Positions 1 to 60,200 of a DNA stretch of 60,200 nucleotides are shown here, piece by piece. Made by a program: the position numbers and the translations under genes. The notes under the pieces are model-generated. The model saw only the letters and a list, made by a program, of their open reading frames with translations, had not been told where the DNA came from and searched no databases. Location of the stretch: contig JAAPAO010000156.1 of assembly GCA_013115145.1 (NCBI GenBank), forward strand, positions 1 through 60,200, in the 5' to 3' direction. The first letter of the stretch is position 1, and the number at the start of each line of letters is the position of its first letter. Origin of the DNA: Perkinsus chesapeaki ATCC PRA-425 (lineage: Eukaryota > Protista > Perkinsozoa).

Positions 1-380
1 GCGAAATGAAAGACTTGTGATCCGAGGGTATCTGATAGGGAACAACTCTCGGTCAGGCGTCAACCATGAGTACGAGTTATTGAGAGGACAAACTATGAGT
101 AGAAGTATACCAGCTTCTTGGTGAAGTTTAGGCCTCTATCCGAGGTACGAATAAATAAGGATAACCATGGCTCACCAGGTAGGTGACGCCACGGAAAAAG
201 CTGAGCACCTTGGCACACACCGGCGTGCTTAGCGGTAGACTATCTCGCTTCTGTCAAGTAATAATAGTTATCAATAAAAGACATCGGTACCAAGACATAA
301 TATCGATGCATTGCCAATCGATCTTCAATGGAGCATTGGTCATCATGTATAGGATAACATTTCATCATATGGACAGTCGT

Positions 381-809
381 TTAGACGATGCTTTCCACTG
401 GATTGAGCGTAAGAGGCGGGTAGGGAACTGTGCTATGGCTAGTGAACATATACAATTTCATATATTTCCAATCACGATCGATAATCAATGCATTCATCGC
501 AATACCATTCACGTTATTGACACGCCTCAGCATCTTCTTCATGTTCTCGAAGCCTCTAGGGCTCCATTTCAAATTATATCGACGCGTCTCGGGGACGATA
601 GATGTTATATTCACCTGGAATTGGAGAGAATCTTTGCCTTCAGTGAGCTTGAAAGTAAACTGGCTACGAAAGGAATCATCATACGTAACGACCACTCCGA
701 GTGTAGTCCCTCGTCCAGTAACGCTGCCCCCGAAGATGTCTTTACGCGCATAACCGGGCAGAAAGACCACCATAACCACAAAGGCGAGTAGCTGCTGAGA
801 TATTGCCAT
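381..809 (-). CDS. Small secreted protein (142 aa), unrecognised family, copy A
   Basis: Intronless ORF with N-terminal hydrophobic signal ending PGYA. Colinear similarity to the ORF at 18317-18736 (PGYA, TYDxS, YxLxWxP, IAM, WxxxxLYMF, PxxLxPV). Confidence 0.8.
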   Translation of the reverse strand: MAISQQLLAFVVMVVFLPGYARKDIFGGSVTGRGTTLGVVVTYDDSFRSQFTFKLTEGKDSLQFQVNITSIVPETRRYNLKWSPRGFENMKKMLRRVNNVNGIAMNALIIDRDWKYMKLYMFTSHSTVPYPPLTLNPVESIV

Positions 810-2171
810 AATAGTAAACTATAAGCCTGCGACTTCGTCGGGCACAGCAAGATGCTCGAAAGAACAACTCTGTCAGTGACACGAAAAGGCTAGAGACATC
901 GGATGATCAGTTGGGTAGAGCACTGCTTTTCTAAATCGGACCAAGTCTTGGCCTTTACCTAGATACCGACTCGATATTACCGAGCTGTGAATTTAACTTT
1001 GGGGGTGTACGCCAGCGCGTTACGCCTCTGGCGCAACGCGCCAGCTGAGCAGGCGACGCTCCGAACTTACGGCCAGCACGTAAGAAGTTTATATATAATG
1101 CGGCATAGCATAAGGTATAATAAGATCATGCATCTCATGGGTGCCCACGCACTGGGGGACATGCCAATTTGCTATGAAATGATGTTGACCAAGCGACCAG
1201 AAAAGTCGTAAGTTGAAGGGTTTAAGTGTAGAAACGAGGGATACAAGAATCACCTCTAGCATTATTTGTACAATTCAACTTTTCCCCTAGCATTTAATCA
1301 TCATTCGAATGTCTTGCCTAGTGCTGGCTGTCTTCAGCATTGCATTTGTCATTATGTATCACATAAACTCCACAACGAGGGGAAGTGAGAATTCCATAGT
1401 GAGTGATAAGACTCCACTTTTTGCGGCAAAGCTGAGCGCCACGCGCTACAGCCCTTCTTGCCAACCTGGTATGATTCTCTGTGTCAGCATTACTCTAATC
1501 GTTAAATCCCGCGAGTGAACTGATGGACGATGATTTTCATCAAGTGTTTATGGTTATTATTGGGAATTTAGGGTTCTATATGGTGTCGTTAAAGTGTCTG
1601 CGCCCGGGTCACGGGAGGTACAGCGGAGCCCAGGAGAAACTCTCCACAAGTTTGAGGTCACGATCACCCACTTGTATCATGGGATTCGGCGGATGCTATA
1701 TTTGTAATAGCGTGATGATTAATTAAATTTATTTGCTTGGCAGGTTTCCAGTAGACTTTATAGCATCACGCTGTGGACGAACTATTATTACTCATTAACT
1801 ACGGGACTTGGGTAAACATCGGGGGGCAGGTTTTTCGCCATTCGAGTAGCTTTCGTTGTTCGTTAACCACCCCAGCTGCTGAGGATTTGACCTGCATTGG
1901 ATAGCCCGGAAATTGGGTGGACACGACAAACTGGCCACAATGGCGTATCTCGTCGGACACGTCAGCTATACATATTGACATGAAGCTGTGAGCATTAACA
2001 ATGACAACTCATATATTGGAGAAGACTACATATGCACATGGCCTATACTATCGTTCACCGTAACTCAACTTGAATTGACAAACACGTACCAACTGATTTG
2101 GAAAAGAAAGGTTCAGACACTCAATAAAACTAGATAGCCGACTTTTGCAAGAACCGTTATGCAGAGATATT

Positions 2172-4344
2172 CTAAGGCTCGGCATAAACGTGGAGGAGTC
2201 CCGGAGACACATATGCTGCGACTTCACCTAGGAAGAACAACAATGGTGGACACTTCAGCTGTGACCAAGCCCTACCCCGGGGAATGATCTCGCCGTCTAT
2301 GCAAAAACCTACACCTCTCTCCATCACTTCATCATCAGCTGGTTCTATTTTCCATGCCACAACGCATTTCTCAACCCATGAAGGTGCCATATCGGTCTGA
2401 GTCATATCCTTTTCGACAAACACCTTCGAATTTGCCTCGGACTTACATTCTTTCCAGTGCTTACAGATGCTGAACTCTTAGCAAATTTAGAGAAGGTGAA
2501 ATCCTCCCTTTTAGGGCACCGCAAGGACCACTGACCATCGTTCAATCTCTGGTCAGGGGCAATCAGTAAATTCGGGGCGCTATGAGACAAGTTGTTGAGC
2601 CAAACTCCGGCAAAACTGAAAAAGATACATCAATCGTGACGATAAGAAGTCTCATTGGACATCAACATAAAATCAGGGAAAAATGTGCGATGTTGGCGTA
2701 TTTCCAGAAGGGCTGTAAAACAGCAGTTGATGATGATGACTACCAGTTACTGGTGCAGAAAGACCTTTGGCAGCGGATAAAGGTTAAAAATATCGACGGA
2801 AATGAAGAGGAAGGTACCAATGCAAGGTTCATACTCTCCTTCCTCGGTCGTCCATAGCGGACTGTCGTCTAGTGGAAGCTCCTTTAATGCCTCCCTGCCT
2901 TTCATGTCCGAACTCAGAATGTACGATATTCGACCTTGATAATGCCGCAATCGAAGGATTCTCCACAGGCCATATAATGTGAATCGTGCCTCTCCGATGA
3001 ACCGGTATTTTTCCGATTCTATATCAACCTGCAATGAGTGCAATGATCAAAAATGAGGCGGATAAAGCAGATACTCGGTCTACGTCAACGTGAAGCTTAC
3101 ATCGGAGAAGAACCCCCAGGTCCCATTGAGGAACCCTATGCAAGACTCTCCACCTGCGGAGCCACCAGACTCTGAATACAACAATCATCAACCGATGGTT
3201 TCGAGGCAATTGAGTTTATAAGGAGATACGATCATGATCGTATCAGAAGTAGCCTGTGAAGTGGATGACGATAGGACCTACTTATTATGGCCCCATCCAA
3301 AGGAGTAGTTTTCCCTCGAAGTATCAGCCTCATAGCTGCGTTGAAATCACCAACAAATCCCTCAATATCCCCATAAAAATCTTTCTCAGACGCATAGACG
3401 GCGCTAGTGCTCAGACCATTGCCGCTCCCACCAGGTAGCATCCCCAATTTAAGGTGTTTGAAAAGGTATTGCCAATCTGGCAGTTGATAAATTCCCTGAA
3501 AATAAAGTGTGAAAGCGGAACCTGTCATTGAGTTGGCAGTGCCTGTATTAATTCGTGTAAGACCCCATCACCACCACAGGTAACAAAGGCATCGTATTTA
3601 TCAGCATTATCCATTCCCAAATGACGGATATGTTGCGAGCTCACCGTCATAACCGTTTCAACAATAAATCGATCAGACGCGAGCTTAAATAATGGCGCAG
3701 CATATTCACGATATCTGTATAAAATAATATTAGTGTATTTATACCGGACATCAAATCTCACAGCTTCTCTGCTTGACCTTTACCACTGGCGGGATTAACA
3801 AGTACTAACATTCTCGTGCGAGTGGGGCACTCAGCACTGTTGACCATCTCATCCAGGTCCCCTAGGGCGTGATGAAGGAAGGCAGTAGATGCCAAATCGA
3901 CTGAGATGAACTTGCTGCTTCTGTGGCGGTGCAACCTTACGTATGTTTGAAGGCTCTTCTCGTCTGAGATAGATATCCCTCCTTCTTCGCCCAGCCCTCG
4001 ACATGCAACTCTTCGGCTTGGCTTCCAACACGGTAATCTGAATAGTCGGAAGTCAATGAAGTGCCATGAAACAGGTTTATACATGCATTGTTAGGTCCCC
4101 ATGATTTACTGCTATGACATCCTCAAACTGTAGGACATCTGTAGTGATCGTGGTCGACCCTTGTGGTCGGACGACAAGCTGAAGAATAAGTATTGCTGCT
4201 TCCAAACTTCACCGAACCTTGGCATACTTTATCGGAATCTATCGTAACCGTAAAGCTGCTGCCACTGAGGCTGCCCTTTCCTGCCGAAGGTTTGGAACGA
4301 TATGCAAACAGAGCGCCGTTGAAGAAATCATGAATGAGATCCAT
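2172..4344 (-). CDS. SPHK: Sphingosine kinase / DAGK-catalytic-domain lipid kinase, copy 1 (multi-exon)
   Basis: Exons encode LVNPASGKG, GGDGVLHE, MLPGGSGNGL, ARFTLYGLWRI, APDQRLNDG and CIDGE. The start is placed at the Met equivalent to copy 2; an alternative ATG lies at 4386. Confidence 0.85.
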
Positions 4345-4599
4345 ACCGGGAATAAATAGCCTATAAATACGACCACTTGTTCCCATCTGAAAACACAACA
4401 AGTCAAGCATTGGTTGAGCGACACTTCGCTAGACGAGCTTTTTCACGGAGACTGCAAATCCTAGGTAAGGCTGATCCTTGGTACATAGGTTCAAAATAGT
4501 GTGCCACAACAAGAATTGAAATGAAGCCGAGTAGCTAGCTATACATCAGCGTACACTCTAATAGCTTTTGGGAGAACAAGACCGTCAATAACGCCTGAG

Positions 4600-7288
4600 A
4601 AAGAAAAGCAGCATTTTGGTAGTAGGACGCGCTTGAAACGGTTTAGGGAGCACCATTGGCCTAAAGAGTTCAGGCTGAACTCATCCTACCCACCTCGTGG
4701 GACAGATTCGCCATCCACTGCCGGTCCCTCTCCGGCCTGTTCATTATTTTCATCTGACGGCTCAATCTTCCAGGCAACGACGGACTTCGGGTTCCAAAAA
4801 TGTGTCATTTCAACCTAATGGAGGGAGCTGGTCTACCAGTTACTAGTTCAACCGGGACGCAAAGGTTCGATTCCCCGTAGTTCCAAAACGCTGGCGTTTT
4901 CCATATTCGTTTCCCCTACATGCTTGCCCACCTCCATATTGGTCAAACCTGTAATAAGGTTGCCAAAGGAGGCATCTTTATAAGGCAAGCAGCTTAACGT
5001 CTATTGTCCATCATCAAGCTTCCTTTCAGGAGCTGCCATCAGATCAGCAGCGCTATGCGAAACGTTTACGACAAGCACTCCAGCAAAACTGAAATAACAC
5101 AATGCCGGAATCGAACCCGCGACCATCCGATGTCCTTACTCCCCTTGCTGCGTCTTCCAGAGAGGATTGCTAGTATCAGGTAGAGCCTTCAAAGGCTTAT
5201 TATTTAATTCATCAGAGGCTTCAATGTACGAGATGCGACCAGAATATTTCCGAATGTTAATAATCCTCCATAATGCATATAGAGTGAAGCGAGCCCCACC
5301 CAAGAATCTGAGATGATCTGAACCGAGGTCCACCTGAAGACGAAAACTTTGGTCCGGTATCAAAATTTTGGTGCTAAAGTTGGCCGGGTTTAAACTTTCA
5401 TACACAGTTATTCTCAGAAAAATAATACATATACCATAGCGCTCCACATTCAATATCGGATATCTTTCTCCTGAAAATTCAAGCATATGCTAATGATGAT
5501 GATGATGATGCTAATGATGATCATCGCCTACACGGAAGTCTGTTGGGGCCAAGGAAACCCTCGCGGGTAATTTCCCAAAAATAATGGCCGTTTCAACTAG
5601 ACGAGCTTTAGATAGTTTACCAGTGGAGGAGGACTATTCAAACGAGGATATTCCTACGACGCTCCTCTCCGTGTTACTAGCTCGACTGAGTGCTGCTACA
5701 CGTAAGCCCCACACTGTGAGCATATTACATCAGAAAATAGGCCCCAAGATGCACTGAGACAGGCCAACACACTCGCCTTTTGCTGCTCACCAGTTGATGT
5801 ATCTCGCACGTCTGAGAGATCGGGCTTTGCCCAGGACCACTCGGGGAGGAGTATTACCAATCTGTGCTGCATCAAGGGCAGAAGTACGCCCTCTTAGGAT
5901 TAGCCGGAGAGCAACTTGAAAATCACCGACATACGATTTGGGGTTAAGATCGAACTCCCCCTCCGATGCGAAGGCGCAGCTGCATGCCAGACCATTGCCA
6001 CTACCAGCCAGTAAGAAGCCCAGTGTTATGTTATTGAGTACGGCACGATAGTCTGGTAGCTTGAAGATGCCCTGAAGGTGAACGATAGACGGCTTTGAAG
6101 GGGCTGGATAGTATCACTTGTAAAAAATCATGGACGAGTCCATCTCCTCCGCAAAACACGAATGTATCGAATTTATCAGCGGATTCCATGGCGACTTGTT
6201 TGGTATGTTCAGCGCTCTCAGTAACTACTTCCTCAATCATGAAGCGATCTTGGCAGAGCTCGAATAAAGGCTTGGCTATGCTAGTATACCTATTTGAGAA
6301 GTAGGGGAAAAGAGAGGCATTCTTAACGTTCCTAGACTTGGTAAAACCACTGAGTGAATGACTCCGAGGCTGCTCCAGAATATTCCAGAAGGCAGTGCCT
6401 ATTTAGTGAGAAAACCAGGAAATGTTATTAAAAATATAGCTGCGCAGATGGTAGCAATAGAGCTATAATATAGAAGCATCCTCTTCCTTTATTACATATC
6501 CATAGCTTTGCCTTTGCCGCTGATAGGGTTTATGATGACTAATACTCGTGTTTTAGTAGGGCACTCTGAGCCACTATCAACCATAGTGTCCAAGTCTCCT
6601 AGTGCTGTATGGAGTAGGGCTGCTGCTACAAGATCCACTGAAGGAGGGACAAGCCATTAGGTCCATACTTAGAACCCGATAAATGTGAGAACGGATGTTC
6701 CCAAGATCATCGCATTGTGATCTCCATAAGATACTTCCGAGGTTAGATCGCATTAATGATTTGAAAGCTCACAAGCCATTGTGGTAACGTGTTATATGTG
6801 GTGAAGACTGACAACTCAAAGCGCAGCATGATTGAACGACTACCGGAAGCCCGTCCATTACAATTATTGGTATCCTCTGAATCTAGCCTTTCTAGTACTA
6901 TATCCCTGCGTTGCCGTCCAGCAGACGATGTACAACTCTTATTTTTCATTTCAAGAACGGTAATCTGAATGAACGCCCCCTTTCTATACAATAACGCCTG
7001 CGGAAGGCAACGAAAGATACTTTTTAGGTTGCCATATCGCTACCTGTAAGCTTGAATCACCGTAGTTAACAGCGACTACATCCTTGTACGCCAGTGCATC
7101 ACGAATCTGCCGTGTACTGGCTTCACGAATAACTATCTAATATACAACAATCCAGCCTATCTTTGACAAATCAATGTTACTGTGTCATCTTCAAAGGAGA
7201 CCAGAGCATCATCTAGAATGTCGCCAGCTCGACGAGGAGCCGATCTGTAACGGAAATGGGAGTCAAAGAAGCTGGATAGAAGTTCCAT
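4600..7288 (-). pseudogene. SPHK: Sphingosine kinase copy 2 with in-frame TAG at 5001-5003 (possible nonsense allele or pseudogene)
   Basis: Motifs IINPISGKG, GGDGLVHD, AGSGNGL, ARFTLYALWRI and AVDGE are colinear with copy 1. It reads KLDDGQ*TLSC where copy 1 reads RLNDGQWSLRC. The 3' end is approximate. Confidence 0.7.
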
Positions 7289-7499
7289 ACACGTATGAGG
7301 TAAAAGGTCGTATGGGGTAAAAGAAGTTGCTGATAATATCCTGATCGTTCAGAACCGAATCACATCCGATAGAAAGTAAGCTAAAGACCGGAAGGTCGTC
7401 AGTTCGACCCCCGGCTAGGGGCATTCTCCAGTCATTTTTTCGAGAGCACCAATTCGTCCAGCGCACAAAGTGGGTCTAGTCTATTGTTCATTCCCCGTC

Positions 7500-8926
7500 A
7501 TGTCCAACCTTTCTGCACCTGTTCCTACCAAGGCCAATATGCCAATTCCTGTTAAACCTGTTGGGGTGTGCCTAGTTGGCCTTGGAAGAGCTGGCAAGTT
7601 CCATATAGAGGTAAGGCCGCTTCAGACATAGGTCAGCTCGATATAGCAAATGCATATATCTTATTGGTTACTTTGGTTGAGATTCTTATTCAGGCTCTAA
7701 GCAACTTGGGCCCTCGTATAGTAAAGATCCTCTACGTTGTTGACGTTAAAGAAGATCTTGTTAAGGAACGAGCAAAGGAGCTCGGCTGTGTTGGCCTTAC
7801 TGATATGAAGCAGGCAATGGAGGACCCTGAAGTACGCTTGACAAATGATCCCCCAATCAGTGGAATCTTAGGTTGAAGCGGTTATTGTCGGATCTACTAC
7901 TTATATGCATCACGATCATATAATGACCGCTTTAAAAGCTGGCAAGGCTTGTCTCACGGAGAAGCCAATAGCTGATAATCAAAAGGAGCTTCAGGAGCTC
8001 ATTGACTATGTCAATACTGTAGATGTCCCATTCCGTGTCGGATATCAGCGCAGGACTGATCCCAACTTCCGAGTTCTAAAGCAGCAAATTCAGATGGGTC
8101 TCATAGGAGAGCCTAGGATCATCAATTGCACATCTCGTGATAATCCTGAGCCCCCTATGGAGTACTTAAAGGTGTCTGGAGGTAGTAACACTGGATAGCA
8201 GCAGCATGGGATGATGAGCAAGGCGAGATCACGGTCATAGGTATTTTCCATGATATGCTAACTCATGATTTCGATATGATTCATTTCCTTACTGGGCAAG
8301 TTCCTGAATCTGTCTATTCAATTGGTCATGCATACAACCCTAAAATTGAAGCTATGAATGATGTTGATACTGCCATGGTACTCATCTCATATTAGTGCCA
8401 CCGTGGGCAGTATCTTTAGGTTACTCTAAAATACCCTAATGGTCTCTTGGCTACTGTTAATACTAGCAGAATTGCTCCCTATGGATACGATCAGCGTGTG
8501 GAGGTCTTTGGCCCTAAGGGCATGGCCACCGCTGAAAATCAGGTCGGTTCTAGCATTTTGATAGTTTTTATTGGTTGTTGGTTCAGAAAGAGTCCACGGT
8601 TGTTGTTGCAACTGATGGCGGTTATCAGAGCGCCCGAGCTGACTACAGCTTCCCGGAGAGGTAGTTCTCCAGAGCATACATGGAGTAGGGTTCACTAGGT
8701 ACCCTGAGGCGTATCTTGAAAGTGATGCTGAGTTTATAAAGATGGTCATTGAGCATAAGAAGGAGGATAAGGCAGATAACGAACGCTTTGTGATGCTGGA
8801 TAAGGTACACTCGTATCTGTCGTGTTCTGGGGGCAGCATCGTTTGTCATCACAGGTAGCACGTGCCGCTGAGAAATCTCTCCATGAGAATAGGGTTGTCT
8901 TCTTGAGTGAGTTTGATGAGAACTAA
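7500..8926 (+). CDS. Gfo/Idh/MocA oxidoreductase, myo-inositol 2-dehydrogenase-like (multi-exon)
   Basis: VGLGRAGKFH Rossmann motif, LTEKPIA, VGYQRRTDPNF, TSRDNPEPP, HDMLTHDFDM and YGYDQRVEVFG, as in IolG-type enzymes. Confidence 0.85.
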
Positions 8927-9103
8927 GTTTATTTTGGTAGAATTATACCATACAGCTTCCATACTTATACCGTCAGCCTTCCTCCAGCTGGCGGATTGTA
9001 TAGCATCATCTCCGACTTGTGAGGGTTCAAGGAGAGGATCTGAAGAAATGACATGTTGAGTTCTTCAAGCAGTAGGATATTTCTTGGGAGCTGCTAGACT
9101 TGG

Positions 9104-11713
9104 ATGGCCACGTCGTTATCATCATCATCATCACAATCGCCGCAGCCATCAGCGGCCCTACCGCCTTGGCCCGGTGTGACCCCGCCCGTATCAGAGAACT
9201 ATCCAACTAGAGCTGATTATGAGGCTACCGAGGAACTGAAGCACTTTATAGAATCTAGGGCTCCACCAGAGAGCACACATGGGATGCTGAAACGGTAGTA
9301 TATGAGAGGGAGGCAGAAATAGCTGTCGTGGAGTAATCTACGGGGTGTTGGGGGAAAGGCATGGACCTCAGATACGAGGTGTTAGTGGAGATTGAACGGA
9401 TGGTTAATAAATGGATATATGACGTATCCGGAGGAGAGATTCGATCCAAGGCTAGAGTCCTCACATTTGGGAGGTACCCCCTACTGCTGTTGCTCTCATC
9501 AAGCTGTGTATCTTATAAGTATCTTAGCTTCCGTCTTGGAGTCATTACTCCTTTGTCTGATATAGACACACTGGTCCTCTTGCCCAACCTTATATCCAGG
9601 GATGATTTTTTCACCGGTAGTGAATTTACGAGCAGTAGCCTGGTGTATAGTTGGGGTCTGTAGATTTTGTGGAGACGATGCTGAATCGGTCGCCTCATGT
9701 CACCGAATGCAACCCTGTTCCGGCTGCCCACGTACCCATTATAAAGGTACTCCCCGTATGATTGTTCTCCAGGCGGCCAGTGGACATTATTAGGTCAAGT
9801 ATCGAGGGATATGTATGGATATATTAGCAGCTTGCGTTCCGCCTTATGTGCTGTCTGGTGATGTTGACTCTGTTCAAGAGGACCTAATTTACCAAGTCGA
9901 GAAGCGATGTATGAAGTCAATGAACGGCATTAGGGTGGCAGGTCGGTGGCCGCTTCGGTCTCTGGTGATTCGGACAGGTTTACTATTCAGATAAGATGCT
10001 CTCGTTGGTGGTGGACACACAGACTTTCCGATTGGCCACAAGAGTTATCAAGTACTGGGCTCAGCAAAGGTTGATATACTCTAATGCGATAGGGTATATG
10101 GGAGGGGTATCCTGGGCAGTTATGGTAGTAGTGTCGGGGGTGGGGGGGGGGGCGAGGTGGTGGTGGATTAGGCAACCTTATTAGGTGGGAAGAGTCTGCC
10201 AGTTGTACCCCAATTACTCGGCCAAGCAGATAGTTGAGAGGTTCTTCTTCGTGTATGCTCGATGGCAATGGACGGCTACACGGGACTATGGGAATAGTAA
10301 TATGACTGAGGTTGAATGGGGGGGAACTGTGGGAGTAGGTGCAGCGGTGACGCTATGTCCCATAGAGGAGGCGGCTAATAAGGTGCCACCAGAGATAGCT
10401 GCCGAACAGGGACTAAGAAAATTCAAGGAATGGAATCCGAATAAGTAGGGTCATGCAGCGGGCTGGCGGCGGTATTGGGTATTGGTATCAGGTACAGTTC
10501 TGATCGTCACCATGTAATGCCGGTTATCACACCGATATTCCCAACGCATAACACTACATATAACGTACAAGAATCTAATAAAAGGGTCATTGTTAGGGAA
10601 ATAAAGAGAGGTGGTTGTGGTAAAGAAAGAGTTAGGAAGGGTAAGATTATCAGGCCGTGAGATAATGGAGCTCATGAGCATGAGTAAAAGCAGCAGCAGT
10701 GGTGGAGCAGCTACCAAGGGAAATGAAGTTACTTGGGCAGACTTATGCGCCCCGTTCCCATTCTTCCAGGTCAGCAGCAGCCATTACTCGACTTACTTGT
10801 TATATTGCTAAAGCTTTAAAAGTCTCTGGAGTACTGTCTACCGTTGGTGTGCATTTGATAGTATTCAGTGTGGTAGACTTCTGAGTTGCTCCTTGTGTCA
10901 GTGAGGTGGAGATGTAATATGTTGTCAGGTGTACCGTCAGTTTTTGATATTAGAGATCAGCGCTGAAACAGAGAAGGCTTTCCTCAAGTTTAAGGGGCTA
11001 GTAGAGTCTCGCGTGAGAGTACTGGTTAAAAATTTGGAGACGTGCTGTGGCAATAAGGTGAACCATAATCGGGGCTCATATAAGGTATATCGCATCGTAG
11101 GTGCTCCCTCAGCCCCATCCGATTCTGTTCCAGAGGGGTCCTCTGGGGGCCGATGTAACCCCCGGTGAGGCACCTGCCTTCCTTGGAGCATTCGTTTTAG
11201 GTATAGCATTCGACAACATTGCCACAGGTAGGTGGGTATTACTTCTAGGGACCTACAGGAGCTACTGTCAGATGACGCGGCTGCGGCAGCGAAAGTGAGC
11301 AAGGAGATGAAATCTGCATGTGATGCTTTTGCAGAGCACATTAGTCAGGCAGCACTCTCGGATGAGTGGGATGCGTATAGAGGGCAGTTTAAGTAATCTC
11401 CCTTCCCATGCAGCAGGAGGACGCCTTATCTACATCGTGGGCCATTGACCTTTTCCTCTGCTTTGTCAGCCTCACTATACAGCATCGCTACCTCGCAGAC
11501 TTACCAGACTATATACGCCCGAAGCCAGCAGCAGCGGCATCAGCGCGTCACCATACACTGGGATTAAAATCGGCCACATCAAAAGGCGGTGCAGGTTCGA
11601 CTCCCAGTGCAGGTGTTACTACCACCGGTGTTGCCGGAACGGTAAAGCGCAAGCGGGTAGAAGGAGCGGAGCAGCCCTCTGCTAAGGAGGCACGTCATGA
11701 GAGCTCGTCCTGA
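9104..11713 (+). CDS. PAP1: Canonical nuclear poly(A) polymerase (multi-exon)
   Basis: TFGxxRLGV and SDIDTL nucleotidyltransferase motifs, RVIKYWAQQRLIYSNAIGYMGGVSWA, MPVITPIFP, GLVESRVRVLV, basic C-terminal tail with KRKR. Confidence 0.92.
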
Positions 11714-11954
11714 TGGCGGTCATTGTTACTAGAAGAGCATCCTCCTCCTTCTCTTCGTCAATGAAGCGGTGGGGTAAATCAAGTTGCACCATCGTCCCTC
11801 GTATTCGTGTTGTTGTTGTGAGTGTTGTAGCATTGACGGATTTCTCGTCATGAACACATGAAAGTATCTGCGTTGGTCAATTCGGAGTTCCATACTTGAC
11901 ACCCTAGGCATAAGATCGGTCTTATAGGTCAGTCGCCACCTGGTGGGTCTCCGA

Positions 11955-13284
11955 ATGAAACCCTTATTTGAGTACATATGGCTGATAGGCTACTTCTCTA
12001 CTGCCTGCCCTTTGATATTACTCAACAAGTATCAATCGTCAACTCTTGCCCCCCTCCATCATCACATCCTCCAGGCACTTGCTCACCGAACAGGACGTGC
12101 CGACTGCGGTGGTTCTCATTCAGAACACATTCACCATTCTGCTATCGGTGGTCCTTGTGCAAGTGCAATCAACTTGTCATTTCACCTTTGACTCCCCAGT
12201 CGCCTTCTCTGTCGCTCAGTACAGCACTTTCTATTTGCGCAAGATATCTTACGCTTACCAGGTTCACCACGTACATTTTGCCTGCTCTGGTCTGGAGCAT
12301 TTCTCTAACTGTGGGCATGAGGCTCGTTCAAGGCTTTACGATCCCCACGTGAGCTTCCAGTTTGTAAGAGGATAAGTATCTTCCCCTACAGATACATAAT
12401 GACTCGATTTGCAGCTTCGTCTCTGGTTGCCATCGGTGATTGGTATCTTTTCGGCGTAAGACTTTCTTACAGACAGTAAGCCGTCAACCGTGTTGCGATA
12501 CGACATCCCAATAAGGAATGATGAGTGCAGGACTGCTTGCCTTCTATTTCTTATGATCCTCTCCATCGCACAATTCAGCAACGAGGCACGAACGACGGAA
12601 TGGTCTTGGTCCTACAAGCAATACCTTCTACTCGCCGCTTCGAGCGTGAGTAACACGCTCGACTATAGGGGGTTTCCTAATTGCTGCTTGCTACTAGGTC
12701 GTGTTCGTAGCTGACAGTCTTCTGTCAAAGAGAGCGGTGCTTAGGCTTCGAGAGCATCACCAGCAATCTACTTTGGGTATAAATATTATTCAGAATACTC
12801 TCAGCATGCCCATCCTGATCATGTTAGTCATCATTGGCAATGAAATAGGTATAGTTCATCCAGGGACTGTTTGCGGCCTGTCAGCTGATATCAGGCCCCA
12901 TCGTGGCGCTGCTCTCCAGTGCCTTCGAACTGGTACCAGAGGCATTGTATTGGACATGGAAAGCCCTCCTTTCCTGTGGCCTATGCTTTGGCATGTCTGC
13001 AACAACGATAATGATGAATAGCAATTTAACAGCAGCACGTGTATCTATGATGATTAACTTCAACAAGGTTACCTCTGAACCAGCGCTGAGGTTTCTCCGA
13101 GCTTTTTCAGGTCCTGGTGGTCTTGGCATCGATGATCCTGCAACAGCTAGATAGCTCGATGGCGCCCTCTAGTCATATGTCAGATCTCCTTATAGTGGCC
13201 TTAGCGGCGATATCAGGAGTCGTGTTCAGCCTTAACAGTCGTGTGGTGGCCCACCCGCCCAAGAGAATCTTGCTCACCGTCTAA
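11955..13284 (+). CDS. Nucleotide-sugar transporter (GDP-mannose/GDP-fucose, VRG4/GONST-like; multi-exon)
   Basis: Spliced product reads YFSTACPLILLNKHLL...VLIQNTFT, LVAIGDWYLFG, QNTLSMPILI, SCGLCFGMS and SMMINFNKV, with multiple transmembrane segments. Confidence 0.65.
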
Positions 13285-13912
13285 CAACTTTATACCATTC
13301 TCATTTTCTCCGTACACAGATCCGAGTTTCTAATTCGTGCAAGGACGCTTCAAAAATCAAGACTCTTGTAGTTCACATGAGTTCGTCTCTGGACCTGTTA
13401 GGAACGAGTATAGATTCGCAGGCGTCCGACTACTTTCGAAGGAGCCTTCGAGGTCATCGAAACTTCCTTGGGCCAGCTCGATGGTGGGTTAGCGTACGGA
13501 AATATTATCACTTGTACCTTGCTGTCCATATTTTCAGAGAATATTGAACCGTAACTTGCATTCATCCTGACTCGTACATCGTTTTAATCGGCGGATTTCA
13601 GGCGAACGAAGTCCTCGTCGTCCAAGCGGAGTCGGAAGTCCGTCCACAATTCAAAGAGCATAAACCACCACGGTACGTTACGTCAATCACACCAGGTAAG
13701 CTCCTTTACCGCCGGGACGTCTACAAAATATCTGTCCGTATGCTCAGGCTTGTGGACATATACTGTCGGCAGCTGATGAATATTATCGTGCTGGATATCA
13801 ACAACATGCTCAAAGATTCGCCCAAATTTGCATAGACACTTGCCGAGACTGTCTTTCTTCCGAACAAGGCAATGTTGGTCCTCTACTTGAGACCGAGTTC
13901 CGTGCCTGGCTC

Positions 13913-16252
13913 TTGCTATGTATGAGTCTCAGCCGAACTGGCCACCACGCTCTGGCGGTCTCTAAAGGCCTTGTGTGTGGCGATTACATTGAGGGATTGC
14001 TGGCTGACGGGGACTCTCAAGAAGGCGCGCTCTGTAGCATGATACGCGACTTATGGGAAGAAGATAGATATGAGGTTCCCACCAAGGATCGACACCATAG
14101 ACGGGCTGAAAGCCGAGTACAGAGCCTTCTGGATAAGAGAAAGACGGAGAGATTAGAGCTAGGTAGCTGCACCAGGCATTTGACGTCATCGTCAGCAACT
14201 ACGTTTGGTTCTACAAACGTGACGCTATTGGGTACGCTCTGGCAACTACTGGGGACTGAAATGAAGCATTGCAACGGTCGACCGTTCAAGCTTGGCGATA
14301 AGCTGGCACGTGAGCTCGTGTACTCGGGATGGGAGCTCATATCTGCTGTGAGCGGGGAGGATAATAAAGACGAACGGCAAGCGCATGCGAACCTTTGCAA
14401 CTTCTTGGAGCAAGAAAGCATCATACCCTATGAAAGGTCGATAGGCCCTGTACGGAAATCTAGGTCGTCATCAAGAACTCGAACGGCCTCTACCGTAGCT
14501 CCGCCATCCACAACAGCATCTGGACTATATTCAAGGCACTCTACAGAAAAATTAGGAAGCCGTGCGGGGCGATTCAGGTATAGACCTGGAACGGATCTCA
14601 CTGGTCAGCGACCAACGACTGTGCTCACAGGACCTAGGCCAAGCACGAACGTGGTACGTAGTACGACTAGACTGCCAAGAGATGAGTCTCGTGATGACAA
14701 CTCCTCCATGGGGGTCCATCACGCTTCGGCTTGCGACACAATGCTTGCCATCACAATCAACAGGGCTTTGATTCGGCGGAACGAAGAATCTCTCAGAGGT
14801 GCGCTCAAGTTTGTCCAGGATCATGGCCGCGAGGGGCGGTTCCAGCTAATGGTGAATCTTATGAGGACCGAGTTACAGACAATAGAACGAGAGGAGGAAA
14901 TTGCTCGCATACGCGAATACCTGGCGGGAATCGGCGACGATGTTGACATGTTTGAGCTTGTAGAAGCAATTGAAGGACTCCCGAGGACGTTGTGGACTTC
15001 ACCTGAACACACTAGTTTATTGCAGCGATTATATAAATGTATAGAGGAGCGTCTGCAAAAAGTCACAGCTAGCCAAAACCCAGATGAGATCCACGGTGCA
15101 CTGACAGAAATGTCACAAGTATTACCAAAAAGTGTGCGTAGCAGCCCGAACGTTATATCAGCGATATCGCGTGCCGAGGAGATCTTCAGCAACTTAACCT
15201 CCCGAAAGAAGTCCGACAGACCATCACTAAGATACGTGATGAGCCGGACACCCAGTCAGGTCCATCAAGACGATGATAACTCCAGCAACGAGGAGGACCC
15301 GAATAGCAACACTGGTGATGAGCGACCAAACACAGAAGTTTACACAGAGGAGATTCTACCGGTAGCGAGAATGGAGAAGCTTGGTCCTGTAGATGGAGTG
15401 AGACTTGCTCTTATGTACAGAATTGGCTCACTCACTAAAGCCTACTACTACTTCTGTGATGACATGAAGAAATTCAAAACGATGAGCCCCTTCAAGTTTA
15501 GAAGAGTACTGGAGCAAGAGCTACTAATCCCGTGGGAGACATGTGCCGGACATTCGGATTTCCGACTGTTTTTCGACGAGTTCGAGCAAGAGAAGAACGG
15601 GGAGATTGGACCGATGGGACTCATTGGATTTGTACCACCTGAGGAGCACGACAGTCCAGATATCGAATGGAAGCGGTATTTGCATAACAAGGCATTGAGC
15701 AACGAACGGTGCGCGAGCATGGTGCTGAATGAGCGCCGTCCTGCTCGCTGGGATAATAAAGAGGAGTTCTTTCATATTATGAATGACCTCGAGAATAGAC
15801 CCGCCACACAAGAGACAATGCTACATGACTTCTGGCGGAATCAGGACAACCTGCTTTCGTGGAAAGAAAGGAAAACTGATATGGCTCGAGAGTTCCGCTC
15901 TAGACGTCTGGCGTCGAAAAAACAGCCGCGTAGAAGTGGAAGGTTGCCCCCGCTCAGCGAGAAAATGTCCCGAGATTTGGTTAGGAAAGCGATGAATGCC
16001 ACCAACGAGAAGACTGCTGAAGAAGAGAGAGTGCTACGGCTTGAAGGTTGTATCAAAGACTTGTACCGATCCCGCAAGGAGCTGGTTGAAGTCACTAAGA
16101 AGCTTAAAAGTGAACTTGAGCCCGCGGATACCGGCCAATTCCGGAACTTCCTTCTCGGTCCATCAGAAGATGGCGCTGATGGAATGAACAGTCCTCAGGG
16201 TATGGGATTTCTTTCGTGCTTAAGCACCGCATTCAGCAAGAGCCAGGCGTGA
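13913..16252 (+). CDS. Hypothetical protein, 779-aa uninterrupted ORF (upstream exons may start near 13377)
   Basis: 2.3 kb open frame with helical and coiled segments and a degenerate EF-hand-like stretch FRLFFDEFEQEKNGEIG. Confidence 0.65.
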   Translation: MLCMSLSRTGHHALAVSKGLVCGDYIEGLLADGDSQEGALCSMIRDLWEEDRYEVPTKDRHHRRAESRVQSLLDKRKTERLELGSCTRHLTSSSATTFGSTNVTLLGTLWQLLGTEMKHCNGRPFKLGDKLARELVYSGWELISAVSGEDNKDERQAHANLCNFLEQESIIPYERSIGPVRKSRSSSRTRTASTVAPPSTTASGLYSRHSTEKLGSRAGRFRYRPGTDLTGQRPTTVLTGPRPSTNVVRSTTRLPRDESRDDNSSMGVHHASACDTMLAITINRALIRRNEESLRGALKFVQDHGREGRFQLMVNLMRTELQTIEREEEIARIREYLAGIGDDVDMFELVEAIEGLPRTLWTSPEHTSLLQRLYKCIEERLQKVTASQNPDEIHGALTEMSQVLPKSVRSSPNVISAISRAEEIFSNLTSRKKSDRPSLRYVMSRTPSQVHQDDDNSSNEEDPNSNTGDERPNTEVYTEEILPVARMEKLGPVDGVRLALMYRIGSLTKAYYYFCDDMKKFKTMSPFKFRRVLEQELLIPWETCAGHSDFRLFFDEFEQEKNGEIGPMGLIGFVPPEEHDSPDIEWKRYLHNKALSNERCASMVLNERRPARWDNKEEFFHIMNDLENRPATQETMLHDFWRNQDNLLSWKERKTDMAREFRSRRLASKKQPRRSGRLPPLSEKMSRDLVRKAMNATNEKTAEEERVLRLEGCIKDLYRSRKELVEVTKKLKSELEPADTGQFRNFLLGPSEDGADGMNSPQGMGFLSCLSTAFSKSQA

Positions 16253-16660
16253 TAATGACAGGGGGGAATCATTGGTTGTTTTAAGTGAATGGTTGTTCCA
16301 TGTCCTATTATTGTGATCTATTATTGAGTTATAAAGATAAAGTCAATTTACGCGTCTAGTAACAACGTGATACACCAGGGTGCGAGATATTACACACAGT
16401 TGTAACTATGAGTTAGCTGCTTGCTAGATGTTACTAACAATCATCTAGACACCTCATGAGACAGTAAAGAGACGTTACTTTCGCTGTACTCTCGATGGCA
16501 TTTCGACTTGGAATAAGTTCTCCCTTCCTTTAATGACAACTTTCATAAAACACAAGCGGGCCTTTTAGGACTAAACCTACTATATTGATGGCACGCATGC
16601 GTCTAATGAGTCACATTGATTCAAAAAAGAACATTATCTTTCTAGCTACTACGAATAAAC

Positions 16661-17083
16661 TTAGCAGTAATATGGTTCTCCATCGCAATCCTCATCAGTA
16701 GGAGCGAAACATAAAGAGTCATCAGCCTTCTTGATGATACCAAAACACACTTGAGGATCCTGCCACGTCTTGCAGTATGATCCCCACTTAGACATACGAC
16801 ATTGTTCGAGGTTGTTGCATACATCATGGCAAGTTGGTTTAGGTTCTTCCTCTTCAGGGCAGTAGACCGGCATCAAGGTGGTATCATCGCAGCTTTCCTG
16901 CTCGGTAGGCTGGAAGCAATAACCATCGTCTTTATGGTAGAACCCAAAGCAAACACCATTGCTCTTGCAGTAGGAACCGTACTTCGAATTAGCGCAGGCT
17001 TCGTGGGAATCACACATCTCCTGACATGTATTATAAGTGGCAGAGACGCCGATAACATAGGCGATGACGGCGATGGATCTCAT
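16661..17083 (-). CDS. Secreted Cys-rich protein (140 aa) with two tandem 8-Cys modules
   Basis: Signal peptide MRSIAVIAYVIGVSA followed by two repeats of C-x3-C-x5-C-x2-S-x2-GSYCK...VCFG...CFxP...C...PxYC. Confidence 0.85.
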   Translation of the reverse strand: MRSIAVIAYVIGVSATYNTCQEMCDSHEACANSKYGSYCKSNGVCFGFYHKDDGYCFQPTEQESCDDTTLMPVYCPEEEEPKPTCHDVCNNLEQCRMSKWGSYCKTWQDPQVCFGIIKKADDSLCFAPTDEDCDGEPYYC

Positions 17084-18316
17084 GACAGGAAAAGAGGAGA
17101 AAGACACAGCTGACGAAGCAAGGTAGATCACTCAGTTCACATTAATTACATCAATGCTTCAGTGGCTTATCCGTATCTTCCGTAACGGTTAAAAGATACT
17201 CTACCACGCGCGGGACCGTATCCGAAACGGGTAGATACTCTGCGCGGATGTTGTGAGATGTTGAAGAGTGTTGGATGATGGATCATCACCGATGGTCATG
17301 CTTAATGCTCCTTGATCCTGATCCTTCTATCTTGCCTTCATCTTGGCATGCCTGACCTTTTGTTGCGTGCGAGTATTTTGCGTGCCACTTACAATTGTGT
17401 TTCACGGCCGACGGACGTTATGAAGTCGTCCGTTGGGAACTGGATTGAATTCTTCCGTATTGGTCTATGTCAGACTTGGAGCACCATATTTCAGTTTTGG
17501 ACTCGAAACTCGCCTTCGAGCAGGAATACATTGTTTGAATCGTCCCACGTATTGCTCGTTTGATAAGGAAAGTTTCGATCTGATACCTTCGAACCGGGTT
17601 CGATAATGACCATTTTAACAACTCTTTTTCTGTTATGCATCGGTGAGGAACCACGTTTATGCGTGGAGAAGCTTCAGGGATTCAGCGGGGCCACGGGATG
17701 GATCGACTTTAGCTGTCAATAAGTTGCTGAAATAGCATGCCCGCTCCACACTTCATGTCACGTATATCTCTGTATAACCGAAAAGTCTTGAGGCACGACT
17801 ATGTTCTATACGTAATCCAACTAGTGAAGCATGAGCAAAAAAGTTACTCAGATCGAACCAAGCGGTTGTATCCGTAAGAAGACTCCACGTTTAATGACTT
17901 CTCTACTATGCTGTATCCGCTCGGGATATAGGCGTCAAAGAGACTAATCTTAGTGTGCAAGGCGGTAGATTGGCTGTAGGTAGACCCATTCAAGACTGAC
18001 TAAAGTCGCTTGTCAACAGGTCCTCAAAATCTCGGCAAACCCCCCATGATTCGGCAAAAACCCTGTCATCCAGGACGTGAAACGAGCTCTCCAGGGACCC
18101 TGGCGCCGCTCCATGATCGTAGTGTGTTTGCGTGTAGGAGAGCACACCGTAATCATTACCCCGCGTAGGATTTTTACTAAAAATTTACTAAAAATTTTTT
18201 AGTACTGGGATGTATTGCGAGTCATCATCAACAAACATTTCATCCTTCTCGTGCACCGGTTTCTCGGTATTCTCCCGCGTAGGCGATTGGGTGTCACAGG
18301 CTTATTGTTGAGTAAT

Positions 18317-18736
18317 ATGACAAAGCTACTTCAACTACTCTCTTTGGTTATCGTTGTGCTCGTTATCCCTGGCTACGCCCAGAACCACACGTTCAAAGGT
18401 GTCTATACTACAAAGGCTTCGGCTCTTACTGTAGAAATTACTTATGATGAGAGTAAACCTCAAACTATGGTCGTATATCTGGAAGACTCCAAGGACAAGC
18501 ATACTTTCAATGTCAAGGCGCGGAAGAATCCACACCATAAGGATAAATATAAATTGGAATGGGAACCGGCCGACCATAAGCTGATGGTCCCCTTCTTGAA
18601 GCGCCTCGAAGAGAAGTACCGCATAGCAATGCATGTTGTAGTCTTCGCTGATAAGTGGGCACAAGCTAGTCTGTACATGTTCGCTAAAAAGGGGGGACCT
18701 CCCCCTCTCCCCTTCGTGCTCAAGCCAGTGTCGTAA
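18317..18736 (+). CDS. Small secreted protein (139 aa), unrecognised family, copy B
   Basis: ATG at 18317 gives the signal peptide MTKLLQLLSLVIVVLVIPGYA. Homologous along its full length to 381-809. Confidence 0.8.
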   Translation: MTKLLQLLSLVIVVLVIPGYAQNHTFKGVYTTKASALTVEITYDESKPQTMVVYLEDSKDKHTFNVKARKNPHHKDKYKLEWEPADHKLMVPFLKRLEEKYRIAMHVVVFADKWAQASLYMFAKKGGPPPLPFVLKPVS

Positions 18737-19650
18737 AAACCACACGATAACTGGACTAGCCCATCCTAGATGGTACCGATCTGTTTTCATTGTGGCTTAT
18801 CTTCGAGATATCTCCTATTGAGTAGTGTCTATTTCTTTTTTCTTGTACAGACGTGCAGAAGGATGTATGCCCTTACTCTTGGGCTTTTACTCAGTTACCT
18901 AGTTTAGCATTCGGTTGAGAGCTCCGAATTCTCGGTATGAGCAGCATACCATGGTCTCCTGCCGAACTTATGCAAGATAGATCCTGGTCGAATCAGATAG
19001 TAGTTGACTTGCGATCGTAAGTTACGACTCGTAACGAATGGACTTACTTGTGCTCAGCGAGCCAGTGGCGAGCCAAAGAGAGATGAAGTTCTAGGTGAAG
19101 TCAATGGCAGGGCTAAACCATCGACTTGAACCTACCGATGATAGCATCGATAGGCATGGCTTCACAGAGGCGAACCGCCTCCACCGAAGGCCACCGAAGA
19201 AGTTATTAACACCGGGTTGGGTGAAGTGCAGATACTCGTCGGAGAAGACTGTGGTCCAGTGAAAGCAAAGGTTCTTGACTCTGATACCAGTGAGACCAAT
19301 GTATCGATATGCTGCTTGACCCATTGTTGGTCGCAAATCCCACTCTAGACGACTTGCCCACGGTTATATTGTGAACGACTATATATCCGATCGTGTGGTA
19401 TACACCTGGTATACACCATCGCATGCAGAGTCCGCCCACTACTGCTAATCGCAATAGCGTCCATGACTCAGAATATAGCAGCTCTTTTACGGCTATGGTG
19501 TTATAGGGTAGACAGGATAATCTGGCGTGAAGTCTCCCAACATTCCGTTGGATTTGTTCAACTCGAGACTGTTCATGACCGGAGAAATATGCCAACGTTA
19601 GGTTTAGAAACACGCACGCAGCTAAGCACAAGTACTTATCGTAGTGATCA

Positions 19651-20604
19651 TTAAAGTCGACTGATGCATGGGCCCTCCCTGCCAGAGGGATTCACGCCGT
19701 GATAGTCAAAGTTCAATAGATGAGCGATTTGCTCCCACCGATCTCCACCAAAGAACATGTTAACCTTACCACACACGTGGACGACAAATGAAGGTGATCC
19801 GAATATGTGGTGCTTCTGAGCATTCAATAACTTAACGAGGATACCGTCACTCACTTCTATTGCTTCTTTAGTCGAGTTCATAAGATCCGCTTTTCCCACT
19901 GATTTCGACTCTTCGATCAACGCATCACCGGCCCCAGTGCTTAGACCAGCGTCCTTACACAGCTTCTGTAAGAAGGTGTTATCTACCAGAGGAGAAGACC
20001 TTATAATAATACAGTGAACCGTGAATTATCTCTTCAAGACTTGATTTCCTACTTATTTCGATAAAGTTGTTCTGGAAGTCCCTAAGACTCCTATCCTCCC
20101 ACAGAGCCCTGAAGGCAGATTCAGTCAGCTTCTCCTTGATCTCTGCGTTCGGTGCAGCGGCCAATAACCTTCACATTGACTATTGTTCTAGAAATGCCTT
20201 AACAGGCTCACCGCTGAACTTGAAGGATCTGACCTGCGACTTGCGAGAAGAAGTTTGTCGGCACAGGAAGCAGTGGAACCTTGAGCATATGAGCGGCTCG
20301 CCTGGAAACGAATAGAGATTCTATCACAGCTGAGAGAGTCGCTGTACTTGAGATCCTCCATCATAAATATTGATTTATTGGGTACAACGGCTGGAGGACG
20401 ATTGCCGCTCCCTTTCATAATACCGCCCAAGAAGACAGGACGGAGTACGACTTCAAGATCCCATATAGTGCCTGAGTTAATACTGTACTGACGTATATTA
20501 AGGTTAGCCTTACGATATTGCTTGAGAGTTTGCCAAGCGAGATAGGTATAAGGCGACACAACGTCATAGAAGAACTCGACCTTGATCTTACCGGGTGGAA
20601 CCAT
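19651..20604 (-). CDS. GSTK1: Kappa-class glutathione S-transferase / DsbA-like (HCCA isomerase family; multi-exon)
   Basis: VEFFYDVVSPYTY, RPVFLGGIMKGSGNRPPAVVPNK and IFGSPSFVV...MFFGGDRWEQI. Confidence 0.9.
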
Positions 20605-20914
20605 TGAAATGGATAAATCAATTGGTGTTGAAAAGTAGTGGCAGAATCGTTATAGTGGCGTTAGAGTGATGGCAAATGTCGTCCAAGCAACATAATTAAC
20701 GTTATAACTATAAACACAAGACAAGGAGGAGTTGCCGCATATACCTTATACGCTTATTATTATCGTCATCATAGTAAAACTCTTAAGCGATCATCAGCTT
20801 CATTACCCACTCACAGTCAATGTAAGAAGGCGGTCTTGAAAGATCGCAAAAAAGACTACTACTAATCATCATCACATACTCATCATAAGAATAATAAGAA
20901 TAGCCTTATTAGGC

Positions 20915-21905
20915 TTACTGTACGAACTTGTCCTCGCGCACAAGTAGCTTGCGGCCTTCGAACTCGTACTCGTTAAATTTCTCTGACAGTTGAGAACAGG
21001 TCAAAGTTTACGGTACAAGAAACATTCTGCCTTACCAATAGCCTTCGTAGAGCTATCTTCATCCTCAAACAGAACGGTAGCGAATCCCTTGGATCGACCA
21101 TCCCAATTCTCAGCGATATCAACGCGGATTACTTCACCACATTCACGGAAAAGATCTTTAAGATCTTGCCAAGCTGTCCTCCATGGTAACTAATATATAT
21201 AATTATTAAATAATTAATAATTAAGTAATTACATTTCCAACATAAACAAGCCTTCCTTTATCACGTGGTCCAACACGTAAAGGTCTTAAGCCACCTTTAC
21301 CTTTGAATCCTTTAAAACCTTTACCCTTACCGGCAGCTGCTAATAACAATAATATATTATTAAATTAATAATAAACTTACGATATCCCCAATCATTTCCC
21401 CAATCCCAATATCCTTTTCCTTTACCCTTCCCCTTCCCTTTCCCTTTACCCTTCCCCTTGCCACCTTTACCACCGCGTGGAGAGCCTACAACAGAAAAGC
21501 GTTTTTGGCGGGATTGATCGCGCTGATCCTACCGTTTTCGGACCTTGGCTTTGCGGGGCCGCGGTCTTCTCTAACGAATATCTGCCTTTCGCCTAACTTG
21601 GTATCGTTCATTTCCTCGATAGCCTTCTCAACCGAGCTGGCATCTTTGAATTCAACGATTCTAATAATATAATAAGGATGCTGTTATTTATGTTGTATTG
21701 ATGATGATAGCCATTACCCGCATCCTTTAGATTTACCATCATGCCTTGTAAGTATCTCAACAGATACAACTGGACCAACCTTCTTCATATAATCACCAAG
21801 CTCATCCTCAGTGGTCTAAATTAGTTATATAAATATTATTTATAATATTATTATTACCGTCCAATCAAGATTACCAACATAAACACACTTATCCTGCGAT
21901 GCCAT
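20915..21905 (-). CDS. Gbp1/Gbp2-like two-RRM RNA/ssDNA-binding protein with (KG)n linker, copy A
   Basis: [66 protein letters not shown] and GRKLLVREDK; 6 short introns. Confidence 0.9.
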
Positions 21906-21967
21906 ACTTCCTTTTATTATAAGTTATCCGCTACAACGGCTGACAGTCCACGGGACGCCACGTTAAG
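21056..21967 (-). repeat. Left arm of mosaic inverted repeat (tracts 21556-21967 and 21056-21429)
   Basis: Reverse complement matches 29897-30308 (412 bp, 2 mismatches) and 30450-30823 (374 bp, 2 mismatches) by manual comparison. Confidence 0.95.
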
Positions 21968-22280
21968 CAAATAAAACGCCTACAACGACACGTAATTCCG
22001 CACTGCGGAAGGACCATTGAAGGAGGAGCACCGGCGACCGTGCAACGCCACCGGCGTCTTGCAATAGAGACATTGCAAGTGCAGACAAGTTTGCAAGATT
22101 GATAAAGTCACGCGCCGCGAAATGTGTGCGGAGGTGTTAGTCAGCGTCGCCTGTGAATAGAGCCGATATCATTAGTCATGTCAAGTGCGCATTCTTCCGT
22201 ATCCAACTCTCAAGGCCATACAGAGGAGTAAGTGCTTATATATTGATTTGGAGATATTGCAACTGGAACTTTTCCGAGTT

Positions 22281-24831
22281 ATGACACTCGTTCGAAGCAC
22301 TATTGACAATACGATAAACAATAAATCTTTCACCTTACGAAAGGTACCTTAACAAGCCTTAAGAACTCTATCCGATCAATAGGCTGGTATTCTCCCTGAC
22401 TTCCATTCGTCTGGCACGCGGAGAATACTCGAGATGTTCAATGCATCCTGTTCCACCGCAACACACAACTGCTGTCAGGTCCCCGAGCGGTGGTGACAGT
22501 GAGACCGATCCCTTACTGGATCTAGACGAGGCTCTTTCGCGCTATCTTCAACGGTATGGGTATTACAAGCTACAGCGCCGCGACAGTAGAACACACAACC
22601 TTACCTTTGCGTAGTGATGGTAAACATGGTAGGCGGAGAAGTGGACGAAGATAGCAACGGTCCAAGGAGGCAACAGTCAGCGATGCTAATGCTAGGGAAT
22701 ATGAAATCCAGTGACGAGCTATCGGTAGAACACTACCAGTAATCAGGACGATATATAACACCTTGGACAGCAGGTTAAAAGTAGATCAGCGCCGCCATCA
22801 AGAGGACAGCAGCGAAGAGGTAAGGTTACCTTATTAACATATAGGATATACATAATCAGGCGCGCATAGCCAAGAAAAGAGAGCTTTAGGAACACTTACC
22901 GATGTACGAAGCACTAGTAAATAGATGATGGCAGTGCTCAGGCCGAGTATGAGACATTTCTGGCCGACTTGAGAGAAGAAGCAAACGAGTTGCTAGCGGC
23001 ACGCGCGGAGGCGGCTGCCAAGAAGCCCGACGATGGTGAGTTATCGCATTGGGAAAGAATTAACTCACACAGTGTCTTAGATAATTCTGATGATGGCGGA
23101 ACCTTGTCAGATTTTTGGGATTCATCCAAGGGGTAAAAGTCTTGCTCCCGAATGCTCGCAAAATATCTGGTCTATCAGATCTCAGCAGTCAGGCTCAAGC
23201 CTCTACGATCCGGCAGCAGAGGCAGCTAAGGAATATAAAGTCGAAGAGCTCGATATCACGCTAGTTCGTAAGGCCGGTCAGCTACATTGGTCAGACGAAG
23301 ACAATTGCGGTCTCGATCTTGACTGGGCGTCGGTGAGATAGAAGCATCTATTTCGAATGGGGGGCAGGCCTCTCCAGGACCCGTTGACGGTCGAAGAGGT
23401 GGAAGAGGGGAGCACTGGTCAAGAGTGTGGGCTCCGAAATGGAGACGAAATAATGAGAGTAAATGGTTTTAATATACGTGAAGTTGGAGAAGAAAGATTT
23501 ACAGAAATGTTGAAGTGTGATTACCCAGAGGTTGATACTAGTATCCCATAAATCAGATGCCTTCCAATAACACTTACTATCGTACGAAGGACACGAATAG
23601 GCACACCCGCCCAGTCCTCCACGAGAAGTGATTCACCACGCGGTGGCAATGTCCCGCATATCTTTTGCAGTGCGCCCTCGATGGTGGATCTCGGTGGGAT
23701 GAAAAGTACGTCAATGGCAACTTGTTCCGGTGATGATTCAAGTCTGACCTTCGCTCACGTACCCCGGTTGCATCTCTAGAATTCTTGTCGAACAAGGCTT
23801 GTCCTTAACCGTTTTCTATAAAGGTGCCGAGCTCCAGCTGCAAGACCTATCTGACTTCCAACATCTAATCGAGGAGCTCCGAGGCATCCTCCCCTCTCAG
23901 ACCGTAGAGGCGATAAAGATGCAACTGTCAAAACTTCATGACCATTTTATATCATTACGGATACAAGCAAGTTCAACCGTCACGACGTATTCACTGTATC
24001 CTTATTTCTTGTAGTTGGTGGATGCGACAGCCTCCATTAGTGGCTTGCATCGCGAGTTCGAGGAGAATGTCTTGGCGGAAATCCAGCGGATAAAAGTCGA
24101 GTCTAGTAAAGCAAAGACCACCACACCTGTGGCCGCGGAGAACACCTCTGGTGGGCCACGGCTGGTCGGATGCGATCCCTAAAATTTATTTGTCAGAAGA
24201 GAAGAATTGGAAAAAAACCGAAACAGTGGTGATGCCCGGTGGAGGATCTGCCAAGGTTCGCAAAGGCAGGATAGTAGTTCATAAAAAAGATCTCGAGGAG
24301 GTGAAGACAGTGCCACAAAGACTTTGTTGTCCAAGGCTTCTGTATCTGCTCAGGCATTGAAGTCCTCACGGTTAATTGATTCAGCGGCCCATCCATCTTC
24401 AAGTTTGTCATGTTCTTATGAACCACCTTTAATAACGGATGTATGATAGTTACCGTCGCCGCTTGCGTTACAGTACCTAACAAGACGCAATATATGAAGT
24501 CATCTGCGAGGAAACATAACATCACTCATCATGCATCCCTTTGATCAGCATAGGATAAAAAAAACAAATACGGATCAAAGCGAGTCTAGCAAAGCACCAT
24601 AGCGTTATTGAAGATCATCTTGAAGATTCATCTTCAGAAGATGAATCCTCACAAAAGGCTGCTGCCCCTGTCGTCGCTAAGTACTCTCCTGGCGGGCTAC
24701 CACTTGTCTCACTCAATGATAGAACCTTGTCGTATCAGGAGAGAAATGTACAAAAAAAGGCAACTATGGTGATGATAGGCGGCGGATCTGTTGGGGTTCG
24801 CAAAAGCAGAACTACAGTTCGTAAAAAGTAA
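22281..24831 (+). CDS. PDZ-domain-containing protein (multi-exon; boundaries approximate)
   Basis: Exon 23357-23551 reads LTVEEVEEGSTGQECGLRNGDEIMRVNG (PDZ betaC-alphaA-betaD). Flanking coiled exons are present and the basic C-terminus ends RTTVRKK*. Confidence 0.55.
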
Positions 24832-25925
24832 CTCGAGGAAGTAAAGACGGCACCTAGAAGAAGTACGTTATCGCTCCGATCTAGGATCTCTAACGGTTGG
24901 TCGCCTTTTGGGTTCGAGACCAACGACACCAAAAAGATGGTCGGGACTCCTGGTGATACCTAGCGGAGCTGAGTGCAACGGATTTCTAGCCTCAAAGACG
25001 TTGCGGTCTTCTTGTAGTTATCCACTCCAATTGGGAGCAACGGTTTTCATTACTTTTGCGACCCGTTATATGTACTCTCAGACTGCCCTACGTGGCGAAC
25101 GATTATTTTGTAAATAGTTGCGTGCCAAAAGGGTTTACGTAGAACGTGCATGAGGGTGTTGTCTTACTGAGATCCATGTGCGGCCTCAGAAGGTCAACTA
25201 CGGAACATTATGTGGACTATAAAATCTCCTCTCTCAGTCAGGCTTGAGCGTATATTGTCAAACTGACAATTTCACACTGAAATGTAACGTCCATCGTGGA
25301 GTGAAACTTTGTGCGATTGGGAGTGTGATTTGCAGACTCATGTGGGCGCTGCTCGACACGCCGCCTACATACTCTAGGTCAGGGTATGTATCCGAGAATC
25401 CAGGGTACGATGCGCAGGTTACCCTGCGGCTCCGACCACGCGACAGAACCTTGCGGAGCTAAAACCGTTGGGTTCGATTGCCTCGGGCCACACTTTGTTC
25501 GGGCTTCAGTGGGCATATCCACGTGGGCTCACTTGAGGGAAGATTTGCGCAGCAATGTGATGAGCTCTGTTGAACCTCGTAACAAGGTTCTTGCCTTCCG
25601 GGGAAGGGGGTGATTCTCGCTTAGGGAGCAAAGGTGTGCTTTTTGACGATGGATCATATCCATTGACCGCAGTAACGAACTCTACGCTAGAAATATGAGA
25701 TTTGCAACAAGGGGGTCCATAATGGATCATCCAGTGAGTGGGACGATCACAAAAGGACAATGACCGAGATAGTTAACTCCTTTCAGAGCTGATAAGATCA
25801 CTCTGATCTCCGTTAAGAACTCGTGAACCGTTAAGAAATCTATAACAAGTCTAATGTTATAATGGTCACTCATATTATAAGTCGCTTGAGACCTTCGATA
25901 GAGCAAATGAAGCAAAATCAGCTTA

Positions 25926-26153
25926 TCAAAGGCATACACGAACCCTGCAATCGGGAGTCTGAGTGCAATGGTAGAGCTTTCCGAGGTGCGGCTCAGATTG
26001 ACATTCACTATCATCTTTACAGTTCTTCGTACACTGGCCAGCATAACATATTGGTACTGAACTTGGGCAGTCTGAGCACTTATTGCAGTAAACGAAGGCG
26101 ACTGTTCTGACCAACATAGTAGCAATACAGAGGAGTAGAAGATTGGGCGACAT
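25926..26153 (-). CDS. Small secreted cysteine-rich peptide (75 aa, 10 Cys in mature part)
   Basis: Hydrophobic leader MSPNLLLLCIATMLVRTVA, then YCNKCSDCPSSVPICYAGQCTKNCKDDSEC...HCTQTPDCRVRVCL. Confidence 0.65.
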   Translation of the reverse strand: MSPNLLLLCIATMLVRTVAFVYCNKCSDCPSSVPICYAGQCTKNCKDDSECQSEPHLGKLYHCTQTPDCRVRVCL

Positions 26154-28399
26154 TTTGGCTGAGTAAGAGTAGACCTGTCAAAAAGTAAGCATCTCCAAGG
26201 AGAAGGCATCTCCATTTTGGATCTTCATCAGGCTCCACAATTATTGGGGAGCTTAATATAGGCTTCAACTATGAACCGATTTCGACGGGGCCCTTAACCG
26301 ACTCGACAAGACGCCACCATACTCTCATGGGGACCCTCCGTATCTCTACACGTGGGATGTTGTCCAGCTCACTTTTTCTATCCTGTGGGTTCAGGGAAAT
26401 GCGAGATCTTTCGATAGGCTGGAGGGAGTAGACCACCGTAACCCCGCCGGAAGTGTAATTCACCCTCGTCCCGTTATCAATTTATAGATGAGAGGATCTC
26501 CCTGAATCGTATGGCACGCGTATACCTTTCCGCCACTCACAGAGGCAAGTGCCACCTGAGAATCCTCAACGATAATCTCAGAGTGGAAAGCATGGTCATT
26601 TTGGACAGATGTTCAAGAACCATCTCAATGCTTCAGGCTCATATGAGCTTCAGTTCGAATTACTACGCTTCTTGGAAGGCGGGTTCGGATTAACTCTCAC
26701 AATCGAAAGAGGAGCATCTCATACCCATCATGGAGCAGCGGCCGACTGCTTGGTCCTGTAGGCTGAGAAGATTTTATACCCCTGCATTACACAAAAGAGA
26801 TTTGCCGGAGTAATTCCTCTCAAAATTTGTATACTTCTTGCTTTCGTTCTGTCTGGGCACTTGCCGTAGTGAGGCAAGTACCGATGACATCGCCATGACA
26901 GTGCCGATGACACATATTGGCGATGGTGGTTGGCCGCTCCGTGGTTGGAAGACTGTACTTGGTCTTGCTCCGTCTTCATTAATCCGAAGATTCGAACTCA
27001 TTGCCAACGTGATCCTTCTAAGAAATGTGATGCTACGTACGGCCTGTGTCGGGAGCAAAGCGGCTTGTAGCCTGTATATCGGACAGCTCAGTAGTTAGCT
27101 CCGTACCAGACAGGCATTTTTGTAATCCAAAATTTGGATGCCGTGGACCAAGGCACCTATGCCCTTTCGATAGAATCTTCTTGTCGGCTGAAGGCTATGC
27201 TTCATGTTTGGCATTGCTCAAGAAGAAGTATAGTGATGTCCCGATTGAGTATTTGCCAACACACGAGGAACTCATCCGCTGTCCAAACTCGCTTTCTAGA
27301 AGGCGGAGGATGCCCCATTTCTCAGATACGATCTCATGTGACCTGCTCTGCCCTTTTTGTCTTCCTCAGATGCGACTTAGTGTTGCCTTTAAGTGAATGA
27401 GGTTTACCCAGCACTAAAAAATACGTGTTTCAAGCGAGGTGTCAACGTTTCAATTATTGTGCTTCGGTTTTCAAGAAGACTTGTGAAAATGTACTCACCA
27501 ATCGCGTTCAAAGTCCTGTATCATGGAAAGCAACTGTAACGGTGGAAGTGAGCCCTGCAGAACCACGCTAGGACTGAAGTTAGCACTGTAGGTTTTGCCA
27601 CCCAGCGAAATACCTCCGCGGGGGTGACATCACACAAAAACCGATCGCTCTGTTTGGGGACATCGGGGGCACAAACTCAAAGGCTAGCCGCTAGTAAACC
27701 AGCGCTTCAGTAGTTTTCACATAATGTTAGCGTTAGCAATTGAGACGACGGCTGTATCCCTGCGGAGACGCGTGAGTAGCGGCGTCCGTTACGGATTAAG
27801 AATGGGCAATTTCCAGTCCAAGCAATCCTCTCAATCAACCCAGACTGAAGACGTGTCTACCTCCTTCAGAACAGACTGGTGGTTCAGCGTCGGGTTCCAT
27901 ACTCGGCGTTCACAGCATTAGGCTGACCCATGTTCGCTTGGCGGTGCTGACGATGATAGTGGTGTACTTTCACCTGTACTGTCGCTCGATTCAGTTTCTG
28001 TCCCCCTACCTCCTCCCCACAATTAATCCGAGGTTTCAACAATCGGAATCCACGCTTACGATAATATAACCTCATGAGAGCAGCTGCACGAATGTACGTA
28101 GGTGCACAGCAGCAATGCGGAACGGTAACGTCATACTGCCTATCGCCAATGAATCTTCATGAATGGTTTACAACGCAAAGGCCCCGATAGGATATAAACA
28201 ACAGGTTCGAATGAAACCACGAAGTGAACATGCCACTTTGTATTCGCTTCATTGCTGCTGCCTGTTAGATGTACTCATCGAAGCGGACGGGTTTCTGAAA
28301 GCAATATGCCATGCATGAACACCAACCAGCCCAAAGCACTTGTGTCGTGATCATTCAAACAAGTTTCTCTAGGTGATGCAGTCTCACTTTGCTTGCCCC

Positions 28400-29139
28400 T
28401 ACTTCGAACAGGCGTTCTTCCTCGGAGTACTATTCAGGTGGTTACTAAGAATATAATGTGTATCCTTCCTTTTATTTGTAACCATTGACCTGATGCTCAA
28501 TGGTAACGATGATATCGATGGTATTGTTCTCACTGAAGGAAGGAATCGCGCTTCCATTCTTCCCGTAGCAGTTGTCCTCGACAAACGGGGTCACACTTGG
28601 CCAACTTCACCCTGTAATGAGAATAAAACAGCTATTAACAAGAAAATGTCTAGAGTTATTTTTAACGTTAATTTTAGTAGAGATGCAACTGACGCAAGAT
28701 AATCCCACTTTTTGACGGAATCCGAAGCTGCTCGCGGGAGGGAGTTTCGCCTAGTACTCGGTACGGCCGACCTGCAGGCGGCACCGATGCGTTAGTGAAG
28801 CAAGCTCTGCATACCTGCACGTTGGTGGTACTGCTGGACTTGATAGGTTCACCGTTTTGTGTGACTCTGCACTGAGGCGCTTACACTGCGGCAGTTCGTA
28901 CTGCCTCGGACCTGGCGCGCTACGTCGACGAGCAGGGCCTTCGTCTACTGTCTCTTTGTCAGCTCCTCGTCTAAATCCCATTGTTTTCAGATCGCCACAG
29001 TTGGTTACGTTGCTGGTTACGTTGTATTATGAATTTCATAGGCATCGTCATCAATATAGACATACGGCTTATCATCAGCCTGTCTGAGGATGTCAGCGGT
29101 GTTATCTGGCACGATACGGTACGGGGGTAATCGAGACAT
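28400..29139 (-). CDS. Hypothetical spliced gene of unknown function
   Basis: Plausible exon MSRLPPYRIVPDNTADILRQADDKPYVYIDDD followed by a GT-AG intron and an open exon (RGADKETVDEGPARRRSAPG). The 3' end is unresolved. Confidence 0.3.
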
Positions 29140-29896
29140 TGGTAACGGTCGTGGATACCGATTATGACGCAATGAGCGGTTTAACTGTCACGTTGAGGAT
29201 GGCAAGTAAGAATTGACTCATTCACTTAAATCAGCAGGACATGTTGAAAGGTGGCGTTTTAAGCTATGGCTCCTCACGGCCCAGTTCACACTTCACAGCA
29301 AAAACAAAATGAAGCTGGGGAGCTATGCAAAGGATGCCACACCAATGTTAGAAAAAGCTTTAACGTAGAATAAGGTAGTACGGACCAGGAAAGAGTGTGG
29401 CGACGAACCAAGGTGTCCGTCGGAAAGAGCTGGTGGCGGATCCATAATGAACACAATGCAGATGACGTAAACCAGATACCAATAGTTGATCAAGTATAGT
29501 GCAGAGGGCCGATGGGAGCAGATAGCAGATCTTGTGACGAAGGGGATCAGAGGGGACGAAGGGACGGTCAAAGAGAAAGAAGGAGACGGAAGAAGAAAAG
29601 AAAGAAGAAGGGCACTGAGAATCATTATCACTAATACGCATACTACATCACTGACTAATGATTGCAATACTTAGATCAGTAGCTAGGATATAGCCTAGCG
29701 GTTTCTTCTACACAAAAAGATATCTTGGCGAGCGAGAACGGCGGTGAGCCTTCGCACGCCACAAGAGATCTTTCTTAGAGATCTTGCACACTTGCCTATC
29801 CTTACCTTGCGGCGTACGCATGCACGCATGGTCTCATCTTTATGGTCGGTAAATGTGATGTTGTCGCTAGAGTACCTTGCGTGACTTAGTTGTTTT

Positions 29897-30823
29897 CTTA
29901 ACGTGGCGTCCCGTGGACTGTCAGCCGTTGTAGCGGATAACTTATAATAAAAGGAAGTATGGCATCGCAGGATAAGTGTGTTTATGTTGGTAATCTTGAT
30001 TGGACGGTAATAATAATATTATAAATAATATTTATATAATTAATTTAGACCACTGAGGATGAGCTTGGTGATTATATGAAGAAGGTTGGTCCAGTTGTAT
30101 CTGTTGAGATACTTACAAGGCATGATGGTAAATCTAAAGGATGCGGGTAATGGCTATCATCATCAATACGACATAAATAACAGCATCCTTATTATATTAT
30201 TAGAATCGTTGAATTCAAAGATGCCAGCTCGGTTGAGAAGGCTATCGAGGAAATGAACGATACCAAGTTAGGCGAAAGGCAGATATTCGTTAGAGAAGAC
30301 CGCGGCCCAGTGAAACCAAAGGATCTTGATTCCGATAGCGGTAAGATAGATGTATCGATATGCTGCTGCTCAACTACTTTATCCTCACAGGCTCCTATTA
30401 TGGTGGAAAGGGAAAAGGGAAGGGTAAAGGGAAAGGGAAAGGGAAGGGAAAGGGTAAAGGAAAAGGATATTGGGATTGGGGAAATGATTGGGGATATCGT
30501 AAGTTTATTATTAATTTAATAATATATTATTGTTATTAGCAGCTGCCGGTAAGGGTAAAGGTTTTAAAGGATTCAAAGGTAAAGGTGGTTTAAGACCTTT
30601 ACGTGTTGGACCACGTGATAAAGGAAGGCTTGTTTATGTTGGAAATGTAATTACTTAATTATTAATTATTTAATAATTAGATATATTAGTTACCATGGAG
30701 GACAGCTTGGCAAGATCTTAAAGATCTTTTCCGTGAATGTGGTGAAGTAATCCGCGTTGATATCGCTGAGAATTGGGATGGTCGATCCAAGGGATTCGCT
30801 ACCGTTCTGTTTGAGGATGAAGA
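29897..30823 (+). repeat. Right arm of mosaic inverted repeat (tracts 29897-30308 and 30450-30823)
   Basis: Near-identical to the reverse complement of 21556-21967 and 21056-21429. Confidence 0.95.
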
Positions 30824-30950
30824 AGGCGCCACTAAAGCCATTGGTAGTAATATATTTAATTATCTATTATTATTCGCAACTTTAGAGAAGTACAACGAAT
30901 ACGAATTTGAAGGGCGGAAGTTACTTGTCCGCGAGGATCAGTTCGTATAA
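29959..30950 (+). CDS. Gbp1/Gbp2-like two-RRM protein with (KG)10 linker, copy B
   Basis: Same RRM motifs and intron positions as copy A; ends GRKLLVREDQFV*. Confidence 0.9.
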
Positions 30951-31237
30951 GGCTTTCTTCTTCTTATCTTCCCCCCAGTTATGTTATAGAACACTGCCTA
31001 TTAAGCATCTTAGTTTTCATAATATTGTTGTGTATTCTTGCATCTTATAGATGTTATCATAACAGTAAGTCCACGTAAGTCGCTTACAGTAGTAGTAGGA
31101 GGAGGAGCGCGAGAGGTTTATGGATATAGGTGCAGGCTGATCAAGATTCTACCACTCCAACAGTCCTTCGTTGTCAATTACTATTGGGTGATATAACATC
31201 AAACGCAATGCACATAATCAATCGAACTATGCTCAAA

Positions 31238-32107
31238 TCAGCATGATCTAATATCCTTCACCACACGGCAAGGATTCCCTCCAGCAACAACGTGAGAAGG
31301 AATATCCTAAAGGCAGCAGCAACTCCGTCTACTGGATACAGAATACCAGCGTACTTTAGTGACAATACTGCCAGCTTCGATAACACTACCATCACCTATA
31401 TTAACACCAGACATAATAACCGTGTTGGCGCCAATGCAGACGTCATCCCCAATCTTGATAGGGCGACCAAACATAGCCCATGTTGCTCTGGCTGATGCCG
31501 CGCGACTAACAGAGAGCCAGAGATCGAAAAAGGATAGCACTTTTCGAGTACGGATGATCAGCGGCATAGAAATGAACACCCTGGCCACAGTATACCTGAT
31601 GGGTTGGTCGGAAAGGGGAAAAGGAGTTAAAAGGGACACTTACGTTGTTACCAATCTCCACAAGGGAGGCATCGAGAATCACTAATTTGGGCTCCGCTAC
31701 GAATAAATCACCAATACTGATATTGAAACCAAAATCGCAGCGGAATGGCGGTTCTATGTCGGGCCGACTGCCACAGGAACCGAGTAGATCTGAGGATAAT
31801 AGAAGATCGTAATAAGAAGATAATAATCGTCGAGTGCACTAGCTTCAAACTGATAGTGTAGTACAGTTCACCGATATTGTGATTGCTGCTGGCTACTTCA
31901 TAATCAGCATTAGTCGTATAATACGGTATCGGTACCTTGTAGAATAGCCTCACGACGGGCGGTGGAGTTATGGTTGTTGGAAACTTCATTATATGCTCTA
32001 CATAAGTCCTTTGCTCTGGTGTACCATTGCCGGAATACTTCAGTCTCTAGCTTAAATAATTTACCATTTCGCATAAGAGAAAGATACTCTTCTTTGGATG
32101 CCTTCAT
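31238..32107 (-). CDS. Maltose/galactoside O-acetyltransferase-like (hexapeptide repeat), copy 1
   Basis: MRNGKLF N-terminal Mac-like helix, [29 protein letters not shown]...[21 protein letters not shown]. Confidence 0.85.
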
Positions 32108-32200
32108 TATTACTGTAAAACTTATCACCAATTATTGATGAACATGACGTCATTCAAGCTCGGAAACGGCGAACATGTAAGCTACAGACATGTCTAGAAG

Positions 32201-33044
32201 CTAGTCGCTTTTAGGATGGGTGTTGTCCGCTAGAAACCGCTGCTCTTCATCGGTGGGCTCCGTCGGTGCTGGCTTGATCACTTTGCAAGGATTACCAGCA
32301 GCGATCATACCATCGGGGATGTCCTGAACAACGTTCATACTGAGCAGAGGATGAATTTTATTGGAATGCTGACCTTAGTAACAACACTGCCGGCACCAAT
32401 TATACATCCAGATCCAATAGTAACACCAGGTAGAACTACAGTACGTCCACCAATCCATACATCATCACCAATGGTAATTGGTGCACCGTACTCGACGAAC
32501 GAAGACCTCGCTATGGCAGAACGCCTGAGCGTTGGGGCTAGAGAGCATCATCACAATCGATACTGCTTACGGATGATCAGCGGCATAGAGGTGTACGCCT
32601 GGTCCGAAAAATACCTGATTAGTGATTCAGAACTTTATGTCTGAATAATGAATGAGAATGAAACATCCCTTACATTATTGCCAATACGAACAGGGCAGAT
32701 ATCCAAGATGACCAAGTCGTAATTGGAGTAAAAATTATCACCAATATGAATATTAAAACCATAATCACATCGAAAAGGCGGTTCAATAAACGGCCCATCA
32801 CCACATGCTCCGAGACCATCTAAAGTACGTCGATGGAAGAGCTCAAGAGTGGCAGAATACCTTGCAGCATATCTTTCCTGATTTCAATAAAATCGTCTGT
32901 ATCCTCCTCTGTGCTGTTGAACCTTCTACACCAAGCCTTAGCTTTGGCTCTAAGTCTTATTAGCCCCTCTTCCATCGGGAGATACAGTTCACCCCGCGTC
33001 ATACGCTGCAGGTTATCCTCATCCGAAACTATCCTACCCGACAT
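32201..33044 (-). CDS. Maltose/galactoside O-acetyltransferase-like, copy 2
   Basis: [38 protein letters not shown]...[23 protein letters not shown]. Confidence 0.9.
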
Positions 33045-33711
33045 TAACGATCAAATAGTTGGAACTGATATGGACAGGTCAGCAGGGATGAAAACCGCTG
33101 CCATGGCCAGTTTATGGGCACATGGGTGCACACTGCATAAGGTACATAGTGCCCATCAGTGGGAACTTCGGGGCCAAGACCTAAAGCTTGATAAGGAAGG
33201 GATAGGGCGCCAGTGAAAGCGTGATGCTGCGGTGACCCTAGGATGTATTATACACCTTCTAACGACCGTAGTATACCGTCTTCATAGATTAGAGCTTTTA
33301 ACGCAAATCAAAGCTAAGCATCGATTGGAGCACTTTAGCGAATGTCAAATACCTCTTTGTCGCCCCTAGTTCACGGACACCAGTTTTTTAGCTTCCGCAC
33401 AATCATTGTGTTGCACAATTTTACGGAACAAATTCGACGAGGACCTTCTTCCTGGAATGGAGTCAACGTTTTACCATTTCTATCGCACACTCGGCGGCCG
33501 TTGAACGCTCCGCTCCCGCTGATAGAGTCTGTGCATTTGGTTAGGGTTCAGGCAAGGGTGTGAATAGGAAAGTTATAAAGAGTTTAAGTATTCCCATTTG
33601 TCATCGATTTAGCTGAGGACCCAACTGCAGCACAACACATTGCTATTTGTTAAACTTAACTTCTGTTAATATGAACGTCAACTGAATGACTTCGGTACAG
33701 AGGGAGCTGCC

Positions 33712-34567
33712 TTAGCTGCTGGAGTAAGGTATACCATGCTTTTCGAAAAAATCCTTCTCTTCCTCTGTAGGCTCCTTAGGTGCTGGTTTGATAGGTTTAC
33801 AGGGATTACCAGCAGCGATCATGCCCGGTGGGATATCCTGAAACAATATAGGATACTTTCTTATGGCTGCCCAGAATGCTGACCTTAGTAACAACACTGC
33901 CGGCACCAATTATACATCCAGATCCAATAGTAACACCAGGTAGAACTACAGTACGTCCACCAATCCATACATCATCACCAATGGTAATTGGTGAGCTGAA
34001 TTCGACACAGGTAGCCCGCCCGGCAACGGAACGCCTGCGAAGAGGACATTAAGCTTCAACATGAAAGAGAAGAACCTACGGGTGCTCAGCTGTGTAGAGA
34101 TGGACACTGGGCCCTAGTAAAACCTGAGAACATACCTAATGATCAAGGGGTACATCTGGGCTTACATTATTGCCAATACGAACTGGGCAACCATCAAGGA
34201 TGGCCAATTCATAATTAGCATAAAAACCATCACCGATGTATACATTGAATCCATATTCACATCGGAAGGGTGGCTCTATTACAGGATCCTTACCACATGA
34301 ACCAAAGAAACCTGATACACGAACCTTAAAGTCGACTTACAAGCCATATTGTAAGTATCAACTGACCGGATGGAGCGTACCTCTCATCAGCTCTTCACGT
34401 TCTGGACATGGACCAGTTATAGAATCATCAGTAGAGTTGAATCGACGACACCAAAGCCTCGCTGCTGTTCTTAACTCATCTAACCTCTTCATACTAGGGA
34501 TATGCAGTTGACCATTGGTCATACGTTTAAGGTTATCGTCCTCGGATAGGGTACTATTGGTATTCAT
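33712..34567 (-). CDS. Maltose/galactoside O-acetyltransferase-like, copy 3
   Basis: [32 protein letters not shown]...[23 protein letters not shown]. Confidence 0.9.
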
Positions 34568-34859
34568 GCAGTCAATTTAATACTAATGGTATTATTGCTA
34601 TTATCTTCACTGTTATACTGGATAGGCAGTAATAGGTTTACTGCCCTTGTGATCTCCTTGACTATATAAGGCTAAAAGGTTCTACTAGCCAACCTCTAGC
34701 GAAAAAAATAAAACTAGGCGGAGCGAAGCACAAAAATGCGCACTAGGCTTTGGCGCTCGCCCGATGTTGCCTTGACTATTGTTGTTGTTATTATTAAGCT
34801 GCTAGATACACCATACATATTTCGTCTTTATTAGAGTAAGCTGATACCTCCCTATTACA

Positions 34860-36485
34860 ATGACATTCATTCGACGCTTCTTCTCTCAAAATCTAAAGGA
34901 TGCAGCTTTGCAGCTTGTTGGAGTCGTCCTAAGCCTGTGGGCCTTACCAAGTCTTCATATCATGCTTAGAGTTGTGAGAGAGAGGCAAGCCCTGAAACCA
35001 GATACATATCCACAGATGACAGATCTATTAGTCTCTGTTGTCTGGGCTGTGGTATTTGCTATTGTGCAGTATCTATCAAGGAAGGTAGTAGGGTACTATG
35101 GAAGAGGTTAATAAGGGGGGAGGAGGGAGACGAAAACAGACCCTTACTGTAGCGTTGGACAATCATAGATGCATAACCTCGCCCTTACCGGATCCGTGTA
35201 TAATAGAAATAATAAAAATTGCTCCGGAAGTTAGATTGCTGGTGTCCAAGCTCGATGCTTGCAAGATACTAACGAGGTCGATATCCCGCGTAGGTACTAT
35301 CAACAGCGGGCTATCGTATAATTCCCAGAACCGCTTCGTGGTCATTGGAGGTATGGGCAGCCAAGGTATCCCCATTGATTGGCGCTTATTCCCCATTACC
35401 TACACTTCAGGTGGAAAGATTTTCCAATTCAGTGTACAAGTTATTTGTACACCTGTCGTTCAGTCTAGTACTCTACTTTGTTCTACGTGACCAACCCTGG
35501 CTACCCCCGGTGATGGGTGGCAAGTAATAATAACACACCCTCTACAGTATATAACAACGTTTATTATTATCAGAGGTGCTACTGTGTACTGTTGGACTGA
35601 TGGCTTCCCATTCCAGCCATCTGTACCTGCCCTTATGAGAACCTATCAAGTAGTACTCAGTATGGTCTCCCTTAGTGGCTTATTATTATTGTCACTGTTA
35701 TACAGGCTGTTATCGGATATCTTATGTGTGAAGCAGCTACCCATATAATAAGGGAACGTGATCGTCCTGACTTCACTGAGCTCATGCTTCACAATTCTCT
35801 GGTAAGCTTCAGCTTTATTAAATCCCTCTCCACCTACTACCGCTCTACAGGTCCTCATCCTCACCGTTTGCTCGTATATTGGTAACTACGTTCGAATAGG
35901 GTCCTTAGTTATGCTATCCGACTTCGCACCGGACGTTATCGGTAAGCTATATTGCTATCTACCGTTCAGATGTCCAATTAGTTTACTTGGCAAAGTCCCT
36001 AGTGGACACTCCTTGGTCCGGTGGCATCCTCACTTACATTCCCCTGGCTCTCACCTACTTCTACGGTAGATTATATATCTTCATCGGGTAGTCATTGGTA
36101 TCATCAGTATTCACTTTAGTGAACTGCTAGGTACCTCTTCCGGTCGGTGTGGATCGAGGCCCCACGGATGGCTCCTGAAGAGATTCAGGAATATTGGAGC
36201 TTCCTAGTAACACTATTATGTGTGATGTTGGTTATGAACACTTACTGGTAACGCAACCGACAAGCCAACAACATTTACTATCATCTTGTGTCATGTAGGT
36301 TTGTTATGATCCTCAAGATCGGTCTATTTATCCTATCAACAGGGCAAAGCAGAGACATACAAGCCAATCTATCGGCAATTGATTTGGACAGCAAGAAGGC
36401 CGTACTATCACCTCGTTCATCGGGTAGGCCTCAACAACAACAGTCGGCAGCATCATCGGCGAAGAAGGGAAGGAAGTCCGAGTGA
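34860..36485 (+). CDS. TLC-domain (TRAM/LAG1/CLN8) protein, ceramide synthase/longevity-assurance-like (multi-exon)
   Basis: ERFSNSVYKLFVH...PWLPPVMGG and Lag1-like motif RPDFTELMLHNSLVLILTVCSYIGNYVRIGSLVMLSDFAPD; C-terminal LLCVMLVMNTYWFVMILKI. Confidence 0.8.
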
Positions 36486-36746
36486 TGATGAACTACCGTT
36501 ACCAACATTGCACGGCGGCGGCGGCCGCCGCTGCTGATGCTGTATATGTTGTTTAGAGTTGGTCTCAGTAACATTCATTCCACTGCCATCCTCCTCCTCC
36601 TTTTATATATTATTCGGACCCCCTCCACGCTCATAAGAAGTAGTACTGTAGTTTACGAGCAGCCATAGTGGTTTCGAGGCATCCCTTGGAAGTTGTGTTA
36701 TCAAGTTATAAATCAGTTACAATAGTTAATACACCACTTTTGTAGC

Positions 36747-37828
36747 ATGACAGATAGCAGGCCGCTATTTGCAGTATCGGGCCTTAGTAATCAGAGCCAC
36801 TTCGCAGCTCTAGATTCATTGGTCGAAGCTCGTCAAGCCATATTAGAGGAGCCAGTTAATCCAGAGGAGTACATTACCGCTATGTCAGACGATCAAGTTA
36901 GGGAAAAGGCGAGGTAATAGGAAGTATGGGTGTATGGTGTAGCTAGGGGTGTCAGATTCGCGGCAACTGCTGACCCATTGAAAAACGTGGAGTCCAATAC
37001 TGATATATTTCAGAATTCAGACAGCGATGAGATCGACTATGACGCCGATCTCCTCGGGTAAATACATAGCATCACTCGGAGGCATATCACGCTGGCTCGT
37101 GTTTTCAGTGGCCCAAAGTCGAAGGAGGGCGGCGGTTTAGCCAAGTTGACCTCGGGGATAAAGATTCCTGGATTTGTAACACAACCTGATAAATACACCA
37201 AGTAGGGGGGAATAACACACATCCATTCCAATAGCATCATCATCATCATCTGTCAGATACTCCTTAGATAAGGTTGATGCATTAGGAAGGGCCGCCAATG
37301 AGCGCGTAGCGGTGGACTTTATTTATAAGCTACGCGGAGAGCAGCCGCCCGATGCCATCGTTCCACCGGACTCCGCCTCCTTCGCGCCCCAGTATCGTCG
37401 GCGGGAGGCTACGGGTGGTGACACCGAAATGGCCGCCTCTGAAGGAGTTGGTGTCCGAATGGTAATGTAGAGGCCTCATTGCTGCCTCTATAGAGATCGT
37501 TATTTAGGACAATTGCCGTGTGATGCCGGAATGGACACCATTCAACCAAGCTCAACGGCGGAGTCGATCTCGATCATCAAGTCAGAGTCGAGAGCCTCGT
37601 CGAAGGCTAGCTGAAGGGGATAATGGTGAACAGCAGTATTCCGTAGAGGGAAAGAAGTCGACTAAGGGAGGAGCGGTAGGCGTCACGCATCAGTCTCAAG
37701 TTACATGAGCAACCTATCAGATTAGCATCACAGCAGCAGTTGATGATGAGGAGGAGGATGATGATGACTCGGATGATGGCGATGACTATTCGGACATGCC
37801 AGGTCTGATGGAGCTCGATATTGATTAG
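36747..37828 (+). CDS. TSSC4-like protein (putative U5 snRNP chaperone; multi-exon)
   Basis: Spliced IPGFVTQPDKYTKYSLDKVDALGRAANERVAVDFIYKL resembles the TSSC4 core (PDyxxnPxKWTKYSL...N..aA..Fl). It also has a downstream VMPE motif and an acidic tail. Confidence 0.55.
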
Positions 37829-37937
37829 TCGACCATCTCTCAATAGAGATTGTTATACCACCATTGTAAAGTTTAAATCTACTCTATATGGCTTGGCGTT
37901 GTTACAATCCTCCAGAGTCTACAGCAGCTACTTCACC

Positions 37938-39925
37938 ATGACATTGCCTCGGCCGACGCCCCTAACACGGTCGATGAGGGGCTTCGCTTCTGTGGGGCCC
38001 AAGTTCACGGGGCCTCTTCAGAGTGTAGAGAGTCTCGTCCAGCGAATGACGGACAAAGGAGGACATGTCAACGGGGCTCCGATAGTGGCGAAGAAAGACG
38101 CTGAGGACTTCCTTACATACATCCAACTTATGAGACCTGCGGAGATATCCATGGTTGTGCATTACATGGCCAAGGCACGGTATGATGATAGAAAGTTTTG
38201 GTACTACTGGGGGGAGCGGTACTTCACAGCATCCTGGTTTGGTAGGAAAGATATCTGCCGGGTGTTATGCAGCGAGAAGGCCATTGCTAGCTTCCGTGTG
38301 AGAGATCTTAGCATGATAATAAGTAGCTTGAACGCAGCAGAGCTATTGGACGCCGAGGTAGTCGAAATGGGCTGAGGGACATTGATGCTGCGGGCTCTCA
38401 GACACTGGCTAGATTGAGTGATAAGATCCACGAAGCATCTTGCACAATGGATATGGAGTCATTATCGTTCCTTATCATGACATACGTCAAGCTTAGCGAT
38501 ACAGGAGTTGGTCAGTTGCTGTGGTCGGGCATGGTTCTTATGTGACATCTCAGAATCTGCTGCTGATGGATGCCTCAAGGCGCTCGGACCAAAGGACTTC
38601 CACCCAATCACCAGCATATGTGTTGATTACCTGCTACATCGCCTCGAGGCAGTTACCATCAATAACGTGGTGGAGGTCTTCTCTGGGCTTGCCACGCTGC
38701 AGTGTGATAATGTTCAGTTTTACCAGGTAGTAATGCAGCAGCGCTCCGCTTACTATAGCTTAGATCAGGCTGTCCTTCGGAGATGTCGTTCGTGGACCAG
38801 CACGATGCCTTATGAGAGTGTGGCTATTCTACTGCAGGCGATGGCTAAAACCAAAACACGAGATTCGGAACTGGTATGACTGCTCTGGATAATAATGAGT
38901 GATGTGTTCCTTCTAGGAGGGTAAGATTGCCCTTCGGCTATCGGGCAGTATCAGCAAGGCTAAGACAGAGTCTGAGCTTCAGACCAGCGGTGTGTGGATG
39001 TCTTCACTCATGCATCACTTCTCGAAGCTCGATGGAGATCGTAAGCTCTTTAAGCAGCTGTTGTTGGTAGGACTGTGTGCATCAGCCCATCCGACTGTGC
39101 AAAAGACGATAATAACTCAACTGCCGTTGGTCGTCCATACGATGTCGACTGAGTCTCTGATGTTGATGGTACCTCCATTGCCACTGCTACTCACGGGCAC
39201 CCCACCCAAAGTGTTTCGGGATACTGTTTTCTCTGAGAAGTGCCGAGGAGAGCTGCCCTATTTCGCTAAGGAAGGCTTATGCGCGATCATGTCTGCAGCG
39301 TACGTGCTCTCTAACGGTCATTGTGGAGCGACTTTATAGGTACCGTCTGTCGTACACATACGACAGTAGCTGGTGGAAGGAGGCCTCTGACTTAACCATC
39401 AAGCCTATAATGGATAACCGTTGGAGTGCAGTTACTGTCGCCACTGTGGCTTACCAGCTCACCCACCTTGCCGAGGCTGAGCATAATATTCATGCATCGT
39501 TGGATCAGTTGAGAACCTTCCATGATATTCGATCCGTATGGTTCGATAAAGTCCAGGATGCGTTGCGAACCCAAATGGCGCGCTGGTAGGGATTCTAGAG
39601 GAATACATTCCGGAGATGCCCCTTCAGGCCACCTCGACCAGTTTCGACCCTTCTTGCGTGTTACATTAAGATGGAAGTATGCCCACCTAGTGTGCTCGAG
39701 CGTGCAGTTGGACGAGCAAAGGTCGACATTGGCCGATATGATGCTTTGTCATTCACTCAAGTCATCACCGCCATGGCCAAGTTCAATTCAGTTGACATAC
39801 CGCTTCTCGAAGAAATAGAACGGAGGTTCAAATCTGGCCGGGTAAAGTTTTCACGGTCACAGCTGCGAGCCATTAAGAGAGCGTATGATGCCATCGGCCG
39901 CGATAAAGCATGTATAACATCCTAG
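37938..39925 (+). CDS. Helical-repeat (HPR/OPR/FASTK-like) protein, putatively mitochondrial (multi-exon)
   Basis: Arg/Ser-rich N-terminus (RSMRGFAS). Repeated units: EISMVVHYMAKARYDDRKFW, DLSMIISSLNAAELLD, SVAILLQAMAKTKTRDSEL, SFTQVITAMAKFNSVDIPLL. Confidence 0.55.
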
Positions 39926-40010
39926 TTTCTGCCTTAATGTTTCTGTCCGTGATGTTCTGTGGGGTTGAGAAGTATATCGAGCTCAAATCGAAATCGCGGT
40001 TCAGAAACGG

Positions 40011-43000
40011 TTACGATGAGGCATGGAACATCCGTGGAGGGTCAATAACTTCCCTCAAGAGCATCGTCGCGAATGAGCCGGACGGTAGATGAAACTGTAG
40101 AGGATGATAACAGACGAAGTCACTGTTATGACTATTACATCTAGGACGAGATTGCAGGTGGTAGACGTACCGTTAATTTCCTCCGAGGCGCTGAAGAAGG
40201 TGGGACGTATGATTAAAGGGCGCAGGTAGCAGTCTATTCGCGCTTTGTATCCCAGTGCTCGAGACACATCACAACTCTCGGGGTTATTCAAAACCCTCTC
40301 GGTTATCTCCCCTCGTTCGACTGATCTTTCCAGTATGCCACGATACCTGCGTGCCTGCATCGATACCCCAAATGAGCGTATCTTACGTACAGTTGATGTG
40401 GGTCGATGCCGAGGTGGATGAGAGGGGACTTCCCCTCAATGCGGTGGCCCCAGGTTGGTATAATAACGTTTTGTATTTCGTGCCTGAGTTCAGTCGAGCT
40501 CATCGCCCTTTACCGAGATAATGTAGAACTACTCATCCGCACTACTGTTTGTTTCAAATAGCAAAACTTCCCCAGAAACTGGTGACAGCAATACGTCACC
40601 GTCCATAAGCTCAAGGCCACCCTGGCGGATACGCCTAAAGTAATAGAATGGTCTATATAATAGGAGCGCTTCAGACCTACTGTGAAGCTAACTGGTTCCA
40701 AAGATATGACTGGTAAGCGCTCAAATAGAGAAGGGTCACATTGTGGGGAACGCCTCCCTTGAGAGCTATTCGATATCGGTCTGGGCCACGATTCTTCGTT
40801 AGGAGTAAGAGCACGCTCTTCCATCTGAGTAACGACGAAGCTTATTGTTGGCAGAAATACATCGTGGGTGTGTAGCTCAGCGGTAGAGCGGCTGACTGCA
40901 GATCAGCAGGTCCTCGGTTCAAATCCGGGCGCGCCCTTTTTCGTGAGCCCTACATTTTCGCATTGGAGTCAAGCTGATCAAGGCTCCCTAGTAGCTGCAG
41001 TGCCTTGGCAATGTCTCCATCGGAGCTCCACTGTTTCATAACCTGACAGAATCGGCAGTTATATACTCACCTGGTGATGTCAGGGAGCTAAGATCAACGA
41101 GCGATCAAAGAATACTCAACTCGGCCGCCGGAGATCGGTCCGATTCTGCAGGCGACATAAGCAGCTTTACGGCCTTCTCATACTGTCCTGATACGATCGC
41201 ACCGCCGATATCGACCTGCGCCGAGCATAATGGCTGGTAAGGAGAACCACAGCAGGACTCACGTTGCAGTGGCGTTCTTCACCGTGGTTGGGGTTGATAC
41301 CGAAGCGCTGTAGGCCATAGTAGTTTATGAAACCCTGACTTTCGATTGATGACAGTCTCTTGCCAACTCCTGGCTCAGCGCCCCGAATACGGACTCGGAA
41401 GCAGTTCCTGAAAATCACCAATGGCCCAGCAAGACGTGAAATTATTCTTACCCGAGTGAGAGACCTTGACGTAGCTTAGCAGGTCCTGTGTTAACCTCGA
41501 AGTTGCCAGCCTCACACATGCGAGAAGCACCACGGCTTATGTCATCGAATGCCTCACGTATCCGTTGCTCGTCGTGTGTGGTTGGCAGTGTCATATACCT
41601 GATTTTATCAAACCTGGGGATGGTATCCCCAGCTAGTCTCACTGGTAGGTCACTCCAAACCTATCCTTGGTGCCTCCATAATGCAGTGAATTGCTCGGCA
41701 GCCGGAGGTTCTGCTCCACAGCGCGCTGTAGGGCATTCGTATCCCAGCCAGTCTTCTTGAGTACGAACCTCCAACGCTGCGCATTGAACAAACCGACTGG
41801 GGAGTGCTTCCGCTGCCAACTGAGTAGAACTTGCGGAGTGGCCTGCACTAGACGATATCATCAATCAAACAACACAGTTGATCTTACGTTCGCTTTTTTC
41901 ATGACTGAGACCTCTAAGTTCTCAAACTGCTTTGTCAACTGTCGCAAGAACAGATCACTGTTTGTTCCACGAAGTAGCCGTATAGTTAAGCTGCCGTCGT
42001 TGAACCTAGCAAATCTCATTGTGGTGGTAGTCGAGCAACAGGAGAGTACCCTCGAAGAATGAATCGCATTAACTCCACAGCATCCTCATGGTGAACGCAT
42101 TCAATAAGGAGCTCGGATCTCTGAGCATCTGTGGCCCCGTAGAACATTACTTCATGAGAGAGAATCTTCATGGGTATCATAGCGAACGTCTGAAATAAGG
42201 GTCGAATCCTAGTCAAGAAGGGCACCTAGTTGTCATCACTTGACGGAGCTGCCAAGCTATTGCTCCTCGAATCTTATAGACATCCGCAAGATCGTTCCCT
42301 GGATCTGCACGGTGGAAGGTGCACAAAAGCCCCCTGACGTCTCGTCTTGACTTTTTGCCCTAACAAATAGAGCATCACGGTCAGCAGCTGAAGACACAGT
42401 CGGGAATACAGTTGCCCTTTTGACAAACTGCTCGATTTTAGTTATAGCGTCCTCGCTGCATTGCGCAGATATATAGGACGAAGCCGCTGAATCCCCAAGA
42501 GTGTATCTGAAGGGCCATGATCTACTCCCCGAGGCTGAACCTACGACGATAGTATAATACCGTACTGTAGAAAGATAATGAGTAGGAGACCACACGATTC
42601 CATCGACGTCTGTTGTTATACTTCACCAATACCACACCTACCCTTGCTCAAAGGCGTCAAGCAAGCTTTGGGTTGAATCCTCCCCTGCTTGAAGGGACCG
42701 TGGGTCGACAGCAGTAGAGCGCGGCTCACTGAACTAATCGCAGCTGCAAAGATATCAAGAGCAGCTTACCCCTCCTCGAGATGGAGCTGTTCCACTGCTG
42801 CCCAGCAAGGCCTCATAGGTTCGATACGCATCCGCGCCACTTTTCCGTCCATGCCGACCTCTCTGACTTCCCAGTCCTCCATCTGTCAGAAAAGCTCTTC
42901 CGGTTGTAGGAGGTGCTTCCTCACTTTGCCTCTGATAAAGCCTCCGCTGCCTTTGGGATCGATATGTTCCTCGATGCCGACCCTCTGGTTGAATCGGTCA

Positions 43001-43411
43001 AACTGTTCCCGATCCCTCTCCTCTACCGTTAGCTTCCGTTCAATACCTAGTTTCCTAGCCAAGCTTCCCAGCGAGCTCTCCTGCAAAACTCCTGCACTTC
43101 GGGCCAAAACACTCAAGGTCCTAGTCTTACTGCTGACCTGCAGCGCCCTGCGTTCGATACAACGCTTAGCAATCTGATGCCTAGGCCGATCTGTTCACGT
43201 GAGAGTCGTGGTCGATAGATCCTCACTGCTGGGATGATGAGAAGCATATTAAGTTAATATTATTAATTATACAGCAACTTTATCCCATGTGCCTCGTACA
43301 GCAATACACGTCTCGCTCGCTGCCTGACAGGAACCGTTCCTGCCGGTGAGCTCAAGTGACGGCATGGCAGCAGCTCGCGGGGCCAGCCATTGCACTACGC
43401 TTCGTTGCCAT
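40011..43411 (-). CDS. PUS7: Pseudouridine synthase PUS7/TruD family, copy 2 (multi-exon; start approximate)
   Basis: YGGTKDRFGVTYQ (catalytic Asp), FINYYGLQRFG, LYLSAYQSYLWNQLAS, RPLIIRP and FHLPSGSFATMLLRE. The frame is continuous across a 129-nt intron at 40825-40953. Confidence 0.85.
40866..40937 (+). tRNA. tRNA-Cys(GCA), intronless
   Basis: 72-nt cloverleaf: acceptor GGGTGTG/CGCGCCC, D arm GCTC/GAGC, anticodon arm GCTGA-CTGCAGA-TCAGC, T arm CTCGG-TTCAAAT-CCGGG, U discriminator, followed by a T-run terminator. Confidence 0.97.
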
Positions 43412-43516
43412 CTGTTATCGACCCAGACCAGATAACTGGACTAACACAATCGTCAAGGTCATCGCTGAAACAGTGGATGAAACGAGACGTGTGTCTACTG
43501 ATAAAACATGCATCAG

Positions 43517-46500
43517 TCAATTATTATTATATCCTTCTATTATTTCTCTCAGCAGCATGGTAGCATAGGATCCCCGAGGAAGATGGAACTATACAGGCTG
43601 CATCGAACGTAACTACTGCATTAGATGACCTACATCCAACAGAAGGTTATTCCTATCAGGTAGCCGTTCGCCATTGGATTCTTCTGCCGCGAGGAGCACG
43701 GTTGGACGCACGATAAGTCGCCTTGGCACAGTTGTGAGCTTTTGGTGGAAGCCGAGATCAGAGAAGCGAAACTGTGCTTTCGGCCAAGACCCTGGCCGTA
43801 TCTCTCCACGATCTTCCGAGTCACCAATCAAGCCCGCATATCTGAGCCGCAATGGTACGTCCGAGGCGCAAGGAATATCTTTAAAGTCTCACAATTGCTC
43901 GACGTCCAGTCCAGCGCCGAGCACTCTACATTCCCCTTCTATCTGCTCACCTAGCTGAGGCAGACGTACATCATGTATGCTAAACCTGCAACCATGAATC
44001 GATCTCATCCACCACTTGAGCAGCTACTTCTCAGCATCATCCAGGGAGTAAATAAGCCTGAGCTCACCACTTGCCGGCTCCTTGACTAAGTCCCCGATCT
44101 GCACTTGCAGGCCGCCGCCATGGAGGATACGTCTAGAATAATATTCACACCATTCCCCCGTGCCATGGACTGTCTACCGGCTAGCCAGACGGTTCCACAA
44201 GCAGGAGATGTAGGCAGAGGCAAGCAAGTGCCATAGCGTCCTCGGTATGAGCATCATGGCACGGCGGCCTTTATCTCGACAGGTAGCCAGTTCAGATAGC
44301 ATGGCTCGATACCTACCAAGGGACAGCATTCATCCTACTGTAACATGTATTCACTCCCACAATATAATATCGCGGTTGTCGCGTGCCTGTACCCGATTGA
44401 GAGCTTCCGATGCCTTACGAGCATCCCCGCTTTCAAGCCACTCTCGCCGTATCTACCAGCTCTACAAAACCTACCAACGCCTTCCAAACCCACCTCGGCA
44501 TCTTCCGAAAAATCGTCCGCCAAAGGCCGTAGGTAAGACTGCACAGCGCCATAGAAATCACGAGTGATGATAGCGCCGCCGGTCCGCACCTTAAAAATAA
44601 ATTTGTAGAAGGAGCGTACTCGTCCGCACTGAACGACGTCTCTTACGTGGCTGGATTCTCCGGAGCCTTTGTCCCATCCAAAGCGCTGAAGTCCAAAATA
44701 GTTGACGAAGCCCGTGTTGCGGAGCGAGTCCAATTTCGCACTGGCCCCGGGCTCAACATCACGCAATCGTATTCGGAAGCAGTTGCTGAATAGATCATCT
44801 CATTGGCAGCTGCGCCGCCCGAAGAAAGTTCCACCCGAAGAGTGTCCCGCACTTGAACTTCTTCTCTGGAGCATCGTGCAGTTGGAAGTTGTCCAAAGCT
44901 GCCCATCCCCGTGAGCCTCCCCCACACGCCACTGACAATGCCTTCTTGATCTCCTCTGGACTGTGTGTTGCTGGAATCGTTACGTACCTAACAACCGTCA
45001 TACAACCCCCTCGGAGCTTTATTGACCCCTCCTCCTCCTACTGATAAGTAAGTCCCCGCTTATCCTTGAGACCGGCATAGTGTATAGATTCCCTTGGCAG
45101 GCGCAGCTCCTTTTCTAGTATAGCGAGCACTCTAGGTGTATCAAGATTTGCCTTGTGCAACACACATCTCCACCGTTTGCCACCATGAAGGCCTCTCTGT
45201 GAGTAAAGCCTCGACCAAGATGCCCGCACGATAGTACTGTCATCCTGCAATGCAGAAGACGACATGAATCCTCAGACAGACCGGCGCACCTCTCTCCAGG
45301 ATGATAATAGTCTTACCTCGGAAGTCGCAGAATGGAGTAGTTGGAAATCTAGATCTCGCCAGAACTTGGCGACCTCTGCTGCGAATCTCTCAACTTCATC
45401 TGCAACATTCTGGCCAGGAGATCGGAATGCAAATGACACATCTCTCTGGCCATATCTGAGAACAAGGTAAGAAGAGGAGCATCGCTGAGGGCGAATATAA
45501 CAATGACTCCTCAAAGTGATCGATTTTCGAACTCACAATAAATGTAAAAACTTCCCTCCAGTAGTTTCCCTCCAGTAGATACCGAATTGAGGTAGCCAGT
45601 GAGGTAGCCGAGGCAACAGCTTACTGCTTACCCACATGTTATCAGACCAAGCAACATTTGGGCATCACTCAGGGTCATATGCTGCAGTAGTAGCCTTTTA
45701 AAACCACGATTCTCAGCTATATGGAATACTCTATGCTCTCTACCCTCGAACTGACACGGTACATTCGCAAGCACCTGAACCGTGATACAATACAGGTTAC
45801 CAGAGTGCTGCTACATGTTTGGTAGCCGCCACGATAGCCCCCCTGAGTCGGTAAGCCTCCTCATCACTCATGACACCTTCCCCCAGCTTCGTTCGTAGCA
45901 CCCCGGCCTCATGCGTCTTGGCCTGCCCATCCCACACAAAGCTTTATTATCGTCTTTCTATAGTGGTCACTACCGCTGCGTTGTCGAGAAAGGAATCCAA
46001 GCGGGTGATCGCCGAATGACCCAGTTTAGCCTCTATGAGCTCCCTTGCTTCGGGAACTGCTAGATTGAATCTGAGTGGAGCTACAAAGTGCGTCTCAGAA
46101 GGGATGCTACCCTTCCCAATGCGCATCTTCAACCGCCTTGGTCTTATCGGCCTCCTCCAATGGAGGAAATGACGTCTCTTCACCGGACTCCGCATCGATC
46201 CTATCAGACAGTCAAGCTTTGCGGTTTGAAAAGGACCAGTAAGTTGAGTAGAATAATTATTTTGATTAGGTACGGGAGTAGTGGATTAGACTCACCCGTT
46301 CCGTGCTGCTTCCTCGGAGACTACTTCCTCAACTTCTTCCCACCAGTGAAGGATAGGCTCATCGTTCAGTCTAGCTACCTTCAAGTCAGTACCGACCTCT
46401 CGGACCTCCCAATCTTTAATCTGACGCAGCAAATGCCCTCTACTAGAGGGTTGCCGACATACCTTCACGCGGAGGTCGCCACCGAGGGCCAGTGGATTTA

Positions 46501-46550
46501 TGAACTCAGTGATGCCCACAGCCTCTGGTAACGGCTTCTTCACAGTGTAG
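43517..46550 (-). CDS. PUS7: Pseudouridine synthase PUS7/TruD family, copy 1 (multi-exon; start approximate)
   Basis: EAVGITEFI, YAGLKDKRGLTYQ, GFVNYFGLQRFG, RRLIVRP and FHLPRGSYATMLLREII. Confidence 0.88.
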
Positions 46551-46981
46551 TCAGCTACAGGCGAATGTCGACTACGAAACTAATAAACACTCCCAACTGG
46601 GGGAGACACTCCAGCAGTTACAGCAGCGCTCACCGTGGTGCCATCGACAGGATGTGCTGTCCATCGCGAACGGGGTCTACTCCCAGCAGCAGCAGCAGCA
46701 GCTTGCTCAACAACCGGTATAGCAGCTGTGGCGAAGAGACGCTTGTCGAATCCGTTAGCGGAAAGGATAATTTTGGCGCCGGGTGGTAAAAACTTCAACG
46801 ATGATCTTTCACCATTCAACTGCTGTTAACTCAACGAGTCCTCCTCCTCGTACAGAACCGATAGCCGAGGATTACAATTCTAACACTGTGAGAAATAATG
46901 CATTCCAATTCAACCTAACAGAATCTTCTCAATCATAAGCCACCATTATCCTTCTTCATTTCGTAAGCAGTTGTTGTTCAT

Positions 46982-49354
46982 CTACACCACCTGCCAAGGG
47001 CCCTCTCCGACGTCCACTGGTGGGCCCGTCTTGGATGCAGCATTCTCCATGTGAAAGTCTGGTCTCGACGCAAAGAACGTTATTGCTTGTACCAGACGCA
47101 TCGCTGTTGAAGCGGGTACTAACACAGGACACTGTGCAGCAGAAGCAGCAGCAGCAGAAGCAGAGAAGTTGCCGTTAGAAATCACCTTCAGTTCCGCTGG
47201 ATAACGCGGCCTCGAAGGCATCATCTTCAAACTCACACTCATACCGCAGGCCATTGTAGTGGAAGACATATATCCTATCAGGGTGGGTCTTGGAGAAACA
47301 TACAAGAGGACCTGAGATGCTGTTCGAATGAGTCTTTTGGTCATCAAGTGTTGTTGTTGTTGCTTACCGCCGATTGGCACCCCTTCTCCAATATTCTCCC
47401 TAGCCAAGCCACCTGATACCGCACGGAGGTCAACAGAGGTACGTCCAGTAGCAGGATCGATGTCAGGCAAATGGAACTGAGCTATAGACCTCGCAGATTT
47501 GAAGTATCTGAAGATATGGCGAGTATCTTGGCAACCATCACCACCACAACTACTATAGCAATACTAAACAATTCTCTAATTCCACATACGACAGAATACG
47601 AATATACGACGTCGTTCCTGATACTGGGCGTGAAGACATGGCAAGTAGTAGTAGTAGTAGTGCAGAAATTGTCCAAGTGATTGAAGAATGCTGTAGTGTG
47701 AGTAATGAGCACGAAGGGGGAAGCGGCCAACATCCGCCTTCATACCCTATCGGCAGTGTGCTTGCCAGGGAATGCTTGGTCGAAGCTTGGCCTGTCTGAT
47801 CGGATGTCCCGCCACCAGCACCCAGCTGTAATAGTGTATTAGTCTGCTGTTCTACGTAGTTAACAGCAGAGGCAGCGTAAGATAATAAAGTAGAAGAGAA
47901 TGACCTGTCGACAACAATACGGGTTCAAGGCTGCCCCTCGCTCGGTTACGCTGCCGATGTTGCCCTAGCCCTCGAAGGTGGAGGGGTGCCTTCAGGTGGT
48001 GTAGGACCCAACATAACAGGCACTTGGGACCCTACGAGACAGCACACCTTACATTGACAAATCTAAACTGCCGCTGCTGCTGCTACCTTGAGAATCGCCG
48101 CTGCCCGATCGTGCGTGACGTGGCGATGCCAGCCGAAAGACATGCACTGTATTAGAGCTCGAGGACGATACGAGATATTGGTCATCATCCCCTATGGGAT
48201 GACTGCTAAGGGATCGGCGCGTTTATCAGGCTTACTAAAACTGAGACAGCATATCAGAGTATTTGTAGTGCCTCTTCTTAATTCATGAAGGAGTTGTCCA
48301 TCCTCAGTAGCCCACACTTTAATAACAGTACCACTCTCACCAGCGGAGGCTACCTGGAATGAAGAGGGGGATGAGGACGACGACGATTCAACGCTAGTTC
48401 GAACGGCGACGTTCCTCTCACCAGAGTGCCACTGACGTTTAACTGAAGAGCCATCACAGCGCTGTTGTGAGCACCCAAGATAGAGTGTGATGACAAGTGG
48501 CTGCTCACACCTGTTGAGGCTCCAGTGAGCCCATTTGGACGACCAAGGAATTGAACCTGCGTGTTCAGTGCTGGTGATCTTGTATTGAGTTACCCTGATA
48601 CCGCCCCTCTGTTGATCTGGGCAACACATAACGGTCTCTCTGTGAACATCACAATTTAAAGTGCATATTCCTCTACTGTTTCCATGGGTGTCCAAGTGAA
48701 GCATTACATCCAGTTCAGGAAGGCTGTAGACGTAAATCTGATAGAAAAACCGTAAACTACCACAATTAACGGCCACACGCTAGGCACCTTGTACTCCGTC
48801 ACAACCGCTATGACATCTCGCCGCATTTGCACATTCAGAACCTCTGGTCTCGAACACAGAGCGTGAGGCGCTGTACCACTTTTATCGTCCCACAGCAAAA
48901 CCTATGATACCCAGTCCCTTCCTCTTGGCCCATCATTTTCGCCTTACTCGTGTCGGCTCACCAGCGCTGACCAAGGCTCTTATGTTAGTCTTGTAAAGCA
49001 TCACTGCGACAGCTACCGGCGCTGACATCAGTCGCCGACGGAACTCTACGAAGTTATCGCTTTGGGCTTGTGAGTAAAGGAAGAAGGTGCCTGTAAATGA
49101 TGCGCCCGATGCCTAGCTGGCGGTCCGATATAGGCCTTACGAAAGTCTTTGGTGGTGCCAAGACAGAAACCAGTGTGATCCTGATTGAGCGACATGCTCA
49201 CCAAGTACACTGGGGGTGCACCCGGTTGTTGTTGATGTTCTTTAGTGGGGCTGTCGGTATTGCTGGCAGACTGTTTACTCAGAACGGCCGGAGAAGATAA
49301 CGGCGAAGTTGGTGTAGGACTATGGGAAGGAGTTGATGCTTCACTTGATGACAT
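46982..49354 (-). CDS. ATG18: PROPPIN / ATG18-WIPI family WD40 protein (multi-exon; 3' end approximate)
   Basis: SLNQDHTGFCLGT, ASAGESGTVIKVW and the phosphoinositide-binding motif HELRRG (LRRG variant typical of WIPI3/4-Hsv2). Confidence 0.8.
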
Positions 49355-49754
49355 CACAAAAAGGTAACAGAAATGTTGGCACCTACTGGCCAGTTGGTCA
49401 GTAACGCAACTTCCGAGACCGAAGGGATTTAACATCAGCATCAATAATGCCCTTCAAGTGCAGAGAAATTCACGGCAGAGAAAGGCTAGAACTGATCCCA
49501 GCAGGCGAGCAGCATTCACCCACAGCTAGGTGGGCCACGGAGCATTGCCGACCTGCTGCCATCACCACAATCCCTTGTGACACAACGTGAACTCAACAGT
49601 TGCTATTGTTAAAGGATCCTACTACTACTACTATTGAAACCAACGTACACTGCTCTACTACTAGCCTAAACCATCATCATCAACAGCAGCAGCAGCAGAG
49701 GCAGGCGTAATGATAATTTAAACATCGCATCCATTAACTCATTGGAGTAGTCTA

Positions 49755-52700
49755 TCACTCAATTTTAGTATTGCGTATATCGTTAATGTGCTGCTCGTCT
49801 GATGTCTCGCTACTCGATGCTGCACCAGGCTCATCACCAGGCTTAGTCCCTGTACCAGAAGCTGCCGCTGCCTTAGTGACCGCCTTGAATCGGCTTGCAC
49901 CGCTAGCCAGAGCCTCCAGCACCTACAAAAACACTATTCACTGCTGTCTCTAAAGGACGGGATTGTTACCTCCTCATTGCCCTCAAGCTTGTCCAATACC
50001 TCGGGGTAATGCTCCTTCAAAAAGGCCTTCATACGATCTGTGGCGCTCAGATGCCAATTCGTAACTCGTTTCTGTATTGAGTTCCACTTTAAACCGCGAC
50101 TGATCTGCTGCTCATGTTGAAGCCTAGCATACGCCCTCGCCACCTTGACCTAACATCACACCTATATAGCAAACACTGAGCTCATCAAGATCAGCGTACC
50201 TGAGTCGTCCTATCCCCTTCCGCCAGCTCAAAGGCGAAGAACTCTCCCCAAAGGTCACCATTACAGGAATCGATACTTGTGGCATTCTGGTACCACTTGC
50301 GGGCCTTCGCTATCATACCTGAATAGCCATTTGAAAAGGAAACCACTTCGGGGCTATCAAGCATCAGTTGCGAGCTCATCACCCTTATCCTTCCAGAAGA
50401 ACTTGGCCACTGCCATCACCGCATGGACGTCATTCTCACAATGCTTAAGAGCATCCACCGTCTTGGCATGTCGAGTCTCCTTTGGTTCCAACTCGACCGC
50501 CTTTGCCCACAGAAGTCCAGATCTGATCACCAACCACTTTGACACAATACTCGGTCTCCCCACGCTCACCGTGGGCACTGTTGAAGAGCTCTATTCAGCA
50601 TATGGCGAGCCTGTGGCAAAGTATCTTCCAATTCAATAGACTTGAGCCAAAGCTCGTCCAGGTGAGGATGCTGCTTGGCAGCGGCTCCTAGTGTGGCTTG
50701 GGCTGCACCCACAGCTCCAGTAGCCTCAGTGACAGTAGAGTTACGGAGACGACCACGCTCCAGTATACTTCGTGCCAGAGGCAACTTATCCCTCTTCGCC
50801 GCGACATCAGCTGCTACTATCCACAAATGGACACTACGAGGGCACTTCTCAAGGCCATTAGATGCCCATCGCTCCGCCTCCTTTAGATCACCACTTTCAA
50901 CATTAATATGCGCCCCAATCATATAAAGCTTAGCAAAGTGTGGATACTGCACAATAGCCTCCTTACATAAAGCCAATGCCTAAGTTGAAGAGCAGCCACA
51001 ATTACCGAACACAACCCTTCCCCATCATCTTACTTGATTGGTATGACCCGACTCTCGTTCCAACTGCACACTCTGCATCCATATGCGCTCGCAAGGCTCC
51101 TTTGAGAACTCCGCCTGCCTCCGTGCTGCCGCCAGCAGCTGCCTTGCTCGTTGAATATCACCATTGCCCACCTATACGGACGAATCTTTGTCACCAGCGC
51201 TCTCCTGCCTGGCCCACCTCAATCTTGGCTGCGGCTAAATGAACATCTTCACTAGTGGAACCAACAGCCTGTGCAGCCTGCTGTAGTATGGATCTTGCAC
51301 TGTCAACATCACCACGAAGCAACTTCTGTTTGGCCGAGATAAGCCACAATTGCGGTGCCAATGGGCATGCCTCCACAGCAGCGGCCAAGACCTAAATACC
51401 AAAAGTGCAAAATCGTTTAGCGGAGCGATGCAGTAGTAACCCACTTTGTCCATCTGAGCAGCAGTACCATGCCTCGCCTCCAGCTGTGCCCACCGCTTCC
51501 ATAATCCCTTTTTACTAGGGAACTTAGATGTAGCACTCGCATAGATAGCCCTCGCAGTATGTGGACGGTGCCGAGATAAAGCAGCATCGGCATCAGCAAC
51601 CCACTCACGTTTACAAGCCTAACATTACCCATCCTCCTCCCCACTCCACCCTCCAAGGGTACTACTACCTTGGAGTCCGACATATCCATATTAGTGTCAA
51701 TTGTTAGATCTACCAAAGCATCAGTGGTAGCAGTGTAACCCAAATTCTCAGAGTCCTCTGCCATCTGTAACCATTGCCTTCTATCAATCTTAACACCATT
51801 GGCTCGCAGCGAGTCCATAGATCGCTGTATAATCTTCCGAATGCCCGAAGTGTTACCACTGCTCTCCTGCAGCCGTGCCGCAGTAACCCAAATAAGCGCA
51901 CTTGTCGGGACATTCTTACGTGCTTGATTCAGCACCTGCAGATGATGTCCATGTTCCCCAACCCTATCATCATCATCATCCTCCTCCACTACAGGACTAC
52001 CTTCTGTGCCTCGTGATACTCACTTAGCCTTGCCAATGCTAACCACAGCTCTTCGCTCTTAGGGCAACACTCAGTGGCACGTCGTAGCAATATTTTAGCG
52101 TCTTGAGGCTTCTCCAATGATACTGCCATCTTCCACAGCTGCACACTGGACGGCACCTTCTCTAAAGCCTTCCGAAGGACTTGTCTCTTAGCATCCACGG
52201 AGGTCTAATAATACTAATAACACCCCCACGACCACCTCTACCCCCTGCCCTCCTACCTCCCTATTAGCAGCATCGATCCATATCTTAGTGGACCTCGGAA
52301 GCTCCCTTACTGCCTTAGCCAGCACTGCCTTAGCGTTATCAGGTTTCTCCAACCTTGCAGCCTGATGATAACGAAACCTTCACATCTTCCCCGCCACCAC
52401 GATGGGTAGCCTACCTCGAGCCATAGATCCTCACTTTTAGGGCAGTGCTGCACTCCCTTTGCCACCAGCTCCCTAGCCTGTCCCAGATTACCCGTCATCT
52501 CCTCTAGACGGGCCGCAGCTATCCATCCTGCGGCATGATGGGGGTTACTGCGGGTAACAGACTTAAACAGCAGCCTGAGCAATCACACTACATGCCACCA
52601 ATCCATCCACTCTCCTAGTACCTGGCCTTTTTAACCTCGTTAACATCAGTATCAACCCCCACACCAGCAGCGGCTCCCAATCGGGATGCTGCCGCCAGAT

Positions 52701-54146
52701 CTGTGAGATATCCTTTGGGATCCATCACCGACTGGCCCGTTATAGAGTCCTGCAACTTATCCAACTGCACGGCGAGGACAGCGGCCTTAGCTTGGCCCAG
52801 CTCATTAACACTTCCCGCTGCGCCCACGCCAACAGGTGTTGACAAACCCATCGGTGTTGATAGCCCCATTGGTGTTGCCATCCCCATAGGTGTACTAAGT
52901 CCACCTACACCCATAGGTGTCGCTAGGCCTCCCATGCCCAACGGTGTCGATATGCCCATAGGGGTGGAGAGCCCCCCTCCACCTAACCCCATTGGAGTGG
53001 ATAGACCCAAACCCATTGGAGTAGATAAGCCCATACCAATAGGAGTCGACAGCCCACCCGTACCAAAGCCTAAGAAAAGCTTATTAAACAGCAAGTCGAG
53101 TCCCTATAGTACCCATTGGGGTTGACATCCCTGTCATGGGTGTTGCCATACCACCAGCTCCACCACCGCTTTGGTCAGTGGTACCAAATGTCCCTGCACT
53201 ACGAGCCGATAGCAGGAGAGAATCCGAGGCTGCCGCCAGTGTTTCACGCCGACGCTTCTTCGTCTGATAGGCGATCCATTACCCTACCGCCGCTCACAAC
53301 GCTGATTACCTTGAGATGCTCCTGAGCCTCTGGGATGGCGTCCCACTCCTCCGCAGAGACCTTGGCGAGATCTCGCTTGAACGGCAAAAGCTGCTGTGAA
53401 ATGGTGGGGCGTTCGTCTCGCATTTTAAGCAGCTCATCGCGTATCCGTTCCTCCCTCCACTAAAATCCAACATCCTCTACCGTCTGTGCATCCGAGGTCC
53501 ATCTAGTACCTTCTTCCGCTTCTCATCGAGCCTTTCATCAATTTGTTCATACATTTCATCAGCCTCCTTATCATCCTCATCATAGACAGTGTTCTGGAAC
53601 AATGATCCACCGTACCTACGAACCAACGTAAACCACTTCTTTACAACAACTGCGGGTGCGACTAATCCTTTCGTCTGCGACTCGGTTAGCAAGTAACTCA
53701 ATCGGCGGTCCCAGTGTGCCTTACCCAGCGAATTCATCGAAATTGCTATCGCCAAGATCTTGATTCTCCTCATCTTGTATGGGTGTTATCTCACTACTAC
53801 TAGCATCATCTCTACTAACACCACCAGTGAACCCTGTGGCTCCTCGGCCTCTACCAGGGATGTATCCTGGCGGCGGTGCCCCCCATTTCCCATGTATAGA
53901 GTGTTGATTGCCACCAAAGGTCTCTCGGGCCAGCTTACTCTTCTGGAAAGCCCGACTATGGGACCCTAATGTACCAGGTGATATGGTAGGCATCTGCGGC
54001 AGCCCAGCGAACTCGGCTCTAGTGGCCACATGAAAGCCACCAGCGCCTCTGCCTTTACCGGCAGTGTAACCCGCTGGTGAGGGATAACCAGATGGATTGG
54101 TCAACCCTTGCCGAGTAGCAGGATTCTGCCCAGGTAATAAGGACAT
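49755..54146 (-). CDS. PRP6: Pre-mRNA splicing factor PRP6 (U5-102K; multi-exon)
   Basis: [74 protein letters not shown] repeats and [13 protein letters not shown]. Confidence 0.95.
52830..53170 (-). repeat. Coding tandem repeat of G(L/M)(S/A)TP(M/L/I/V)G units in PRP6
   Basis: Ten TP units in exon 52615-53094 plus two in the preceding exon ([13 protein letters not shown]). Confidence 0.9.
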
Positions 54147-54395
54147 GTTGACTGATGATGAAGATGACTTTCAACGAATCAAACACGGACAATCGATCAG
54201 ATGGGCGCGCGCGATTCACGATGCTTCGTCTTCAGCAAAGTCATATGACATGCTGGCAGTGACTCCTCACCAGGAGTGTCGTTCTATTCTAGGGTTCATG
54301 TGTGTATCAATACTGGATGCAACAGGCACATCTGTACCTCCGATCGTGAGCCGTATGATGCTTTCCTGTGTTATGTAAGCTTCTTTTGTCCTCTG
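54147..54395. promoter_or_regulatory. Probable bidirectional promoter between PRP6 and RRP3
   Basis: Divergent ATGs at 54146 (-) and 54396 (+) with a 249-bp spacer. Inferred from geometry only. Confidence 0.45.
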
Positions 54396-56452
54396 ATGTC
54401 AGAGTCGTCATCTACAAAGGCTGATGGCAGCCCGGCAGACCAGGCTGATGCTGAGCAACAAGCAGTAACGTTCGAGTCATTGGGTGTCTGCCCTGAGCTA
54501 TGCAAGGCTTGTGATGTACTAGAATGGAAGCATCCTTCTAAGATCCAGGAAGAGACTATTCCCTATGCATTACAAGGGAGGGATCTCATAGCATTGGCCG
54601 AGACAGGCAGTGGAAAGACTGGTACTATAAGGGGGTAACCACAGCAAGCAAGCGGGAGCTTTACTACTGTCATTCTTCAATCTACGCTATTGTTAATTAC
54701 GTTGGGTGTGTGGGCGGTTGGTTATAAGTAGTTGGATGCATAGGATGGACGGCTGAACAAGAAGGGACAGGCCTTTTTGGTACACCTCAGGAGCCTTTGC
54801 CATACCAATTATACAGAAGTTGCTTGATGCTGCACCACACCGGAAGCTCACATGGGCATGCGTACTGGCTCCTACTAGAGAACTATGTGTACAGGTGAAC
54901 TGTGATACTGTGTGATACAAGACGACATTAATCGAATCAGATCGGGCAGCAATTTGAGGGCCTTGGTGCCAGCATTAACCTAACGACAGCCACTATTGTT
55001 GGAGGATTGGACATGGTTACACAGGTACGGTGTGATGGTAAAAGGCTTTGATGATGATGGTGGTGGTGTAGGCCATGGCTCTGTCTAAGAAGCCTCATAT
55101 TATAGTAGCATCTCCTGGACGATTGGTGGATCATTTAGAGAACACTAAAGGCTTCCATTTAAAGACAATCAAGTTCCTAGTCATGGATGAAGCAGATAGG
55201 CTGCTAGGTAGTGTGGGGTAGTTGCCTACGTTTGCTTTGATGTGGTCGCATGGTCAGGTATGGACTTCGAGGATGCTCTTAATAAGATAGTTCAGTCCTG
55301 TCCACGGGATAGGCAAACCTTCCTGTTCTCTGCCACCATGACCAGTGAGTCTTATCCTTTCCCCCATACTTGTAACCGCCGCCGTCATCAGATAAGGTAT
55401 CGCAGTTGCAGCGAGCTTCCCTTACCAGACCGGTCAAGTGCGAGGTCGCCCGAAAGTACTAAGTGAATCTCACCGCCTTTCTGTCTGACATTTTCCATCA
55501 AGGTTCGATGTCGCCAAGGGGTTGGTGCAGAACTACATGTTCGTACCACATAAGCACAAGCATGCCTATCTGGCTGCACTCTTGGCTCATTTCAAACTCA
55601 GTAAGCGATTCAAATAGTAGGGCAATGACCAAGCGTTTCAGGTACGGTGATGATCTTCGTCGATACATGTCTCAACGCCCAACGTATGGCGACAACTCTG
55701 CGGCACCTCGGTAACAACTGTGTATGTCTCCATGGCAAGATGACACAGACACACCGATTGGGGGCTTTGAACCAGTTCCGCGCTGGTAATAAGGGAATAC
55801 CCGACTCTGCTTGTATGCATGTAATATTCAGGTGCCCGATCGATTCTGGTTGCCACTGATGTAGCGGCCAGAGGTCTAGATATTCCCAGTGTGGATGTTG
55901 TTATCAATTTCGATGTCCCTAAGAATCCTGAGGTACTATTGGTGTTGGTGATAAGTGGGAGGAGGGTTACCTTTATAGGAGTATATCCATAGAGTTGGGC
56001 GCACAGCAAGAGCTGGTAGAACTGGCCGATCTGTTACACTTGTTACACAATATGATATAGAGCCATTCCAAAGGATAGAAAACAAACAAGGCAAGTCATC
56101 TTGAAGTGAGAAGAGTAGTGGCCATGATGTCAGGCAAGAAGATGGATGAGTTCAGTGAAGTTACCGAGGAGAACGCCATGGCTATGCAGGAGAAGGTCTT
56201 AGAGGCTTTACGTAAGTCACCGTTGCTGAGCGCTAAGTTTGTAAGGAATCTTTTGTCAGGTTCCACTCAGCTCGAAATGAGGGAGCAAGAAGAGGACATC
56301 AAAGAGTAATAGAAATGCTTCCGTGATGGGCATACAGAGGATCATGGTACGTTGTTAGGGCTTTGGCTGGAAAGACTGGTCGTGGTGGCAAAAAGCGACA
56401 GCATCAGATGATCCTCCAGAAGCTAGCTCAAGGCAATAAGAAGAGACGATAA
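54396..56452 (+). CDS. RRP3: DEAD-box RNA helicase RRP3/DDX47 (multi-exon)
   Basis: Q motif [60 protein letters not shown] and [12 protein letters not shown]. Confidence 0.93.
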
Positions 56453-57135
56453 TATGTATAGTAAACAATTACTGACAACAACAATACCGTTGCTATGTAG
56501 CGTTCCTTAAACTGACGCTCCACCACCCTACGTCACTGTTTCTATTGCATCATGTGTCATGTTGTAATAGTGCTTAGAGGGATACTTATTTATTCAATTG
56601 ATGTCGAAGAGGTGTACTCAAAGCGGAAACCTTAAATAGGGACGAAACCTTGGAGAATTGCATTCAATTATATTTCAGTAATCCACCTGTGATTTGATAA
56701 TACACGTCTTCGGACTTTAAACACAATACTAGGAGTCTTGGGCTGTGACGGACATTGGGGCGAACTAACCCGATCAAGATTGGCTCACTTCACCATAGCA
56801 AGGTTAACGCAAGCTTCCCGGTCCTATAGAAACGATCCACTAGCCATGATAGTCCAAGCCATGTCAAAGCTCAACTTCCGGAGCGGTAGCAGAATCCTTT
56901 GATACTGCGCCATGTCCGGGCGGCGGCGCATCGTCCCCTCTCATCGCGTGCTCTTCTGTCGAATGGATCCCTTCATTGTCCCTCATTCTCCCCAGAAGCG
57001 CCTGGTGGTATTCATCAATCCTTTGTTGATGCCTTTTGTGACGACCCTCGCGGGATTCCTCACCTAAAAAAACATCACCACTGCAACCAGGTCTTTACCA
57101 AGAACACACCATCTTTATAGATCTGTTGCCTCGCC

Positions 57136-59801
57136 TCAGCAGCTTCCTTCAACTTCCCTCGTCTCCTCTGCCACTCTCTGTTCCATTCGAGGATCTCTGT
57201 CTCCACATGATCTGATTGCACAGTGCACCGCCCCCGTGGGAGAATAACGGCTACCCGACTCCCTAAGCTCTACGACGCTGACATTCCGAATGATTGTGGT
57301 GCCTGGTCGCGCTCTTGGTTCACCATTTGCGAAATCGATTACGAGCTCAGGGTTGGTCAGCCACAAAGTATCGCATCTGAAAGATCTTCCTTCCGCCGTA
57401 AGTCTCAACTCGCTCTCACACCTTCGACCTTGGCAGTTGCGAGAAGTCCCAATGGCCTCTACGGCTGCTATTGTTCTATCGTAACGGCTGATGCTTCTAA
57501 CTAATGCCCAGCGATCGTCGTTGATCTCGGGTAAAACATCCCAACCATGATGCGATATGGTAAGCAAATATTCGAGGCGGTAGAGGCGTGCTCGATGGAG
57601 GCAGTGGACGAAGGCGCTGTCATCCATGGACCGACGATAGTGCAGGCTGCTGGCAGCCACAGATGACTTTTCACCAAAGAAGGCATTTGCAAAGTCAAAC
57701 AGAACCTCCACTCGGTCTTCATCCTCGGCAAACTCCTCCACGGCCTTACCGAGTTCATCAGAGGCAGTGGTTGGAGAATACAGAAATAGTTTCTCAACCG
57801 GTAATGTGTTCATAAGAGACAAGACGTACCGCTTGACTTTGTCGTATGAGACCGAATCCTGACCGTCCATCACGACACAAGCCCCAAGGGAGACGTTCGA
57901 CGATGAATTCCACAAGCCCCATCCAGGGGCCTCAAAGGGGGGCTCGTGCTCTACTGGATCATCAAAGGACTCATTAGTAGAGAGTCTCTCGATGTAACGG
58001 AGATATCGATCGAACCTTAGCTCTTGTGGAAGCTTATGAGGCCATGTTGACTGGCCGCGACAAAGGGGAATCGGGCCTATGGTCCACTCTGATGTCATAG
58101 AAGAATAGTCTTCTCGGTTGTCTGAGGGTCGGCGAAGCCACGATAGCTTGCTATAGGGTACTGCGTGGAGCATTACCTAAGACAGGAAGGTGGAAGAACA
58201 CGCCAACAAAGCTACTTCGGTGGCAAAAACATCTCGGGCGTCGGCGTCCACCCAGAAAAGGCGTTCATGGGTGGCCTTCAACGCCTTCACGATGGGACAT
58301 CTGATGACCACATGGTCACCGGCGCCAACTGAAAGAGAGCTCGTGGCCTGAGAATGGACGCACGTGGCACCGAGGAGGAAAATCGAGAGTCGCCACTTGA
58401 ATTCGTTGACCGGTATCCACGAACTCACACATCCATTCGCAAGCCCATAGCTGAGGCAAGGATTGCTGGTGGCCAAGACTGTTAGTATACCTGAATGAAA
58501 AATACATGGTGAACAAATGTGGACAAGGTGGATTCCCCACCAGCAACGGTCATCGGGTCCGCTATGCAGAGCTACTACGAACTCAATAACGGCAGTCACC
58601 TCTGCATGAGGCACATGAACGCCCAAGGAAAGAGGAGAGGACACCGACGCACCGGTATACCCGTCAGCAGTGATAACGTGGGCAGACACCTATGGCAGCA
58701 GTGCGCTCTCGTGGAGACGCAGCTGTAATGGGATTTACTTCACCTTACCGTGCCCTCCTTGATATGGGTTGTGGTACTGGTGTTGTGTGTGCAAAGGTGT
58801 AACCTATTCTCATCTTCAAGTTCTGCCTTACCACCAACCTCAGACCGTGCAGTAGCCGTCCTTGACGTTGGCGGAGCGATGGTGCTCGGAATGCTGGATA
58901 TCTTTCTCCACAAGTCACATCGACATGCTAGTGACGACAGCTCGGAGATGCACCCGGACAGAGAGCTCAGGGTCAGGCCTGCAAACCGCTTCCGCTCGTC
59001 AGGCTGGAGGTGATTTCCCCCAAGCGCGATGTCAAGCCAAGCTTCTGCTGCCTTTGCCGGGCACGGTTCTGCGGATGTCGCATGCGCGACGAGTGAAGTG
59101 AAGTTCTGAGGGTTTGACGTTTGAGGTGGACAGCTTTGTTCGCACAACTCCGAGAGCAGAAGGAAGACTGTATGATGCCACTCCTCGGAGATGAGCTCCT
59201 CGATTACGCCTGGGCGCAGTATGTGATGTACAAGTCCATCCATATGTCCGCGATCATTCTTGTGTTCGCTTGGGTTTATGAGCCTCTCCATCATGTCCAA
59301 GGATAGTGTTGCCCCAATAGGGGCCATATCCCCAGCTCTCGGGGCAGCCGCTTTCATGGGCTCCACAGTTTGAAAAGGTTGATATTCCTTTCTGGAAGGC
59401 GATGTTTTCACTTTGGTCGTTGGATCGTCCAGAGTCGCCTCATAAACAGGTAATGCCAGGTAGGCGGCACTGTCCGGATTTTGTAGTGTTGTAAAATCGA
59501 AAACAGTGAGGTATTGGACGGGTCTGCAGGGTGAGCTCCCATCTGCCACGAGATCGTAGGGAGAGTCCCACGACTTGTTGTCGGTCATCCACTCAGAGCT
59601 CAACATCACGATGGTGTATCTGGTAATAAATGGCGTGCCAGGTCAATCATTTCCAGCTTACTGCTTCCCGGTTGGAGATTCGATGATATTTCGGAACTGA
59701 CCATTTGCTGGGGATTGTCTCGGCCGTGGAGGTGCCTTTGGTGGTCTCCCATGTAGTCCGATGAAGAAGAATGAGGATATTAATACATAGTAAAAACGCA
59801 T
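57136..59801 (-). CDS. Membrane-anchored or secreted protein with C-terminal GT92/DUF23-like region (multi-exon)
   Basis: N-terminal MRFYYVLISSFFFIG anchor at 59801 and three long ORFs (58740-59609, 58177-58689, 57136-58173). The last contains LGACVVM...VEKLFLY...HCLHRAR. The family call is tentative. Confidence 0.5.
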
Positions 59802-59819
59802 CTTAGAAAAGAGCAGCTG

Positions 59820-60200
59820 GGGTTGGTGGCCCATTGCCGTTAACAAGTCTAGACAGTGAAATCGAGATTCCAAGACGCGTGCTTTAAGCGCCAATGCAAC
59901 GCAAGTGTCATCAAATGTTCTGTTGGAATCATCCGCGAACAAGCCGTGGATTAATGCCTCTCAATATCTCTTCGTCATGCATGACATAGTCGTCGAATAT
60001 GGCGTCCAAGTCGTTCTGGTATCTGAAGCGCCTAGGCGGTAGCACTCTCTCATCCACGGAATACATATCTCCACCATGCATTGCCACCAAGGCATATTCT
60101 TTACGCTGAGCAAGCTTCCACATTGCTCTAGCACTTGTGCCCGCCTCACTTCCGTAACCGGACCATACGTAGTCTTCATCGGCATTAACAATGAAGTCCA
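59820..60200 (-). CDS. Partial gene of unknown function running off the window edge
   Basis: Open reading segments (KEYALVAMHGGDMYSVDERVLPPRRFRYQNDLDAIFDDY). Structure unresolved. Confidence 0.3.

Follow-up and report, generated by a model that had tools for sequence, protein, structure and literature searches.

Two inverted two-RRM genes face each other across 7.9 kb

The analyzed stretch of DNA (60,200 nucleotides, hereafter "the window") harbors two copies of a two-RRM gene, designated A and B, in a head-to-head orientation: copy A occupies the minus strand at 20915-21905 and copy B the plus strand at 29959-30950, with their 5' ends facing each other across 7.9 kb. Both are intact seven-exon genes. 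The introns of copy A begin with GT, end with AG, and are 41-57 nt long.

20915..21905, minus strand: copy A, two-RRM gene, 235 codons plus stop
21905-21858, 21815-21718, 21660-21533, 21485-21381, 21339-21233, 21189-21036, 20982-20915, minus strand: exons of copy A, from an exon-by-exon reading of the frame
29959..30950, plus strand: copy B, two-RRM gene, 238 codons plus stop
29959-30006, 30049-30146, 30204-30340, 30391-30498, 30540-30646, 30690-30843, 30886-30950, plus strand: exons of copy B

Matches to Pfam RRM_1 were found in exons 2, 3, and 6 of copy B; the domain assignment of copy A is made via these exons, to which its own are nearly identical. The solved RRM structures nearest to copy B are those of hnRNP M and yeast Hrb1. 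Proteins of the GBP2 or hnRNP M-Hrb1 type have two RRM_1 domains, a length of about 240 amino acids, and a glycine-rich linker, and a Gly-Lys linker is present in both A and B. A and B are old paralogues, and the protein they are predicted to encode is small and GBP2/hnRNP-M-like, carrying two RRMs plus a Gly-Lys linker. The GBP2 of Plasmodium falciparum, another alveolate, has 246 amino acids and two RRMs, and it binds the telomeric G-strand and G-quadruplexes (PMC8902816). The products of A and B (235 and 238 amino acids) resemble it in size, in the two RRM_1 domains, and in an hnRNP M/Hrb1-type RRM2, whereas the Gly-Lys repeat plus Trp-rich linker may be additional to what PfGBP2 carries. 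The likeness is one of size and domains; orthology to GBP2 is putative, as is nucleic-acid binding by A and B.

The following features lie between and beside the two genes; tract 1, which delimits the interval, is defined in the next section.

21968..29896, no strand: 7.9-kb interval enclosed by the inner edges of the two tract 1 copies, which a crossover would invert
about 22178-24182, plus strand: PDZ-domain gene (Pfam PF00595 on the PDZ exon)
25926-26153, minus strand: gene for a Cys-rich small protein (75-aa open reading frame)
29391-29769: 369-bp dispersed element, inside the 7.9-kb interval
19651..20604, minus strand: gene for a kappa-class glutathione transferase (DSBA-like; Pfam PF01323), adjoining copy A

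The PDZ gene and the Cys-rich peptide had been named in the original prediction as the contents of the interval, and the PF00595 match and the 75-aa frame bear this out. The latter has at least seven paralogues in the genome. The glutathione transferase, used as the taxonomic anchor, has its best matches in proteins of Perkinsus olseni and P. marinus, at 65-68% identity. Pfam scans of the local open reading frames returned RRM, PDZ, and DSBA domains only.

Two near-identical tracts interrupt otherwise diverged genes

A repeat search of the window returned two pairs of inverted arms (21545-21974 / 29890-30319 and 21033-21462 / 30417-30846). The limits of the tracts within them were taken from a MAFFT alignment with coordinate mapping.

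B 29897..30308, plus strand, equal to A 21556-21967, minus strand: conversion tract 1, 412 bp, 2 mismatches, GC 0.383; the 62 bp preceding the ATG, exons 1-2 with introns 1-2, and the larger part of exon 3
B 30450..30823, plus strand, equal to A 21056-21429, minus strand: conversion tract 2, 374 bp, 2 mismatches, GC 0.356; last part of the Gly-Lys repeat (exon 4), introns 4-5, exon 5, and the larger part of exon 6
21056..21967, minus strand: both A-side tracts (21556-21967 and 21056-21429) and the intervening unconverted A-type linker and intron 3 (21430-21555)
30309..30449, plus strand: unconverted core of B (linker end of exon 3, intron 3, start of exon 4), 56% identical to A
30824..30950, plus strand: 3' part of B, unconverted, from the tail of exon 6 through intron 6 and exon 7, 61% identical to A 20915-21055

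Inside both tracts the copies are 99.5% identical, whereas elsewhere in the genes identity is 56-61%: 4 of 786 positions differ in the tracts vs. 120 of 289 outside them (Fisher p=4e-72). Three of the four mismatches are intronic (B 30040 and 30170 in tract 1, and 30680, in intron 5, in tract 2), and the remaining one, at B 30589, is synonymous. The same-amino-acid codons of the tract exons show zero A/B differences. The tract edges are sharp and fall inside exons rather than at splice sites. Could selection on the protein have preserved this identity? Purifying selection cannot explain it, because 62 bp of 5' flank and as many as four introns lie within the tracts. The mosaic described in the original prediction, two tracts of 412 and 374 bp with two mismatches each that take in four introns and about 60 bp of promoter, was exact. 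The strong divergence it reported for the linker with intron 3 and for the last intron and exon was also recovered: the core carries a 9-bp A/B indel, and intron 3 cannot be aligned between the copies.

The copies are old

Outside the tracts, divergence between A and B is near saturation. In exon 7, 9 of the 17 codons for the same amino acid differ between the copies, and the flanks of the two genes are only 37-41% identical. The family in the genome assembly consists of A, B, a third copy unlinked to either (paralogue C), and a single relic. Identities over exon 7, which lies outside the tracts, are 45/57 for A-B, 45/57 for B-C, and 40/57 for A-C. Because the A-B distance outside the tracts equals the distance to the unlinked paralogue, A and B are old copies.

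19186..19316, plus strand: decayed B-type relic, 76% identical to B 30237-30367, in the orientation of B and outside copy A

The relic comprises the second half of exon 3, a B-type linker, and the start of a B-type intron 3. The relic, paralogue C, and the compositional shift of the tracts described below were all absent from the original prediction.

The tracts are shifted toward A/T

Nowhere in the window is GC lower than in the tracts: every 400-bp segment with a GC content of 0.37 or less across the 60 kb falls within genes A and B. GC at third codon positions (GC3) is 0.33 inside vs. 0.58 outside the tracts in A, 0.33 vs. 0.47 in B, and 0.63 in C. Among 102 tract codons that specify the same amino acid, the third position is G or C in 33 in B and in 64 in C. 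These codons hold 34 strong-to-weak and 6 weak-to-strong differences between B and C (binomial p=8e-6); they are unpolarised, C being a paralogue and not a true ancestor, and the direction of change is for this reason inferred from composition. GC-biased gene conversion, a candidate that calls for G/C-enriched tracts, was rejected on these counts.

The introns are more strongly shifted than the codons. Their GC content is 5-28% in the tracts, 19-49% in the non-tract introns of A and B, and 27-38% in C; within copy A, intron 3 has 49% GC and introns 1, 4, and 5 have 7-10%. Replacement positions show no shift (35 vs. 35 of 78), and exon 3 within tract 1 shows hardly any (GC3 about 0.55). The composition breaks at the tract edges in both copies. 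Since the tracts contain introns, codon selection is ruled out as the cause of the shift; introns hit harder than silent codon positions, with replacement sites spared, point instead to a mutational or repair-driven process. That process must also have been long-lasting rather than one recent event, because bringing intron GC from the 27-38% seen in C to about 7% requires replacement of most G/C sites. The strong-to-weak differences in the tracts include 7 transversions among the 34. Those of the C-to-T kind showed no CpG or CpA context (next base G in 6, A in 5, C in 4, and T in 2), and CpG is not depleted (observed/expected 1.18).

Discussion

We hold with good confidence that non-allelic gene conversion between the old paralogues A and B is the best reading of the mosaic. 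The original prediction had favored recurrent conversion between old paralogues over one recent duplication. The data side with it, as the sharp-edged tracts run across introns and so extend their identity over neutral sequence, while the near-saturated remainder and the equal A-B and B-C distances establish the age of the copies independently of the tracts. We infer that conversion was recurrent and that it caused the AT shift.

Under this reading, repeated intrachromosomal conversion would overwrite two segments, one from position -62 to the middle of exon 3 and the other starting where the Gly-Lys repeat ends and stopping shortly before the end of exon 6, and would hold both at their present identity. 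Conversion would never, or no longer, reach the indel-rich linker and intron 3 or the 3' end, leaving them to diverge to near saturation. All free positions in the converted segments (introns and silent codon positions) have moved toward A/T, and replacement positions have not. Either conversion itself or the repair synthesis accompanying it may favor A/T in this Perkinsus genome, the opposite of GC-biased gene conversion; the push could come from an AT-favoring mismatch-repair bias in heteroduplex or from error-prone repair synthesis whose strong-to-weak spectrum is independent of context. The same recombination would now and then invert the 7.9 kb as a side effect, with no purpose-built switch involved. 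More speculatively, a homology-dependent process acting genome-wide might push every repeatedly converted tract to A/T, with the 7.9-kb gene block perhaps also toggled; the evidence for the shift comes from one locus and two tracts.

Two other accounts of the tracts deserve consideration. An already AT-rich copy B may have donated sequence to A in one or two recent conversions, in which case conversion would not be the cause of the AT shift. The tracts are indeed of equal age, with two mismatches each, and outside them B is somewhat more AT-rich than A (GC3 as given above; intron 6, 19% vs. 42% GC). We nevertheless consider this account improbable, for B outside the tracts does not approach the tract values (40% GC in intron 3 vs. 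5-10% in tract introns; a GC3 of 0.57 in exon 7 vs. 0.11 in exon 5), the B-type relic is not AT-poor, and the compositional break coincides with the tract edges in both copies. A second account, that multi-mapped reads homogenised two paralogues in the consensus during assembly or polishing, is very improbable. The assembly is admittedly a draft of 3544 contigs, with 100-N gaps on other contigs. However, the window is free of N, the unique interior and flanking sequences each occur once in the assembly, and the four copy-specific differences persist inside the tracts; these mismatches show that A and B were assembled separately. The edges, moreover, fall sharply to about 58% identity, where mis-mapping could not begin, and extreme AT composition is not a product of polishing.

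Does the interval between the genes invert? The original prediction proposed an invertible, shufflon-like cassette. Its inverted geometry was right: the block is flanked by inverted paralogues apparently homogenised by conversion, as in a flip/flop. The assembly, however, holds a single arrangement, with no contig carrying the alternative junction, and judged from this geometry the cassette is possible as an arrangement only. Passive re-inversion, in which the homogenised segments now and then recombine non-allelically and flip the 7.9 kb, perhaps polymorphically among strains, is compatible with conversion as the best explanation, and we entertain it tentatively. Crossover resolution of conversion between inverted repeats happens sometimes, and here the 412- and 374-bp arms, at their high identity, lie 7.9 kb apart. 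In yeast, continual homogenisation of inverted paralogues accompanies recurrent inversion (PMC9731477). The one orientation in the assembly weighs against it, as do arms roughly 10 times shorter than the 4-kb yeast repeat. A programmed switch at the locus, with a regulated, shufflon-like inversion that swaps distal promoters and linker/C-terminus combinations to yield protein or expression variants, is highly unlikely. The geometry alone speaks for it, in that crossing over within tract 2 would reassort the linker and C-terminal types. Yet the contig has no tyrosine or serine recombinase gene (PF00589 gave 22 matches, all on other contigs, and PF00239 gave none), and in place of short specific crossover sites the repeats are long gene segments. 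The alternatives would differ only by a few C-terminal residues and a short linker. Furthermore, both genes are complete and share the proximal 62 bp of 5' flank; each having its own 5' flank, no flip is needed for expression.

The common view is that gene conversion raises GC content, a bias invoked to account for the base-composition landscapes of many eukaryotes. If the converted tracts of some lineage are its most AT-rich local DNA, that lineage would be a natural counter-example and would offer a handle on repair bias; an inverted pair of converting paralogues lacking the AT shift would be ordinary. The locus is a clean case, with introns inside the tracts, unconverted segments as internal controls, and the unlinked paralogue C as an outgroup. 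Its inverted arrangement also bears on structural polymorphism in Perkinsus, a parasite of shellfish with little-known genome dynamics.

Comparison with known systems

In bacterial shufflons and invertible switches (R64 Rci/sfx and Hin/hix, for example), a dedicated site-specific recombinase acts on short crossover sites. The present locus resembles them in its inverted repeats, which lie on either side of a segment that would exchange gene ends if flipped, but it has neither the recombinase nor the sites. In the repeat-induced point mutation (RIP) of fungi, the only changes are C-to-T and G-to-A, with a preferred dinucleotide; the copies diverge and the genes are destroyed. A homology-dependent AT shift of duplicated DNA is a point of likeness. 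Here, by contrast, there are transversions, no CpA or CpG preference, and no depletion of CpG, while the copies are identical in the tracts and their frames are intact. RIP-like repeat mutagenesis was ruled out on these grounds.

On yeast chromosome XIV, a 24-kb region lies between the inverted paralogues YNL018C and YNL034W (Salzberg et al. 2022, PMC9731477). There, too, unrelated genes are bracketed by inverted paralogues kept nearly identical by conversion, and inversion is a recurrent by-product of the homogenisation (PMC9731477). The yeast repeat is continuous over about 4 kb, whereas ours consists of two short tracts split by an unconverted core and shifted to A/T; both yeast orientations occur in many strains and species (PMC9731477), in contrast to the one orientation found here in one assembly. 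Primate X/Y palindromes undergo arm-to-arm conversion with a GC bias (PMC8981503). They share with A and B inverted copies that are more than 99% identical through intrachromosomal conversion and a composition altered relative to the surroundings. The direction differs: conversion raises GC in the palindromes (PMC8981503), while the converted tracts of P. chesapeaki have the lowest GC of their 60-kb window.

Organization of the paired genes

A repeat search and an alignment with coordinate mapping confirmed an inverted repeat at exactly the position given in the original prediction. The inverted arms found by repeat search of the window are 21545-21974 / 29890-30319 and 21033-21462 / 30417-30846; they correspond to two head-to-head two-RRM genes, here called A and B.

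20915-21905, minus strand: copy A, 7 exons, 235 codons, intact (exon-by-exon reading)
29959-30950, plus strand: copy B, 7 exons, 238 codons, intact (exon-by-exon reading)
B 29897-30308 = A 21967-21556: tract 1, 412 bp, 2 mismatches, both intronic (alignment with coordinate mapping)
B 30450-30823 = A 21429-21056: tract 2, 374 bp, 2 mismatches, 1 synonymous and 1 intronic (alignment with coordinate mapping)
left of A: gene for a kappa-class GST (DSBA-like)

The 5' ends of the genes point toward one another over a 7.9-kb interval. All introns are of the GT..AG type and measure 41-57 nt; in a scripted check, the summed exon lengths were a multiple of three and the joined frame was without a stop. 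Exons 2, 3 and 6 match Pfam RRM_1, the nearest solved RRMs being those of hnRNP M and yeast Hrb1; in the linker, a Trp-rich motif comes after a Gly-Lys repeat.

The two copies differ at 4 of 786 positions within the tracts vs. 120 of 289 outside them (Fisher p=4e-72); identity is 56% between the tracts, 61% at the 3' end and 37-41% in the flanks. The tract edges lie within exons, with the nearest splice sites 32 and 20 nt away. Identity takes in introns and the 5' flank, and beyond the edges divergence is near saturation. In the core that separates the tracts there is an indel of 9 bp, and the intron is unalignable. The window contains no Ns (count 0).

Relatives and relative age of the copies

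A and B were searched as separate exons rather than as a spliced protein. Relatives were sought with exon 6 in a representative protein library and with a profile of two metagenomic two-RRM proteins to which the window exons were added as separate rows. Neither search yielded a full-length Perkinsus orthologue; the matches of both were dominated by proteins with 3-4 RRMs. When every exon was compared with 275 retrieved proteins by local BLAST, nothing exceeded 71% identity at exon length; higher values occurred only over 17-19 residues. Two protein pairs, each forming one 90% cluster, were noted in the set P0081/P0153 and P0087/P0151: those of Chytriomyces sp. MP71 are on different contigs, and those of Umbelopsis sp. 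AD052 have consecutive accessions on one contig. Two aligned members of the Umbelopsis cluster failed to align with RRM proteins, and its kinship to the A/B family is doubtful.

In the genome assembly (G000; 41.7 Mb, 3544 contigs), the family consists only of A, B, an unlinked third paralogue, C, and one relic.

G000 contig C3289 (piece L003), 1326-2213: paralogue C
window 19186-19316, plus strand (B's orientation): relic of a B-type RRM gene, 131 bp, 76% identity, outside A and downstream of the GST gene

C has 88% protein identity over exon 6, and its DNA is 74-78% identical. Its composition is normal (GC3 0.50-0.62), it carries a long acidic/Ser-rich C-terminal tail, it is without the linker intron of A and B (their intron 3), and it has an in-frame intron 6 of 48 nt. 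Over exon 7, which lies outside the tracts, identity is 45/57 for A-B, 45/57 for B-C and 40/57 for A-C, and of the 17 codons for which A and B encode the same amino acid, 9 are different; A, B and C are thus of about equal age. Within the tracts, the same count for A vs. B is zero in exon 2 and in that portion of exon 6 which the tract covers, the sole coding difference across both tracts being the synonymous one, in exon 5. The relic retains the end of exon 3, a linker of B type and the first part of the B-type intron 3; since these stand at 76% identity, a B-type copy decayed there later than the A/B split. The relic carries no information on inversion.

Base composition of the tracts

The most interesting feature of the locus is a shift toward A/T that is limited to the tracts and is clean in introns. 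It was tested at the A/B locus only.

Base composition inside and outside the tracts
GC3, copy A: 0.33 (59/177) inside; 0.58 (32/55) outside
GC3, copy B: 0.33 (58/177) inside; 0.47 (27/58) outside
GC3 at 102 same-amino-acid codons inside the tracts: 33 in B; 64 in C
Intron GC inside: 5-10% in introns 1, 4 and 5; 26-28% in intron 2
Intron GC for comparison: 42-49% (A) and 19-40% (B) outside; 27-38% in C

Differences between the tracts and C run 34 strong-to-weak vs. 6 weak-to-strong (p=8e-6). Coding stretches elsewhere in the window show GC3 of 0.42-0.56, and in the whole window every 400-bp stretch with GC <=0.37 lies within genes A and B. Replacement positions are without the shift (35 vs. 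35 of 78), which is weakest by the right edge of tract 1 (exon 3 GC3 ~0.55). The shift is therefore confined to free sites, is strongest in non-coding DNA and tracks the tracts.

Codon selection was rejected as its cause, as introns are the most affected and replacement positions are unshifted. Neither CpG nor CpA forms a context for the shift and CpG is undepleted, which rules out CpG deamination and, together with the 7 transversions among the 34 strong-to-weak changes, RIP. To bring intron GC from the 27-38% of C to ~7%, most G/C sites would have to be replaced; this argues for long-running, recurrent conversion over one recent event.

Origin of the mosaic

Identity over introns and 5' flank, edges inside exons and near-saturated surroundings are together incompatible with purifying selection, with one recent duplication, with retrocopying and with exon shuffling. 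Conserved intronic RNA genes were ruled out as well: the only Rfam match in the window is a tRNA (40866-40937). The remaining explanation, non-allelic gene conversion, is the one originally proposed, and these sequence patterns support it. The indel and unalignable intron of the core would be heterology of the kind that halts or splits conversion tracts. Our literature search found no paper that deals with gene conversion in Perkinsus; conversion biased toward A/T was mentioned only here and there, for the most part in organelles.

No comparable mosaic paralogue pair was present in a 168-kb sample of the genome. Directly right of B, a tandem array (31549-34299) holds three related units of ~1-1.5 kb with 64-89% identity, among which no homogenised tract was observed. 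The only 99% repeat of the sample is on piece L011 (G000 contig C8), where 703-897 and 6893-7087 belong to a ~270-bp unit present in two copies, one with a 136-bp insertion upstream. Both carry a Perkinsus-type spliced-leader exon (TCCGTAGCCATCTTGGCTCAAG, core CATCTTGG) that matches PmaSL1 (PMC3101222, PMC9399869); they are probably SL RNA genes, and were dropped as a mosaic pair. From this exon and the best relatives of the GST (P. olseni and P. marinus proteins, 65-68% identity), this eukaryotic genome is assigned to the genus Perkinsus; a diatom, a fungus and an oomycete were rejected as its source.

The interval and its possible inversion

The interval separating the two genes contains the following.

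23357-23551: Pfam match PF00595 of a PDZ-domain gene
25926-26153, minus strand: Cys-rich ORF, 75 aa, signal-like N-terminus
29391-29769: dispersed element, 369 bp, directly upstream of B

The Cys-rich ORF belongs to a small family, with at least 7 genomic paralogues (31-52% identity; contigs C3467, C1787, C978, C3347 and C854). Copies of the dispersed element occur at G000 C2826:69888-70256 (100%) and on C3114 (94%). Its two ~72-bp ends have 100% matches on >15 other contigs, several of these matches being at the end of a contig; the element showed neither inverted nor direct terminal repeats.

The geometry of the original prediction holds: with a crossover in tract 1, 21968-29896 would be inverted, and with one in tract 2, linker/C-terminus combinations would be swapped as well. 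The shufflon-like switch built upon it is unsupported. Such a programmed device is unlikely, indeed very improbable: the assembly has a single arrangement, whose unique interior and flanks are single-copy, the window's contig (C619) carries no gene for a tyrosine or serine recombinase, and both genes are complete, with a common proximal 5' flank. At least 20 tyrosine-recombinase (PF00589) open frames, probably of Crypton/DIRS-type mobile elements, occur on many other small contigs; no serine recombinase was found in the genome search. The realistic version of the cassette idea would be a passive flip-flop of the 7.9-kb interval, as on yeast chromosome XIV, in which a 24-kb region is recurrently re-inverted through its homogenised inverted paralogues (PMC9731477). 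By that analogy inversion is conceivable here, but the lone arrangement in the assembly leaves it doubtful.

Comparison with known systems

In size and architecture, A and B are like alveolate GBP2, of which PfGBP2 has 246 aa and two RRMs (PMC8902816). The homogenised tracts depart from GC-biased gene conversion (cf. PMC8981503): their shift runs in the opposite direction, toward A/T.
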